From: an uncultured bacterium
Lineage (GTDB): Bacteria > Acidobacteriota > Thermoanaerobaculia > Multivoradales > JAHZIX01
Length of the DNA: 64,000 nt
Assembly (NCBI GenBank): GCA_965368975.1
Contig: CBDUPA010000001.1
Coordinates: 672,001 to 736,000, forward strand
Reading direction: 5' to 3'
In this document: one piece after another, positions 1-64,000 of the stretch
Position numbering within the stretch: position 1 is the first letter of the stretch
How the letters are laid out: each line of letters starts with the position of its first letter
Made by a program: the position numbers and the translations under genes
The notes under the pieces: generated by a model
What the model saw: only the letters and a program-made list of their open reading frames with translations
Told to the model about the DNA's origin: nothing
Databases searched by the model: none

Positions 1-1
1 G

Positions 2-235
2 CTGCCGTCCTTCTTTGTGCCTCCCTGGGACGAGGTTCCTGAGACCTACCGCTTGACGCGCAATGGAGCGGCCCGCGTGACACCGGATTTGCTCGTCACC
101 CGCCTGCAGCTACTCGGTCAACGCAGCTGCTTCTATGCGAAGACGGTCTTCAAGATGTCTCGGCGATTCGTCGGGCGACTGTGGGAGCGGCTGCCCGTCG
201 GGAGGAGCGCCCCCGTGCGGCCGGCGCAAGCCTGA
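2..235 (+). CDS. 3' end of a hypothetical protein (truncated at window start)
   Basis: Frame +2 is open from the window edge to TGA at 233-235 and converges on the ECF gene; no recognisable motif. Confidence 0.4.
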   Translation: MPSFFVPPWDEVPETYRLTRNGAARVTPDLLVTRLQLLGQRSCFYAKTVFKMSRRFVGRLWERLPVGRSAPVRPAQA

Positions 236-251
236 GACGAGCGTTTGCGGT

Positions 252-968
252 TCAACTCTCGGCAGCTGGGGCCTTCTGAGCTGGGGGCCCCAGCTTCTGC
301 CGCAGCCAACCCTTGGCGCGCAGCCAGTCTCGGTGCACCGTACGCACCGAAACTTGTAGCGCCTCTGCCGTCTCCTCTTTCGAGTAGCCGGCAAAGAATT
401 GACACTCGACCACCTGGCACATGCGCTCATCCAGCGCGCGCAGTTGCTCCAGCGCCTGATCGACCGCCAGCACGTTCGCTGCGTGCTCCTCATGGGCTAC
501 CAGTGACCGCGTTAGCTGATCCTCTGCGATCCGGGCCTCCTCCAGCGGCTCGGGCCGCTGTCCGGCGCCCTTCTTCAGGCTCAATCTCCGCCGTGCGGCA
601 TCCACCAAGATGTGCCGCATCGCCTTGGCGGACGCGGCCAGGAAGTGGGCTCGATCTTTCCAGCCCTTCTGCTGGTGCGCGAGTTTGACGAACGCTTCGT
701 GCACCAAGCCGGTGGTGTTCAGCGTCTCCCACGGCTTCAAGCGCCGCAGCTCGAAGTGGGCCAGCCGCCGTAGATCCTGGTAGAGGAGAGCTACCGCCTG
801 ATCTAGCGCGGATGCATCGCCACCTCGGTGCGCGTCCAGGAGGCGCGTGATCGAGCTGCCGGTCGTCTGAAAGGGCAGAGATGTCTGAGAGGGCGAAGAC
901 TCGCTACCGGCGGGGGAGCCAGCCGAGAGGTCACGAGGCCGGGGGGATTCAGGAGGAGGCTTGGACAT
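252..968 (-). CDS. ECF-type RNA polymerase sigma factor (TIGR02999-like)
   Basis: ITRLL..HRGGD, LYQDLRRLA, TLNTTGLVHEAFVKL, HFLAASAKAMRHILVDAARR, and C-terminal HTH ETAEALQVSVRTVHRDW. Confidence 0.9.
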   Translation of the reverse strand: MSKPPPESPRPRDLSAGSPAGSESSPSQTSLPFQTTGSSITRLLDAHRGGDASALDQAVALLYQDLRRLAHFELRRLKPWETLNTTGLVHEAFVKLAHQQKGWKDRAHFLAASAKAMRHILVDAARRRLSLKKGAGQRPEPLEEARIAEDQLTRSLVAHEEHAANVLAVDQALEQLRALDERMCQVVECQFFAGYSKEETAEALQVSVRTVHRDWLRAKGWLRQKLGPPAQKAPAAES

Positions 969-1025
969 TGCGCCTGGAGTCTCGTCCCGTCGGATTCGGT
1001 AGCACGGGTCGTGCGGGACAGTACG

Positions 1026-2141
1026 TCAGCCGCGACCGCGTATCGCCTTGAAGCCGACGAGCTTGCCGGCCTCTTCATCCCACAGCTTGAGCCCGGCACA
1101 CTTCAGGCTCTCGAGCAAGGTAAACCTGGTCACGTGCTGGAGTTCCGGGTTCTCTTCCATGCAGCGCTTCAGGTAGTAGTTGGGGATGCGGCTCGAGAGG
1201 TGGTGGATGTGATGGTAGCCGATGTTGCCGGTAAACCAGTGCATCACCGGGTGCAGGTCGAAGAACGAGCTTCCTTCGGCGCCGGCGCGGTGGAAATCCC
1301 ATTCCGGGTGGCGTTCCCAGTAGGTGTCCTCGAACTGGTGCTGGACGTAGAACAGCCAGATGCCGAAGGCGCCGCCGATCAGCACGATCGGGCCGTGCAC
1401 CATGAGGCCAGCCTGCAGGCCGATGGTGAAGTACATCACGGTGCCCGCGGCCACCAGCGCCACATTGGTCCACAGCACGCTGCTCCATTCCTTCTTCCAC
1501 TTGAAAGGGATGTCGAGCGGCAGGCGGTGCTTGATCACGAACTGAAAGAGCGGGCCGATGGCCAACAGAACGAACATGTTCCGGTACAGCCGGTAGCCCA
1601 GGCGTCCCATGGGGCTGCGGGCGAGGTACTCGTTCACCGTCAAGGTGCGGATGTCGCCGTACTCCCGGTGATCGAGATCACCAGCGGTGGCGTGATGGAT
1701 GGCATGCGTGCGGCGCCAGTACTGGTAGGGGAAGAAGGTGATCACGCCGAGCACGAAGCCGACCGCATTGTTGAGCCGGGCGGACGGGAAGAAGGCACCG
1801 TGGCCGCAATCGTGCTGGAAGATGAACAGCCGCGTATAGAGGCCGGCCGCGGGTAGCGCCAGCAGCAGCGTCAACCAGTAGCTGACACCTAGGCTGAGGT
1901 ACATCAGCCACCAGTTGGCCGCGAACAGCGCCAGAGTGCTGCCCAGCTGCCAGCTGGCAGGTCCCCAGGCTGCCTTCTTGTAAGGGCCGAGGATCTGAGC
2001 CCAGGTCCGCGCCGTGGTCGGTGCCTCGGCGGTGCTTTGGCGAGCTGTTGGAGCGCTGGGGGCCTTACCGGCCGGGCCGGAAGCGATGCTGGGCCCAGCT
2101 GGCGCGACGGAAGCGGGTGTTGCAGTCAAGGTCGTGTCCAA
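1026..2141 (-). CDS. Membrane-bound fatty acid desaturase (Bacillus Des-like)
   Basis: Three His boxes HDCGH, HAIHH and HHIHH, plus YVQHQFE and TM segments. Confidence 0.92.
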
Positions 2142-2304
2142 GAGAATCCCTTCGATAGCGATGGTGGGCTGGGTACCCAGCGCGAACTTCGCACCGGCTA
2201 CAGGACTACCCTAGCCGTAATCTCTGTCGTTTTCCGTCAGGCCTTGGTCAGAAACGTCACGGACGCCCAGATTTCAGCTCCAAGAAGCCCGCGGCGCCAG
2301 GGTT

Positions 2305-3555
2305 TCAAGCAGCCGTTCGCTGGTGGGCTCGTAGCTGGTTCTCGAAGCGGCGAGCGTAGATCCGCTTCATCGCCTTCAGCTTCAGTGTCTGCCAGCGATA
2401 CCGTTTGGGGCTGAGTTCGGCACATTCTTCGGGCAGCATGACCAGGCTGACGTGGACGTTGGGGGCACAGCCGATCGGCAGGCCACGTTCCATGCAGGCC
2501 TCGTAGAGGCGGCGAAAGACCGGCACGATGTCCTCGGTGCGCGGGGGTTCGCGATCTTCCAGGTCGGTCCCTTGGAGCGGGCGGAAGACGCACACTGTTG
2601 GGATGCCACCCACGGAAGTGATCCAGTCGATCGCGCGCATCGAGGACTCCGCCGGCTCCAGTCCGGCGATGATCTCGCCGTTCGACACCCAGGGCTCGTC
2701 GCGGGGGCCGCGCTTGCCGAGGTCGGCGCAGTAGCGGATCGCCTCCAGATAGTGGTCGAGGCCATACTCGCGGTGCTTGCCAGGGCAGATCTCTTCGAAC
2801 AGCTGTCGATCGAAGATCTCGAAGCAGAACGAAACCCGGTTGACGCCGATCTCGCGCAGCTGGTCGTAGCGCTTCAGGTCTCGGTGTGGTGGCGTTTGGA
2901 CCCCCACCAGCAGCCCCAATTCCTGCTTGATACGCACGATGTAGGGTTCGAGCAGATCCAGGTAGGTGTCGCCCGCGTAGTGGCCCGTGTTGAAGTCGAC
3001 ATAGGTGATCCCAGACTCTTCGCGCGCCGTCCGGATCACTTCGAGCACTTCTTCGACAGACTTGTCGTCGCTGTCGTCGACGCCCAGGTTGAGCCCCACC
3101 GAGCAGAACTTGCAGTTGACCCGCTGCGGTTTCTCGGTCCAGTACTCGCACACCTTCGCCTGGTAGATGCCGAGGTAGGTGCCTTGCAGCGTGCCGATAC
3201 GCGTCATCAGCTTGCCGGAGCTGGTCTTGGCGTCGTACCAGGCCGGACGAGGCGATAGCTGGGGCTCGGTGACGAACTCGCCGTTCCAGTTGAGCTGGTA
3301 GCGGCCATCTTGGCTGCGCTGCAACAAGTACGGGGAGTCCGCGGCGAAGAACTCGGTCACCGGGGCGTTGGTCCACAGACCGTCGCCGCGGCGTCGCGGC
3401 AAGATCAGCTCCAGGCCGCTGCCAAGACCGGCGCGGGTGCGCAGAATCGGCCGGCCACCGTCGTCGGTGACGTAGCAGGAGTCGTCGAGGCGTAAGCCCT
3501 TGCAGTAGAGATCGAGCTTGAGCAGGGCGGGGTTGGTGCGCAGGTCGCTGAGCAT
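2305..3555 (-). CDS. Radical SAM protein with non-canonical CX11CX2C motif
   Basis: CEYWTEKPQRVNCKFC; TIM-barrel-like segments (VNRVSFCFEIFD, ICPGK, EIIAGLEP, FRPLQGTDL); GGAG RBS supports ATG at 3555. Confidence 0.8.
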   Translation of the reverse strand: MLSDLRTNPALLKLDLYCKGLRLDDSCYVTDDGGRPILRTRAGLGSGLELILPRRRGDGLWTNAPVTEFFAADSPYLLQRSQDGRYQLNWNGEFVTEPQLSPRPAWYDAKTSSGKLMTRIGTLQGTYLGIYQAKVCEYWTEKPQRVNCKFCSVGLNLGVDDSDDKSVEEVLEVIRTAREESGITYVDFNTGHYAGDTYLDLLEPYIVRIKQELGLLVGVQTPPHRDLKRYDQLREIGVNRVSFCFEIFDRQLFEEICPGKHREYGLDHYLEAIRYCADLGKRGPRDEPWVSNGEIIAGLEPAESSMRAIDWITSVGGIPTVCVFRPLQGTDLEDREPPRTEDIVPVFRRLYEACMERGLPIGCAPNVHVSLVMLPEECAELSPKRYRWQTLKLKAMKRIYARRFENQLRAHQRTAA

Positions 3556-3601
3556 GGGGGATCTCCTTATCGATCCGTGGCGGGCCGCACTGGCTTCTAG
3601 T

Positions 3602-5473
3602 CTACTCCTCGCGCTGTCCCTCGGGGGCCGGGTAGTCGAAGAAGAGCCGCTGGCGATCGGGCACATCCAGCACTTCGCTGCGTTGACCTCCCAGCCACAC
3701 GACCGAGACCTCGGTGGTCGTGTCTGCGCTCACGGTGCCCAGACCGAAGAGAAGTTCCGGAGCATGGCCGGACGCGAAGGAAACGTCGGCGCCCCACCAG
3801 GCGATCTGGCGCCGACCGCCGTGGACGACTTCGACGCGTGCGCCAAAGGTACGAGCCGCCGGGCCGCGCAGGCGCACGGCGAGCCAGCTGTGGTCGTGGG
3901 CCAGATCATTGCGCAGCAGCAGCGGCTGCCCGCGATTGACCGCCACCGCCAGGTCGACATCACCATCGCCGTCATAGTCCGCGGCGGCCAGGCCGCGGGC
4001 GACGTGCGGCTGGGTCAGCGCGGGGCCGGCTCGCGATGCCAGGTCGGCGAAGCCGTCGCCGGTATTCCAGAAGACGAAGAGCGGCTGCGGCACGAGTCGA
4101 GGTGGTGATGGGGCTGGTGCCCCGGTTTCCAGGGTGCTGCCGTTGGCGACCACCAGATCTCGACGCCCGTCCAGGTCGAGGTCGACGAAAGCACAACCCC
4201 AGCCGACGCGACTGGTGGAGATCTCACCCAAGCCCAGGGACCGCGTCTTGTCGCGGTACTCCAGGCCCTTGGCGCCGATCCGCAGCGCTTGGTACAGGGC
4301 GTTCTCCTGCGCGACCCAATGGGTGACGAAGAGGTCGGGCAGGCCGTCGCCGCCGGCCTCCCCGTGCGCCAGGTCGGTGACCGAGATGCCCATCGAGCCG
4401 CGGGGATCGGCGGTGCCGGTATAGGAGCTGGCATCCTCGAACAGGGCCTCGCCGAGGCGGGCGCCGAGGTTGAGCAGCAGGGCGTTGGGCGAGACGTCGT
4501 TGGCGATGTACAGGTCCAGCCAGCCGTCCCCGTCGAGGTCGACGGCGGTGGCCGCCAGGCTGCGGCCGCCGGGGTTGCTGGCGCCGCTCTCCAACGCGAC
4601 ATCCTCGAACCCTCCGGCTGGCAGCTGGCGGTAGAGGCGGTTGGGCTGGGCGCTGAAGGCATTCGGGTTGAGGCTCAGCGGAATGCCCTGCCAGTTCGGG
4701 TCGTCGCCGGTCAGCTCGCGCATCCTGGTGCCGATGTCGGTACCGATGTCGACGTAGTTGGCCACGTACAGATCGAGGAGGCCATCGCGGTCGAAGTCAC
4801 CCCAGGTGACACCGACGGACCATCGTGGGTCGTCAATGCCGAGTTCGCTGGCAACTTCTTCGAAGGTGCCGTCGCCGCGGTTGCGAAACAGGCGATTGGG
4901 GCCCCAGTTGGTGACGTAGAGGTCGAGGTCGCCGTCGTCGTCGAAATCGGCGAAGCTGGCACCCATGCCGAAGCCCAGGGGGTCGGCGGTGCCGCTGGCC
5001 CTGGTGACGTCGGTGAAGCTCGTACCATCGTTGCGGTAGAGCCGGTTCCAGTCGGTGCCACCGTCAGCGTTGGCCTGGCCGGCGGCATCTGGGCTTTGTA
5101 GCTTCGGATCCCCGGGGAAGTTGACCACGTAGAGATCGAAGTCGCCGTCGCCGTCGATGTCGCCCCAGGCCAGACCGGAGCCGGTATCTTCCGGCAGAAT
5201 GCGGCTGCGCTCGCCGGCGCCGTGCCGCATCCGGATCGCGAGTTCGGCGGCGGCATCGTGAAAGGTCAGCGCCGGCGCGTCGTCTGGGATCTCGGCCACG
5301 GACGAGACGGTCACCGCGTCGCGCGTGTCCAGCAATTCGGCCTGCCGGGCCTGTTGCAGCCAGTAGCCGCCCAACGCCACCACGGCCAGGCCGGCTGCGC
5401 TCAGTGCGAGCGAGAACCGGATGCGCCGCTGGCGGCGGCTGAGCGCGGGGCGGGGCGACACCGGTGCCCTCAA
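3602..5473 (-). CDS. CRTAC1/ASPIC-UnbV family FG-GAP repeat protein with N-terminal membrane anchor
   Basis: Repeated DxDGDGDxDLYVxN motifs; NRLYRN/NRLFRNRGDGTF; C-terminal ASPIC-UnbV signature (GARVEV..SFASGHAPELLFGLG). Start is approximate (TTG overlapping the upstream stop, or GTG at 5461). Confidence 0.88.
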   Translation of the reverse strand: MRAPVSPRPALSRRQRRIRFSLALSAAGLAVVALGGYWLQQARQAELLDTRDAVTVSSVAEIPDDAPALTFHDAAAELAIRMRHGAGERSRILPEDTGSGLAWGDIDGDGDFDLYVVNFPGDPKLQSPDAAGQANADGGTDWNRLYRNDGTSFTDVTRASGTADPLGFGMGASFADFDDDGDLDLYVTNWGPNRLFRNRGDGTFEEVASELGIDDPRWSVGVTWGDFDRDGLLDLYVANYVDIGTDIGTRMRELTGDDPNWQGIPLSLNPNAFSAQPNRLYRQLPAGGFEDVALESGASNPGGRSLAATAVDLDGDGWLDLYIANDVSPNALLLNLGARLGEALFEDASSYTGTADPRGSMGISVTDLAHGEAGGDGLPDLFVTHWVAQENALYQALRIGAKGLEYRDKTRSLGLGEISTSRVGWGCAFVDLDLDGRRDLVVANGSTLETGAPAPSPPRLVPQPLFVFWNTGDGFADLASRAGPALTQPHVARGLAAADYDGDGDVDLAVAVNRGQPLLLRNDLAHDHSWLAVRLRGPAARTFGARVEVVHGGRRQIAWWGADVSFASGHAPELLFGLGTVSADTTTEVSVVWLGGQRSEVLDVPDRQRLFFDYPAPEGQREE

Positions 5474-7575
5474 CCCCCGCTGGCCGCGGCGTCGCGCGTG
5501 TGCGGTGCGTCCGGCAAGCTCAGGGTACGACTGGCTTCGGCTTGTGTGACGGTGGGTTGGAACACGCCCGTGCTCTCTTCCAGGCCGGGCAAGACGAGGT
5601 CCAGAAACTCCTGCCGGTAGCGCCGGTAGTTCAGCTTCGCCACCAGCGTGATCGGACCGGTCGCGTCGCGAGGGAGTGCCAGTTGGTAGACGTGGGAGTC
5701 CGAGTAGGCCGGGAAAACGACGCGTGTTCCTTTGCCTCCAGCCTTGTTCCACAGCTCGTGCCGCTTGAGAACGTTGCCGGCTTCGTCGACCGGCAAGGAC
5801 TCGAGCACCAGGGTGTCGGGGGCGTCGATGTCGTGCTCGCGCCCGCCCGTGCCCAGAATACGGCGGCTCTCCGGGTCGATTGCCCCCCACTCCGCCAGCA
5901 CCTGTCCGTTGCCGTCGAGGGCGCGCAGGTGCACCCACGAGCGGATGAAGTCGAGCGGGCCGGTGATGAAGTTGTGTCCCGCCTTGCGGTTGGTGACCAG
6001 CACCCGCACCTCGACGCTCTGGCCCGCTGCTGCCTGCTCGGGCGCCACGATCTGCAGTCCGACGACGGGTCCTGCCGGCCACAGGTGGGCGATCTCCGGC
6101 AGTACGTTTTCGCCGCGCACCCATTGTTCGGTCAGTTGAACTTGCTCCTGCCACTGTGGCAGACGCAACAGCGCCGGCATGAAGTTGTTGGTGGCGATGA
6201 AGCCGTGATGGCGATGAGCGCCATCGTCGGCGCCACGCCGCCGGTCCTCGGCTTCACCGTGACTGGGGTCGCGCGAGTCGTAGACCAGCCGCATGTGGCA
6301 GTCGCGACAGGCCAAGTCGGTTTCCGGGTCGTCGCTGTGCCAGTGGCTGTTCTTCCACTCGTCGTACTGGTTCTGACCGCTGACCAGGCCGAAGCGGTTG
6401 AGCGCTTCCGGGATGAACTGCTTGTGGCAAGCACCACAGTACTCCGGGGTTCGCAAGACACCCCGGTCGTAATCCTCCAAGTGCTGGCGAGGATACGCAC
6501 GGATCAGAAAGTCAGCCACGATCTTGTCCCAGCCGCGACCTAGCTCTCCCAGGTACTTGACTGGTGGCGTCAGCACATAGTCCGCGTTGCCCCGCTGGTC
6601 GACCTGCGAAATGGCGTGGCACGCCACGCACGAGATGCCTTCGTTGACGCCGGGTGCCGACAGGCTCTGGTTGCTCATGTCCTTGGCACCGGCGAAGAGT
6701 GAGATGGGATCGTGGCAGCCCGCGCAGTAGCGCGTCTCCGTGGCTTCTCGCTGCTCGGCGAAGAGCTTCTGGACCGCCTGGAACGGTGGATTCATCGCGG
6801 CGAAGCGGTGAGCGCTGGGCTCCCACTCGGCGAGAATCTCCTCATGGCAGCCGGAACTGCCGCAGGAAGCGGAGCCGGCCAGCAGCGCCGGCTCGACCAG
6901 TTGCAGGCTCTCGGTGCGGGCGTAGGTGGGGGCGAAGGGATTGCCCCGGTACTCGTCGAATTGCTGGGCGTACGTTGGCAGGCTGTAGTCTTCCGGCACC
7001 GCATGCTGAAAGTTGTGCCGTGGCCACCACAGGACCGTGGCCCCGAGGATCGCCAGCACCACCACCAACTGGACGCTGCTTCGTCGCGGCAGCGCCAGCA
7101 GCGCAGCGCGCAACGGCATGTCCCGTCGTGCTGCCGGCCAGCGGCGCAGGAAAGCGAGCAGTACGTGGCCGATCGTCAAGGCCGTCACCGCGAGGCCGGA
7201 GACCAGGTGGACGAGATCCCAGAATGCGGACAGGCGGGGGCCAAAAGCTGCATTCGCGGCGTTGACCAGGCCGCTGACCAAGGCTACGAGTACGCCCGCC
7301 AGCAGCACATAGCCGAGAACCATCTCGGCCGTCGCCTTCTGCCGCCACCAGTCACCCACATGACGCCACAGGTAGCGAGGCACGAGCAGGACGATCAGCA
7401 ACCCGACCGCGGTGTGGATCAGCACCAGGAGCTGTGAGAACACCGAGAAAGGGCCGAGAAACAGCCACAGGCCGGAGACACCGAGCAGTACCAGGGCCGC
7501 GCTGATGGCGGCGGCGAGCCACCAGCTCCAACCTCGCAGCGCCAGATCTCGTGCTGTCCGTTGCTCGTTGCCCAT
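5470..7575 (-). CDS. Membrane-anchored multiheme c-type cytochrome (c554-like) with N-terminal His-bearing TM domain
   Basis: CAGCH, CVACH, CGACH, CRDCH and atypical CGSSGCH; about 5 N-terminal TM helices, several with His. Confidence 0.85.
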   Translation of the reverse strand: MGNEQRTARDLALRGWSWWLAAAISAALVLLGVSGLWLFLGPFSVFSQLLVLIHTAVGLLIVLLVPRYLWRHVGDWWRQKATAEMVLGYVLLAGVLVALVSGLVNAANAAFGPRLSAFWDLVHLVSGLAVTALTIGHVLLAFLRRWPAARRDMPLRAALLALPRRSSVQLVVVLAILGATVLWWPRHNFQHAVPEDYSLPTYAQQFDEYRGNPFAPTYARTESLQLVEPALLAGSASCGSSGCHEEILAEWEPSAHRFAAMNPPFQAVQKLFAEQREATETRYCAGCHDPISLFAGAKDMSNQSLSAPGVNEGISCVACHAISQVDQRGNADYVLTPPVKYLGELGRGWDKIVADFLIRAYPRQHLEDYDRGVLRTPEYCGACHKQFIPEALNRFGLVSGQNQYDEWKNSHWHSDDPETDLACRDCHMRLVYDSRDPSHGEAEDRRRGADDGAHRHHGFIATNNFMPALLRLPQWQEQVQLTEQWVRGENVLPEIAHLWPAGPVVGLQIVAPEQAAAGQSVEVRVLVTNRKAGHNFITGPLDFIRSWVHLRALDGNGQVLAEWGAIDPESRRILGTGGREHDIDAPDTLVLESLPVDEAGNVLKRHELWNKAGGKGTRVVFPAYSDSHVYQLALPRDATGPITLVAKLNYRRYRQEFLDLVLPGLEESTGVFQPTVTQAEASRTLSLPDAPHTRDAAASGG

Positions 7576-7624
7576 GTCGTTGCTCCTGTGTTGTCTAGGT
7601 TGCGAGTGAGCGCTTGGGCTCCGG

Positions 7625-8224
7625 TCAGAAGGCGTTCAGCACCAGCGCCAGATCCTCGCCGATGGCGCGCAAGTTGCGGTTCATCAGCTCGACGTAGCCA
7701 CCACCGCCCAGACCCACGCCCGAGCGTCGTTCCTGCGTGATGCGCAGCAGCACCGCACCGGAACGCCCGTCCTTGACCACGATGCTCAGCTTGGTGCGCG
7801 CGGCTCCAGCGCCAAACCCGGCCCAGTAGCGCGCGGCCCGCGAACCTGGGTCGCATTCCAGAACGATGGTCTCGACCACCAATCCGTCGCGCCCCTTGCC
7901 TTGCTCGATCGTCACGCCTTCCATTTCTTCGCGCAAGCCGCGAACCAGCGAGGGCTCCGGACTCGCCAGCACCTGCAGCACCGGTTCGTAGGTGTTGTCA
8001 TCTTCTTCAGGTAGCTCGGTTTCCGATGAGTCGAACTTGGCGATGTAGATCTTGGGGTAGTCGGACATCGAGAAGGTCTGGACGATTTCCAGTTGATCGA
8101 TGTCTCCCTTCCAATCTTCGTACTCGCCCGGCTCCGTGCTCGCGCGCTTGCGCCGGGCATCGGCGGCGGCAGGGAGCACCAGAGCCAGCACCAGCAAGGC
8201 AACAACAGATCGGTGCAGCTTCAT
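7625..8224 (-). CDS. Secreted DUF4410-like protein
   Basis: Signal peptide; GSRAARYWAGFGAGAA motif. Confidence 0.7.
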   Translation of the reverse strand: MKLHRSVVALLVLALVLPAAADARRKRASTEPGEYEDWKGDIDQLEIVQTFSMSDYPKIYIAKFDSSETELPEEDDNTYEPVLQVLASPEPSLVRGLREEMEGVTIEQGKGRDGLVVETIVLECDPGSRAARYWAGFGAGAARTKLSIVVKDGRSGAVLLRITQERRSGVGLGGGGYVELMNRNLRAIGEDLALVLNAF

Positions 8225-8368
8225 CGGAAATCTCCTTCGTCAAGATGTCTGTGGATGAGATCCCAGTTTACCTCAGTCAGGTTTGGGATGTCCTCCCTCT
8301 CAGTCCACGAACCGGAGTTTGTCCCGCCACGGCTCTGGTATCTTCATTTTGGACCTGAGGAGACTGCC

Positions 8369-8695
8369 ATGCCCTACGACGAAGGCCTTGCCCAACGCAT
8401 CCGCGAAACTCTCGACCCTCCCGGCCTCACCGAGAAGAAGATGTTCGGCGGTCTCTGCTTCCTCCTGCACGGCAATATGTGCGTGGGGGTCACCGGTGAG
8501 GAGCTGATGGTGCGCGTCGGCCCCGGCGCCTACGCCGAGTCCCTGGCGCAGCCACACGCGCGCGAGATGGACTTCACCGGCAAGCCGCTCAAAGGCTTCG
8601 TGTTTGTCGCGCCGGAGGGCTTCGAAGACGATGAAGACCTACGAGCCTGGATTGAGCGTGGGGCTGCCTTTGCTTTGTCTCTGCCCGAGAAGTAG
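8369..8695 (+). CDS. TfoX/Sxy N-terminal domain protein
   Basis: MPYDEGLAQRIRE, EKKMFGGLCFLLHGNM, MDFTGKPLKGFV; GAGGAG RBS. Confidence 0.88.
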   Translation: MPYDEGLAQRIRETLDPPGLTEKKMFGGLCFLLHGNMCVGVTGEELMVRVGPGAYAESLAQPHAREMDFTGKPLKGFVFVAPEGFEDDEDLRAWIERGAAFALSLPEK

Positions 8696-8709
8696 CGTAC
8701 TGGACGAAG

Positions 8710-9072
8710 ATGGATCGGGACAAGAACCGAGAGGTGGGCGGGAAGAAAGGAAGCCAACACCTGATCTTCGGCGCGCTCGACGGGCAGCCCATCGAGCCCA
8801 CGCTGGAGAAGGTGCAGCAGATGCACGCCGTGGCGCTCGAGCTGCGCGGGACGCTGTTCGAGGTCCCGGCCGGCTGGAAGATGGTGCCGGTGCCGACGGA
8901 TTCGCGTTTGCTGAGGGTCAAAGTGCCTCACGGTGAGACCTGGATCTGGGATCCGAGGGCACCGGAAGCGCCGACCCTAGCGCGGTGGATGGGCGGGGTC
9001 GGGATCTACCCAGATGAAGACGAGGGGCTGTTCCTGCACGTCGACGCGCGGGGGTTCAGAGCTGACTGGTGA
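8710..9072 (+). CDS. Hypothetical protein; last ~27 aa resemble a peptidase M15 C-terminus (possible chimeric remnant)
   Basis: Ends GGVGIYP...FLHVDARGFRADW; the upstream M15 Zn ligands are not evident. Confidence 0.45.
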   Translation: MDRDKNREVGGKKGSQHLIFGALDGQPIEPTLEKVQQMHAVALELRGTLFEVPAGWKMVPVPTDSRLLRVKVPHGETWIWDPRAPEAPTLARWMGGVGIYPDEDEGLFLHVDARGFRADW

Positions 9073-9087
9073 GGTCGGGGCTTCTGA

Positions 9088-9993
9088 TTACTCAGAAGGT
9101 TCGCAGGGCCAGTGATCTGGGCGGGGCAGACCTTCGGGAAGTTTGGTTTCTTCGTCACCACAGGCAGAGTCTAGTTGTACCTGAGTGAGGTCATAGGCCC
9201 CGCGCAGGTCCGCAGATCTCAGGTTCGCCTCACCCAGGTCCGCCCCGCTCAGGTTCGCCCCGCCCAGATCCGCCAAGACCAAGTCCGCCCCGTTCAGAGT
9301 CACCTCGCCCAGGTCCGCCAAGACCAAGTCCGCCCCGAGCAGGTTCGCCTCTCTCAGGTCCGCCCCGATCAAGTCCGCCCCGTTCAGAGTCACCCCGCCC
9401 AGGTCTGCCCCGCGCAGGTCTGTCCCGATCAGGTACGCCCCGTCCAGGTCCGCCTGGCTCAGGTCTGTCCCGATCAGGGTCGCCCCGCTAAGGGCCGCCC
9501 CTACCAGGGTCGCCTCGCCCAGGTCCGCCTCGCTCAGGTCCGCCGCCATCAGGTTCGGCCGAACCCCTCGCCCCTGCTCAATTTCGACGAACGCCAACAC
9601 TGCTTCTTGCCGAGCCCGGACAGTCGCCTTCGGCCTGCACTCGGTCCGCTCTGCCTCGCCTACCGCTAGCGCCCCAGCCGGACTCGAAGAGGCATCGCAG
9701 ATTTCGCCGTAGATGATGGCAATCAGCTGCGCGCGCCGAACGATCAACGTGTCCGGCTTCTGCTCGTTAATCTCTTCTCGCTGCTGGCGGACCTGAGTTT
9801 GTGTCTGCCAGCTCTGCACCACAAGGACAAGGAAGCCCAGTGCAGCAACCACCGTTGCTCCCAGCTCTACATAGAACTGCCTCTTCACGGCCCGCGCCTG
9901 CTCGGTCTGGAGCAGGCGGATCGCCGCTTCAAACGCTTCTCGCGTTACGGCCTCCACGGACTGCGCCGCCTCAGGCCTGAACAGCTTCCTCAA
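9088..9993 (-). CDS. Pentapeptide-repeat protein with one TM helix
   Basis: Over 20 A[D/N/T]Lxx repeats (15-bp DNA periodicity); terminal LTQVQLDSACGDEETKLPEGL; start uncertain. Confidence 0.85.
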   Translation of the reverse strand: MRKLFRPEAAQSVEAVTREAFEAAIRLLQTEQARAVKRQFYVELGATVVAALGFLVLVVQSWQTQTQVRQQREEINEQKPDTLIVRRAQLIAIIYGEICDASSSPAGALAVGEAERTECRPKATVRARQEAVLAFVEIEQGRGVRPNLMAADLSEADLGEATLVGAALSGATLIGTDLSQADLDGAYLIGTDLRGADLGGVTLNGADLIGADLREANLLGADLVLADLGEVTLNGADLVLADLGGANLSGADLGEANLRSADLRGAYDLTQVQLDSACGDEETKLPEGLPRPDHWPCEPSE

Positions 9994-10144
9994 GAGAATA
10001 GTTTAGTTAGTTACCAGCTCTGCAAGCTTCACTGCCGCTCCTAGTTGGCCACTTCGACGACGTCGGGCTGTGAAGTAGAGATAGGTCACCTCCTGTACCT
10101 CTGCTAGGATTCCGTCCCAACCTTTAGAATAGGCGGAGTATCTC

Positions 10145-10288
10145 ATGGACCTAGTAATCTGGATTCTCCTGAGTCTGTTCCCGCCCGACACCACCGCCAA
10201 GGCGTCCGCAGCTATTGTCCCGAATGGGGCGTCGGCGATGATTGATCCGAACGGGCTCTCATCCGCCATCGATCCGGACGGCCGATAG
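10145..10288 (+). CDS. Small 47-aa peptide with three I[V/D]P[N/D]G repeats (absent from the ORF track)
   Basis: GGAG RBS then ATG; MDLVIWILLSLFPPDTTAK-ASAAIVPNG-ASAMIDPNG-LSSAIDPDG-R*. Confidence 0.6.
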   Translation: MDLVIWILLSLFPPDTTAKASAAIVPNGASAMIDPNGLSSAIDPDGR

Positions 10289-10331
10289 CGCCAGGCCTTT
10301 CGACCCGTGCTACACCTCCTTTAGATGAAGA

Positions 10332-10358
10332 AGGTAGAATTCATGGTAGATTCTACCT
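10332..10358. promoter_or_regulatory. Inverted repeat upstream of vapBC, probable autoregulatory operator
   Basis: AGGTAGAAT-N9-ATTCTACCT, containing a TAGAAT -10-like hexamer, next to the GGAGG RBS. Confidence 0.6.
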
Positions 10359-10370
10359 AGGAGGTGCGTT

Positions 10371-10625
10371 GTGGCTTTGAGCTTGAAGAATCCGAGGGCT
10401 GAGCAGTTGGCCCGAGTCGTTGCCGCGGAAGCCGGTGAGACCCTGACTCAGGCGGTGATCCACGCCTTGGAAGAGCGCTTACAGCGACTCAAGGGGCGCC
10501 GCACGGCACCGGATACTCTGCAGTCCATTCTCGCGATTTCCGCACGCTGCAGTAGTTTGCCGGATCTTGACGAGCGCAGCATGGACGAGATCTTGGGATA
10601 TGACGAATCCGGTGCTTTCGGCTGA
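10371..10625 (+). CDS. vapB: VapB-type antitoxin (Rv0623-like)
   Basis: MALSLKNPRAEQLAR..GETLTQAV..DEILGYDESG; coupled to a PIN toxin. Confidence 0.85.
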   Translation: MALSLKNPRAEQLARVVAAEAGETLTQAVIHALEERLQRLKGRRTAPDTLQSILAISARCSSLPDLDERSMDEILGYDESGAFG

Positions 10626-11017
10626 TGGTGATCGATGCTTCGGCGCTGGTGGCGATTCTCCTGAGTGAGCCGGAAGCCGAGACCTTTGCCCGAAGTATCG
10701 CGACGGACCCCCGACGTCTGGTGGGGGGAGTGTCAGTCTTGGAAGCTTCGATTGTGCTTCGAACACGCAAAGGTCCGGCGGGTGTGCGTGAACTCGACCT
10801 GTTGATGCACGAGACGGGGATGGAGGTGGTCAGCTTGGACCTACAGCAGGTCCAGTTGGCGCGGGCTGCCTACGAGAAGTTCGGCAAGGGCCGGCACCGG
10901 GCTGCACTAAATCTGGGTGACTGCTGCAGTTATGCACTCTGCCGCGTTTCCGGAGAGTCCCTGTTGTGCAAGGGTAATGACTTCCCGTTGACAGATCTCC
11001 CGATGGTTGTGAGTTGA
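10625..11017 (+). CDS. vapC: VapC PIN-domain ribonuclease toxin
   Basis: MVIDASALVAIL..EPE, FGKGRHRAALNLGDCCSYA, LLCKGNDF. Confidence 0.92.
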   Translation: MVIDASALVAILLSEPEAETFARSIATDPRRLVGGVSVLEASIVLRTRKGPAGVRELDLLMHETGMEVVSLDLQQVQLARAAYEKFGKGRHRAALNLGDCCSYALCRVSGESLLCKGNDFPLTDLPMVVS

Positions 11018-11065
11018 CGGCGTCTATCCGAGTCCGCCCGTTTCCCGGCATTCAGTTCTAGCATT

Positions 11066-13525
11066 TCAGTCTGCTCGCAGCGCCACCAGCGGATCGACGC
11101 GCGTCGCCCGCCGGGCCGGAATCAAGCAGGCGAAGACAGCGGCGACCAGGATGGCAAGGGCGGCGGTAGCGAAGGCACTGAGGGACGTCGGCGCTGTGTC
11201 GAAAAGCATGGCCTGGATCAGGCGGCTGAGGCCGAGGGCGGCGAGCAGGCCGAGGACGATGCCGTAGCCGGCCAGGCGCAGGCCCTGGTGCAGGATCAGG
11301 CGGAGGGTGGCACCGGCATCGGCGCCGAGGGCTTGGCGGATGCCGATCTCGTGCGTGCGCTGGGCGACGGTGTAGGACATGACGCCGTAGATGCCGACGA
11401 CCGCGAGTGCTAGCGCTAGTGCGGCGAACAGGCCGAGCAGCAAGGTGCTGAAGCGGCGGGCGGCGAGGTTGCCGGCCATCAGGTCGGCCATGGTGCGCAG
11501 GTCGGAAATTGGCTGCTCGGGATTGAGGGCCAGAATCTCGCGCCGTACCAGGGGACCGTAGCTGGCGGGATTACCGCTGGTGCGCACCACCCAGGCGGTG
11601 GGGAAGAGGTCGGCGAGGAAGCCGGTGGTGCCGTCGGAGGCTTGAGTGTCGGCGGTGAAGACGGTGGGAGTCGGGGGACGGTCGAGCGCCAGTTCGCTGA
11701 CGTCGCCGACCACGCCGACGATCAGGTCGGGCGGCGTGTCCGAGCCCGGTGGACCGGTGAGGAGACGACGGCCGATGGGGTTCTCGTCGGGGAAGTACTG
11801 CTCGGCCAGCGCCTCATTGACGACCACCACCGTTGGTGCGTCGAGAGAATCGTGGCTGTCGAAGGTGCGCCCGCGCAGCAGGGGGATTCCCATGGTGTGG
11901 AAGTAGTCGGCCGAGATCTGACGCCACTGGCCGCGACCTTGACGCGTTGCAGCATCTGCGGGCTCGCGGCCTTCGACGTCGAAAATGTACATCAGGCCGT
12001 GTTCGAGCGGCAGCATGGAAACAGTGGCGGCAGCTTCGATGCCAGGGTTCTGCAGCAGGCGCTCGACGGCGCGCTCGGTGAACCGGGTCACCTGAGACGT
12101 CGTCAGGCTGGCGGTTTCACCCTGCCTCTCGGGGGTGGGCGACATCTTGAAGGTCAGGATCTGCTCGTAGTCATAGCCCGGGTCGAGGGCGGTGACCTTG
12201 AGGAAGCTCTGCACCAGGAGTAGGGCCCCGACCAGGAGCACCAGGGCCAGTGCGACCTCGGCGACGACCAGGGCGCCCCGTCCTCGGCTACGCTGCCCGC
12301 CGGTGCCCTGGGCGCTCTTGAGCGCCGCTTGCAGATCGGCTTTGGAGCCGTGCCAGGCGGGGATCAGGCCGAACAGGATGCCGGTCAGTAGGGTGACGGC
12401 GAAGGTGAAGCCGATCACCAAGACATCGATCTCAATGCCGTCGAGACGCGGCAGGCCGCTCGGCGTCCAGCGCACCAGGACGCCCATGCCAGCGCGCGCT
12501 AGGAGCAGACCGAGGGCGCCGCCGGTCAGTGCCAAGACCAGGCTTTCGACCAGCAGCTGGCGTAGCAGCTGCATTCGGCTGGCACCTAGCGATGCGCGCA
12601 CGGCGATCTCGCGGCGGCGGCCACGGGCCCGCGCCAGCAGAAGGTTGGCGACGTTGGCGCAGGCGATCAGCAAGACGAGGCCGACGGCGCCGAGGAGCAT
12701 CAACAGTGCCGGCCGCACGTTACCGACGAGTTGATCGAGGTAAGGGCGTACGAAGATGCTGACGCCGTCGCGCAGCAGCTGTGGGTGCTCGGCGCGCAGC
12801 GATTCGGCGATGGCGGCCATCTCCGAGCGTGCTGCGTCGACGGAACGGTCCGGATGCAGGCGGGCGAGCGTGTAGTAAACGGCGGCGCCGCCTTGTGGAT
12901 TGAACTCGAGGTGCAGCGGTGTCCAGACATCGGCGTGGTTGATGAAGTCGAAGCCGTTCGCCATCACGCCGACCACGGTGTGTTCCTCGCCGCTCAGGCG
13001 GATCGGTCGGCCGACGATGGCGGGGTCGGCGGCGAAGCGCCGGCGCCACAGGCCATCGCTGATCATCGCCACCTTGGCGGCCCCGGGTTCGCCGTCCGCC
13101 TCGGTGAAGTCGCGTCCGACTTGTGGCGGCACGCCCAGGACGCGGAAGAAGGACGGCGAGACGCCCAGGCTGGCTACGCGCTCTGGGCGGTCACCAGCTG
13201 CCAGTTCTCCGGGCACCAGGTTGAGCCCGCCGCCGCGGCCTTCATACAGGGCCATGTCGCTGAAGCAGCCATTGTGCTCACGCCAGTAGAGGTACTGGCT
13301 GATCGTCACCGCATTGGACTGGCCGGCGGGCAACTGGCGGCCGATCTGCAGCAACTCTTCCGGTTGTGCGTAGGGCAGGGGGTCGAGGAGGACGCGATCA
13401 AGCACGCTGAACAGCGCGGTATTGGCGCCGATGCCGAGCGCCAGCACGGTCACGGCGACGGCGGTGAAGCCACGGTTCTTGGTCATCGATCGCAGGGCGT
13501 GGCGCAGATCCCGGGTGAAGCTCAT
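11066..13525 (-). CDS. ABC permease, ADOP (duplicated MacB-PCD/FtsX) family
   Basis: [60 protein letters not shown]. Confidence 0.92.
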   Translation of the reverse strand: MSFTRDLRHALRSMTKNRGFTAVAVTVLALGIGANTALFSVLDRVLLDPLPYAQPEELLQIGRQLPAGQSNAVTISQYLYWREHNGCFSDMALYEGRGGGLNLVPGELAAGDRPERVASLGVSPSFFRVLGVPPQVGRDFTEADGEPGAAKVAMISDGLWRRRFAADPAIVGRPIRLSGEEHTVVGVMANGFDFINHADVWTPLHLEFNPQGGAAVYYTLARLHPDRSVDAARSEMAAIAESLRAEHPQLLRDGVSIFVRPYLDQLVGNVRPALLMLLGAVGLVLLIACANVANLLLARARGRRREIAVRASLGASRMQLLRQLLVESLVLALTGGALGLLLARAGMGVLVRWTPSGLPRLDGIEIDVLVIGFTFAVTLLTGILFGLIPAWHGSKADLQAALKSAQGTGGQRSRGRGALVVAEVALALVLLVGALLLVQSFLKVTALDPGYDYEQILTFKMSPTPERQGETASLTTSQVTRFTERAVERLLQNPGIEAAATVSMLPLEHGLMYIFDVEGREPADAATRQGRGQWRQISADYFHTMGIPLLRGRTFDSHDSLDAPTVVVVNEALAEQYFPDENPIGRRLLTGPPGSDTPPDLIVGVVGDVSELALDRPPTPTVFTADTQASDGTTGFLADLFPTAWVVRTSGNPASYGPLVRREILALNPEQPISDLRTMADLMAGNLAARRFSTLLLGLFAALALALAVVGIYGVMSYTVAQRTHEIGIRQALGADAGATLRLILHQGLRLAGYGIVLGLLAALGLSRLIQAMLFDTAPTSLSAFATAALAILVAAVFACLIPARRATRVDPLVALRAD

Positions 13526-13691
13526 CAGCGTCTCCTTTCGGCCAGTAACCAGTGCCGGTAGCCAGGTTCTATCGTTTCCATACGGCGCGCGCGGCGGAGG
13601 GTTCTCTCTCGCGCCCGTCCTGGGGTGATTGCCGGGGACACGGTATGATCACCGCCTGTGGCAACTCAGGACGATTTCGCGAGGAGGCGAT

Positions 13692-15479
<1,788 letters not shown>

Positions 15480-15567
15480 CGGGAGCCGCGGCGAGGGTTA
15501 CAATCGCTGCGAGACTTCGAATCTGGTACGATCTGCAGGTTCCGACGTTCCCAGCGAGGTATCGACC

Positions 15568-16209
15568 GTGACCCCAAGCCCGGAATTGCATCTGCGGCCG
15601 CTCTTCCCGACCCTGCTCGGGCAGGCGGATTTTGCGGCGGCCGCGGACCTCAATCCGCAATTGGCAGCGTATCTCCTGCAATGCGAGCAGGCCGAAGTGG
15701 GCGTTGCGCCTCGCACCACCGTGCGTCACGGTTGGCAGAGTGAGCTGGGTTTTCTCGACCGAGACCTGGAAGAGCTGGCGCCGCTGCGCGCCTTCTTCAA
15801 TCGCTCGATCGAAGCCTGGTTGGCCGAGCACGGCCGCTTCACACCCAGCAGTCCGGCGCCCGCGGGGTGGACGTACAGCTACCAGGGTTGGGCGGTGGTT
15901 CTGCGCCAGGGTGGCTTCCAGCACCAGCATGTCCACACGCGCACCGACCTGGTCGGTGTCTACTGCGTTGCGACTCCTTGGCGGCAGGGAGAGGCCGCTT
16001 CCGGCCACCTGACCCTGATCGATCCACGCGGTGGTCGGCTGGCGAATCGGCTGGCCTGGGAGGCGGACCGAATCGAGATCGAGCCGGTACCGGGGCGTTT
16101 GCTCCTGTTCCCGAGCTTCTTGCCGCACCGCGTGGAAGAGGTTCGTCAGCCGGGAGCGCGGATCACCATCAACTTCGACGTCACCATTCAGCCGAACACA
16201 AGGAGATGA
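15568..16209 (+). CDS. Putative 2OG-Fe(II) oxygenase (TIGR02466-like)
   Basis: GWQS, WAVV..GGFQHQHVH..LVGVY, LIDPR, PGRLLLFPSFLPHRV, RITINFD. Confidence 0.8.
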   Translation: MTPSPELHLRPLFPTLLGQADFAAAADLNPQLAAYLLQCEQAEVGVAPRTTVRHGWQSELGFLDRDLEELAPLRAFFNRSIEAWLAEHGRFTPSSPAPAGWTYSYQGWAVVLRQGGFQHQHVHTRTDLVGVYCVATPWRQGEAASGHLTLIDPRGGRLANRLAWEADRIEIEPVPGRLLLFPSFLPHRVEEVRQPGARITINFDVTIQPNTRR

Positions 16210-16212
16210 ACC

Positions 16213-16734
16213 ATGCCAGTGTTCCGTGATGCCAAGGGCAACCACTACGAGATCAGTGACCAAGACCTGGAGCGCTTCAAGATCGAAGGCGCTCCGGAGC
16301 AGGCCGCGGGGCACCAAGTCGCGGCCTACAACTACGCTCCCGCCGCTGGTGCCGCCTACAACTACGCTGCCGGCGCCAACGCTGCTGGCACCAACGCTGC
16401 TGGCACCCCCCAGGGAGCTGCGTACAACTATGCCGGCGCCGCTCCGGGTGCTGCGTACAACTATGCTGCCAATCCAGCGTACTTCTGGGACCACCGCGCC
16501 CCGCAGCAGCAGGGAGCTGCCTACAACTACGCTGCCAATCCAGCGTATTTCTGGGATCACCGTGCGCCGCAACAGCAGGGAGCTGCGTACAACTACGCCG
16601 GCGCCGCTCCGGGAGCTGCCTACAACTATGCTCCCGCCGCTGGTGCCGCGTACAACTATGCAGCCCCCGACGTAGCGGCCTACAACTACGAAGGTGCCGC
16701 TGCGAAGCCGGATGACGCCGACAGCGAGGGCTGA
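16213..16734 (+). CDS. Multicore repeat peptide, putative RiPP precursor (9x AAYNY, 2x AYFWDHR)
   Basis: AGGAG RBS; charged leader-like N-terminus; Ala/Gly/Pro spacers; acidic tail; lies between an oxygenase and a P450. Confidence 0.8.
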   Translation: MPVFRDAKGNHYEISDQDLERFKIEGAPEQAAGHQVAAYNYAPAAGAAYNYAAGANAAGTNAAGTPQGAAYNYAGAAPGAAYNYAANPAYFWDHRAPQQQGAAYNYAANPAYFWDHRAPQQQGAAYNYAGAAPGAAYNYAPAAGAAYNYAAPDVAAYNYEGAAAKPDDADSEG

Positions 16735-17986
16735 GATCCGCGGGGGACGTGGGGCCCCGGGTGCGCTGAGCTTCTTCACCGAACTGCGCAGCCAGGGGGC
16801 CATCGCCAGCTTTGTTTGGCAGGGGCGGCCCGCCCGCCTGCTCAACGAGCCCTCGATCATCGAGCACGTGCTGGGAGACGGGCGGGGCAACTACCTCAAC
16901 CCGCCCCATGAGTATGCCGACCTGCAGCCGATCCTGACGCCGGCCGGCCGGCTGCTGCTGGGGCTGCACGGCCGTTCGCCGGCGCTCGCTGCTGCCGGCG
17001 AGCACTCGGCGGCGCGGGCGGAGTTCGAACGGTTGCTGCTACAGGCGGGCGACGACCTGTGCGAGCGCTTGCTACCCACTGTGCGGCCCGGCGCTGCGTC
17101 AGAGGGGCTGGTGCCGGATGCCCTCGAGCCACTGAAGGTCTCGATGCTGCAGTTCTTCACTCGCCTGCTGTTCGACGTCGAGGTCGACGACGGTGCCGCG
17201 ATAGCCTGCCAGCGGGCGGCCGCTTGGCTGGAGATCGAAAGCGTACGCCAGCGGGCCGGAGCTGCTCCTCGGCCAGGGGTGGAGCTGGCGGAGCGTCAGC
17301 AGCTGGAGTTCGCGTCGCTGGTGCTGGCCCAGCGCTTGCGGCAAGTTGGGCGACCCGTGGCCGCGGCCACGCAGGAGTTCGGGAGTTCCACCAGACGAGC
17401 GGTGATCCGCACGCTTCTCAATGGCTACAACGCAATGGCGACGACCCTGGCTTGGACCTGCGTCTTGCTGGCCGCGCATCCCGAGACCCAGGCTCGCTTG
17501 GTCTCGCAGGCGCGAGGGACCTTGCCGCGCCGGCGACCGGCGCTCCGCGATGTGGCGAGCTTGACGGAAGTCCGCTACGCGATCCAAGAAGCGGAACGGC
17601 TCTACCCGTCTGCTTGGCTCTTGGGGCGTACGGCGCTGCGCGACGAGAGCTTCGGCCGCTGGCATGTGCCGGCTGGGGCCCTGGTCTACATCTGCCCCTT
17701 CGCTCTGCACCGCGACCCGCGCTTCTGGCAGCAGCCAGACGCCTTCCTGCCGCTACGCTTCGCTGCTCCTGGAACTGCGCGTCCGCGGGGGACGTTCCTA
17801 CCGTTTGGTAGCGGACCTCGTCGATGTCCTGCCAGGTCGCTCAGTCAAGCGATGCTGGTGCTGCTACTCGCCGCTTTGTTGGCTCGCTACCAGCTTCGAG
17901 AGGTACCGGGGACGCAGGTGGTGCCGTGGCCGCTGATCTCTCTCCGGCCGCACCCCTCCGTGCCGCTGCGCCTGCTGCCACGGTAG
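16712..17986 (+). CDS. Cytochrome P450 with atypical I-helix
   Basis: ExxR (EAERLYP), HRDPRFW..PDAFLPLRF, heme motif FLPFGSGPRRCPA; start approximate (ATG 16712 overlaps the precursor end). Confidence 0.9.
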   Translation: MTPTARAEIRGGRGAPGALSFFTELRSQGAIASFVWQGRPARLLNEPSIIEHVLGDGRGNYLNPPHEYADLQPILTPAGRLLLGLHGRSPALAAAGEHSAARAEFERLLLQAGDDLCERLLPTVRPGAASEGLVPDALEPLKVSMLQFFTRLLFDVEVDDGAAIACQRAAAWLEIESVRQRAGAAPRPGVELAERQQLEFASLVLAQRLRQVGRPVAAATQEFGSSTRRAVIRTLLNGYNAMATTLAWTCVLLAAHPETQARLVSQARGTLPRRRPALRDVASLTEVRYAIQEAERLYPSAWLLGRTALRDESFGRWHVPAGALVYICPFALHRDPRFWQQPDAFLPLRFAAPGTARPRGTFLPFGSGPRRCPARSLSQAMLVLLLAALLARYQLREVPGTQVVPWPLISLRPHPSVPLRLLPR

Positions 17987-17987
17987 T

Positions 17988-18083
17988 GCGAGCGCTTCGA
18001 CGTGCACGTGTTCCACGACGTCGTGCTGTGGAACGGCTCGATTCCGCTGTCGGTATTGGAGGTGGAGATCGATCGCCCTATCG
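17988..18083 (+). repeat. Direct repeat copy 2, orphan DUF885 3'-end fragment
   Basis: Translates [29 protein letters not shown] versus [29 protein letters not shown] in the intact gene. Confidence 0.9.
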
Positions 18084-18193
18084 AGACCTCGGAGAAAGAG
18101 GCGACCACCGGCCCTGCCTGTGAGAAGGAGAGGGAGAGACGGAAAAGCCGGGGTCGCCGCAGAGGAGATGTCAGTGGAAGAAAAGCCCGGTCG

Positions 18194-19342
18194 TCAGAAC
18201 GACCAAGCGAGGCTGACGATGCTGAGCTCCGTCTCGACGGGGTCGTCGAGGATGATGCTGAGCGGGATGCTCTCAACCTGGCTGTATCCCTCGAACCACT
18301 GGTGCTCGAGCTTCGCTGTCAAGTTGGGTAGCACGTCGTAGCGTAGGCCGATCGTCTTGACCTCTTCCAGGGATTCCTCGAAGACGGTCAGAAACGGGAT
18401 CTCGAAGCGAAGATCGGCGTTCTCGTACCTCGCGGCAGCGTGCAACCGGTCGGTGAGGCGTACGTCGACTTCGGCGTACCAAGGAGTGAATCGACCACCA
18501 GCCCACGATCGCTGGGAGTACTCGATCCGAACCGTCCAGGGATCGAAGGCTGCGTCTACAGATGCGTAGAGCGTCTCCTCAGTGATGTCTTCGCCTCGCC
18601 GTAGAATCGTGTCCTGGACCTCCAGATGGTTGGCGCCAAGGCCGATTCGTAGACCCTCGACCGGAGTGTTGATCCAGAGCCAAGCTCCGATGGCGTTCTT
18701 GATGTCAGCTGTGGTGTAGTCGAGCGTAGCGTTGGCGAACTCAATACGTTCCCATTCGCCGTAGTAGAGGTGTCCGTCGAAGCTCCAGTCCCCGGTCGCT
18801 GCGCTCTCGTAGGTCAGGACGATCCCGTCGACCGAATCACTGGTCCAGGTTCCGTCACCATAGAAGGAGCCGGAAGGGCGGTAGAAGGGGAGCAGGGTGC
18901 CGACGTCCTTGATCTCGTTGTAGATACCGATGGGCAGTGGGACTCGGCCGACGCGCACTGAGAACTCGTCGGACAGAACCCGCCGGTAGAAGAGCCAGTC
19001 GATTTCGATGTCGTCGCGAAGCTCGTTCGAAGGACTCGTACCGACGGAATCGTTGGCCAGTTGCAGAACCAGCTCATTTCGATCAGCGAGAGCGAGCCGG
19101 AACTGCAGTGCGACGGTATGGAGGTCAGCCGTTCCGTTCTCGGAGACACCGCTGTAGTCGAAGTTCTCCGAGACGCCGTAGCCCCAGTTGATGAAGCCGA
19201 AGAAGTCGAAGTCGACCTGGTATTTCTCCGTGGCTGGCGGCGCCTCGGCCTCTGAGGTCATCGAAGTCTGAGCTACGACGGGGATCGATGGGGAGATTAG
19301 GCATAGAAAGCCCAAAATGAGCGATAATTGTATGTATCTCAT
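18194..19342 (-). CDS. Outer-membrane beta-barrel (porin-like) protein, paralog 2
   Basis: Signal peptide; alternating beta-strand pattern; C-terminal SIVSLAWSF; closely similar to the upstream gene. Confidence 0.75.
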   Translation of the reverse strand: MRYIQLSLILGFLCLISPSIPVVAQTSMTSEAEAPPATEKYQVDFDFFGFINWGYGVSENFDYSGVSENGTADLHTVALQFRLALADRNELVLQLANDSVGTSPSNELRDDIEIDWLFYRRVLSDEFSVRVGRVPLPIGIYNEIKDVGTLLPFYRPSGSFYGDGTWTSDSVDGIVLTYESAATGDWSFDGHLYYGEWERIEFANATLDYTTADIKNAIGAWLWINTPVEGLRIGLGANHLEVQDTILRRGEDITEETLYASVDAAFDPWTVRIEYSQRSWAGGRFTPWYAEVDVRLTDRLHAAARYENADLRFEIPFLTVFEESLEEVKTIGLRYDVLPNLTAKLEHQWFEGYSQVESIPLSIILDDPVETELSIVSLAWSF

Positions 19343-19376
19343 GTCTGCTCCTGAGTGAATGTAGAAAGCCCGTTCG

Positions 19377-20534
19377 TCAGAACGACCAAGCGAGGCTGAC
19401 GATGCTGAGCTCCGTCTCAACGGGATCGTCGAAGAAGATGTTCAGCGGCTGATCTTCGATCTGACCGAACCCCTCGAACCATTGGTATTCGGCCTTGACC
19501 ACCAACTCTGGCAGGATCGCGTAGCGCAGGCCGACGCTGTAGAGGTCTTCGATCGTGCCGTCGAAGGTGGCGAAGAAGGGGACTTCGAAGTAGAGGTCGG
19601 CGGTCTCGAAGCGGCCCGCCAGGTTCAGGCGGTCGGTGAGCTTGACGTCGATCTCTGCGTACCAGGGAGTCCAGTCGCCGCCGGTGAAGGATCGCCGGGA
19701 ATACTCGACGCGCACGCTCACGGGGTCGAAGTTGGCGTCGATCGAGACGTAGCGCGTCTCCTCCGAGTCGGTCACGCCGGGCGCCAGGAACACGCCGCCC
19801 GTGGCGTGGAAGTGGTTGTACCCGAGGCCCACGCGCAGTCCGTCGACGGGCGTGTTGATCCAAGTCCAGATGCCGCCAGCGTCCTCGATGTCGGCCACGT
19901 CGAAGGAAAGGTCGCCGCCCGACGTCTCGATGCGCTCCCACTCTCCGTAGTAGAGATGCGTGTCGAAGCTCCAGTCGCGGGTGCGGTCGGACTCGTAAGT
20001 GAAGACGATGCCGTCGACAGAGTCGCTGGTCCAAGTGCCGTCACCGTAGTAGACGCCCGAGGCACGGTAGAACGGCAGCAGGGTGCCGACGTCCTTGACC
20101 TCGTTGTAGATGCCGATCGGCAGGGGAACACGACCGACCCGGAAGTACGCATGATCGCTCAGCGTTCGACGGTAGTAGAGCCAGTCGAGTTCCAGGTCAT
20201 CGCGCAGCTCGTTCGACGGGCTCGTGCCGACGCGTTCATTGGCGAGTTGGAGTACGAATTCGTCCTTGTTGGTCGGGTTCAGCCGAAACTGCAGGGCGAC
20301 GGTGTGAAGATCGGCGGTGCCGTCTTCGGGGACGCCTCGATAGGCATGACCATCGGCGATGCCGTAGCCCCAGTTGATGAAGCCGAAGAAGCTGAAGGCG
20401 ACCTTGGAGCCTGCCTGAACCGGGTCGGCAGAGTCGTCCAGACTGGCCGGGTTTTGGGCGCTGCTCGGGACCACGGCCAGCACGGTCGCGAGGGACGTGA
20501 GAATCACGATGAGAGCGGACTTCTGACAGATCAT
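19377..20534 (-). CDS. Outer-membrane beta-barrel (porin-like) protein, paralog 1
   Basis: Signal peptide; RVGRVPLPIGIYNE motif; C-terminal SIVSLAWSF; GGAGG RBS. Confidence 0.75.
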   Translation of the reverse strand: MICQKSALIVILTSLATVLAVVPSSAQNPASLDDSADPVQAGSKVAFSFFGFINWGYGIADGHAYRGVPEDGTADLHTVALQFRLNPTNKDEFVLQLANERVGTSPSNELRDDLELDWLYYRRTLSDHAYFRVGRVPLPIGIYNEVKDVGTLLPFYRASGVYYGDGTWTSDSVDGIVFTYESDRTRDWSFDTHLYYGEWERIETSGGDLSFDVADIEDAGGIWTWINTPVDGLRVGLGYNHFHATGGVFLAPGVTDSEETRYVSIDANFDPVSVRVEYSRRSFTGGDWTPWYAEIDVKLTDRLNLAGRFETADLYFEVPFFATFDGTIEDLYSVGLRYAILPELVVKAEYQWFEGFGQIEDQPLNIFFDDPVETELSIVSLAWSF

Positions 20535-20652
20535 GACGCCTCCTGTTTGGGCGATAGAAAGGATCAAACAATGAAAGTAGGCACACGACTCCCGCATGGG
20601 TGACATTGTCAACCATCGAATTGGTTTCGAGGCGCACCAACTTCCAGCCACT

Positions 20653-20668
20653 AGAGCACTTGTGCTCT
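20653..20668. promoter_or_regulatory. Palindrome in the AT-rich region upstream of the porin pair
   Basis: AGAGCAC-TT-GTGCTCT. Confidence 0.3.
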
Positions 20669-20927
20669 GACTGCTACCTCTTCCTATGAAATCTAGAATG
20701 GAAATCAGGACAGGTGTGAATTGGGATGACCTGCCTGAGTTGAGTCAAAGGCTAGCATGATGTAGCCACCTTCGCAAGGATAATGTTGAATGCGGCAAAG
20801 ATTAAATGATAGATATGAAAGGAGTTTTCTATTGCTGTATTTTAGTTGTTTTGAGGCTCGAGGATGAAGAGATTGCGATGTATTCTTCGAGGCGCAGCGC
20901 CGGAGGCGGCGAACCAGGTGGCGGTCG

Positions 20928-22976
20928 TTACCACCAGATCTCGGAATCCGGGTTCATCCACTGTTCGCGGGAGAATTGTTCCGGGCCCGTGCGGCGATGG
21001 AAGGTACCGTCTTCTCGGGCCTGAGCGGCGATCCGGTCGAGCTCCTGGTGAATCTGGTCGAGTTCCTGGTCCGTCAAGGGGCCGGTGCCGGGTGGCGGTG
21101 CAGTGGCACCGCTGGGAGGTGGCGGCCCGGTGTCTGGATCGCTGGCTGGTGGCGGGGTACTTGGTGGCGGAGTACCTGGTGGCGGGGTACCTGGCGGTGG
21201 GGCGCTGGGAGGAGGAGAGCTGGAATCGCTGCTCGGGTCAGGTGGCGGCGGTGGGCAGTGGGCGGGAGGGGTCTCGATCAGGGCTTCGAGGACGGTGATC
21301 TGCTGCTGCAGGAAGTGGTGGTTGCGGTCGGCGTCGGCGGCGACGGTCGGGGCTTCCCGGTCGAATTCGCCGGCCGAGGTGAAGCGACGGGTCGCTTGTT
21401 GCCACAGATCCAGGGTCCGGCTCAGGTCGCAGTCCTGGGGATCACGCTCAGCGACGCCCCACAGGAAGAGTGCGACGCCGTCGTTGAAGTGGGCTTCGGC
21501 CAGGCGCGGGGCCAGTTGCAGGGTCTCTTGGTAGAGATCGTGGGCCTCGGAATAGCGACCGTCGAGCGTCGCCGAGCGGGCCAGGTTGTAGCTCGGGATC
21601 TCGGGCTGAATCTCGTAGGCCAGGCTACGATGGTAGTGCACCGCGGCTTCGCTATGCTCGCTGGCGTCGTCGCGCTCGATACCCCGTTCGTTCTCGATGT
21701 AGGCCTGCCAGGCGTCGTCGCTGCAGCCCAAGCCGAGCACGAGCAGGAGCAAGCCGGCGAAGGGAGGGGTGGTAGATGCGCGCCGCGTTCCTAGACGCTC
21801 GATCTCGAAGCGAGACCGTAGGCGCCGACCGAGGTGGCCGATCACCAGGGTGTCGAGCAGGACGATGGCCAGGACCAGCAGGAGTGGAGTTCTGCCCAGG
21901 TCCTCGGCGGCGGCTTCGCTGTCACCTTCCGAGTTCTCGCTGTCGCCTGTGGAGCTGAACTGGGTCTGGGAGATCCGGCGCTGAGCGGGACGCTCGCGGA
22001 TCGTTGTGGCCAGCGCGTTGGCCAAGACGTCCGGTGTGCCGTCTCCCAGGTCGCTACCGTCGGTGCGGTAGAAATCGCCGTCGGTGCGGTTGGCGATGCG
22101 ACGGAAGTGCTCGTCTTCGCGCCGCGACGTGTACTCGACCAGCACACGGCGCTCGTCGGGTTCCTTGCCGTCGACGACGTCGCGGTAGTCGTAGAGTTTG
22201 TGCCAGCGGCCGTCCGTGCCGCCGATCGCCACCGCATGCACCGGGACACCTCGGCGCGCCAGGGCGTCGAGTGAGGCCGCGTAGTCGAGCTCGAAGGGCA
22301 ATTCACCATCTCCCAGAAACACCACCTGTAAGTCGCCGCTGCGCTCGTCTTCGTGGCCGGCGAAAGGCAGGATGGCGTCGAGGGCGCTGGCCAGGTTGGA
22401 GCCGGAGTTCTGGTACATCGTGTACCACTCGACGGTGCGCAGCGCTTCGCTCAAGGCCACGCGGTCGTCGGTGATCGGTAGCAGGATGGTGGCGGTACCG
22501 CTGTAGCTGAGCATGCCGAAGTGGTGGTTCGGCAGCTCGGCGGTGAGACGCTGGCCGAGGTAGCGGGCGAGTTCGAAGCGGTCCCACTCCTCGATCTCTT
22601 CGCTACCGTCCACGGCCTCGCTGGTTTCCGCAAGCTCGGGGCCGAGCCCCGGCGGCAGGTCTAGATCCTCGGAGGTCATGCTGTGCGAGGCGTCGAAGAC
22701 GAGCAGCACGCGTCCATTCGCCGCCTCGGCTTCGATCTCACCCAACCGCTTGGGGCCGGCAGCGGCGTAGATGAGCAGCACGCCGGCGAGGAGCAACAGC
22801 CACAGGTGTGCCCGCAGCGAGCCGCGGCCGTGGACGGTCAGCGCACGGCGGAAGCGGGGGGACACGTGGAGGTGCAGCCAGTCGACGGACCGTCGCTGCT
22901 GGCGGCCGAACCACCAGGCGCCGAGCAGCCAGGGGACAAGCAGCCACAGCAATTCCGGACGTTCGAGGACGGTCAT
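20928..22976 (-). CDS. VWA + TPR protein (BatB/BatC-like fusion) with Pro-rich linker
   Basis: MIDAS DASHSM; FLGDGE; TPR segments (YNLARSA, AHFNDGVALF); PPPGT repeats; ends in WW. Confidence 0.8.
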   Translation of the reverse strand: MTVLERPELLWLLVPWLLGAWWFGRQQRRSVDWLHLHVSPRFRRALTVHGRGSLRAHLWLLLLAGVLLIYAAAGPKRLGEIEAEAANGRVLLVFDASHSMTSEDLDLPPGLGPELAETSEAVDGSEEIEEWDRFELARYLGQRLTAELPNHHFGMLSYSGTATILLPITDDRVALSEALRTVEWYTMYQNSGSNLASALDAILPFAGHEDERSGDLQVVFLGDGELPFELDYAASLDALARRGVPVHAVAIGGTDGRWHKLYDYRDVVDGKEPDERRVLVEYTSRREDEHFRRIANRTDGDFYRTDGSDLGDGTPDVLANALATTIRERPAQRRISQTQFSSTGDSENSEGDSEAAAEDLGRTPLLLVLAIVLLDTLVIGHLGRRLRSRFEIERLGTRRASTTPPFAGLLLLVLGLGCSDDAWQAYIENERGIERDDASEHSEAAVHYHRSLAYEIQPEIPSYNLARSATLDGRYSEAHDLYQETLQLAPRLAEAHFNDGVALFLWGVAERDPQDCDLSRTLDLWQQATRRFTSAGEFDREAPTVAADADRNHHFLQQQITVLEALIETPPAHCPPPPPDPSSDSSSPPPSAPPPGTPPPGTPPPSTPPPASDPDTGPPPPSGATAPPPGTGPLTDQELDQIHQELDRIAAQAREDGTFHRRTGPEQFSREQWMNPDSEIWW

Positions 22977-22989
22977 CTGAGGCGCCTTG

Positions 22990-23040
22990 TCATCGTAGAG
23001 GTCGTCTCATCGTAGAGGTCGCCTCATCGTAGAGGCCGGC
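22990..23040 (-). repeat. Three 17-bp tandem repeats spanning the batA stop, each carrying ATGA
   Basis: Plus strand: TCATCGTAGAGGTCGTC / TCATCGTAGAGGTCGCC / TCATCGTAGAGGCCGGC. Confidence 0.9.
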
Positions 23041-24082
23041 GTAGCACGATGCCGGTCAGCAGCAGGTAGAGGGTAAAGAGCGGCAACGCGGCGAGCGCCA
23101 GCCAGCGGCGGTACGACCGACGGATCTCGACCGTCGTGACCTCCAGCGGTGCGCTCTCCAGCCGCGACAGATGACCGAAGATGGTTTCCAGGGCACCGGC
23201 GTCGGTGGCGCGGAAGTAGTGGCCGTCGGCCAGCTCGGCGATGCGTTGCAGCTGGGCTTCGTCGAGCGAGGTGAGGTAGGGATCGTCCTCGCCGCCGAGC
23301 TTGTCGCCTTCGAACATGACCTCCATGGGCTCGTCGCCACCCAACCCGATGGTGTAGAGGCGGATCTGCAGATGGTGCACGAAGCGAGCGGCCAGCTCAG
23401 GCTCGATCCCTTCGTTGGACTCGCCGTCGGTGATCAGGATCAGTGCCTGGTCACGCTGTGGCCGGCGTGCGCGTTCGAGCAGCTGGGCGCCGGCCAGCAG
23501 TGCGTCGCCAATGGCGGTGCCGCCGCTCTTGCTCGGTGAGATGGTGTGCACGGTGACACCGCCGAGCAGCGCGCGCAGCGACGGACGGTCGGTGGTCAGC
23601 GGGCTCTGGACATAGGCGTCCTTACCGAAGATCAGCAGGCCGATGCGGTGGCCACTGGCACGGTCGAGGAAGTCACCGGCGATGCGGCGCAGGGCTTCCA
23701 TGCGGTTGGGCGGGAAGTCTTCGGCCAGCATGCTGAGGGAGACATCGAGCACCAGCAGGACGTCGATGCCTTCGTTTTCCATTAGCTCCAGCTCGGTCGA
23801 ACGGTGCGGCCCGGCGATACCCAGGATCAGGGCTGCGAGGAGCAGAACCTCGACGGCCAAGCTGAGGGAAGGCAGACCTCGGTGTCGCATCAACCACAGC
23901 GGGCCTGGAGGTCGAGAAGAGGGCCCTGCAGCCTGCAGTTGCAGCGCGCCGTATGGTAGCTGGTCGCGCCGCCGCAGCCGCCAGCGCTGCCAGGCGTAGA
24001 GTGGCAGTAAGAGCAGAACCCAGAGCCAGCGCGGATCGTCGAGTTGGAGCTCGAACGGCAGACCGAGGATGCCTGGGGCCAT
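23024..24082 (-). CDS. batA: VWA domain membrane protein, BatA-like
   Basis: GIDVLLVLDVSLSMLAEDFPPNR, SPLTTD, GTAIGDAL, LITDGESN, IRLYTIGLG. Confidence 0.85.
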   Translation of the reverse strand: MAPGILGLPFELQLDDPRWLWVLLLLPLYAWQRWRLRRRDQLPYGALQLQAAGPSSRPPGPLWLMRHRGLPSLSLAVEVLLLAALILGIAGPHRSTELELMENEGIDVLLVLDVSLSMLAEDFPPNRMEALRRIAGDFLDRASGHRIGLLIFGKDAYVQSPLTTDRPSLRALLGGVTVHTISPSKSGGTAIGDALLAGAQLLERARRPQRDQALILITDGESNEGIEPELAARFVHHLQIRLYTIGLGGDEPMEVMFEGDKLGGEDDPYLTSLDEAQLQRIAELADGHYFRATDAGALETIFGHLSRLESAPLEVTTVEIRRSYRRWLALAALPLFTLYLLLTGIVLRRPLR

Positions 24083-24678
24083 CACGAGGTCTCCTCGGCG
24101 TCCTGAGTGGAGGACCGGCGTCCGCGCTGGCCTTCGACCAGCCAGCGGGCGTCGCGGCAGATCCCGCGGAAGGCGCGTGGACTGGGCTCGTCGCGGCCGA
24201 ATTGCAAGCCGGCCAGCTGCAAGAGGAGCTTGGCGATCTTGCCATCTCCCAGGCGGCTGCCGATCTCTCGTGCCGTCAAGTGGTCGAGACGTTCGCGGCG
24301 GTCCGCCTCGAAGTGGTCGCGTAACATGGCGGCCAGCTGGTGGCAGCCCTGGCGCGGGTCGGCCGTGAACTCTTCGGCCAGCGCTTCGATACGGCTGCCG
24401 ATGCCACCGGCGCGTGCTCGCGGAGGCGGCGGTGGTTTGGCGGCGCGCGGCTTGGCTTTGACTCGCTTGCCCAGCCGGTAGAGTCCCCAGAGCACCAGCA
24501 GCACGGCGAGCAGCAGCAAGACGAGGCAACCGCATCCGACCATCCAGGGCGCGACGGCCTTGGGCAGATGCAGTGGGTCGGCCAGGCCCGCGGGAAGTTC
24601 CGGTGGCGCGTCTGGTGCCAGCGGGGGGTTCGATGTGGTCAGGGCGTTCGGTGTTGTCAGGATGTTTAGGGCCATCAT
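24082..24678 (-). CDS. Single-TM hypothetical protein of the MoxR/Bat operon
   Basis: TM helix; LTAREI motif; overlaps both neighbours at start and stop. Confidence 0.7.
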   Translation of the reverse strand: MMALNILTTPNALTTSNPPLAPDAPPELPAGLADPLHLPKAVAPWMVGCGCLVLLLLAVLLVLWGLYRLGKRVKAKPRAAKPPPPPRARAGGIGSRIEALAEEFTADPRQGCHQLAAMLRDHFEADRRERLDHLTAREIGSRLGDGKIAKLLLQLAGLQFGRDEPSPRAFRGICRDARWLVEGQRGRRSSTQDAEETS

Positions 24679-25658
24679 CGTGGCCGCCGTACCCGTCGGC
24701 GCTGCTTGCGGTGCAGCAGGGTGCGCAGGGTCGTGGTGACCGGTACCTTGGTGGAGCAGGAGGCGAAGTCGAGGCCGAGCGTCATGCTGCGCTGGCGCAG
24801 GAAGTCTTGCATCTCGTGCAGGGCGCCGGCGTCGCCGGGACGCACCCCGCGTCGCGAGGCCGCACGTTCCGTTTCCGGGCCTTCGGGCGAGACACCGGTG
24901 AAGCGCACGGGCGCGGGCACCACTCCGTCCGCGCCGAGCTGCCCAGGAAGCTCAACGGGGTCGTAGACATGCAGCAGCGTGACGTCGTGGCGCGGCCGGA
25001 AGTAGCGCAGGTCGTCGGGGACGTCGAGGTCGATGAAGTCAGAAATCAGGAAGACGACGAAGCGGCCGCGACGGTGGCGCTCGATGGCGTGTACCGCGGT
25101 GCGCGGGTCCGAGACTTCGACCGGCCGCTGCCACGGTGCGGTGTGGTGCAGCAGTGCGCGCAACACCTGGAACAGCTGTCGCTGGCCCCCGCGCGGACGG
25201 CTCTCGGCAAGCACCTGATCGGCGAACAGGACGTACCCGACGCGGTCACCGCTGTCGACCGCCGCCAAGCTGAGGGTTGCCGCCAGCTCGACGGCGTGCT
25301 CGAGCTTGGTCTTGTCCTGGAAGCCCAGGTGCATCGACGGGCTGACGTCGAGGCCGATCCAGACATCCCGCCGCCGCTCTTCCTCGTGCACCTTCACGTA
25401 GGGCTCGCCGAGGCGTGCGGTGACGTTCCATTCGATGCTGCGCGCCGGCTCACCCGGCACGTACTTGCGGGTTTCGTAGTAGACCAATCCTTGGCCGCGC
25501 ACCGACGTTTCGTAGTCGCCACTGGTCAGGCCGGCAGCATTGTGGCGTGCCACCATCTCGAGCTGCTGAATGCGTCGCAGCAGCGTATCGAAGTCGGCGC
25601 TTTGCAGCGCCGCGGACGTGGACGCCGAGGGTGTCGTCGACGAGGGGGGAGCAGCCAC
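24675..25658 (-). CDS. DUF58 (VWA-like) protein
   Basis: GDYETSVRGQG, RSIEWNVTAR, DVSPSM, GDRVG, FLISDF. Confidence 0.9.
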   Translation of the reverse strand: MAAPPSSTTPSASTSAALQSADFDTLLRRIQQLEMVARHNAAGLTSGDYETSVRGQGLVYYETRKYVPGEPARSIEWNVTARLGEPYVKVHEEERRRDVWIGLDVSPSMHLGFQDKTKLEHAVELAATLSLAAVDSGDRVGYVLFADQVLAESRPRGGQRQLFQVLRALLHHTAPWQRPVEVSDPRTAVHAIERHRRGRFVVFLISDFIDLDVPDDLRYFRPRHDVTLLHVYDPVELPGQLGADGVVPAPVRFTGVSPEGPETERAASRRGVRPGDAGALHEMQDFLRQRSMTLGLDFASCSTKVPVTTTLRTLLHRKQRRRVRRPR

Positions 25659-25681
25659 GTATCGGCCTCCTAAGTGTCGCC

Positions 25682-26671
25682 TCAGGGCACCGGAACGGTG
25701 CTCAAGACTTCGTCGATCACCTGGTCACTGGTCACGCCTTCGGCTTCCGCGTAGTAGGTGGTCAGGATACGGTGTCGCAGGACGTCGTGGGCCACCGCCT
25801 TGACGTCGTCGGGCAGAGTCGCGTCGCGACCCTCGATCAGCGCCGTCGCGCGTGCCGCCTGGGCCAGGGCGATCGAGGCGCGCGGCGAGGCGCCGAGCTC
25901 GACGAAGCGGCCCAAGGTCAAGCTGTTCTGTGGCGTACTCCCGTCCGGCTGTTGGTGCTGCGCCTTGCGCGTCGCTTGCACCAGGTCGGCAGCGTAGCGG
26001 ATCACCCGGTCTTCGATGAACACCTCACGTGTTTCGGCCTGCAGGTGTAGCACCTGCTCGTGGGTGATCTGTGTCCTTGGTTCGGGAAGCTGTTGTTCAT
26101 TGAGCACCAGCCGGACGATCTCTGGTTCTGCCTCGGGGGCTGGGTAGCCGACGACCAACTTGAGCAAGAAGCGGTCGAGCTGCGCTTCTGGCAGCGGGTA
26201 GGTGCCCTCTTGTTCGACCGGGTTCTGCGTCGCGAAGACCAGGAATGGCGGCGGCACCGGGTAGCTGGTCTGGCCGATCGTCACCTGCCGCTCCTGCATG
26301 GTCTCGAGCAACGCCGACTGCACCTTGGCCGGTGCGCGGTTGATCTCGTCGGCCAGTAGCACGTTGGTGAACACGGGGCCTTGGACGGTCTCGAAGGTCG
26401 CCGAGTGCTGGTTGTAGACGCGCGTGCCGATGATGTCCGCCGGTAGCAGGTCGGGGGTGAACTGGACGCGGCGGAACTGCAGGTGGCAGGCGCGCGCCAG
26501 CAGGTTGACGGCACGCGTCTTGGCCAGACCCGGCACGCCTTCGATCAGCACGTGACCGCCGGCCACCAGGGCCACCAGCAAGCCCCGGATGAGCCCTTCC
26601 TGGCCGACGATGCCGCGCCGGATCTCGGTTTCCAGCTGACGCAGGATCGGATGAGGAGAAGATGTTGTCAT
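25682..26671 (-). CDS. moxR: MoxR family AAA+ ATPase
   Basis: GHVLIEGVPGLAKT, RVQFTPDLLPADI, LADEINRAPAKVQSALL, ATQNPVEQEGTYPLPEAQLDRF. Confidence 0.95.
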   Translation of the reverse strand: MTTSSPHPILRQLETEIRRGIVGQEGLIRGLLVALVAGGHVLIEGVPGLAKTRAVNLLARACHLQFRRVQFTPDLLPADIIGTRVYNQHSATFETVQGPVFTNVLLADEINRAPAKVQSALLETMQERQVTIGQTSYPVPPPFLVFATQNPVEQEGTYPLPEAQLDRFLLKLVVGYPAPEAEPEIVRLVLNEQQLPEPRTQITHEQVLHLQAETREVFIEDRVIRYAADLVQATRKAQHQQPDGSTPQNSLTLGRFVELGASPRASIALAQAARATALIEGRDATLPDDVKAVAHDVLRHRILTTYYAEAEGVTSDQVIDEVLSTVPVP

Positions 26672-26701
26672 GGTGGGCGTATCTTACTCTGCTGGAGGGG
26701 A

Positions 26702-29011
26702 TCAGCGACGCGCGAGCCAGGGGGGCGTGTCGTCGACGCGCCACAGGTCCGCTTCCAGTCGCTGGATGCTGGCGAACAGCACAGAGCCGTCGAGTGGGTG
26801 CACCGCGAGGCCCGGCACCAAGCGTGGCGTGCCGAGCTGGCCCAGGTGCTCGGGGACGCCATCGGCGGGCTGGCGCCACAATTCGATGCCGTCGTTACCG
26901 CGTGCCAGCCAGGTGAGGGTGTCGCCATCGAGGGTCCAGAAGGCGGAGCCGATCAGGTTCTCCGTACCCGCCACCGCTGTCGTGACGCCTCGACTCAGGG
27001 TATGTCGGAACAGGCCGGCGGTCCCGTAGCGGGTCAGGAAGAGGGTGTCACCATCGCTCGCTGCCAGCGCCATGTAGCCGCCCTCGTGGGTGACCTGCTC
27101 GCTCGGGTGGTTCTGTGCCTCCTCGGTGCTGGCGGGGCGGCGCCAGATCTGCCAGCTGCCGGTGCGGTTGGAGCCGAAGTAGATCCACTTGCCGTCCGGG
27201 GAGTAAGAGGGCTGCAGGTCGTTGTCGGGGTCGCGGGAGAGTCGCTCCAGATGCTGCGGCTGTGCTGGCTCGTCCTGACGGTCTTGGACCGCGTCGAGAC
27301 GCAGGCGGTAGATGTCCGCCTGGCCGTCGAGACGCGCATCGAAAACCAGGGCGGTGCCGTCGGGCGACCAACGTGGGCTGCCGTTGTAGGCGCCGTGCAG
27401 GGCGGTCAACTGGGTCAGGCGGTACGAGCTGGACGTATTGCCGTCCGCTGCGGCGAGCCAGATCTCGAAGTGTCCCGAGCAGTTGGAGCTGAAGGCGAGC
27501 CGGTGGCCGTCAGGCGAGACATGGGGGTCGAGGTCTTCGCAGGGGCGGGGTGTCCATGTGGCTTCTATCGACTGGGCTTCGACCGAGGTGCCTTCGATCG
27601 AGGCGCCTTCGATCGAGGCGCCTGGCGTCCAGCGTTGGATGCCGGCTTCCACTACCCGGCGCTCGAACAGCAGCGGCCCACCGCGTCGCCCGAGGGTAGG
27701 ACGCCAGGCGTGATCGACGGCGAGCGGGATCCAGCTGGGACCTGCCTCGGCTGTAGGGTCGAGCGGGAACGTCCACAGGCCGCGCGCGCCGGTGCGCCGC
27801 GACGACACTACGAGACCGCTGCCATCGGGCAGCCAGACGTGACCGCGAATCGCCCGGCCGTCGCGCGTGATGGGAACTTCCGGGCCGCCTGCCAAGGCGA
27901 TGCGGAAGATATCCTGCGTGTCCATGCTGACACCACGCGTGAAGGCCAGTTGCAGACCATCGGGCGAGAAACTAGGGTTGCTGTCGCCCCAATGCTGGCC
28001 GTCGGGTGCCACCAGCTTGCGGCGCCTGCCATCGACGGTGGAGAGCAGGAAGATACCGTAGGGTTCGTCGTTGCGCTCGCGGTCGGAGAAGGCCAGCCAC
28101 TGACCATCCGGAGACCAGGCCAGGTCGGCGGTGACGTTGGCTCCGCACGAACCGAGACGGCGTTCCACGTTGCCGCCGCCGGCGAGCGAGACTTCGAGGA
28201 TCGTGCAGCGTTCCTCCGCTACATCGGCTTCGTCGGTGTACCGCAGGAAGGCGAGCCGCCGGCCATCCGGAGACCAGGTGGCGCCGAGGTCGGGTGCTGG
28301 ATGCGTGGTCAGGCGCTGCGGCGGGGTGGAGCCGGCGGCGTCGGCAGGCAGGATGTAGATGTCGGTGTTGCCGCGGTCGTCTGAGAGGTGGCTCTGCGAC
28401 GAGTCGCCTTGCCAAGAGAAGGCGACTCGACTGCCGTCGGGTGAGGCTTCGGCATGGGTCTCGAAACCGGCGTAGGCGGTCAGCGGCGCAGCGGACAGCG
28501 GAGCTGCGGCGCGGGGTGCCGCTCCTCTCGTTGCCGGGCGCTCGGCTCGACTCTGGCCGCGCTGGAGCACGAGTGGTGTCGAGACGGCGATGATCAGCGC
28601 GGCCGCCAGCAACCACGGACCGCCGTGCCACGCCAGGCGGCTCTCCGCAGCTGTCGACCTTTCAGCCTGGGGCAGCTCGGGCTGGGCTTCTTCGGGTTGG
28701 AGTAAGAGCCGGTAGCCGACCTTGGGGATCGTTTCGATAAAGCGCGGCGCACGCCGGTCGTCGCCCAGCGCGGCGCGCAGGTCCGAGATGGCGCGCGTGA
28801 CGACCTCGTCGCTGATGTGCGTGTCCGGCCACACGGCGTCCAGCAGGCTTTCGCGGCTCACGACCTGGCCGGCCTGCCGGCTCAGGTGCAGCAGCACATC
28901 CATGGCCTTGGGGGTCAGGTGGCGCACCTCACCGTCCTGGTGCAGGCGATGCAATCGCGGTTCGACCTGCCAGGGGCCGAGGCGGAACGGGCTTTCGACG
29001 GCGGATTCCAT
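26702..29011 (-). CDS. CadC-like membrane regulator: winged-helix domain, TM helix and TolB/PD40 beta-propeller
   Basis: LTPKAMDVL..VSRESLLDAVW..FIETIPKVGYRL; repeated WSPDG/FSPDG. Confidence 0.88.
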   Translation of the reverse strand: MESAVESPFRLGPWQVEPRLHRLHQDGEVRHLTPKAMDVLLHLSRQAGQVVSRESLLDAVWPDTHISDEVVTRAISDLRAALGDDRRAPRFIETIPKVGYRLLLQPEEAQPELPQAERSTAAESRLAWHGGPWLLAAALIIAVSTPLVLQRGQSRAERPATRGAAPRAAAPLSAAPLTAYAGFETHAEASPDGSRVAFSWQGDSSQSHLSDDRGNTDIYILPADAAGSTPPQRLTTHPAPDLGATWSPDGRRLAFLRYTDEADVAEERCTILEVSLAGGGNVERRLGSCGANVTADLAWSPDGQWLAFSDRERNDEPYGIFLLSTVDGRRRKLVAPDGQHWGDSNPSFSPDGLQLAFTRGVSMDTQDIFRIALAGGPEVPITRDGRAIRGHVWLPDGSGLVVSSRRTGARGLWTFPLDPTAEAGPSWIPLAVDHAWRPTLGRRGGPLLFERRVVEAGIQRWTPGASIEGASIEGTSVEAQSIEATWTPRPCEDLDPHVSPDGHRLAFSSNCSGHFEIWLAAADGNTSSSYRLTQLTALHGAYNGSPRWSPDGTALVFDARLDGQADIYRLRLDAVQDRQDEPAQPQHLERLSRDPDNDLQPSYSPDGKWIYFGSNRTGSWQIWRRPASTEEAQNHPSEQVTHEGGYMALAASDGDTLFLTRYGTAGLFRHTLSRGVTTAVAGTENLIGSAFWTLDGDTLTWLARGNDGIELWRQPADGVPEHLGQLGTPRLVPGLAVHPLDGSVLFASIQRLEADLWRVDDTPPWLARR

Positions 29012-29131
29012 GAGCGGGAGGATTCTCTCATCTTTTTCTCAGGCCTCGGCAGCCCGCCTCGCTTAGCGTTGGTCGTACTGATGATCGGCCGAGGTCAGTC
29101 CCCACACCCACTCACTCCCAGGAGATTCGAT

Positions 29132-30361
29132 ATGTCCCGAAATTCGTACTGGTCCAGGAACCCCGCGGCAGCCCGCTGCCTCCTCGCTTCTTCGTTGCTG
29201 GCCGCTCTGCTGTTCGGTGCAGCACTGTGGTTCTCGTCGGCGGTCGCGGCACAAGAAGCAGCACCGGCGATCCAGTTCTCGGGGATGCGCTGGCAGACCA
29301 ACGGCGACGTCAAGGTAGAAGAGTTCGCGGGCCGCGAGGCGTTGCGGGTGCGGGGTGGAGGAGCTGCGCTCCTGGGGACCGCCCTGGGCGAAGACGGCTT
29401 GCAGAACGGCCCCGTCTTCCAGAATGGGATCATCGAAGTCGACGTGCGTACCACCGGCCACCGCTCGTTCTTCGGCGTCGGCTTCCGCATGGAGGGTCCC
29501 CATCGGGAGGACTTCTACCTGCGACCGCACCAGAGTGGACGGTTCGACGCTCTGCAATACCAACCGATCTACAACAGCGTCGCTGCCTGGCAGCTGTATC
29601 CGGAGCACAATGCGCAGATCGAGCTCCCGCCCGACCGCTGGATGCACGTCAAGCTGGTCGTTGCCGGTCCACGCCTGGAGGTCTTCGTCGACGGTGCTGA
29701 CCGGCCCGTGATGGTCGTCGAGCGCCTGGAGCGCGGGGACACCCGCGGCGGTATCTTGCTCTGGGGAGGCTTCCCGGGCGGCCAGCCAGGGGAGCTCTAT
29801 CCCAACGCCTTCTCGAATTTTCGCTTCCAGACGGACGAGCGTCAGGTGCCGATTCCGCCCGCGCCGCGCCCGGCGGCGGACTCCGGCTTGATCGATGCCT
29901 GGGCGGTGTCAGCGGTGTATCCCGAGCCAGAGGACCTGGCGATCTTGCCGACCCTGTCGGCGCACGGTCCGTGGAAGGTGTGGTCGGTAGATGACGAGGG
30001 GCGGCTGAACCTGGCCATGACGGCGGCGCTGCCGGGGGGCCGTGAGCGCGGCACGGTGCTGGCGCGGGTGATCCTGCGCTCGGATGCCGCACGCACAGTA
30101 CGCCTGGGCTACGGCTTCAGCGACCAGGGCACCGTCTTTCTCAACGGCGCGCCGGTGCTGCAGTCGGACAATTCCTACCGTGCGCGCTCGGAGCGCTACT
30201 TGGGGGTCATGCGCGTGGACCGCGACACCCTCTACCTGCCGCTGCGCGCGGGCGACAACGAGCTGGTGTTCGCGGTCACCGAAGCCTTCGGTGGTTGGGG
30301 CGTCACCGGACGCTTGCTCGACCGAGAAGGCGTCCAGGTGACGGCACCCTTGCCGGACTGA
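29132..30361 (+). CDS. Secreted beta-sandwich protein (DUF1080-like), function unknown
   Basis: Signal peptide; FQNGIIEVD, FYLRPH, WMHVKLVV; divergent from the CadC-like regulator. Confidence 0.55.
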   Translation: MSRNSYWSRNPAAARCLLASSLLAALLFGAALWFSSAVAAQEAAPAIQFSGMRWQTNGDVKVEEFAGREALRVRGGGAALLGTALGEDGLQNGPVFQNGIIEVDVRTTGHRSFFGVGFRMEGPHREDFYLRPHQSGRFDALQYQPIYNSVAAWQLYPEHNAQIELPPDRWMHVKLVVAGPRLEVFVDGADRPVMVVERLERGDTRGGILLWGGFPGGQPGELYPNAFSNFRFQTDERQVPIPPAPRPAADSGLIDAWAVSAVYPEPEDLAILPTLSAHGPWKVWSVDDEGRLNLAMTAALPGGRERGTVLARVILRSDAARTVRLGYGFSDQGTVFLNGAPVLQSDNSYRARSERYLGVMRVDRDTLYLPLRAGDNELVFAVTEAFGGWGVTGRLLDREGVQVTAPLPD

Positions 30362-30397
30362 TACCGGCGTCAGGTTGCTACGGCCTACGTAGGGGCT

Positions 30398-32326
30398 CTA
30401 CTTCTTGCGTTTCTTCTTGCCCTCTTGCAGGTATTTCTTCTTTTTTCCCTTGAGCTTGGCATGACGCAACTTGGAGCCGTCAGGCCCGCGACGCTTGCCG
30501 CGCTTCGGTCCTGGACGGTCGTCGCCTTCGCGCTGCGGTCCGTGTTCGCCATCGGTCTGCTGCCCGTACCGGGGCTGGTCTCCGGATCGCTGGTGTCCGG
30601 AAGGCTGGCGATCGTCGCGCGGTCCGCCGTAGCCGCCGCCGGGTGGTCCCTCGTCGGCACGGATGCGCAGCTCCTGACCCATCACCTGTACGCCCTTGAG
30701 GTGCTTGAGGATCTCACGCGGCATGCCGGCTGGCAGGTCGACGAGGCTGAAGCCGTCGAACAGGCGGATCTGCCCGATGTGGCGACCGTCGAGACCAGAC
30801 TCGTTGGCCAGCGCGCCGACGATGTTGCCCGGCTGCACGCCGTGGTCGCGGCCCACTTCGATGCGATAGCGTTGCATGCGGACGTCCGCATCCTGGCCGC
30901 GGGGCGGACGGTCGCGCGGTCGCTCCTGCCGCTCCTGCCGGTCTGGCCGATCGCGAGGACCTCCGTCGGGGCGCCACTCGTGAGCTGGTCGGTCTCTCTG
31001 GCGCTGCGACTGCTTCTTTTCCGGCGGCGGCAGCAGGGGACGATCCTTCTGCACCAGGTAGGTCAGGGCGGCAGCGAGGGTCGAGATGTCGGTGTCCAAC
31101 TCGCGCACGAAGCCGTCGGCAACTTGCTCGAAGAACTGCAACTCCTCGCTCTCGATCGTCTCGCCCAGCGTCTGCTGCAATTGCGCCACGCGACGGTTGA
31201 CCACGTCTTGACGGCTGGGCAGCTGCATCGCCTCGATACGCTGGCGCGTGACGCGCTCGATGGTGTACAGCATGCGCCGCTCGCGCGGTGACACGAAGAG
31301 GATCGCCTTGCCCTCGCGGCCGGCGCGCGCGGTACGGCCGATCCGGTGGACGTAGGCTTCGACGTCGTAGGGGATGTCGTAGTTGACCACGTGGCTGATG
31401 CGGTCGACGTCGAGCCCACGGGCGGCGACATCGGTTGCCACGACGATGTCGAGTTTGCCGTTCTTCAGCCGCTCGACCGCACGCTCGCGCAGTGCCTGGT
31501 TCATGTCACCGTTGAGCGCCGCGCAGGCGAAGCCGCGCGCTTCGAGCTTCTCCGCCAGCTCGACCGTCGCCACCTTGGTGCGCACGAAGATCAGCATGGC
31601 GTCGAAATCTTCGACTTCCAGGATCCGCGTCAGCGCGTCCAGCTTGTTCATGCCGCTGACCGGCCAGTAGTGCTGCGACACGGTCGACACGGTCGCCGTC
31701 TTGGTCGTGATGTGGACGTCGACCGGATCGCGCAGGTAGTTCTTGGCGACGTGCTGGATGCCTGGCGGCATGGTGGCAGAGAACAGGGCGACCTGCTTTT
31801 CCTCTGGCGTCTGCTTGAGGATCTCTTCGACTTCCTCCTGGAAGCCCATGCGCAGCATCTCGTCGGCCTCGTCCAGCACCACGGCCTGTAGCTGCGACAG
31901 GTCGAGAGTGCGGCGCCGCAGGTGGTCCTGGATGCGTCCCGGCGTGCCGACGACCACGTGCACCCCGCGCCGCAAGTGGCGCAGCTGGGTCTCGATGTTC
32001 TGGCCACCGTACACCGGCACGACGTGGAAGCCCTTGAGGTGGCGGGCGTAGGTCTGCATTGCCTCGGCCACCTGGATCGCCAGCTCGCGCGTCGGGGCCA
32101 GCACGAGCACCTGCGGCTTGCGCAGCTCGAGGTCGAGGCGGCTGAGCAGCGGCAGGGCGAAGGCGGCGGTCTTGCCGGTGCCCGTCTGCGCCTGACCGAG
32201 AAGGTCGCGGCCGGCGAGCAGGGGCGGGATCGCCTCGGCCTGGATCGAGGAGGGGGCTTCATAGCCGACTTCGTCGATGGCTTGGAGGACTGCAGGCGCG
32301 AGGCCGAGTTCAGAGAATTCCGTCAT
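30398..32326 (-). CDS. deaD: DEAD-box RNA helicase DeaD/CsdA
   Basis: AQTGTGKT, PTRELA, DEAD, SAT, ARGLD, HRIGRTAR; DbpA RNA-binding domain (YRIEVGRDHGVQPGNIVGALANE). Confidence 0.95.
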   Translation of the reverse strand: MTEFSELGLAPAVLQAIDEVGYEAPSSIQAEAIPPLLAGRDLLGQAQTGTGKTAAFALPLLSRLDLELRKPQVLVLAPTRELAIQVAEAMQTYARHLKGFHVVPVYGGQNIETQLRHLRRGVHVVVGTPGRIQDHLRRRTLDLSQLQAVVLDEADEMLRMGFQEEVEEILKQTPEEKQVALFSATMPPGIQHVAKNYLRDPVDVHITTKTATVSTVSQHYWPVSGMNKLDALTRILEVEDFDAMLIFVRTKVATVELAEKLEARGFACAALNGDMNQALRERAVERLKNGKLDIVVATDVAARGLDVDRISHVVNYDIPYDVEAYVHRIGRTARAGREGKAILFVSPRERRMLYTIERVTRQRIEAMQLPSRQDVVNRRVAQLQQTLGETIESEELQFFEQVADGFVRELDTDISTLAAALTYLVQKDRPLLPPPEKKQSQRQRDRPAHEWRPDGGPRDRPDRQERQERPRDRPPRGQDADVRMQRYRIEVGRDHGVQPGNIVGALANESGLDGRHIGQIRLFDGFSLVDLPAGMPREILKHLKGVQVMGQELRIRADEGPPGGGYGGPRDDRQPSGHQRSGDQPRYGQQTDGEHGPQREGDDRPGPKRGKRRGPDGSKLRHAKLKGKKKKYLQEGKKKRKK

Positions 32327-32592
32327 GTTCAGGAGGGCTCCATGTCTTGAGAGCTCTGTGCGGGGGAGGTCCGATCGATGGGCTCGATATCGCTCAGAGT
32401 GAGGTGGGTTGGTCCAGTTAAGACACGGCAGCCGATCCCGTGGCGACAGGGCAGGACGTCTCAGGTTCGAATGCGTGCTGCTGTGGGTGACGGGTGCTGT
32501 TGGGTGGCCGACTGGCGGGAACGCTGTTCACACAGCGCCCGGAGATCTTAGCATGGAGCCATGGCAAGATACTTCTCGTGAGGAGACTCTGG

Positions 32593-34374
32593 ATGCAACT
32601 ACGACGTGCGGCACTCGCCCTGATCGCTCTGCTGCTACCCGGCTGCAGCCGGGAACCGACGCTCGAACAGCTTCTCGACGACGACGCTGACCCGTCCGCG
32701 GCACGGGTCGCCGCCGCCGAGCGCGACGCCCTGCGCGGCCTTTACGCTGGCGTTGCGCCGTCTGAGGTCAAGCTGGTGCTGGGAGACGAGTGGTTGACGG
32801 CGCAGGGGGTGCGCGTCCAGGACGGCCACGTGGTGGCGCTGGCGCTCGTGGGGGCGTTCCCCAGGGAGCACCTGGCCGCTCTACCGCACCTGCAGTCGCT
32901 GCACGTCGCACGCGCCGAGCTGGACGACTTCCGGCAGCTGGGACCGTTACCCGAACTGGCAACCCTGGCGGTCGACTTCTCGCGCCTGTCCAGTCTGGAC
33001 GGCCTCGCCGAGTGTTGCCCACGCTTGCGTGAACTCGACATCTCGCAGGGCACGGTGCGCGATCTGGCTCCGCTCGCCGGGCTCGACAGCTTGGAGCACC
33101 TGCGCCTGGCCTACCTCGACCTGCCCGACTTGACGAGTGCACCGCCATTGCCGTCGCTGCACCGGCTGGTGATTACTGGCGGGCCACTGGCGTCGCTCGA
33201 AGGTCTCGACGCTTTCGATGCCCTGCACGAGTTGCTGCTCTTCGGCTGTCAGCAGCTGACCCGCCTGGACTCGCTGCCGCCGCTGTCCGAGTTGCGCCAG
33301 CTCGAATTGCAGCAGACGAAGGTGGCCTACCTCGGTGCCCTGCCCGAGCTGCCTGCCCTCGAACGCATCGAGACGTCGGACAACGCGCTGCTGCGCCTCC
33401 AGCTGCCAGGCGCACCGGGTGCCTTGCCGGCGCTGCGTGAGCTGGAGTTGCACGAGGCAGAGTTGGTGTCTGTCGAGCTGGGGCCGCTACCCAGCCTCGA
33501 GAGTGTTGACCTGCGCGGCGAAGGCTCGCTGTTTGACAGCGGTCGTCTGCGGCGCCTGGTGATCGCCACGCAGCCGCGCCTGACGAGCCTCGATGCGCGT
33601 CGCAACCACCTCCAGGACCTTGCCGGACTGGCGCCGCAGCCAGTGCTGGCTCACGTGCGCCTCGACCACAACCCGCTCGCCGTGCTGGAAGTCTTCGAGG
33701 ACGGGTTCCCAGCCTTGCGTCATGTATCGGTGCGCCGCACGCGCGTTGCTGAGCTACCGGGGGCTCTCCAAGCCGCGGGCGTCGTGATGTCGCACGATGA
33801 AGCCGAGGTCGAGGCCAACGCCTGGGAGGCGGTGCTGCGCCAGGCGTTCGAGGCGCGGAAGGGTTCTTTCGTCGAGAGCCTGCCGGTTACCGCTGGATCC
33901 GCGCAGCGCCTCCAGGCCCGCTGCACCTACGCCGCCAGCACTTTCTCGACGCCGCGCCTCAATTGCAGCGGCAGCATCGAACAGCTCTCCGGCCTGGTCT
34001 ACCTAGAGCTGGTCAGCGTCGATCCGCTGAGCCCGGCCGCCGGCGGCCCCAACACCTGGCCCGTGCGCGCCAGCGTCCGCACCCGCAAGGGGCGGGTGCG
34101 CCTGTACGTCAAGTACGAAGCGGATTTCCGCGGCCGGGCCGAAGCATTGGCGGGCTACCGCGACCCTGAGCAGCCGTGGTTCCAACTCGGCGAGGCTGGC
34201 AATGCGGCAGAGGAGCCGGGTTCCGTCTCCGGCTATGCCTTTGCCGAGGCGACTCCCGGCCAGCCCGGCTCGACTTCCGGCGAGGCGCACCTGCTGGTCG
34301 ATCGGCTGGTGGTCTGGATCGAAGGCGAAGACGCAGAGGGTGTCGAGTACGTGCTGGAGTCACCAAACCCATAG
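32593..34374 (+). CDS. Leucine-rich repeat lipoprotein
   Basis: Lipobox LLPGC; many LPxLxxLxL repeats; non-LRR C-terminal domain. Confidence 0.8.
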   Translation: MQLRRAALALIALLLPGCSREPTLEQLLDDDADPSAARVAAAERDALRGLYAGVAPSEVKLVLGDEWLTAQGVRVQDGHVVALALVGAFPREHLAALPHLQSLHVARAELDDFRQLGPLPELATLAVDFSRLSSLDGLAECCPRLRELDISQGTVRDLAPLAGLDSLEHLRLAYLDLPDLTSAPPLPSLHRLVITGGPLASLEGLDAFDALHELLLFGCQQLTRLDSLPPLSELRQLELQQTKVAYLGALPELPALERIETSDNALLRLQLPGAPGALPALRELELHEAELVSVELGPLPSLESVDLRGEGSLFDSGRLRRLVIATQPRLTSLDARRNHLQDLAGLAPQPVLAHVRLDHNPLAVLEVFEDGFPALRHVSVRRTRVAELPGALQAAGVVMSHDEAEVEANAWEAVLRQAFEARKGSFVESLPVTAGSAQRLQARCTYAASTFSTPRLNCSGSIEQLSGLVYLELVSVDPLSPAAGGPNTWPVRASVRTRKGRVRLYVKYEADFRGRAEALAGYRDPEQPWFQLGEAGNAAEEPGSVSGYAFAEATPGQPGSTSGEAHLLVDRLVVWIEGEDAEGVEYVLESPNP

Positions 34375-34416
34375 GCTCACGCCCCGTGGGCACGGCCGGC
34401 TGGTACACCCTTCCCT

Positions 34417-34462
34417 TTGACAATCTACAAGAGCAGCGCTAGGCTCTCTTGTAGAACGTCAA
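34417..34462 (+). promoter_or_regulatory. Sigma70 promoter overlapped by a 17-bp inverted repeat (probable PadR operator)
   Basis: TTGACA-N17-TAGGCT; arms TTGACAATCTACAAGAG and CTCTTGTAGAACGTCAA (2 mismatches). Confidence 0.75.
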
Positions 34463-34501
34463 GGGGACGTACTGACGACTGAAGAAAAGCCGGAGACTCC
34501 G

Positions 34502-34834
34502 ATGCCACAAGACCGATCCGACCTGCTCCAAGGCACCCTCGATCTGCTCATTCTGCGCACCCTCCTGCCCGGTGCTCTGCACGGCTGGGCGATTTCGCAG
34601 CGCATTCAGCAGGTTTCGGACGAAGTGCTGCAGGTGCAGCAGGGGTCACTGTACCCATCGTTGCACCGCCTGGAGCGCAAGGGTTGGATCCAGTCCGAGT
34701 GGGGGGCGTCGGAGAACAACCGTCGCGCCAAGTTCTACAGTCTCACCGAGGAAGGCCGTGCCCGGCTGGAGGATGAGACGGAGAATTGGATGCGTTTGTC
34801 GGCGGCGGTGAGCCGGGTCTTGGAGTTGGCATGA
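34502..34834 (+). CDS. padR: PadR family transcriptional regulator (acidobacterial type)
   Basis: [38 protein letters not shown]. Confidence 0.93.
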
Positions 34835-37467
34835 GCTGGTGGAACGACCTCGCGTACCGTTGGCGCTCGCTGACCGAGCGTCGACAGCAGGACACTGAAC
34901 TGGACGAAGAGCTACGCTTTCACCTCGAGATGGAGGTGGAGCGGCGGGTGGCGGCCGGAGCGACAGAGGCACAAGCTCGGCGCGCGGCGCGGCTAGCCTT
35001 CGGTGCACCGGAGAGCGTCAAGGAGGCGTGCCGCGACGCCTGGGGGACGCGCTTGCTCGACAACCTCGGGCGTGACCTGCGGGTGGCGGCGCGGCAGCTG
35101 CACAAGGGGTGGCGCTTCAGCACGGTGGCGGTGGCCAGCTTGGCGATTGGCATTGGTGCGGCGGCGGTGATGTTCAGTGTCGTCGATGCGGTGCTGCTGC
35201 AGCCCTTGCCCTTCGGTGAGCCCGAGCGGGTGGTGTCGTTCTGGGAGCTGACGCCGGGCGGCGAGCGCTTCTCGTCGTCGGACGCCAACGTGCTCGATTT
35301 CGGCCAGCGTGCGACGACGCTGAGCGGCCTGGCCGGGATCCGTTTCCCGGCGATCCGGCCGTCTCTGCGCCACGGCAGTGACCGTGTGCCGCTCGACGCC
35401 TTCGCGGTGACTCCGTCGTTCTTCGACGTGCTCGGCGTGCCGGCCCGCCTCGGACGCACCTTTGGTGCCGAGGAAGCGGTGGTGCAAGACCGACCGCGCA
35501 CCGTCGTGGTGTCGGAGGCTGCCTGGCGCCGTCACTTCGCGGCGGACACGGACGTCATCGGCCGTGAGATCGATCTCGACGGCGAGCTGTGGACGGTGAT
35601 CGGCGTGCTTCCTCGCGGCTTCCGCTTCGGTGTCGCGACGCCCGACCTCTACCTGCCGTCGCCCGCGGATGCGTCCTTCGACCGGGGAGATCATCGGCTG
35701 AGTACGGTGGCGCGGCTGGCGCCGGGCGTGAGCCTGGCCCAGGCCAACGCCGAGGTGGCGACGATCGCGGCACAGCTCGCTCGCGAGTATCCGGACAGCA
35801 ACGATGGCTGGAGCGCCGAAGTCGAGCCGGTGAGCGAGACCTTCCTCGGCCCCACGACACGGCGCGCCAATGTCGTTCTCCTGGGCGCCGTGGGTCTGCT
35901 GCTGCTCCTGGCCTGCGCCAACGTCTCGAACCTGCTGCTCGCTCGCGGCGCCGACCGCGCCGACGAGATCCGTCTACGCCTGGCGCTGGGTGCCAGCCGC
36001 TGGCGCGTCGCGGCGCAGTTGTTCACGGAGTCCGTGCTGCTGGCCCTGCTCGGTGCCTTCGGTGGTGGTCTGCTGGCGCTCGGGGCCGTACCACTGGTAC
36101 GCCGTCTCGACGTGCCGTTACCGCGCCTGGACGAGATGTCCGTCGACCTGCGGCTGCTCGCCTTCGTCGCGCTGCTGGCGCTGCTGTCGGTCCTGCTCTT
36201 CGGCTTGCTGCCGTCCCTGCGGCTGACGTCCAAGTCGGCGCGGCTCGGAGTTCGCACGGCCCGCCACGGCTCGAGTCGCCGCGACAGCCGTCTGCGCTCC
36301 GGGCTGGTAGCTGTGGAAGTCGCTCTCGCGGTCGTGCTCGCCGTCGGCTCCGGCCTCTTGGTGCACAGCTTCGAGCAGCTGCGCAGTGTCGATGTCGGCT
36401 TCGAGGCGGCCGGTCCGGGCGACGGTGGCGTCTTGCTCGCCCAGTTCGACTTGCCACCCGAGCGCTATCCCGAGAGCGGCGAGGCGACGCGTCGCTTCTA
36501 CGATAACCTGCTGCCGCAGCTGCAGGCGCTGCCCGCTGTGACGGCGGTCGGGGGCTCGATCGTCAGCCCATTTCGCGGCCCAACGCCTTCGAACGTGGTC
36601 AGCAGCGAGGCTGAGGTCGACGTTGATGCGTTTACGCGCGTCCAGTGGCGCAGCGTCACGCCGGACTACTTCCGTGCTCTGGGCATCGCGCTGCTGCGAG
36701 GCAGCAGTTTCTCAGCGACCGGTGATCCCCAGATGCACGCCGTCGTCAGCTCGCGCCTGGCCTCGCGCCTGTGGCCAGGGGAAGACCCGATCGGCCAGCG
36801 TGTGCGCTGGATCTCCCCCGAAGGACCGCTGTTCGAAGTGATTGGTGTCGCCAGCGAGGTGCAGGATCTCTTTCTGGGTCAGGACCCACCGGCCATGATC
36901 TACCTGCCGCAGCGCCTGATCGGCTGGCCGAATCTGACGGTGGCTCTGCGCACGCAGCAGGAACCGTCGTCCCTGGCTCCGGCGGTGCGGTCCGTCGTGC
37001 GCGAGATCGATCCTCTACTCGCGCCGCCTCCGTTCTCGACCCTGGACGAACATCGCCGCGAGGCCTTGGCCGAGCCGCTGCTGAGCCTGCAGCTGATGTC
37101 TGTCTTCGCCGCCATCGCCTTGATCCTGGCCGCGGTCGGTGTCTACGGCGTCGTTGCCTACGCGGTTAGCCGCCGCCGCCGTGAGCTCGGCGTGCGGGTC
37201 GCCCTGGGTGCGCAGCCGCGCCAACTGGTGAACCTGGTCCTGCGCGACGGCGCTCGCATGGTCGGGCTCGGCTTGGTCGGTGGTCTGCTGGCGTCGCTGG
37301 CGCTGGTCGGCACCCTACGAGCTTTGCTTTACCAGACATCGCCGTTCAATCCAACGGTGTTGCTGGGCGTCGTGGTGCTGCTCTTCCTGGTCGGCCTGAC
37401 AGCAACTTGGCTGCCGGCCCGCAGGGGTGCACGACAGGATCCCCTGCGGGCGCTTCGAGAGGAGTGA
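34831..37467 (+). CDS. ABC permease, ADOP family, with permease-prefix domain
   Basis: [50 protein letters not shown]; ATGA overlap with padR. Confidence 0.92.
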
Positions 37468-37622
37468 GGTGGTCGGGACGCAGTTTGATCGAACTGACCA
37501 GAATGCGACCCGAGGCAACCCTCCCCGTCGGCTGCCGTATCATCGGGTACAGGTTCCCATCTCCGTGGAGAGCAGCCTGTGGAGCTGCGCTTGCCGTTCA
37601 AACTCACACGAAGGAGCTCCCT

Positions 37623-39071
37623 ATGGAACGCATTCTCGGCTGTCTCAGTTTGGCCTTCTTTCTGCTCTTCCTCTCCGTGCCCCACGCAGCGCGGGCACAG
37701 CCGCTCGCTCCAGCATCCACCGACGCACCTGCTGCCTTACCCAGTGACGATCAGATCGCGAGGATCCTGCAGCAGCGTGTCGAGCGCGACCAGCGCGGAG
37801 TCGGCATTGTGGTCGGTGTACTCGATGCCAAGGGCCCACGCTTTGTGGCTCATGGCGAAATGCGCCGCGGCGGCGGGGAAGTGCCGGACAGCAAGACGCT
37901 GTTCGAGATCGGCTCGATCTCCAAAGCCTTCACCGGTACGTTGCTGGCTAGCCTGGTCGCTACGGGTGAGGTGCGCTTCGCCGAGCCGGTCGCGGCGCTG
38001 CTGCCGGAGTCCGTGCAGGTGCCGGAGCATGGCGGCACGATCACGCTGGAAGCCCTGGCGACGCACGCTTCGGGTCTACCCCGCCTGCCCGACAACATGA
38101 CTCCCGCCAATGTCCTGAATCCCTATGCCGACTACAGCGTCGAGCAGCTGTATGCCTTCCTGAGTGGTCATCAACTGCGCCGCGACGTCGGCGTCGAAGT
38201 CGAATACTCGAATCTGGGCTTCGGTCTGCTTGGACATGCGCTGGCCCGGCGGGCGGGTGGCAGCTGGGAAGAGCTGGTGCGGGCGCGAATCACAGGTCCG
38301 CTGGGTATGACGGACACCATCATCACGCTAGCGCCGGCGCAGCGGCAGCGCTTTGCCACCCCGCACCGGGGAGACCTCGAACCCACTCCCGCCTGGGACA
38401 TCCCGACCCTCGCCGGAGCCGGTGCTCTGCGCTCTACGGCCGCGGACATGCTGCTCTTGGCGGCCGCGCATCTGGGGCTCGGAGAAGCAGGGGAAACACA
38501 GGAGGCGGTGCGGGCAGCGCTACAGGAAGCGCGCAGGCCGCGCCGGAGCATGGGGGTACCTGGGATGGAGATCGGTCTCGGCTGGGTCACGCGCACGGGC
38601 GGGAGCAGCACTATCGTGTGGCACAACGGCGGTACCGGCGGTTCGCGCTCGTTCTTCGGCGTCGATGTCGAGGCGGGACGCGCGGTCGTGGTGCTGACCA
38701 ACAGCGAGCACAGTGCCGACGACATCGGCTTCCATCTGCTCGATCCAAGCTACGAGCTAGCGACCTTCGGGCCACCGCCGAAGGAGATCGACGTGGCAGT
38801 GCAGGACTTGGAGCGCTACGTCGGTCGCTACCAGCTGGCGCCGGGTTTCTTCGTCGAGATCACGCGCGAAGGCGCACAGCTGTTCGCCCAGGCGACCGGG
38901 CAGCCGCGGTTCCCGGTCTTCGCTTCGGCGCCGAAGGAGTTCTTCTTCAAGGTAGTCGAAGCGCGCCTCGTCTTCGAGGTCGAGGGCGGCGACTCGGCCA
39001 GCAACTTGACCCTCTACCAGGGCGGGCAGGTGATCCCGGGACCGCGAGTGACCGACAGCTCGATGCCCTGA
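37623..39071 (+). CDS. Serine hydrolase (beta-lactamase/class C-like fold) with DUF3471-like C-terminus
   Basis: FEIGSISK (SxxK), YSN, WHNGGTGG; signal peptide. Confidence 0.9.
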   Translation: MERILGCLSLAFFLLFLSVPHAARAQPLAPASTDAPAALPSDDQIARILQQRVERDQRGVGIVVGVLDAKGPRFVAHGEMRRGGGEVPDSKTLFEIGSISKAFTGTLLASLVATGEVRFAEPVAALLPESVQVPEHGGTITLEALATHASGLPRLPDNMTPANVLNPYADYSVEQLYAFLSGHQLRRDVGVEVEYSNLGFGLLGHALARRAGGSWEELVRARITGPLGMTDTIITLAPAQRQRFATPHRGDLEPTPAWDIPTLAGAGALRSTAADMLLLAAAHLGLGEAGETQEAVRAALQEARRPRRSMGVPGMEIGLGWVTRTGGSSTIVWHNGGTGGSRSFFGVDVEAGRAVVVLTNSEHSADDIGFHLLDPSYELATFGPPPKEIDVAVQDLERYVGRYQLAPGFFVEITREGAQLFAQATGQPRFPVFASAPKEFFFKVVEARLVFEVEGGDSASNLTLYQGGQVIPGPRVTDSSMP

Positions 39072-39078
39072 AGTGCAG

Positions 39079-40803
39079 CTACGTGACGGCGCGGCCGCCG
39101 GCCAGGCGCAGGTGTGGCCGCGCCGGTTCCGTGGCTCTTGGAGCCGGAGACTCGCGGTCCGGCTCTCCGCGCTTCGGATCAGCGGTGGCCGTCTCGGTGC
39201 GAGTTTCGAGCATTGCCGAGATGCGCTCGAAGGTGATACCCATGCGCTCGGCCAGCACCGTGGCCAGCGAGGTATCCGCGACACCGGGCACGAACTGGTA
39301 GGTGGAGCGCTGGTCGACGATTTCGACCTGCAGGAAGTGTAGGTTCCGGATCGGTGGTGCGGCTTGCAGCCCGCGGGCGTAGTCGAGGAAGTGTGTGGTG
39401 ATGAAGGTCACGGACCGGACTTTCTCGAGCAAGCGTAGGACGAGCGAGAAGACCTCGCTGCCTTCCGACGGGTTGGTGCCAGAGCACAGCTCGTCGAGCA
39501 GCACCATCGATGTCCCCTGCATGGTCTCGAAGAGTGTCCGAATGCGTTCGAGCTCGCGTCCCAGGCGGCCTTCGGAATGCTCGATCGCCTCGTGCTCGAT
39601 CAGCGACACGAAGAGATTGCGCACCGGCAGCAGACGGGCCTTCGACGCGGCGACGTAGAAGCCGTTCTGTCCGAACAGTTGTGCCAGGCCGAGTGCCTGG
39701 AGTAAGCGCGTCTTGCCACCGGAGTTGGGACCGGTGATCAGGGTTGCCGAGCGCGCCTTCTCGGAGTGAATCTGGCAGGGGACCGGCGGTGACGGGCCGC
39801 TGAGCAGCAAAGGATTGAACAGGTTCTCCAGTTCCAGGCTGTCTGCCGCGACTCCGGCTCCAACCAGTAGCTCCGGCAGGCACACGTCGAGCCCGGCGGC
39901 GACGGCACGCTCGGCGAATTGATGCTGCGTCAGGTAGACCTCGAGCTGTCCCATCAGCTGGGCCAGGCCCAGCAGGGCCGGGGCCACGGTATCGAACACC
40001 GACTGCAAGAGCCGGTTGCTCATCTCGCCACTGGTCAGTTCGAAGCCGTGTAGGAGCAGCGCGGAAAGGCGCTGCAGCAGGTGCTTCCAGGGCCCCAGGA
40101 AGAACCGATTACGACGGTTGTAATGGATCTCGCGCAGGTCGAGATGCTTGATGCGGCCGTCAGCTCCGACGCGCAACTCGACGCTCAAGGTTGCGCGGTG
40201 CTGGTGGTAATCGAGCAGGCTGGCCAGGGTCTGGTAGGGCTCGGAGGCCTGGATCTCCTGGCCTACCGAGTGCAGCCGCGCCAGGCCGCTGTGTGCGTTC
40301 TCGAAGTCGGTGACCATCGAGTCGATGCACTGCTTGGCCAGGTTCAGCAGGTCGATGCGGAAGGTATTGATGTCCAGGCGCGCCATCCGCCCCGGCATCT
40401 TGAACATGTGGATCAGCTGGTGCAAGCGCTTGTACAGCGCGGTGGTCTTGGTCAGCAGGTCCGGGGATGTCGCCAGCTCGCGCAGAATTCCCTGGCGCAG
40501 TTGCGTCGTCTCCAGATCCTGGACCAGGGTCGTGTGGATGCGGAAGAGAAAAGCGTGGTTGGTGCCATAGCGTTGGCCGTCGATCTCCAGTCCCAGGCCC
40601 TGGCGTACCCAAGGATCGAGGAAGAGGTCGGGAGCGAACTGCTCCGGTGGGCACGGCGGGACTTGGTTCGAACTGGCCAGGGCCTCGTCGATCATCGGGG
40701 CTTCGCCCTTGCCGGTGAAGGCCAGGCCGAGCACCTCCTCGAGCTGCCGGTCGTCGACGTCGAGGCGGGCCTGGGCATGCAGCAGGTCCGGGACCGGAAT
40801 CAT
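39079..40803 (-). CDS. MutS domain V (ATPase)-only protein
   Basis: ITGPNSGGKT, GRLGREL, LLDELCSGTN, ITTHF; no mismatch-binding domain evident. Confidence 0.85.
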   Translation of the reverse strand: MIPVPDLLHAQARLDVDDRQLEEVLGLAFTGKGEAPMIDEALASSNQVPPCPPEQFAPDLFLDPWVRQGLGLEIDGQRYGTNHAFLFRIHTTLVQDLETTQLRQGILRELATSPDLLTKTTALYKRLHQLIHMFKMPGRMARLDINTFRIDLLNLAKQCIDSMVTDFENAHSGLARLHSVGQEIQASEPYQTLASLLDYHQHRATLSVELRVGADGRIKHLDLREIHYNRRNRFFLGPWKHLLQRLSALLLHGFELTSGEMSNRLLQSVFDTVAPALLGLAQLMGQLEVYLTQHQFAERAVAAGLDVCLPELLVGAGVAADSLELENLFNPLLLSGPSPPVPCQIHSEKARSATLITGPNSGGKTRLLQALGLAQLFGQNGFYVAASKARLLPVRNLFVSLIEHEAIEHSEGRLGRELERIRTLFETMQGTSMVLLDELCSGTNPSEGSEVFSLVLRLLEKVRSVTFITTHFLDYARGLQAAPPIRNLHFLQVEIVDQRSTYQFVPGVADTSLATVLAERMGITFERISAMLETRTETATADPKRGEPDRESPAPRATEPARPHLRLAGGRAVT

Positions 40804-40956
40804 CTTGCCTCCTCTCGCTGGGGTTGGAGCTCGTGTAGCGATCCGTTGCGGATCTGGGGGGGTAGAGCTGAAGCCCACAACGCCCCCAGGCTTTCGGGTA
40901 TTCCGCTCTACGCTGAAGTCTTCGACCAGCGGAGGAAGGCGGCGAACCCGGAGTCG

Positions 40957-41409
40957 TCAGGCGAGAGCCTTGCGCAGTGCCAGGATGTAGCCCAGGTGGA
41001 GGCCTTCGTGGAAGTTGTTGAAACTGATCGCCTCTTCCACTGTGCTCAGCTTGAAGCCCTGCGAAGTTTCGTACAGTGAGTAGCCGCTGAACTTGCCCGC
41101 GGCGAGATCCTCGGCAGTCCGCTTGGGAGCTTCGAGGCTGTACTCCATGATTGCCCGGAACGACTCCGCGTCCCCGTCGCTCGGCAGTGTGCCCTTGCGG
41201 TAGCGATCGATTAGTTCCTGGGGCACGAACGGTTCGACGCCGCTGAGGCCGTACGTCAACACTTGCTGCGTTGCCACCAGGTGCGCTCCGTTCCAGGCCA
41301 CGTGGTTGACGAAGCCGTCCGGGATGCGGAACAGGTCGTCCTCGGGGATCGAGTCGAGCAACTGGCCGAGAACCTGGCGAATGAACGAGAGCTGGTCGAT
41401 GGCGAGCAT
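40957..41409 (-). CDS. DinB family protein
   Basis: IPDGFVNHVAWNGAH..; FNNFHEGLHLGY. Confidence 0.85.
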   Translation of the reverse strand: MLAIDQLSFIRQVLGQLLDSIPEDDLFRIPDGFVNHVAWNGAHLVATQQVLTYGLSGVEPFVPQELIDRYRKGTLPSDGDAESFRAIMEYSLEAPKRTAEDLAAGKFSGYSLYETSQGFKLSTVEEAISFNNFHEGLHLGYILALRKALA

Positions 41410-41497
41410 GTGAGATCTCCTGGGTCTTTGTGAACGGCTGTAGCTGCCGCGACCCTATACCGGTACAATGACTCCAACAAGTCAAAGGAGGTTCCAC

Positions 41498-41956
41498 ATG
41501 GGCAGAAGTATCGCTGGCGCTGTGGTCGGCTATATCGTCTTGGCGCTGATCATCATGGGGTGTTATACCGCCGCGTTCCTCGGCCTCGGCCCGAGTTTCG
41601 CCTTCCAGTCTGATGGCTCGACCAACGTGACGATGGGCTGGCTGATGCTCATGGTCGTCGTCAGCCTGCTTGCCGCAGTGGCTGGTGGCTATGTGGCGGC
41701 CATGGTTGGTGGCGGCAGCGGAGCGCGGGCGGTCCAATTCCTGCTCGTGCTGGTGCTGGTGCTCGGCGTGATTTCAGCCGTGGCGGAGATGGGCAAGGAA
41801 GTGCCGGCGGATCTCAACCCATCACAGTTGAGCAACATCGAGGCGGCCCAGTACGCCGTCCAGCCGACCTGGTTCGCCTTCACTGTGCCGGTGTTGGGCA
41901 TGGTCGGCGTCTGGTTCGGTGGGCTGCTGTACCGGCGCAGGTTGGGGCCGGCGTGA
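41498..41956 (+). CDS. Four-TM hypothetical membrane protein
   Basis: Four hydrophobic segments; AGGAGG RBS. Confidence 0.75.
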   Translation: MGRSIAGAVVGYIVLALIIMGCYTAAFLGLGPSFAFQSDGSTNVTMGWLMLMVVVSLLAAVAGGYVAAMVGGGSGARAVQFLLVLVLVLGVISAVAEMGKEVPADLNPSQLSNIEAAQYAVQPTWFAFTVPVLGMVGVWFGGLLYRRRLGPA

Positions 41957-42107
41957 CTGAGACCGCCCATGACCGAGACCCCAGGGAGTGACGCCCGGCG
42001 AGCACTCAGGCGGTATTTCTCGTTCTGCGGTGTCCCCCGTCTTCGAGATCTTGCGTGGACTCCACTAGAGAGGCGCAATTCGGCGCTCGATCTAGCCAGG
42101 AGGCTGC

Positions 42108-43187
42108 GTGATGAAGAACTTTCTCGGTGGGTGGTTACACGGAACAACCGGGCGATTGTCGTGGGTGCTGCTGGTGCTGCTCGTCTCGACCGTCGCCCTG
42201 GCCCCGGAGGTCAGAGCCGACTGCTACTCGCGCAACGGATGCGGTGGTAGCGGGCAGTCGGCGTGCACTGTCTTGCAGTGTTTCCCTTCCTGCACGGGCG
42301 ACCTGCAGGAGATCAGGGGTCGGTGCGTCGACTGTTATGGCAGGCACAACTGTGGCAGCGCTGGGCAGGCAGCGTGTCCGCCCACCAAGTGCATCCTGCC
42401 GTGCCGCAACGACGCCAACCTATATCTGGACTTCCGCACGGGTAAGTGCGCCTCTGTGCCACGGGGATCGTCGGCGCTCGGGGCCAGCCTCGGCTCTGTG
42501 GGCGCCCTTCTCGACGATGCGACGCAGAACTGCATTGCGACGGCGAATGTTCTGCTCCCTGCCCTCCCTGTTTCTCGAACGCTCGATCAGCTGGACTCGA
42601 TCAAGTCGACGGCACTGTTTGCGGGCCAGACCGCGGGCAGATGCTCTCAGCAGTTCGACTACGGCTACGTTTGTGGTGCCGGCAGCTATGCCGCGACCTA
42701 TTTCAAGATGATTGCTCGTGACTCCAACCTGGCGAACCAGGTGATTCAGCGTACGAAGGACGCTTGGAACAACGAGTGCTCGAACTTCATCGATCCGGTC
42801 CAGCGCGGCTACTGCGCGGCCATCGTGGCGGCCGGCGGCGAGGCGATCCAGGCGGGGCGGTGCGTCGCCGAAATCGTGGAGGAGCTCTTCGAGCGAGCTG
42901 GCATGAGCAGCCCGCCCTCGCACGACATGCGATTGTTGGACTCGGTGTGCCAGGGGCTCGGTACTTTCACCTATGGCTTCACGGTCGATCAGCTCCTTGG
43001 CATCCTGCTGGCGGAGTTCACCGAAGGTGGCAGTGAGGTGGCAGCGACGATCAAGGACTTCGAGGATCTGGTCAAGTGGCTCAACCGCGTGCGTCAACTG
43101 CACTCCAAGTTCCATGCGGCCGCGAACTTCCTGCAGAAGCAGGAGAACCTGCGGACGATCCCAGCCTGCCAAGGCATCTTCTTTTGA
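42108..43187 (+). CDS. Secreted Cys-rich hypothetical protein
   Basis: Signal peptide; two CYxRxxCGxxGQxAC..C..PxC-like repeats, then a helical domain with scattered Cys. Confidence 0.7.
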   Translation: MMKNFLGGWLHGTTGRLSWVLLVLLVSTVALAPEVRADCYSRNGCGGSGQSACTVLQCFPSCTGDLQEIRGRCVDCYGRHNCGSAGQAACPPTKCILPCRNDANLYLDFRTGKCASVPRGSSALGASLGSVGALLDDATQNCIATANVLLPALPVSRTLDQLDSIKSTALFAGQTAGRCSQQFDYGYVCGAGSYAATYFKMIARDSNLANQVIQRTKDAWNNECSNFIDPVQRGYCAAIVAAGGEAIQAGRCVAEIVEELFERAGMSSPPSHDMRLLDSVCQGLGTFTYGFTVDQLLGILLAEFTEGGSEVAATIKDFEDLVKWLNRVRQLHSKFHAAANFLQKQENLRTIPACQGIFF

Positions 43188-43308
43188 GGCTCCCTCCTGT
43201 GTACATGCGAGCCTAGTTTTCGCGCAAGTCTGGCAATGTCAAAGAGCTAGAATGAAACGTTTGCCGAGAGATGCAGACAAGAACTTAAGACCATGGCGAC
43301 AGGCGAAG

Positions 43309-43341
43309 AGCCCGCCATCCCGAGGCTCGGGATGGCGGGCT
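43309..43341. terminator. GC-rich hairpin between convergent genes
   Basis: AGCCCGCCATCCCGAG-G-CTCGGGATGGCGGGCT, a perfect inverted repeat. Confidence 0.75.
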
Positions 43342-43366
43342 TTGGCGAAGAGAATTGGCTTCGAGT

Positions 43367-45430
43367 TCAGCTCTTGTCGCTGCTCGAACCAGGGTGACAC
43401 TGCAGGGTGTAGATCTGCTGACCGATCCCGAGAAGCACCTGGATGGCTTGGATCAGCTCGATGTGCTCCTTGGACGGTGGGTTGGGGGGCAGCGTGTTGA
43501 GGTTCTTGAGAATTTCCTCGAGCTCTCGCAGTGCGACGGCGGCAACCGGCCATGCAGCACAGAACCCCCGGTCGCTGTGTTCACCAGCGGTCAAGGCCGT
43601 GCTGGGAGGTACCGGTTTGACGGGGAAGGACGTGCCGCCCGGGTTCGTCACCGTGGGGGGATTGATGTTGTTCAGTTGGATGATGTACTCGCCCTTGGCT
43701 GGCAGGTCGGCCTCGTACTTGGTATTGATCGCGAAGCCCTCGCCCTTGAGAACGCCACCGAGGCCTCCCACGAATCCGTCTAGAACGGGTTTGAGTTTCG
43801 GTAGCTTCTGCCCGATCAGGGTGAAGATGGACTGCAGAGCCGGGAAGAGTTCGGCAATGACCTGCAGGATGAAGTGAGCCGTCGAGCCGCTCGGGGTTCC
43901 GGTCGAGCTTTGCGTGTCTGTTGGGTACATGGTGGAGTCTCCTGATTCAATGGGTGTGGGAAGAAAGCGGAGGGTTTCCGCGCTGGAACTCTGGGTCTGG
44001 AAATAGCCGTTGCCTGTACCAATGGCGCCGTCCACCATGGCGAGGACGTTGCTGTCCGTAGTGTTGGCCTGGATGGTCTGCAGGTAGCTGCGAACCTTGA
44101 GCCAGAAAGCCACCGCATCCGCGGAGGGAGCCGTGGTGACCGTGCCTGGATGCGGCGTGGCCCGGAAGTCGAGGTTCTTGCCCTTGTTGCTGGAGAGCAG
44201 AGCATTGCCGGCACCCAGGAGGCCGTCGATGGTGACGATGACGTCGTGCTGGTTGGAGTTCACCTTCAGCAGGTTGAGCAGGTTGTTGGCAATGGCCCAG
44301 AAGTGGTCGTAGCCAGTGGTGTAAGCGGCGATGTCGATGTCGCCGTTCTTCGGCGCTTTGCCCAGGGCCTTGGCCAGGGTCGCCAGTTGCTGGTTGAAGC
44401 TGGCATCGAGGTACTGATCGAGGGTCGAGATCACCGTGGCGTTCTGGCCGGTGAGGGTCTTGGCCTGCGTGAGCAGACTCTCCAGGGATTGGGTCAGGTT
44501 TTGCGTCTGTTGCTTGACGAAGGTCTCGGCGTCTTGGACGGCGGTCTGGATGCCCGAGATGTCGAGCAGCTTTTCGAACAGGTGCTTGATTTCATCGCGG
44601 AAGGACCGTGGGATCACGGCGTCGAGGATCGGCTTGACCACCTTCTTGAACACGCAGGCGATAGCCTTGAAGGCCCACTCGACCGGCTTCAAGGCATCAT
44701 GGATGGCGTGAAGAATGGGCTTTAGGAAAGAGATCTTCTTGAACGCGTCATCCACCTTGCCGGCGATGTCGACGACGTCACTGAAGTGCGAGGTGAAGTC
44801 GTGGAAGCCGGTCTGGGCGGACTGGATATCGCTCTTGACGGTGCCGATCGCCGAGGTCACCGGTGAGACCACTTTCTGTAGGTCGGTGGCCATGCCGGTG
44901 TAGACGCCGATGACTTTGTCGAGTTCCTGGCTGAAGTCGCCCTCGACCAGCAGAGCGACACCTTGGGCGAGTTGTACGGAATCGTCGATGATCATCAACT
45001 GCCGGACCCAGGTGCCCATCTGGGCCTCGAGTTCGGTGACCACCTTGTTGACGTCGTTGACCGGGGTTTGGAACTCCGAGGCCGTCTTGCGGATCGGTGA
45101 CAGTGCGTCGTCCAGGTCACCGAGGGCGTCCACCGCATCACCGATGCCGCTCTGCAGTGCTTTGATCGGTTCGACCATGATGTCCAGGAACTCCAGGAAC
45201 TCGATGTCGCTCAGCACCTCGACGAGATCCTTGATATCGCCGAGCAAGGAGTCCAGGTCCGACAGATCCGTCTTGGCCTTTACGGGGACGCCGAGCGCGG
45301 TCTCGAGGTTCTGCAGATCGGTGTTCAGGTCTTGTGTCAGTGGCGCGACGGCTTGGGCTCCCTTCTGTAGGGTGTTGAGGTCGCCGACCAAGTCGAGGAT
45401 CGGTTGTAGGGGATCTTGGTAGCTGGCCAT
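43367..45430 (-). CDS. Long alpha-helical hypothetical protein B
   Basis: GGAG RBS; coiled-coil-like N-terminal two-thirds; repeated C-terminal hairpin-like modules. Confidence 0.75.
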   Translation of the reverse strand: MASYQDPLQPILDLVGDLNTLQKGAQAVAPLTQDLNTDLQNLETALGVPVKAKTDLSDLDSLLGDIKDLVEVLSDIEFLEFLDIMVEPIKALQSGIGDAVDALGDLDDALSPIRKTASEFQTPVNDVNKVVTELEAQMGTWVRQLMIIDDSVQLAQGVALLVEGDFSQELDKVIGVYTGMATDLQKVVSPVTSAIGTVKSDIQSAQTGFHDFTSHFSDVVDIAGKVDDAFKKISFLKPILHAIHDALKPVEWAFKAIACVFKKVVKPILDAVIPRSFRDEIKHLFEKLLDISGIQTAVQDAETFVKQQTQNLTQSLESLLTQAKTLTGQNATVISTLDQYLDASFNQQLATLAKALGKAPKNGDIDIAAYTTGYDHFWAIANNLLNLLKVNSNQHDVIVTIDGLLGAGNALLSSNKGKNLDFRATPHPGTVTTAPSADAVAFWLKVRSYLQTIQANTTDSNVLAMVDGAIGTGNGYFQTQSSSAETLRFLPTPIESGDSTMYPTDTQSSTGTPSGSTAHFILQVIAELFPALQSIFTLIGQKLPKLKPVLDGFVGGLGGVLKGEGFAINTKYEADLPAKGEYIIQLNNINPPTVTNPGGTSFPVKPVPPSTALTAGEHSDRGFCAAWPVAAVALRELEEILKNLNTLPPNPPSKEHIELIQAIQVLLGIGQQIYTLQCHPGSSSDKS

Positions 45431-45431
45431 G

Positions 45432-47162
45432 TCAGGCTCCTTCGCTCGTGTAAGGGTCGGTGTAGGCGCCGCTGTCGCGGGCCGCCGTAACCGCCGCTGC
45501 CAGTTCGGCGAGCGAGTCGGCATCGGCCCAGGTACCCATGCCGGCGGCGGCCAGGCTGCCCGCGAAGGTCTGTGCACCGATCAGCGCCGACCAGCGGTCG
45601 CGGCCGGCTTCGAGCCAGGCGTTGCCGCCGCAGGCGAGCACTTCGACGGCGTGCCGCAGGGAACTGGCCGTCCAGTCCCGCACCGGTCCCGGTTCGCCGC
45701 GTAGCAGCCGTTCGATCGCTGGCCGTGCCTGGCTGCCGCCCACCGCATTGGCCAGTTTCTCCAGGGTCGACTGCGCGCTCTTGGACAGCTGGATGCTCTG
45801 GGTCACCGAGGTCGCGCCGGAGAGCAGGGCGGAGGTGGCGGCGGAGAAGTCCTTGATTCCGGCTTGCAGGTCATTGGTGTCCTGCTGCAGTGCGGTCAGC
45901 GTGCCATCGACGTTGTCGAGCAGCTTGCCGATCGGCAGCAGCGCCGCGATCGCCTGGTCGATGTCGGCCTTGGTGGAGGGATTGGCCGGGTTCAACTGCT
46001 GGTGACTCCCTACCAGCAAGTTCAACTCGCCGAGCAAGCCTTGCAGCGGCTTGACCAGCTGGCCGACCAGGTCGAAGCGGGACTTGGCGCCGTCGACCGC
46101 CTGCAGGAGGCTGTCGGCCTGGGTCAACAGATCGCGGGTCTGACCGAGCGAACTGTTCTTGGCGCCCAGAGAGTGCAGCACCTGCGTGACGGCTGGTAGC
46201 GCCTTCTCGGCGTTGCCGACCGCAGTCGTCATCGTGGCCAGGACCGGCTCGATGTCAGCCAGCAACTTGGTGTACACCAGAGCCGCCTGCTGGATCTGGG
46301 TCGTTAGCTTGCCGCCTTCTTGTTGATTGGCCTTCTCGGCCAGCTTGAAGTAGCCGGGCACGGCGCTGTAGGTGGGTTGCCAGGACTTTGTGTTCTGCTG
46401 CGCCACCGACTGCAGTTGCGTGGAGAGCTGCTGGGTCGGGTTGTTGAGCTGGCCCAACAAGGTATTGACCACGGTCACCTCGTGGTCGAGGTCGGAGGCC
46501 TGCGTCTGCAGCGATGTGATCTGTGCCTGGATGCTCTGCAGTTTGCTGGCGACGTCGACGAAGTCGAAGACCTCTTCCAGGATCTCGACCTTGGCCAGTA
46601 ACTGCACGACCTCGATCACGTCGCCCAAAATGTCCGAGAAGCCGGTGAGGTCTTGTTGCAGCGACGCTCCGGTCGCCGGAGCCAGCTGTTGGACCTTCGC
46701 CGCCTGGGTCTCGAGCTGTGCCGTCTTGGGCTGCAGGTCGTCGACCGCCGTCGCCAGCCCCTGAAGGGCCGTTTCCAGCTTGCCGAAGTCGGGCAAAGCA
46801 ATGGAGGCACTGATGTTGGCGTGCACCGCCCCGTCTCCGGGGCCGAAGGAGAAGCTAACGGTCGTCTTGGTCTTCTTGAATGTGAGGGTGTAATTGCGGG
46901 CAATGGCGAAGGCGAGCAAGGCAGCCAGGGGCAGCAGGTGGCGCAGGTCGAGCGCCTTCTCCAGCAAGGCCAGGGTCAGATCGCTACCATCGCCGTCCGC
47001 GGCGACGACTTCCTCGGCTCGAGAGTCGTCGAGCACCTGGTTCCAGGCGTCGATCTGATCCTGGGGTAGGACATCGAGTGCGAACGGCGAGTTGTCCTCG
47101 AGGTTGGAGAAGAGTTCTTGGGCCTGTTCGATTCCAGACCAAGAGATGATGAGGTTGGGCAT
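45432..47162 (-). CDS. Long alpha-helical hypothetical protein A (paralog of B)
   Basis: GGAGG RBS; Q/L/A-rich heptads; DILGDVIEVVQLLAKVEILE resembles SLLGDIKDLVEVLSDIEFLE in B. Confidence 0.75.
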   Translation of the reverse strand: MPNLIISWSGIEQAQELFSNLEDNSPFALDVLPQDQIDAWNQVLDDSRAEEVVAADGDGSDLTLALLEKALDLRHLLPLAALLAFAIARNYTLTFKKTKTTVSFSFGPGDGAVHANISASIALPDFGKLETALQGLATAVDDLQPKTAQLETQAAKVQQLAPATGASLQQDLTGFSDILGDVIEVVQLLAKVEILEEVFDFVDVASKLQSIQAQITSLQTQASDLDHEVTVVNTLLGQLNNPTQQLSTQLQSVAQQNTKSWQPTYSAVPGYFKLAEKANQQEGGKLTTQIQQAALVYTKLLADIEPVLATMTTAVGNAEKALPAVTQVLHSLGAKNSSLGQTRDLLTQADSLLQAVDGAKSRFDLVGQLVKPLQGLLGELNLLVGSHQQLNPANPSTKADIDQAIAALLPIGKLLDNVDGTLTALQQDTNDLQAGIKDFSAATSALLSGATSVTQSIQLSKSAQSTLEKLANAVGGSQARPAIERLLRGEPGPVRDWTASSLRHAVEVLACGGNAWLEAGRDRWSALIGAQTFAGSLAAAGMGTWADADSLAELAAAVTAARDSGAYTDPYTSEGA

Positions 47163-47378
47163 GGTTTGCCTCCTGTTCTCGACTCCGCTGGCGGGGTTGC
47201 CGCGGAGCACGGTCGGCGTTACCTAAGTGAACAGAAAGCGTGGCCAGAAGGGGCCATGGATGCTCGCCTTGGTGGGAAGAAAGCTCGTCCTGGTGTTAGC
47301 CTGAGTTCCTCCGGCGCGCGAGAGCTTGCGAAGTTTCTGGCGCGCCATTCACTTCTCTCAGCACTAGGAGTTCTCTCG

Positions 47379-47684
47379 ATGCCGACCACCATGCGTGCCG
47401 CCCAAGTCGCCGAAGTCGGTGCCGACTTTGAACTCATCGACCGTCCGATCCCCGAACCCGCAGCGGGCCAGGTGCGGGTGAAGGTCGAAGCGCATGGCAT
47501 CTGCAACAGCGACGCCTTTGTACAGTTCGCCGCCTTCCCGGGCCTCGAACTGCCGCTGAAGTTCAGTGCTCTCCCTTGTACCAAGCCGGTGGCCGAGACC
47601 TATCCGTTGTCCAAGGTCAACGAGGCGTTCGAGCGCATGATCACCAATCAAGCGCGTTTCCGGGTCGTCTTGACGATGGACTGA
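47379..47684 (+). pseudogene. Internally deleted Zn-dependent alcohol dehydrogenase
   Basis: ADH N-terminus (QVRVKVEAHGICNSD) joined directly to the ADH C-terminus (ETYPLSKVNEAFERM..ARFRVVL); no GHE motif or Rossmann fold. Confidence 0.8.
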
Positions 47685-47707
47685 GTCGCGCCAGCGGCGC
47701 GCCCTGT

Positions 47708-48262
47708 TCAGGAAGGGTTCGACAGCCGTGCATACAGCCAGCGCATCGCGACGCGGCGATCGCGCTGCACGCTGGCTTCGTTGCTGCCGAGGGCTTCGGC
47801 CGCTTCGCTCAGGGTGAGGCGGCCGAAGTAGAGAAGTTCCAGCAGCTTGGCCTGACGCGGCTGGATGTCTTGCAGGCTCTCGAGCGCGTGGTGAACGGCC
47901 AGAATCTTGGCGGCCAGTGGCACGCGGTCGAGCGTTCCCGGGCTGACGGCCGCCGGGATGGGCAGATGGCGATCGCGACGGGCGGCCTGCACCAGGGTGT
48001 GACGCAGCGACTGCGTGGCGACCTCGAAGAAGCGACCGCGGTCTTCGGTTTCGAGTGGCGCGCCGCGCAGCCCTGGGGAGCTACTGTGAGCCAGGAACAC
48101 AGCAGTGCTGGGGTGGCGCGGATCTCGGTTTCTGGTGAGCAGTTCGGAGGCGATGAACTGCAATTCTTCTTCGGCATCGCTCAGGGCCTTATCGAGCAGC
48201 CGGGAATCGACCCGGCGCCAGCGGCTGAGTAGGTCGGTCACCAGTTCGAAGGAGGCACTCAC
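47708..48262 (-). CDS. Divergent ECF sigma factor (TIGR02999-like)
   Basis: VTDLLSRWR, RFFEVATQSLRHTLVQAARR, LYFGRLTLSEAAEALG..VQRD; GTGA-coupled to the kinase. Confidence 0.75.
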   Translation of the reverse strand: MSASFELVTDLLSRWRRVDSRLLDKALSDAEEELQFIASELLTRNRDPRHPSTAVFLAHSSSPGLRGAPLETEDRGRFFEVATQSLRHTLVQAARRDRHLPIPAAVSPGTLDRVPLAAKILAVHHALESLQDIQPRQAKLLELLYFGRLTLSEAAEALGSNEASVQRDRRVAMRWLYARLSNPS

Positions 48263-51200
48263 GAGTCTTGCTCTTCATGGTCCGGGCCAGCGAGGGGCTG
48301 GGCGAGCGGTTGCAGATGCAGTGCTTGGTGCAGCCGCGAGCGCTGGACGCTGGCCGTCGATGCTTCGAGGGTCGAGATCCAGGCAGCGACGTCCTCGGGA
48401 CTGGCGGGCGTCACTGCCAGGGCCGCGAGCAGGGCGTCACGCATCTCTTCGGCGTCGACGTAGCGGTCCTCGGGACTCGGCTGGAAAGCTCGCTCGAAGA
48501 CCGGTGCCAACCGCTGCTGCAGGTCGGGATGACGCGGCAGGTGGAGTTCTGGCGGGCCTGCGGCGAGGTGCGCCTCGGTGGCACCCCTGGGGAAGGCGCG
48601 GCGCAGGGTGAGGGTCTCGTAGAGGACGGCGGCCGCAGAGAAGAGGTCGCTCTGTTGCACGGCAGGTTGACGCGCTGCCTGTTCCGGCGCCATGTAGGCG
48701 GGAGTGCCGCGGATCTTGTCGCCCTGGGTCTGGTACAGGCGGAACTCCGCCTTGGCGATGCCGAAGTCCGCCAGCTTGAGGTCGCCCTGCCGGCTGGTGA
48801 GGATGTTCGCCGGCTTGACGTCGCGGTGGATCAGGCCCAGGGGGCGTCCCTGGCGGTCGGTGCCGCGATGAGCGTAGGCCAGGGCGCCGAGCAGCGCCGA
48901 GGCGATGGCGGCGACCACTGGAAGCGGCACGTCCCGAGGCATGCGCCCGGTGGGGGAGAGCACCGGCGAGCGGCGGCGGCGCGCGCCCGAACGGTGCAGC
49001 AGGCTGGCTAGTGTCGGTCCGTCCATGTACTCCATGGCCAGGAAGTAGTTGTCGTCGTGGTCCTCGATGTCGTAGATCTGCACGATGTTCGGGTGGCGCA
49101 GCTGGGCGGCGATGCGCGCTTCGTCGAGGAACATGTCGATGCAGTCGGCTTCCTGCGCCAGGTGTGGCAGCAGACGCTTGATCGCCACCTCGCGTTCGAA
49201 GCCGCCGGGCCCCAGCTTCTCGGCCAGCAGGACCTCCGCCATGCCGCCGGTGCCGAGGCGATGGCGCAGGCGGTACGGGCCCATGCGCTCGTGCTGCCAG
49301 GTGCGTTCGAAGGCGATGGCCAGCTGCGATGCGACGGCCTCCAGGAACACGCGGTTCTCCGCGGTGAGCGGCGCGCCACTCTGCTTGCGACCCACCCCGA
49401 CAAAGCCCTCCAGCCGGCTAGCGGTGCGGATCGGCACCGCCAGGACCAAGCCGAGATGCCAGAGTTCTTCCTGGGCTTCCACGTCGAAAACGACATCCGT
49501 GAAGCCTGCGATGCCGCCGCTGTCCTGCTCCAGGGCCATGGACAGGACGCCGTCGCCGTCGACCCTGTTCGCTTCTTCGCGCGCGGGCTCCGGCGACGAA
49601 CTGTCGACGGTTTCGGGAACATCGCTGAGCGCGCGCACGAAGGCCTTCTGATCTGCGCTGCGCGTCCAGACTTCGGCACGCTCCAGCTTCAGGCGCTGCA
49701 CGGTCTCGACGGCGTCGGCGAAGACTTGCTTCTGGTTCGCCTTGCGCACCGAGCTGGCCAGATTGCGCAGGAGTTGTACCTCGCGTGCCTGTTCCATTGG
49801 TTGGCGCTCGAACCAGCGGTCGATCAGGCTGCGCACGCGGCGGTAGAGTGGGTGAAAGACGAGGAAAAAGAGGCCTGTGACCATCGCCGCCGCCACCGGC
49901 GAGGCCAACCAGCCAGCGCTGCTCAGCCAGGCGGGTACGCCGACCACCAGCAAGACGAAGAGGGTGCCTAACAGCAAGGTTGTCATGCTGTAGCCGACGA
50001 CCGCGGCGGTGAAGCGGTCGACTTCGAAGGCGTTGTGGCGCACGATCGAGTAGGCGGTGATGACGGCGAAGACGATCACCGGGAACGAGCTGAGCGCCCA
50101 GTGGAACGTAGCGTCGACGATCTGGGTCGCGTTCAAGGCCGATGGGAGGACCAGGCCCAGGATCATCGCCACCAACAGGGCCCGGCTGCGCGCGATGGCA
50201 CTGGGTTTCGCGCGTTGGCGCGCGCGACGCAGCTGCAGCACGGCGAGGGCGAGTGAGCCGATCGCGGTCAGAGCGGCGTAGATGTTGCCGGCCTGGATCG
50301 TCGAGCCGAGAGCGCCGCGCAGGGCCGGCAGCAGGTAGCTGCCGACTTCGAGCATGATCGCGGTCAGCGAAGGCAAGTAGAAGGCCGTGATCCAAGGGCG
50401 CGCGAGTAGCCGCTGGGGATAGCAAGCGAAGAGGTGCAGGCCGGTGGCCGCGGCCAGGTAGATGCCGATACTCTCGACGATCAGCCCTTCGGTCGGTCGT
50501 GCCAGCAGGGCCAGGTAGCCGAGCAGGTGGAGTCCGAGACTGCTACAGAAGGCGAGAAAGTAGCCGGCGGCGCGGTGATCCGGGCGCAGCGCGAAGGAGG
50601 CGATGCCGATCAGCAGCAGCAAGGTGCCGGTGCCCACACGCGTCCACAGCACGATCCTTTGTGGGGTCGAGAAGGCTCGCACGGTGGCGGTCACGGCACG
50701 CTCTTCGTCGCCACGGCGGATGCGCAGGGTGAGGGGGCCGGGTTCGATGGCCAGTAGGGCCGAGCGGATGCGCGCGGGATCGCCGTCGACCTCAGTCCCC
50801 TGGACTTCACGGATCAGGTCGCCGACGTGAAGTTGCGGCCAGAGCTCGTAGGCCGCGACGATGCGGCCGCTCACCGAGCCGAAGGTGAACTGCGGATCGA
50901 CCCCGCGCAGCAGCGTCGCAGCACCGACAGCCGCCGCCGTTACCAGGGCCAGGGCGAGCAGGACGAGAAGGCCGAAGGCCCAGGCTCCCGGCTGTTGACG
51001 CAGCCGTCGTAGCGGCGAGGTCGTCGGGATCGGCGTTCCTGTGCGGGCAGTGCTGCCGCCAGTGCTGACGGAGGTGGCCAGCGGCGCCGTGGTGCGAACT
51101 GCCTGCGGATGCGATGCGAGAGGAGTGACCGGCAGGCTGCTGTCGCTCTCCCTTGGGATGCCGTTGCCGTTGGCGTAGGAGGGGGGCTCGTCGGCGAGTG

Positions 51201-51375
51201 CGTCGAAGAAACTGTCGAGTTCCGCGTCGCCGGGGCGCGCGGCAGCTTCGAGAGCCTGTCGCAGGGCCGTGTCGCTACCGCAGGTCTCGGTCAACCACGC
51301 GCTGCGCGCCTCTGCGGGCAGCGCGAGAACTTGCCCCATCAGCCTGTGGAAGCGCTTCTCGGATGCGAGATCCAT
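48259..51375 (-). CDS. Multi-TM Ser/Thr protein kinase with PDZ-like and GAF-like regions
   Basis: C-terminal Hanks kinase (LGTGGMAEV, VAIK, HRDVKPAN, DFG, GTPAYMAPE); PDZ-like GDLIREVQG; many TMs. Confidence 0.88.
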   Translation of the reverse strand: MDLASEKRFHRLMGQVLALPAEARSAWLTETCGSDTALRQALEAAARPGDAELDSFFDALADEPPSYANGNGIPRESDSSLPVTPLASHPQAVRTTAPLATSVSTGGSTARTGTPIPTTSPLRRLRQQPGAWAFGLLVLLALALVTAAAVGAATLLRGVDPQFTFGSVSGRIVAAYELWPQLHVGDLIREVQGTEVDGDPARIRSALLAIEPGPLTLRIRRGDEERAVTATVRAFSTPQRIVLWTRVGTGTLLLLIGIASFALRPDHRAAGYFLAFCSSLGLHLLGYLALLARPTEGLIVESIGIYLAAATGLHLFACYPQRLLARPWITAFYLPSLTAIMLEVGSYLLPALRGALGSTIQAGNIYAALTAIGSLALAVLQLRRARQRAKPSAIARSRALLVAMILGLVLPSALNATQIVDATFHWALSSFPVIVFAVITAYSIVRHNAFEVDRFTAAVVGYSMTTLLLGTLFVLLVVGVPAWLSSAGWLASPVAAAMVTGLFFLVFHPLYRRVRSLIDRWFERQPMEQAREVQLLRNLASSVRKANQKQVFADAVETVQRLKLERAEVWTRSADQKAFVRALSDVPETVDSSSPEPAREEANRVDGDGVLSMALEQDSGGIAGFTDVVFDVEAQEELWHLGLVLAVPIRTASRLEGFVGVGRKQSGAPLTAENRVFLEAVASQLAIAFERTWQHERMGPYRLRHRLGTGGMAEVLLAEKLGPGGFEREVAIKRLLPHLAQEADCIDMFLDEARIAAQLRHPNIVQIYDIEDHDDNYFLAMEYMDGPTLASLLHRSGARRRRSPVLSPTGRMPRDVPLPVVAAIASALLGALAYAHRGTDRQGRPLGLIHRDVKPANILTSRQGDLKLADFGIAKAEFRLYQTQGDKIRGTPAYMAPEQAARQPAVQQSDLFSAAAVLYETLTLRRAFPRGATEAHLAAGPPELHLPRHPDLQQRLAPVFERAFQPSPEDRYVDAEEMRDALLAALAVTPASPEDVAAWISTLEASTASVQRSRLHQALHLQPLAQPLAGPDHEEQDS

Positions 51376-51464
51376 GCGGCGTCACCCCTCTCTATCGCAG
51401 CCGCGTCTCGGAAGGCAGGGGCTCCGGCGGCTCCGCGGATGGGGTCGCCGGAGGTGCTGCGGGC

Positions 51465-51932
51465 TCAGTGCTCGTGGTCGAGATACGAAGCCTTGAATTC
51501 ACCGATCAGCTTGCGCAACATCTCGACATTCTCAAGATCGGTGGTCTGCTTGGACTTCATGGCGTAGACCATGATCTGGTGCAACAAGGTGAGGTGACGG
51601 ACGTACTTGGCTTCGGCCTTCTCGTCTCCGGCCGGCGCTGGCTTGATGCGCTGCGCCAGGAAGTAGTCGGTTACCGTGTCGGTCAGGTTGTCCGCATGGA
51701 CTTCCTTGTTGTTGACCCAACGAACCAGTTGGTTCCACGTTGGTTTTTCTTGTGCACCAATTCTCGTGACCTGCTTCATCGATTTTTCGATGGTGTCGAC
51801 GTCTTCCAGCATCTGGGTGAAGCGGGTCTCGTCGCCGTAGATTCCGCACGGAATCTGGCAGTGGCCGAAGGCTGGCAGGGCTGGAGTGAGGAGCAGAGCG
51901 AGTAGCAGCAGAGCCGAAAGCAAGTGTCGCAT
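51465..51932 (-). CDS. sodN: Nickel superoxide dismutase with signal peptide
   Basis: Ni-hook HCQIPCGIY directly after a hydrophobic signal ending AFG; NQLVRWVNNKE. Confidence 0.9.
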   Translation of the reverse strand: MRHLLSALLLLALLLTPALPAFGHCQIPCGIYGDETRFTQMLEDVDTIEKSMKQVTRIGAQEKPTWNQLVRWVNNKEVHADNLTDTVTDYFLAQRIKPAPAGDEKAEAKYVRHLTLLHQIMVYAMKSKQTTDLENVEMLRKLIGEFKASYLDHEH

Positions 51933-52099
51933 GAGAGCGTCTCCTTGTCGTGGTAGAACGTGGTTACTGAGAGACTTCCTCGAAGTAGCACGATGATACC
52001 GGGTGCTTGCACTCAGTCAAGAGTTCCAGTCGAACCCTTAGAGGTTGACCCGTCGAGGTGATCAACACACACATCACGCCGCCAATCGGAGGTATCCCG

Positions 52100-52786
52100 A
52101 TGAAGTTCCGCCCCGAAACCGATTTTCTGAGGGCCATCCGCCTCGCCGTACTCGTCCTGACTGTCACCTGTCTCACGGCCAGTTGTGCCCAGGCCCAGCG
52201 CCAGAGCGTTGCTATCGTTCTCTATCCTGGCGTCGAGCTGCTCGACTTCGCCGGCCCGGGTGAGGTGTTCTCAGCCGCTGGCTTCCGGGTGTTCACCGTT
52301 GCCGTGTCCGACCAGCCGCTGGTCAGCCAGGGCTTCGTGCGCATCATGCCGCAGTTCGCTATGGCCGACAGTCCACAGCCCGACATCACCGTCATTCCCG
52401 GCGGGGATGTCGGTGCGCTGCTCGACAGTCCAGAGGCCATGGCCTGGCTCGACAAGGCGGCCAAGGACGGTCAGCACGTGCTGTCGGTATGCAACGGCGC
52501 CCTGGTGCTTGCCAAGCTGGGCTTGCTCGACGGCCTCGAAGCCACCACGCATCACGGCTCCTTCAGTTCGCTGCGCAGCATGGCGCCCAACACGACGGTA
52601 CACGAGGATCGACGCTTCGTTGACAACGGCAAGATCATCACCTCGGCCGGCGTCTCCGCGGGGATCGATGGTTCTCTGCACTTGGTGTCCCGCCTGCTGG
52701 GGGAGGGCGCGGCACGACGCACGGCACGCTACATGGAGTACGACTGGCGTCCGGAGGAGTTCGCTGTAGCGGGAGCTTCCGACTAG
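52100..52786 (+). CDS. DJ-1/PfpI family protein
   Basis: GVELLDFAGPGEVF, IPGG, SVCNGA, ATTH, TSAGVSAGID. Confidence 0.9.
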   Translation: MKFRPETDFLRAIRLAVLVLTVTCLTASCAQAQRQSVAIVLYPGVELLDFAGPGEVFSAAGFRVFTVAVSDQPLVSQGFVRIMPQFAMADSPQPDITVIPGGDVGALLDSPEAMAWLDKAAKDGQHVLSVCNGALVLAKLGLLDGLEATTHHGSFSSLRSMAPNTTVHEDRRFVDNGKIITSAGVSAGIDGSLHLVSRLLGEGAARRTARYMEYDWRPEEFAVAGASD

Positions 52787-53102
52787 GAGATGACGCGGTG
52801 CAAGCTGAGTTCCCGAATCTTCATCCCTGGTCTCGATATCGACCTCTACCCGAAGAACAGTGGCGGTTCTGGCCTTGCTGGCCAGTCCCTTGTAGTTTGG
52901 CTGCGCTGATCAGGCACCGCGCGGCCGCGCCTTGATCCCCGGTCTCGACGGTCTCGATCTGCAGATAATCGAGCTACTGATCCCCGAAGCTCGGTTATCC
53001 CACGTCGCCGAGTTGCTACAGGCGCGCGTGGCTGGCTTGACTAAGAGCCCGGGGTAGGTTCTCAGGGCACCAACACCGACGAGCTTGAACTCCTGGCTCT
53101 TA

Positions 53103-54827
53103 CTAGATCTCGGCCCGAGCGACCCTATGACGTACTTCCCTTACCAGAATCTCGTCTCGGCTGACTCGGAAGGCATCGTAGTCATCATCCAGCATTGCCT
53201 GTTGAGCAGCTTCGCCGATGAAGTGGCTTGACAGTATCTGCCGGCAGCGATCTTTTGGCATTAGGTCTACGACATACTGACTTGGCCGTTTCCTGCTGAT
53301 CGCTCTGTTTGTTCTGGCGGTGATCAAGGTTCTGTTGACGATCGTGTTGAGTTCTTTAGATGCTGAGATAGATTGATCTTCACGGAGATGTGCCTTGGGG
53401 AAGATGTGGTGATCTTCGAGTTCGTGAAACTCGACGGTGTCTCCGTTTGAGAAATCACGTGCGCCCCGGAGCGCAACGAGGTTCATTATTCCCTTGTAAG
53501 GACTGCTAGTGCGGTCTCGATAGAGGAAAGAGAAGGACTGATTCTGGAGAATTCTCTGTTGAATCTCCCTGAACGCAGTTGGTACGAAGGTCGGGTCAGT
53601 GAACCGCCGTAGCAAGTCTATGCTGTCTCTATATGTGACGGTCTCGACGGACCCTGTGTACCGCTCGCCGAAGACACTTCCCCAATACCAAGCTTGTAGG
53701 TCTTCATAGGCGCCAGCGTCTCCATCTTCTCTCTCCAGCCAGTCCAAGGCCACGGCTAGGACTGGCAAGAGGGTGGTGTAGGGCTGCCACTTCTGATCGA
53801 AGACTCCGAAGCCTCCTTCCTGCGTGCTTGTCAGTCTCTGCAGAGCCTTTTCGAGAGAGCGCACAGCCCTCCGCCAGTCATCCTCGAAATTCTCTGGTCG
53901 CAGGTTGATGAGAGTCTTAGTTCTGACTTCCAGTCTGCGCAGGAGACCGATGGTTCTCAGTACAAAAACCCCATACTGATCGGGTTTACCTCCAGAGAAA
54001 TCGGCCAAGCGCGCATGATCTTCCATTGCCTCCTGCCAGAGAGAGTGCATGTCGATGTTGAACCGATAAAGCCGGGCTGTTAGCAGGTCGTAGACACCGA
54101 GTCGTACTCCTGTGCTGTTGAGCTTCTCGAAAATGACACAGACTTCTGCAATCGAGTCTTCGCGATTCTCATCAATCTTCGGAAGTTCAATGAAAGGAAT
54201 GTTCGAACCCAGTAGGTTCTCTTCAACTGCGACTCTCCATAATGGGCGGAGCACCTTTCGATAGTGCTCCCGCTCCTCTGACTGTCGCGTGTCCTCCAGC
54301 CAATCGGTATATGCGTCTTTCCAGGCGTGCCACTGGCTAACTTGCGTAAGCGGGAGAATTCGCTGCTGGAACTGAGTATTCCTGTCGGAAAGTAAACCAA
54401 TCTGATCGGCTCGGACGCTCTCGATTAACCGCTCGTCTTCATCGTTGACCAGCGAGTCGAGGTTCAGGAAGAAGCGATATGGATAGGAAGTATTCTTGAC
54501 CGGTATAGCAGGGCCATGTAAAGCATAGAAGAGGCTCGTCAATCTTTGCTGTCCATCTAGAATCAACCATTCGGGCCTCAGCTGGTCGGGATGGAGTTCG
54601 ACTCCCTGCAGCGCCCGGAAGCAAAACGGTGCATGGTCTGGATGGACACGGAGTAGTAAGAAGCTACCGATGAAATAGCCTCTGAAGAGGCTACGCAGTA
54701 GATCTGCTATGTCCTCCCGGCCCCAAACAAAATTACGCTGGAACTGCGGCAGCGCGATCTGTCCTTTGGATGCGTCTTCGACCAGTGCGATAAGTGCTTT
54801 CTTATCTGTAATGAGTTCCATTTCCAT
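53103..54827 (-). CDS. GmrSD-like (DUF262 + HNH) modification-dependent restriction endonuclease
   Basis: LPQFQRNFVW, LDGQQRLT, FEKLNSTG, C-terminal EDHHIFPK..N..N; visibly lower GC than flanks. Confidence 0.85.
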   Translation of the reverse strand: MEMELITDKKALIALVEDASKGQIALPQFQRNFVWGREDIADLLRSLFRGYFIGSFLLLRVHPDHAPFCFRALQGVELHPDQLRPEWLILDGQQRLTSLFYALHGPAIPVKNTSYPYRFFLNLDSLVNDEDERLIESVRADQIGLLSDRNTQFQQRILPLTQVSQWHAWKDAYTDWLEDTRQSEEREHYRKVLRPLWRVAVEENLLGSNIPFIELPKIDENREDSIAEVCVIFEKLNSTGVRLGVYDLLTARLYRFNIDMHSLWQEAMEDHARLADFSGGKPDQYGVFVLRTIGLLRRLEVRTKTLINLRPENFEDDWRRAVRSLEKALQRLTSTQEGGFGVFDQKWQPYTTLLPVLAVALDWLEREDGDAGAYEDLQAWYWGSVFGERYTGSVETVTYRDSIDLLRRFTDPTFVPTAFREIQQRILQNQSFSFLYRDRTSSPYKGIMNLVALRGARDFSNGDTVEFHELEDHHIFPKAHLREDQSISASKELNTIVNRTLITARTNRAISRKRPSQYVVDLMPKDRCRQILSSHFIGEAAQQAMLDDDYDAFRVSRDEILVREVRHRVARAEI

Positions 54828-54935
54828 GTAACATTTCTCCGCGCGAAAAATTCGGCAATCCAAGATTTCGTGGATGGGTTAATCCGGCGAGCTTTCGATT
54901 AGTAGATAGGCCCTTTGGATGCTCTGTCAACCGCT

Positions 54936-55187
54936 TTAGGCGGCAGAGCTTTGCCGGTGCTTCGAGAAGCCCCAGAGGCTGATCAGCACCCAGGCACTCT
55001 CGATGATGAACGCGGGCCAGTTGAAGTCGAAGTAGAGCGAAACGAGGATCAAGCCTGCACCGAGCGCGTTGCCGAGCGAAAAGACCGGGCTCCGGGTTGA
55101 TAGGCGGTCGGCGTGGGCCGCCCAGTAGAGGCCCAAGACGATAGCGACGCCGAGCATGCCGACGGCGTCTGGGAGGGTGAAGGTCAC
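54936..55187 (-). CDS. Small membrane protein (CBU_0592-like)
   Basis: Three TMs; NALGAGLILVSL..FN..FIIESAW..ISL.G. Confidence 0.7.
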   Translation of the reverse strand: MTFTLPDAVGMLGVAIVLGLYWAAHADRLSTRSPVFSLGNALGAGLILVSLYFDFNWPAFIIESAWVLISLWGFSKHRQSSAA

Positions 55188-55196
55188 GCTGTTACG

Positions 55197-55754
55197 TCAC
55201 ATCGACGCGTCGCGCACGATCTTCCAGCCGTCGGCGCGGCGCTCGAAGACCAGCAAGGTCAGACCGCTGGCGGTTTCCTTGTCGGCCTGCTCGGGATAGC
55301 TCAGCGTCCAGGTGGCCACGAGCGACGCCGCCGCCGGTGGGCTACAGCCACCGGCGCCGTGGATGTCGAGCTGGATCGGCTCCAGGGTCAGAATGCCTTG
55401 CGCCGCACGGTCCGGGTAGCGACGCTGGTACCGTTCCAGTACCTGCTGGCGTCCGCGTGTCAGTCCGGACGGCGAGACGAACATCGTGTTCTCGGTGTAG
55501 TCGGCGCAGAAGGTCTCGAGATCGCCTCGGTTCCACGCCGCCATCTGGCGCTCCAGCACAGCGAGAATCTCCTCCTGCGCCTGCTCGCGTTGCTGGCTCG
55601 CCAGCACGTCGCTGCGTGCTGCTAGCGCCCCCTCGGGCAGGGGGCTGTCGCCGCGTCCGGGCTCTCCCTGGTCGGTCTGGGTGTCGGTCAGGGCATGGCC
55701 CTGTGGCGCTGCCAGGGGCAGCAGGATCAGTAGCAAAAACAGCGCTTGTCGCAT
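55197..55754 (-). CDS. Secreted NTF2-like/DUF4440 protein
   Basis: QMAAWNRGDLETF, VLERYQRRY, GWKIVRDAS; signal peptide. Confidence 0.8.
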   Translation of the reverse strand: MRQALFLLLILLPLAAPQGHALTDTQTDQGEPGRGDSPLPEGALAARSDVLASQQREQAQEEILAVLERQMAAWNRGDLETFCADYTENTMFVSPSGLTRGRQQVLERYQRRYPDRAAQGILTLEPIQLDIHGAGGCSPPAAASLVATWTLSYPEQADKETASGLTLLVFERRADGWKIVRDASM

Positions 55755-55993
55755 GGCAGGTTCCTCCTCGGGCTGGGATGGCGAGCGTGATTGTGCCACA
55801 TCCCTGGGGGCTCGACGCACACGGTGGTCTCTCTGCTCGTCGCCGTGGAGTTCTGCTCCCAGCCTGCCGGGCGACTTGCAATTCAAGGCTCGGCCGCCGT
55901 AAAGTCAGCGTTCGGCTAGGCATACGGGCCCGGCTCCCGCCTCCGTTTTCCAGCTGACCCGAGATAACCCCTTGAACCTCCGGAGCAACGACG

Positions 55994-56557
55994 ATGAACG
56001 AGCGTTTCAATGCCAAGCTGATCAGTGGTGGACACAAAGGGACCGAAGCTGAGTTCGGCAAGAACGCCGAGCTGTGGCATATCCCCGAGGTCACCCTCTC
56101 CTATGAAGGCCACGTCATGGAACGTCCGGTCAATGTCGAGGTCCTGAGCGACGACGACCTGCGCGAGGGGCACGTCAGCATGGAGATCGTCTTCAAGCGC
56201 TTGGGGCGCCGCTTCGCGCACCGGCAGCAGATCCGGCGTGTCATCCAGTCGATGTTTCACGTTGTGACCCGCGGCCACCACCTGTTCGCGGTCGGCTGGA
56301 TCCAGCCCGATGGCACCGTCAAGGGGGGTACCGGCTGGGGCGTCGAGCTGGCCAAGTTCTTCAACCGTCCGCTCAGCGTCTTCGACCAGGGCAAGGAGCG
56401 TTGGTTCAATTGGAGTGGCAAGGACTGGCAGGAAGCCGACGCGATGCTTCCCGACAAGCCCTTCTCGGCCACCGGTACCCGCAACCTCACCGAAGCCGGC
56501 CGCACCGCCGTCCGCGAGCTCTTCGAGCGCAGCTACGGAGCACCGTCAGAGGGCTGA
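55994..56557 (+). CDS. Conserved hypothetical protein, SLOG-like Gly-rich motifs
   Basis: ISGGHKGTE, VKGGTGWGVELAK, PLSVFDQ, ATGTRNL. Confidence 0.55.
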   Translation: MNERFNAKLISGGHKGTEAEFGKNAELWHIPEVTLSYEGHVMERPVNVEVLSDDDLREGHVSMEIVFKRLGRRFAHRQQIRRVIQSMFHVVTRGHHLFAVGWIQPDGTVKGGTGWGVELAKFFNRPLSVFDQGKERWFNWSGKDWQEADAMLPDKPFSATGTRNLTEAGRTAVRELFERSYGAPSEG

Positions 56558-56680
56558 GAGAAGACGCGTCAAGCAGGGACGCTTGAAACATCCTGCGGTG
56601 CTCTGACGTCTTCTAGTTCAAGACACGCCCCCGAGGCTGAACCGAACTTCTAGACGCCAACTCCACCGCGAGGTGATCCC

Positions 56681-59137
56681 ATGTTTCCCGACTTCCGTCA
56701 GGCCTTCCGCAAGCTCCGCCGCTCGCCCTTCTTCACTAGCATTGCCGTCCTGACCCTGGCCCTCGGCATTGGCGCCAACGCGGCGGTATTCAGTGTCGTC
56801 TACGGCGTGCTCCTCAAGCCGCTGCCCTTCGACGAGCCCGAGCGCCTGGTTGGCATTTGGTACGAGGCGCCTGGCTTGGGCTTCGAGCAGGTGAACCAGT
56901 CGCCGGCAACGTACTTCACGCACCGGGACGATACCGAGATGCTGGAAGATCTCGGCTTGTGGGACAACAGCCAGGTTTCGGTCACTGGGCTCGAGAAGCC
57001 GATGGAGATCGAGGCGATGTTGGTGACGGACGGCACGCTGCCGATCTTGCGCGTGCGACCGGAGCTCGGGCGCTTGTTCAGTGCCGAAGACGATCTGCCG
57101 GACGCGCCCGAGACGGTGATGCTGAGCCACGGCTTTTGGAAACAGCAGTTCGGTGGTGACGCGTCGGTGGTGGGGCAGACGCTGCGGATCGACGGCCGTC
57201 CGCGCGAGATCATCGGGGTGTTGCCCGCGGGATTCCGGGTCATCGACTTCGACGCGGCGGTGTATCTACCGATGGGTTTCGAGAAAGCACAGGCGCGCAT
57301 GGGCAACTTCAGCTACCAGGGACTTGGGCGGCTGGTGCCAGGAGCGACGCTGGCACAGCTCGAAGCCGAGATGAACCGCTTGATCCCGGTGATGACGGAT
57401 CGCTATCCGGGCGGCATCACGCTGAGCATGCTGCAGGAGGCGCGCTTCGCGGCCTACCCGCGCTCGCTCAAGCAGGATGTGGTCGGCGATGTCGGGTCGG
57501 CGCTGTGGGTCCTGCTCGGCACGGTCGGATTGGTGTTGCTGATCGCCTGCGCCAACGTCGCCAACCTTTTCTTGGTGCGCGCTGATGGCCGACAGCTAGA
57601 AGTAGCGGTACGCACGGCGATGGGTGCCAGCCGAATGTCGGTGGTGCGCTCGTTCCTGGCCGAGAGCGTGCTGTTGGGCCTTCTCGGTGGTATTGCCGGT
57701 CTGGCGCTGGCCTTTGCCGGACTGCGCTTGCTGGTGGCTCTCGGACCGCGCAGCTTGCCGCGACTGCAGGAGATCTCGATCGACCCGACCGTGATCTTGT
57801 TCACGGCTGGTGTCTCGCTGCTGGCGGGTGTCCTCTTTGGCTTGGTCCCGGGGCTGCGTAGCAGTGCTCTGGGCGGGCTCGCAGTGACTCTCAAAGAGGG
57901 AGGATATCGCGGCTCGGAGGGTCGCCAGCGGCGCCGCGCCCGTCACGTGCTGGTGGTCAGCCAGGTGGCGTTGGCTCTGGTGTTGCTGGTCGGCTCCGGC
58001 CTCATGATCCGCAGCTTCCAAGCGCTGCAGCAGGTCGACCCCGGCTTCCGCGACCCGGCCGACGTGCTGACGCTGCGCGTGTCGCTGCCACGTGCCGAGG
58101 TCGAGACGGTGGAGCAGGTGATCCAGACCTTCCAACAGATGTACCAGAACCTGGCAGCGATTCCCGGCGTCAGCGCGCTGGGAATGAGTAGCTCGATCAC
58201 CATGGACGGTTGGGACAACAACGACGCGCTGTACGTGGAGGACGCGCCGACACCCGAGGGACAGTTACCGCCGATCCGGCGCGACAAGCGGGTAGCGGGC
58301 GACTACGTGGCGACCATGGGCAACCGCCTGTTGGCCGGGCGGGCGATCGACTGGAACGACTCGCTCCGGCGCAACAAGGTCGTGATGCTCACTGAGGATC
58401 TGGCCACCACCTACTGGGACTCTCCCGCCGAGGCGATCGGCAAGCGGGTGAGTAATGACTCCAGCGGTGACTGGTACGAGGTCGTCGGCGTGGTGGGTGA
58501 TATCCGCGACAACGGTGTGTCTCAGCCAACGGTGCCCACGGTCTACTGGCCGATGGTGGTGGTGGATCCGCGGGACGGCGAGGTCAACGCGCGACGCGCG
58601 ATGGCCTTCGCGCTGCGCCACCAGCGTCCCGACGAAGCGGGCCTGGTACGCGACGTCCAGGACGTCGTGTGGTCGATCAATCCCAATCTGCCGCTGGCCA
58701 ACCTACAGGGGCTCGACGAGATTCTGGGGCGCTCGATGGCACGCACCTCGTTCGTCCTTGTGATGCTGGCGATCGCCGCGGTGGTGGCATTGCTGCTCGG
58801 CAGCGTCGGCATCTATGGTGTCACTTCGTACTCGGTGACACAGCGTACCCGCGAGATCGGCGTCCGGTTGGCGTTGGGCGCGGGGCGCGGCGACGTCAGC
58901 GGCATGGTTCTGCGCCAAGCCGCGACATTGGCGGCGATCGGTGTCGGCGTGGGGCTGGCAGCTGCGTTCGGGCTGACGCGGCTGATGACGTCTCTGTTGC
59001 ACGGCGTCGAAGCGGTCGATCCGCCGACCTACGTGGCCGTCGCGCTGGCGTTGGTTCTGTTCGCGCTGCTGGCCAGCTGGCTACCGGCGCGGCGAGCGGC
59101 GCGCACGGATCCTATGGTCGCCCTTCGCTGGGAGTAG
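56681..59137 (+). CDS. ABC permease, ADOP family
   Basis: [51 protein letters not shown]. Confidence 0.92.
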
Positions 59138-61421
59138 GATCGCTGGGCCTCTGGGTGGTAGCTAGCAGTTCCTCGACTTCGAGAACGTCCTGGTCTTCGG
59201 GCGGCCGGTGCCGGACCAGGACGTTCCGACTCTCTTGTAAGAGGACGCGCGCGCCGTCGATGTCCCCTTGCTCCAGCAGCAGAGCGCCGAGATCCTTGCG
59301 CGCCAGCGCCGTGTCCAGGTGATCGTCGCCCAACTCCGCGCGGCGGATCTCTAGTGCATCAATGTAGTGACGCCCCGCGGCCTGGAGTTGACCCCGCAGG
59401 TGGTGCAGGCCTCCGAGGCTGCTGAGGACCGCTGCCGCCTTGCGGCTGCGTTCGCCATAGATGTCGCGACGGATCGCGAGGGCTTGCAGCAGCAGTGGCT
59501 CGGCGACGTCCAGCTTGCCCTGGTGGATGAGTACGGTGCCCAGGCTGCGCAGGCTGGTGGCGACGTTGGCGTCATGCTCGCCGAACTGTGCCAGACGCTG
59601 CGTCAGAACCTCGCGGTAGATCGTCTCGGCCTCGTCGAAAGCGCCGCGTTTGAGCAGGATAGCCGCCAGGTTGCTCCGTGGCTTGGCCAGATCCCGGGTC
59701 AGGCCCAGCCGCTGGCGCATGGAAATGGCCTCGCGGAAACGGAGCTCGGCCAGGTCGAGTCGGCCGGTCCAGTAGTCGAGGTAGGCCAGATTGTTGAGCG
59801 CCGAGGCCAGATCCGGCTGGTCGCGGTCGCTCAGGGCTCGGTACTGGGCCACGGAGCTTTCGAACAGCTCTCGGGCCTCGTCGTACGCGCCGAGTCGGGC
59901 GTAGACCTCGCCCAGGCGCAACTGCAGCTTGGCGCGGGCTTCCGGGTCTTCGAGCAACTGGCGTTCTAGCCGCAAGCGCCCCTTGTCGACCAGCTCGCGC
60001 ACCGTCGGTTCGCGCCCGTTCGGCTCCTCCGTGCCGGGGCGATCCGGGGAGGCGGCCTGGAACAAGCTGACCAGGAAGTCGGTGACGCCTTCGGCCCGCT
60101 GCCGCGCTCGTTCGGTGTTGTCCAGCTGACGATCGAGCGCCACGGTGAAGGCGCTGGCCAGCACCAGCGCCAACAGCAGGCCGGCAGCGGGAAGACGGTG
60201 GCGGCGCAGAAAGCGGCTGGCGACGTAGAGGGGGCCGCCGGCGCGCGCCTCGACCGGCCGTAGCCGCAGGTGGCGGCGAAGGTCCGCGGCCAGCTGCTCG
60301 ATCGTGGCGTAGCGTTGCGACGGGTTTTCCGCGAGCGCTTTCAGGACGATGGCGTCGACATCGCCTGCCAGGGCCCGGCGCAGACCACGCACGGAACCGC
60401 GGCGCGAATCCGCCACCACCTCCGGCCGCAGCTGGCGGGTGCTGGCGTCGGAGTAGGTGAAAGTGAGGTGCCGGCTGGTGGCTCGGCTGGGCGGCACGAT
60501 GGGTTGGATTCCTGGCTGCGCTGGAGGAGTGTCGACCGGTGTCGTCTCGCCATCGGCGAGGGCGGCATGGTGGGGCAGCCGGCCGGTGAGCAAAAGGTAG
60601 AGGATGACGCCCAAGGAGTAGATATCACTGGTTGTCCCGATGGGCTCGTGCCGCCGCTGCTCCGGACTGGCGTAGTGCAACGTCATGGCGCTTTGGTGCG
60701 GATCGCCAGTGGCATCCGTGGTGTCCGTGCGCAGCAACTTTGCGATGCCAAAGTCGAGCAGCTTGGGCGTTCCGTGCGCATCCACCAGGATGTTACTGGG
60801 CTTGAGGTCGCGATGCACGATCAGGTTCTGGTGCGCCAGTTGCAGCGCTGAGCACACGGGCAACAGCAGTTCCAGGCGCTGACGGACACTGAGCCGGTGC
60901 TGGTCGCAGTAGTGGTCCAGCCGCTCGCCTTCGACGTACTCCATGGCGAAGTAGGGCACACCGTCGGCGGTCGTTCCGCCGTCCAGCAGGCGCGCGATGT
61001 TGGGATGCTCGAGGCGGGCCAGGATCTGACGCTCGACGTGGAAGCGGCGCAGCAACGACTCGCTGGCGCCACCACGCTGGACGAGCTTGAGCGCTACTTG
61101 CTGTTCGAACTCTTCCTGGCGCTCGGCCAGGAAGACGATGCCCATGCCGCCGCGTCCCAGGTTCTTGACCAGCTGATACGGACCGACTCGCTGGCCGAGC
61201 TCGAAGTCTTCCAGTTCCGGAGTCGGACGCAAGCCCGCCAGGACCGGTTGCTCGATGAAGTCGTCGAGCTGATCCTCGTAGGCCAGGAAGGACTCGACCT
61301 CGCGCAGGAGATCCGGATCCCCACCACACAGGTCGGCCAGCCAGCTGCGGCGATCTGGGTACGCTGGATCCATGGTCTGCTCGAGGATCCTCTGAATGTG
61401 TTGCCAGCGCTCGGGGCTCAC
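59112..61421 (-). CDS. Ser/Thr protein kinase with C-terminal TPR repeats
   Basis: [27 protein letters not shown]; TM helix; kinesin-light-chain-like TPRs; GTG start with GGAG RBS. Confidence 0.92.
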
Positions 61422-61503
61422 GGCTGCTCTCCTGATTCTCGTGGTTCTTCCAGAGAAGCGCAGAAGCGCCACCAACCAGACCACGTCGCCGCCCGCCCGA
61501 AGT

Positions 61504-62097
61504 TCACGGACCGTCCAGGGCGCGCAGCAACCACAGGCGGGCCGAGCGCCAGGCGCGCTTGACGGTCATCGCTGAGATGTCGAGTGTCGCCGCGGTTTCC
61601 TCGATGGTCAGGCCGCCGAAGTAGCGCAGCTCGACGATGCGAGCTTGCCGTGGATCGACCTTGGCCAGCCCTCGCAGTGCCGTGTCCAGGGCTACCAGGT
61701 CGATGTCGATTTGTCCCAAGGCCGACGTCCAGGCGCCGGACGTCGGCGAGTCGAGCTGTTCGTCGAAGGGTAGCGTCGGGACGCCGCCACCTTTCTTCAG
61801 TGCCTTGCGCCTACGTGCGTGATCCACCAACACCCTGCGCATGATCTCGGCCATGCCGGCGAAGAACTGGGCACGGCTTTCCCAGTGCACGGACTGGCGA
61901 CTGGCTACGCGTAGATAGACCTCGTTGACCAGCGCTGTCGGCTGCAGGGTGTGTCCCGGATTCTCTTTGGACAGATGGATACGCGCCAGCCGGCGCAGGT
62001 CATCGAAAACCAATGGGATCAGTCGCTCGAGGGCTTCCGGGTCGCCATCGCTCCAAGCGTCGAGAAGCGCCGTGACGTCCCACTGAGGTTCAGGCAT
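61504..62097 (-). CDS. ECF sigma factor (TIGR02999-like), partner of the downstream kinase
   Basis: VTALLDAWSDGD, HTLQPTALVNEVYLR, MRRVLVDHARRR, ELRYFGGLTIEETA. Confidence 0.93.
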   Translation of the reverse strand: MPEPQWDVTALLDAWSDGDPEALERLIPLVFDDLRRLARIHLSKENPGHTLQPTALVNEVYLRVASRQSVHWESRAQFFAGMAEIMRRVLVDHARRRKALKKGGGVPTLPFDEQLDSPTSGAWTSALGQIDIDLVALDTALRGLAKVDPRQARIVELRYFGGLTIEETAATLDISAMTVKRAWRSARLWLLRALDGP

Positions 62098-62237
62098 GCA
62101 GGGATTCTAGCCGATGCCCAACCCTTCGGTGAGTGCCTAACCGTCGGGTTAGTGGATTCGGTGATCTGTGCGGGACCCAGGACAGTCGCGGAAGGGTAAG
62201 TATTTCTTGGGCCGGGTTTTATGGGTTCTCCGAAGAG

Positions 62238-62254
62238 TTGGCACACGGTCTGCA
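62238..62254 (+). promoter_or_regulatory. Candidate sigma54 (-24/-12) promoter
   Basis: TTGGCACACGGTCTGCA keeps GG and GC at the TGGCAC-N5-TTGC spacing. Confidence 0.5.
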
Positions 62255-62383
62255 ATACCTCTCCAGTCAGACCACGAAGACCATCCACCGGTGGACCGGT
62301 CACCTTCATGTTCCCAGCAACGGCGAGTCCAGGACTCCCGTTCGCAGTGACAGCGAGCCCAAGGGCTCGCAAGGAGACCTGTC

Positions 62384-63442
62384 ATGTTTACATTCGCTCA
62401 GCAGTTCACTCTCTCATTACAACTTCCGAAGGGTGCTCGGTGGATCCGGTTGGTGTTGGCCGGCGCGCTACTCCTCGCGCCGGCGGTCAATGCTCAGCCT
62501 ACGTGCGACGCCTGGCCCGTGACGGTGGGTGAGACTGTGCGTCACGCCGGTGGCGGCGTCGGGGACAGCGCTTGCTTCCTTCTCGACGTGCCGCTGGAGA
62601 GCCTCTTGGCCGTCGATGCCTTGACGCCGGTCGACGGCGCCCGTGTGCGTCTGCACCTGCAGTCGGCTGCCGGGCACCGTCAGCTGCGGGCCAGCGGTGA
62701 CAGCCAGCTACAACTCGCGGCCGCGGGTCAGTACCGGCTGCGCGTCGAGGCCGAAGATCCCCGGAAGCCACTGCCCAGCTTCCGCTTGCTCGTCCGCGCT
62801 TTACCCTCGGTGTCTCCCGCTTCGCAGTTCATTCCGGCACCTTCCGGCGCTCACGGTGAGCTAGATACGGAACTCGAGATCGACCCGAATCTCTTGCTCT
62901 CGGGGTTGGACCTACCCAGCACGGGAACGGACGACGGGGAGCTGGACACCGAGCTGGAAATCGACCCCAACCTCGGGGAGTTGGACACCGAGCTGGAGAT
63001 CGACCCCAACCTGCTGCGCGTGGAGCTGACATCGACGCTGACATCCCTGCTGACGCGCCTGTGTGGCCAAGCCGAACTCGACGATCACGGTGACGACGTG
63101 CTGTGTGCCACGCCGCTGACGGACGGCGTCGAGGCGCACGGCGAGATCGCCAATGCGTACAGCGATGATCGCGATGTCTACCGCTTCCGAGTCGAGGAGC
63201 TGGCGACCGTAGCGTTGCAGGTGGCGGGGCAGGCGGAGTTCTGTGCTGACTTGGTCGACGCGGCCGGTCAGCACCTGGACGCGCGGTGGAGTCGGGACGC
63301 GGAGCGGCTGCGCGGCGTCGTCACGCTGGTTGCCGGTAGCTATGAGCTGCGTGTCGAGGGGTGCGGCGGGACGGGGGGGAACTATCGTGTTTCGCTAGAA
63401 GACCAAGAGACTCTTGGCGGCTCTGCCGTACCGGCTTTCTGA
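62384..63442 (+). CDS. Secreted protein with PPC-like beta domains and three GELDTELEIDPNL repeats
   Basis: Signal peptide; DDHGD..CATPL, DDRDVYRF, AGSYELRVEG. Confidence 0.7.
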   Translation: MFTFAQQFTLSLQLPKGARWIRLVLAGALLLAPAVNAQPTCDAWPVTVGETVRHAGGGVGDSACFLLDVPLESLLAVDALTPVDGARVRLHLQSAAGHRQLRASGDSQLQLAAAGQYRLRVEAEDPRKPLPSFRLLVRALPSVSPASQFIPAPSGAHGELDTELEIDPNLLLSGLDLPSTGTDDGELDTELEIDPNLGELDTELEIDPNLLRVELTSTLTSLLTRLCGQAELDDHGDDVLCATPLTDGVEAHGEIANAYSDDRDVYRFRVEELATVALQVAGQAEFCADLVDAAGQHLDARWSRDAERLRGVVTLVAGSYELRVEGCGGTGGNYRVSLEDQETLGGSAVPAF

Positions 63443-63536
63443 ACCTCTCGAACGACCCTTTCCATACTCCGATCGAGTGTGAGCCCGTGCAGGGAAGTAC
63501 GGGCTCGCTTGCGTTCGGGACGATTGTGCGAGGCAA

Positions 63537-64000
63537 TCAGAAGACGAGGATGGAGCGCAGTTTCGGATTTGCTGCCCGCAAGAAGGTGTAACCCACGCCC
63601 GCCGAGCCGAGCATCAAGCCGGGTACGGCGAAGCGCGGGGAGACCCCGGAGGGCCACTGGTTGTCTCCGGCGTACCGCTCGGCCAGGCAACGCAGTGCCC
63701 CCTCGGCCAGATGGCGGTAGCGAAGTTCACCGAGAACCTCCGCAGCCACCAATAGCGTTTCGACCAGGCCGCAGAGTCCATGGCACAGGGTCGTGTCCAG
63801 GTTGGGGCGTCTCAGCCGTGCGCGCAGCGTCTCGGCGGCCGTGGTAACTCCGGCACGGGCCGCAGGCAGATAGTACTCGGCCCCTTCGGGGTTGAGCTGC
63901 AAGGCGCGGAGCCGTGCCAGCGCGATTCCCGGTGCACCGTGGCACCAGGCAACCCTGTACCGAGGTGGAGTGGACTCCCTATTGGCTTCCGGGGAGGGTA
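63537..64000 (-). CDS. C-terminus of a LanC-like/LanM lanthionine cyclase (truncated at window end)
   Basis: Frame is open to the edge; AWCHGAPGIALAR, LCHGLCG, GLMLGSAGVG. Confidence 0.88.
   Translation of the reverse strand, partial: PSPEANRESTPPRYRVAWCHGAPGIALARLRALQLNPEGAEYYLPAARAGVTTAAETLRARLRRPNLDTTLCHGLCGLVETLLVAAEVLGELRYRHLAEGALRCLAERYAGDNQWPSGVSPRFAVPGLMLGSAGVGYTFLRAANPKLRSILVF

Follow-up and report, generated by a model that had tools for sequence, protein, structure and literature searches.

What is made from a small protein of repeated Tyr-x-Tyr motifs, when its gene lies between those of a 2OG-Fe(II) oxygenase and a cytochrome P450? We addressed this question for a three-gene cassette in a 64-kb window, the whole stretch of DNA that was analysed. 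Ribosomal peptides crosslinked by P450s are yielding a rapidly increasing number of rigid, drug-like macrocycles, and in the accessible text of the papers cited below each precursor gives one product. We suggest that the cassette is probably a self-contained unit for a new multi-core, P450-crosslinked RiPP that would yield many small ring peptides per precursor. Because this gene arrangement is also found in distantly related bacteria, some of them culturable cyanobacteria, it most likely represents an undescribed route by which one precursor yields many small ring-shaped peptides.

A three-gene cassette between two repeat copies

The first-pass annotation had described three co-directional genes between positions 15568 and 17986, and the open reading frame (ORF) listing confirmed them, all on the + strand (Table 1). 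The P450 more likely starts at the ATG than at the upstream GTG, and with either start codon its gene begins before the precursor gene ends. The three-gene cassette contains no gene for a redox partner. A consensus scan found one promoter-like site, against 0.2 expected, between the stop codon of a DUF885 gene and the oxygenase start; we regard this site as a weak promoter candidate.

The DUF885 gene (13629-15479; Pfam match 8e-178) has an intact 3' end, inside which lies the left copy of a direct repeat. The right copy is a remnant of a DUF885 3' end and begins 1 nt past the P450 stop codon; hence, the repeat copies bracket the cassette. The DUF885 genes of the nearest relatives are at most 60% identical to that of the window, too diverged for an informative empty-site comparison of the insertion. 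RNA folding downstream of the P450 stop codon gave no structure signal (z-score 0.15). A search of sequencing runs for the locus matched no RNA run and one DNA run, the latter with a small share of words.

Table 1. Positions of the cassette's genes, precursor segments and flanking elements in the window
Feature	Position	Strand	Basis or remark
Direct repeat, left copy, 96 nt	15364..15459	+	Repeat search, family D3
Promoter-like site CTGACG, 17 nt spacer, TACAAT	15476..15504	+	Consensus scan
PF13759-type 2OG-Fe(II) oxygenase ORF, 213 aa	15568-16209	+	ORF listing
Shine-Dalgarno-like AAGGAG	16200..16205	+	7 nt upstream of precursor ATG 16213
Repeat-protein (precursor) ORF, 173 aa	16213-16734	+	ORF listing
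Leader, residues 1-36 (MPVFRDAKGNHYEISDQDLERFKIEG...)	16213..16320	+	Conserved among precursors
Repeat (multi-core) region, residues 37-159	16321..16689	+	9 AAYNY + 2 NPAYFWDHR, Ala/Gly/Pro spacers
Acidic C-terminal tail (EGAAAKPDDADSEG) and stop codon	16690..16734	+	Read from sequence
Cytochrome P450 ORF, 430 aa as listed	16694-17986	+	ORF listing
Cytochrome P450, 424 aa (ATG 16712) or 430 aa (GTG 16694)	16712..17986	+	Pfam PF00067
Direct repeat, right copy, 86% identical to left	17988..18083	+	Repeat search, family D3

A family of repeat proteins with a shared leader

The 173-aa middle protein had been said to carry nine AAYNY and two NPAYFWDHR motifs, and these counts proved exact. We compared it with a null model of 10,000 shuffles of its own residues 35-173. 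The protein has 11 Y-x-[YW] motifs, versus 3.0 ± 1.5 (maximum 9) in the shuffled sequences, and YNY occurs 9 times, versus 0.26 on average after shuffling (maximum 4). Two 66-nt units (16446-16511 and 16512-16577) have eight codon differences between them, eight synonymous and none non-synonymous. Since these inter-unit differences are all synonymous, we conclude that the + frame of the precursor is under protein-level selection. The protein matched no Pfam or NCBIfam family, and both it and P0005 were absent from a protein atlas look-up. Inspection of the sequence found a hydrophilic leader at its start and no signal peptide; the core region has a single Ser, and Ser-Pro blocks are absent.

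A first contig scan, with an alignment led by the window sequence, confirmed none of five pattern matches, and later scans with other alignments turned up related loci. We examined 16 such loci, from MAGs and strains of Acidobacteriota, Myxococcota and Cyanobacteria and from metagenomes. The named acidobacterial and myxococcal loci belong to Pyrinomonadaceae MAGs and an Archangium MAG, and the named cyanobacterial ones to Nostoc linckia z4, Nostoc sp. ATCC 43529, N. calcicola FACHB-3891, Desmonostoc and Microseira wollei NIES-4236. Thermoanaerobaculia is also among the source names of related sequences, and the precursor family is present in low-GC cyanobacteria as well. The first-pass annotation had held that P450 homologs without adjacent repeat peptides would speak against its proposal. 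We ran this comparison, and the outcome was the opposite: a leader-bearing Y-x-[Y/W] gene lies beside the P450 in all 13 intact, long-enough loci (L001-L005, L007, L016, L017, L019-L022, and L028). The remaining loci are cut by a contig end (L023 and L025) or broken by an IS605-type gene (L026). The expected co-occurrence of the oxygenase with YxY-repeat ORFs also held, in 14 of the 16 loci. Flanking genes differ between lineages, and the precursor-P450 linkage spans at least three named phyla, with unrelated flanks and two gene orientations. Meanwhile, all four cyanobacterial clusters examined (L019, L021, L026, and L028) additionally contain a PF00891 O-methyltransferase and a MatE exporter, which would fit a small exported product. 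No protease gene was found in any cluster examined.

Judged from its sequence, the repeat protein belongs to a real precursor family, whose members share an invariant FRD..GN...L leader and then carry 3-23 Y-x-[Y/W] motifs. In the leader consensus, FRDxxGNFYDIPxExLxxYxVEGELPEGA, the F, R, D, G, and L occur in every one of 33 precursors and the N in 32 of them. Across 28 precursors we counted 245 Y-x-[YW] motifs, which hold 490 of the 516 Tyr/Trp residues (95%) that lie after residue 30. The middle residue of the motif is Asn in 185/245 cases and Phe in 40/245, and position -1 is occupied by Ala in 161 motifs and by Ser in 48. The linkers between the motifs are variable in both length and sequence, and the median spacing is 11 residues. 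Two precursors (L004 and L005) have long conserved linkers (APRFQHADS...), and YFWD-type precursors have Lys-rich tails. Nostoc strains that are 99% identical differ in repeat number (15 versus 7 motifs), a difference for which assembly collapse could be another cause. The Nostoc precursor weakly matches the Pfam 'Decapeptide repeat region', below threshold (23 bits, cut-off 45), and also gives a 'Mucin-like' match of low complexity.

The P450 and the 2OG-Fe(II) oxygenase

The window P450 matches PF00067 at 5.7e-38, over residues 234-411 only. Its heme motif reads FGSGPRRCPA, and an alignment of 11 P450s shows no variation in the heme-thiolate motif FxxGxRxCxA, in ExxR, or in PxRF; ExxR and PxRF are also present in the window enzyme. 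The I-helix (LLNGYNAMAT) lacks the usual acid-alcohol pair. FFLNLSR and LLNGYNA are hallmarks of the P450 subfamily. The best solved matches are CYP170A1-like and CYP3A-like P450s. ApyO (NF050147) is the sole RiPP P450 model in NCBIfam that the window enzyme matched, at 85.2 bits (3.5e-24) against a cut-off of 525; the Nostoc P450 scored 98 bits against the same cut-off. As 85 bits is far under 525, the window P450 is no ApyO equivalog. Given this low score and solved relatives that oxidise terpenes or drugs, sequence alone assigns no coupling role to the P450. In a phylogenetic tree, the branch leading to the enzyme is long, and no other row is more than 42% identical to it; the tree recovered no single clade of precursor-linked enzymes, and its deep branches are poorly resolved.

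The window oxygenase matches Pfam PF13759 (2OG-FeII_Oxy_5) at 6.4e-14 (52.6 bits versus a cut-off of 27) and falls just under the cut-off of TIGR02466 (56.7 versus 62.5 bits). Four residues (H121, H123, H187, and R198) are invariant in 48 oxygenase sequences and are candidate metal and 2OG residues; the conserved H-x-H differs from the classical H-x-D/E. The enzyme falls within a distinct 38-row clade (SH-aLRT 99), apart from 10 more distant PF13759 proteins. Its only solved relatives, 2rg4 and 3bvc, are both uncharacterised, and the family is not known to have a characterised member. The two loci that lack the oxygenase have Y-I/L/Q-W motifs with no Asn. They come from sister MAGs and therefore count as one event. 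An oxygenase acting on the motif Asn would fit this pattern. Since the precursor-P450 pair persists without the oxygenase in these 2/16 loci, we take the P450 to be the core enzyme.

A predicted route to ring peptides, its rivals and known pathways

We infer a substrate relationship, a cross-link, a site of hydroxylation, and a mode of release as follows. The 173-aa protein would be the substrate, and its conserved leader of ~30 residues would recruit the enzymes. Behind the leader, 11 modules would present aromatic side chains at i and i+2, nine as Tyr-Asn-Tyr and two as Tyr-Phe-Trp. The P450, served by host redox partners, would oxidatively join the two aromatic rings within a module, so that every module loses 2 Da and becomes a three-residue cyclophane, and the 2OG-Fe(II) oxygenase would hydroxylate, most likely at the central Asn. 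Peptidases encoded outside the cluster would then trim the Ala/Gly/Pro linkers, and this trimming would release many copies of a small protease-resistant ring peptide resembling the fungal Tyr-Asn-Tyr aryl ether OF4949. Simple tripeptide release does not explain the long linkers of L004 and L005, the Lys-rich tails of YFWD-type precursors, or the acidic tail of the window precursor. If the route is correct, a single P450 would work processively along a long substrate. The family would also provide a natural scaffold for three-residue cyclophane libraries and make the Tyr-Asn-Tyr ring of a fungal aminopeptidase inhibitor available from genetically tractable bacteria. A widespread oxygenase family, whose solved structures are of uncharacterised proteins, would gain a role. 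Because the cluster occurs in culturable Nostoc and Microseira strains, the prediction is directly testable. We put forward as a tentative joint reading that this may be the first family in which a P450 makes cyclophane peptides from multi-core precursors, with 3 to 23 Tyr-Asn-Tyr (or Tyr-x-Trp) rings per translation product. Under that reading, bacteria and fungi would have arrived convergently at OF4949-like protease inhibitors, each by a route of their own; a first function, that of a peptidyl-Asn hydroxylase, would be assigned to the PF13759/TIGR02466 oxygenase; and the cassette would be mobile between phyla as a three-gene unit.

The same chemistry could instead leave the precursor whole, with staples at up to 11 sites, as a rigidified, protease-resistant protein or peptide polymer. 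Such a product would suit clusters without a protease gene, and the non-motif regions seem to matter, to judge by the long conserved linkers and the charged tails. We nevertheless consider it unlikely: the precursor has no signal peptide, and the four cyanobacterial clusters examined encode an O-methyltransferase and a MatE exporter, a type of exporter that handles small molecules. The 15 versus 7 motifs in 99%-identical Nostoc strains are also what is expected if the dosage of a small product matters, with assembly collapse as a possible cause of the difference.

Hydroxylation, the default P450 reaction, might take the place of coupling. The P450 would then convert Tyr to DOPA-like residues, and Asn, Pro, or other residues would be hydroxylated by the 2OG enzyme. 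The result would be a structural or adhesive Tyr-rich polymer, like extensin or mussel glue, or a pigment precursor, with later cross-linking that needs no dedicated enzyme. Plant extensins offer a parallel, in that the accessible part of the source describes repeated Tyr-X-Tyr, as found here, cross-linked as isodityrosine in a hydroxylated protein; the sub-threshold 'Decapeptide repeat region' and the 'Mucin-like' matches of the Nostoc precursor point the same way. Extensins, however, are secreted Ser-Pro-rich glycoproteins cross-linked by extracellular peroxidases, whereas the window precursor has neither a signal peptide nor Ser-Pro(3-5) blocks and is accompanied by a cytoplasmic P450. The strict i,i+2 pairing of 95% of the aromatics is a need of ring closure and not of hydroxylation, the I-helix lacks the acid-alcohol pair that is usual in hydroxylating P450s, and a MatE exporter is ill-suited to a polymer. 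Hydroxylation in place of coupling thus appears distinctly unlikely.

It would be very improbable that the 2OG oxygenase forms the ring, as an aromatic-to-aliphatic cross-link tailored by the P450, or that the tripeptide of the motif is cut out and converted into a cofactor or signal of non-peptide nature. The making of PQQ from PqqA is a precedent for such excision. A 2OG-dependent RiPP macrocyclase is cited in the available text of PMC13185096; against an oxygenase as ring former, the precursor-P450 pair is kept without it in 2/16 loci. We discount almost entirely the reading that the genes are adjacent without a functional link and that the repeat protein is an unrelated low-complexity protein, given linkage in at least three named phyla, with unrelated flanks and in two gene orientations.

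Read as a multi-core P450 system, the cassette shares several features with the cyptides (biarylitides, cittilins, and atropopeptides). According to the accessible text of PMC12797325, PMC13185096, and PMC11659900, a cyptide precursor gene of ribosomal type adjoins a P450, the P450 couples aromatics two positions apart (YxH, YxY, WxW, YPW), and minimal clusters have no dedicated protease; the gene adjacency, a comparable spacing, and the missing protease are all found here. By the features that define cyptides, the cassette has the precursor-P450 linkage, the paired aromatic motif, and an intact heme-thiolate P450. The first-pass annotation had called the precursors of known P450 RiPPs short and single-core, as does the accessible text of PMC11659900 and PMC12797325, and the words 'repeat' and 'multi-core' are absent from both. 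Whereas cyptide precursors, as far as that text goes, have one C-terminal core, the present family has 3-23 cores and a new 30-residue leader. Also unlike cyptides, it combines a CYP170/CYP3A-like P450 with a PF13759 oxygenase partner. Multi-core RiPP precursors are mentioned in general terms in the available part of PMC10591300. Our search of the openly accessible full-text literature found no description of the leader, of a YNY repeat precursor, or of a multi-core P450 RiPP. The P450 ApyO (aminopyruvatide) couples both Tyr of YLY and is still active on Tyr-to-Trp variants, as stated in the available text of PMC13703928. In the apy pathway, the precursor carries just one motif, and further metalloenzymes take part (accessible part of PMC10635010), whereas the window precursor has 11 motifs.

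OF4949, an aminopeptidase B inhibitor that appears as 'biarylicin YNY' in the accessible part of its source, shares the tripeptide Tyr-Asn-Tyr with the window motif. Its ribosomal origin was reportedly described by Chiang, Ohashi and Tang in 2025. An O-methyl and a hydroxyl group distinguish the four OF4949 congeners from one another, a pattern that would match an O-methyltransferase and an oxygenase. The available text of a preprint (bioRxiv 10.1101/2020.07.21.214643) gives OF-4949 as a Tyr-Asn-Tyr tripeptide with an aryl ether bridge. The OF4949 ring is made by a copper-dependent DUF3328 oxidase (accessible text of PMC13185096), in whose place a P450 stands here. Pfam found only the 2OG oxygenase and the P450 in the cassette, and no DUF3328 oxidase. 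The cassette is hence an analogue, not a member, of the OF4949-type fungal pathway.

Triceptides (made by radical SAM enzymes), cyanobactins, and ustiloxins have several aromatic three-residue motifs or repeated cores per precursor, and the window precursor resembles them in carrying multiple motifs or cores in one protein. The cassette encodes no radical SAM, BURP, or DUF3328 protein, and no radical SAM/SPASM maturase is found among its neighbours; the sole radical SAM ORF in the window lies 12 kb from the cassette.

A coding repeat gene between an oxygenase and a P450

The first-pass annotation had described three tightly packed co-directional genes, for a 2OG-Fe(II) oxygenase, a repeat protein (the precursor) and a cytochrome P450, and had counted nine AAYNY and two NPAYFWDHR motifs in the middle product. 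The ORF listing places all three on the + strand, where they had been reported, and the motif counts match exactly. The oxygenase and precursor genes are 3 nt apart, and the precursor and P450 genes overlap. AAGGAG lies 7 nt upstream of the precursor ATG; for the P450, ATG 16712 is the probable start. The oxygenase scores 56.7 bits against TIGR02466, just under the cut-off of 62.5; the PF00067 match is confined to the C-terminal half of the P450, and no model in Pfam or NCBIfam matched the precursor, which is single-copy in this genome.

Judged by its sequence, the precursor frame is a real, selected coding frame and no by-product of high GC, because aromatic motifs are in excess and repeat differences are silent. 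Eleven Y-x-[YW] motifs, i.e., two aromatics at i,i+2, occur in the precursor versus 3.0 ± 1.5 in shuffles of the same residues, and YNY occurs nine times versus 0.26. Tandem Repeats Finder reports units of 66, 33, 30, and 15 nt in the gene, and two 66-nt units differ at eight codons, all synonymously.

The flanks hold a DUF885 gene, porin-like ORFs, a MoxR/VWA operon, and a MacB-type permease. A paralogous ORF pair immediately downstream of the cassette shares the C-terminal end ...ELSIVSLAWSF; neither has a Pfam match, and both look like outer-membrane beta-barrel proteins. A radical SAM ORF 12 kb upstream adjoins FG-GAP and multihaem cytochrome c genes, with no evident link to the cassette.

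Coordinates of features in the window
Feature	Position	Strand	Size	Match or source
Radical SAM ORF	2305-3666	-		PF04055, 7e-11
Direct repeat, left copy	15364-15459		96 nt	86% identical to right copy
2OG-Fe(II) oxygenase	15568-16209	+	213 aa	PF13759, 6.4e-14
Precursor	16213-16734	+	173 aa	ORF listing
Cytochrome P450	16694-17986	+	430 aa	PF00067, 5.7e-38
Direct repeat, right copy	17988-18083		96 nt	86% identical to left copy
Paralogous ORF	18194-19420	-	~410 aa
Paralogous ORF	19377-20651	-	~410 aa

A precursor family linked to the P450 and oxygenase

A word-indexed search returned six precursor homologues, and a profile search returned 22 proteins at E ≤ 0.001 (8000 candidates scored). The same N-terminal leader is present in 20 of the 22; P0171 is a leaderless fragment, and P0172 looks like a mis-called chimera. 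Two database proteins carry Thermoanaerobaculia names. Anchoring 33 precursors on FRD (the window, 14 loci, and 18 database proteins) gave the leader consensus FRDxxGNFYDIPxExLxxYxVEGELPEGA, with F, R, D, G, and L kept in all 33 and N in 32.

Motif statistics were compiled for 28 precursors, omitting P0006 and P0157 (duplicates of loci L001 and L003), the leaderless P0171 and P0172, and five cyanobacterial loci. Past residue 30, these proteins have 516 Tyr/Trp residues, of which 490 sit in their 245 Y-x-[YW] motifs. The central position is Asn in 185 motifs and Phe in 40; the position just ahead of the motif is occupied by Ala in 161 cases and by Ser in 48. Linkers between motifs vary freely in length and sequence (median spacing 11). 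Sub-types comprise YNY-rich members; AYFWD-rich members (P0162-P0168), which have five AYFWD/AYFYD motifs, end in a Lys/Ser-rich basic tail, and lie on contigs whose lengths match none of those listed for the oxygenase clusters, a hint that they may lack the oxygenase; SYNW...SYNW members of 399-467 aa (L004 and L005); and three-motif SY[ILQ]WPS members (L007 and L017). Close Nostoc/Desmonostoc strains differ in their number of ASYNYTAPE units (15 in L019 versus 7 in L020; 12 in L021 versus 8 in L022), reflecting either real copy-number variation or repeat collapse in assembly; the 15 and 7 motifs occur in Nostoc strains with 99%-identical oxygenases.

The proposal that the three genes belong together was examined at 16 related loci, five from a metagenome scan and 11 distinct ones from species-genome scans. 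The P450 adjoins the precursor in 13/13 undisrupted loci of sufficient length (L001-L005, L007, L016, L017, L019-L022, and L028). In the other three, the contig ends before the expected precursor site (L023) or inside the precursor (L025), or an inserted ORF parts the P450 from what is left of the precursor (L026). The oxygenase is present in 14 of the 16, and the two loci from which it is absent are sister Pyrinomonadaceae MAGs whose motifs have no Asn. Flanking genes vary between loci. In cyanobacteria, the precursor and P450 share a strand, with the oxygenase gene running toward them from the other; 4/4 clusters examined there (L019, L021, L026, and L028) also encode a PF00891 O-methyltransferase and a MatE exporter.

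At L007, one of the two Pyrinomonadaceae loci, three genes (2827-5830) divergent from the Y-x-W precursor and P450 stand where the 2OG oxygenase is missing. They encode a Trp 2,3-dioxygenase-like protein, a kynureninase-like PLP enzyme, and a PF00891 O-methyltransferase, and may form an alternative tailoring set with Trp as its target.

Enzymes and proposed chemistry

The P450 heme-thiolate motif, ExxR, and PxRF are invariant among 11 aligned sequences, and the I-helix reads LLN[GA]YNA in place of the usual acid-alcohol pair. An N-terminal subfamily hallmark, F[FY]LNLSR, has diverged to FFTELR in the window. The subfamily is small, since an exhaustive search found one or both hallmarks in 21 of the best 150 cluster representatives, the window's own included. 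The top non-self identity is 44%, solved relatives are CYP170A1-like and CYP3A-like, and the sole RiPP enzyme among curated-model matches is ApyO, the P450 of aminopyruvatide biosynthesis (85 bits versus a cut-off of 525). Oxygenase residues H121, H123, H187, and R198 are kept in 48 sequences; its only solved relatives, 2rg4 and 3bvc, are both uncharacterised structural-genomics proteins. An oxygenase profile search gave 54 full-length clusters of at least 256 bits, including the window's own, followed by a clear drop.

With almost all of its aromatics strictly paired at i,i+2, a leader that is conserved, linkers that vary, and a P450 dedicated to it, the precursor bears the signature of repeated ring-closing sites. 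Congeners of the fungal product OF4949 differ from one another in an O-methyl and a hydroxyl group, differences that would fit the O-methyltransferase of the cyanobacterial clusters and an oxygenase. In the fungal pathway, a copper-dependent DUF3328 oxidase reportedly acts on a ribosomal precursor. The known natural product OF-4949 is described as Tyr-Asn-Tyr with an aryl-ether bridge (bioRxiv 10.1101/2020.07.21.214643). In biarylitides, cittilins, and related "cyptides", P450s close rings between aromatics two apart (PMC12797325, PMC13185096), and ApyO closes a ring on a YLY motif and still accepts Tyr-to-Trp variants (PMC13703928).

On these features and precedents, the P450 would close one ring per motif. 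The oxygenase would hydroxylate, most likely at the central Asn: the only loci without this enzyme also have no Asn in their motifs, although they represent one phylogenetic event. Small rings would then be released by general peptidases, a step suggested indirectly by the cyanobacterial MatE exporter and O-methyltransferase and by the variation from 15 to 7 motifs. We favor, as the probable reading, a multi-core P450-crosslinked RiPP system, and so assign the cassette to an already known class, P450-crosslinked RiPPs.

The principal alternative to release, an uncut polypeptide stapled at multiple sites, is unlikely. Slightly less likely again is a Tyr-rich polymer, extensin-like or adhesive-like, made by enzymes that hydroxylate but do not couple; the i,i+2 pairing suits ring closure rather than hydroxylation. 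It is quite improbable that the oxygenase closes the ring or that the peptide is converted to a cofactor. Chance adjacency of the genes is excluded in practice because their linkage is conserved across phyla.

Neither this leader, nor YNY-repeat precursors, nor multi-core P450 RiPPs turned up as described in full-text searches of a library with few subscription papers. A 2024 review (PMC11659900) uses none of the terms "repeat", "multi-core", "2OG", "ketoglutarate", or "Acidobacteri".

Distribution and mobility

Hosts include Pyrinomonadaceae MAGs, an Archangium MAG, Nostoc linckia z4, Nostoc sp. ATCC 43529, N. calcicola FACHB-3891, Desmonostoc geniculatum, Microseira wollei NIES-4236, Microseira sp. 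BLCC-F43, and the "Cyanobacteria bacterium SBLK" MAG. The precursor profile had no matches in 400 other sampled genomes of the same phylum (8 candidates scored per genome), and the oxygenase profile had none in the 20 nearest relatives (82-100% complete). In the oxygenase tree, a cassette-type clade of 38 rows (SH-aLRT 99) is separate from 10 PF13759 proteins that are more distant; the window lies beside three metagenomic sequences (69-72% identity), and cyanobacterial sequences fall at two separate places.

A direct repeat brackets the cassette. On the left it consists of the DUF885 gene's own intact 3' end; on the right, of a DUF885 remnant that begins one base past the P450 stop and continues in frame from there. 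This arrangement suggests insertion by a recombination that duplicated the end of the target gene. Together, the absences in relatives, the oxygenase tree, and the flanking repeat point to a patchy distribution and horizontal acquisition.

In Microseira sp. BLCC-F43 (L026), an IS605 OrfB/TnpB-type ORF (5910-7454) separates the P450 from a precursor stump of 13 residues, and the cluster looks inactivated. In Microseira wollei NIES-4236 (L028), TnpB-like remnants lie between the oxygenase and P450, and the precursor is intact.
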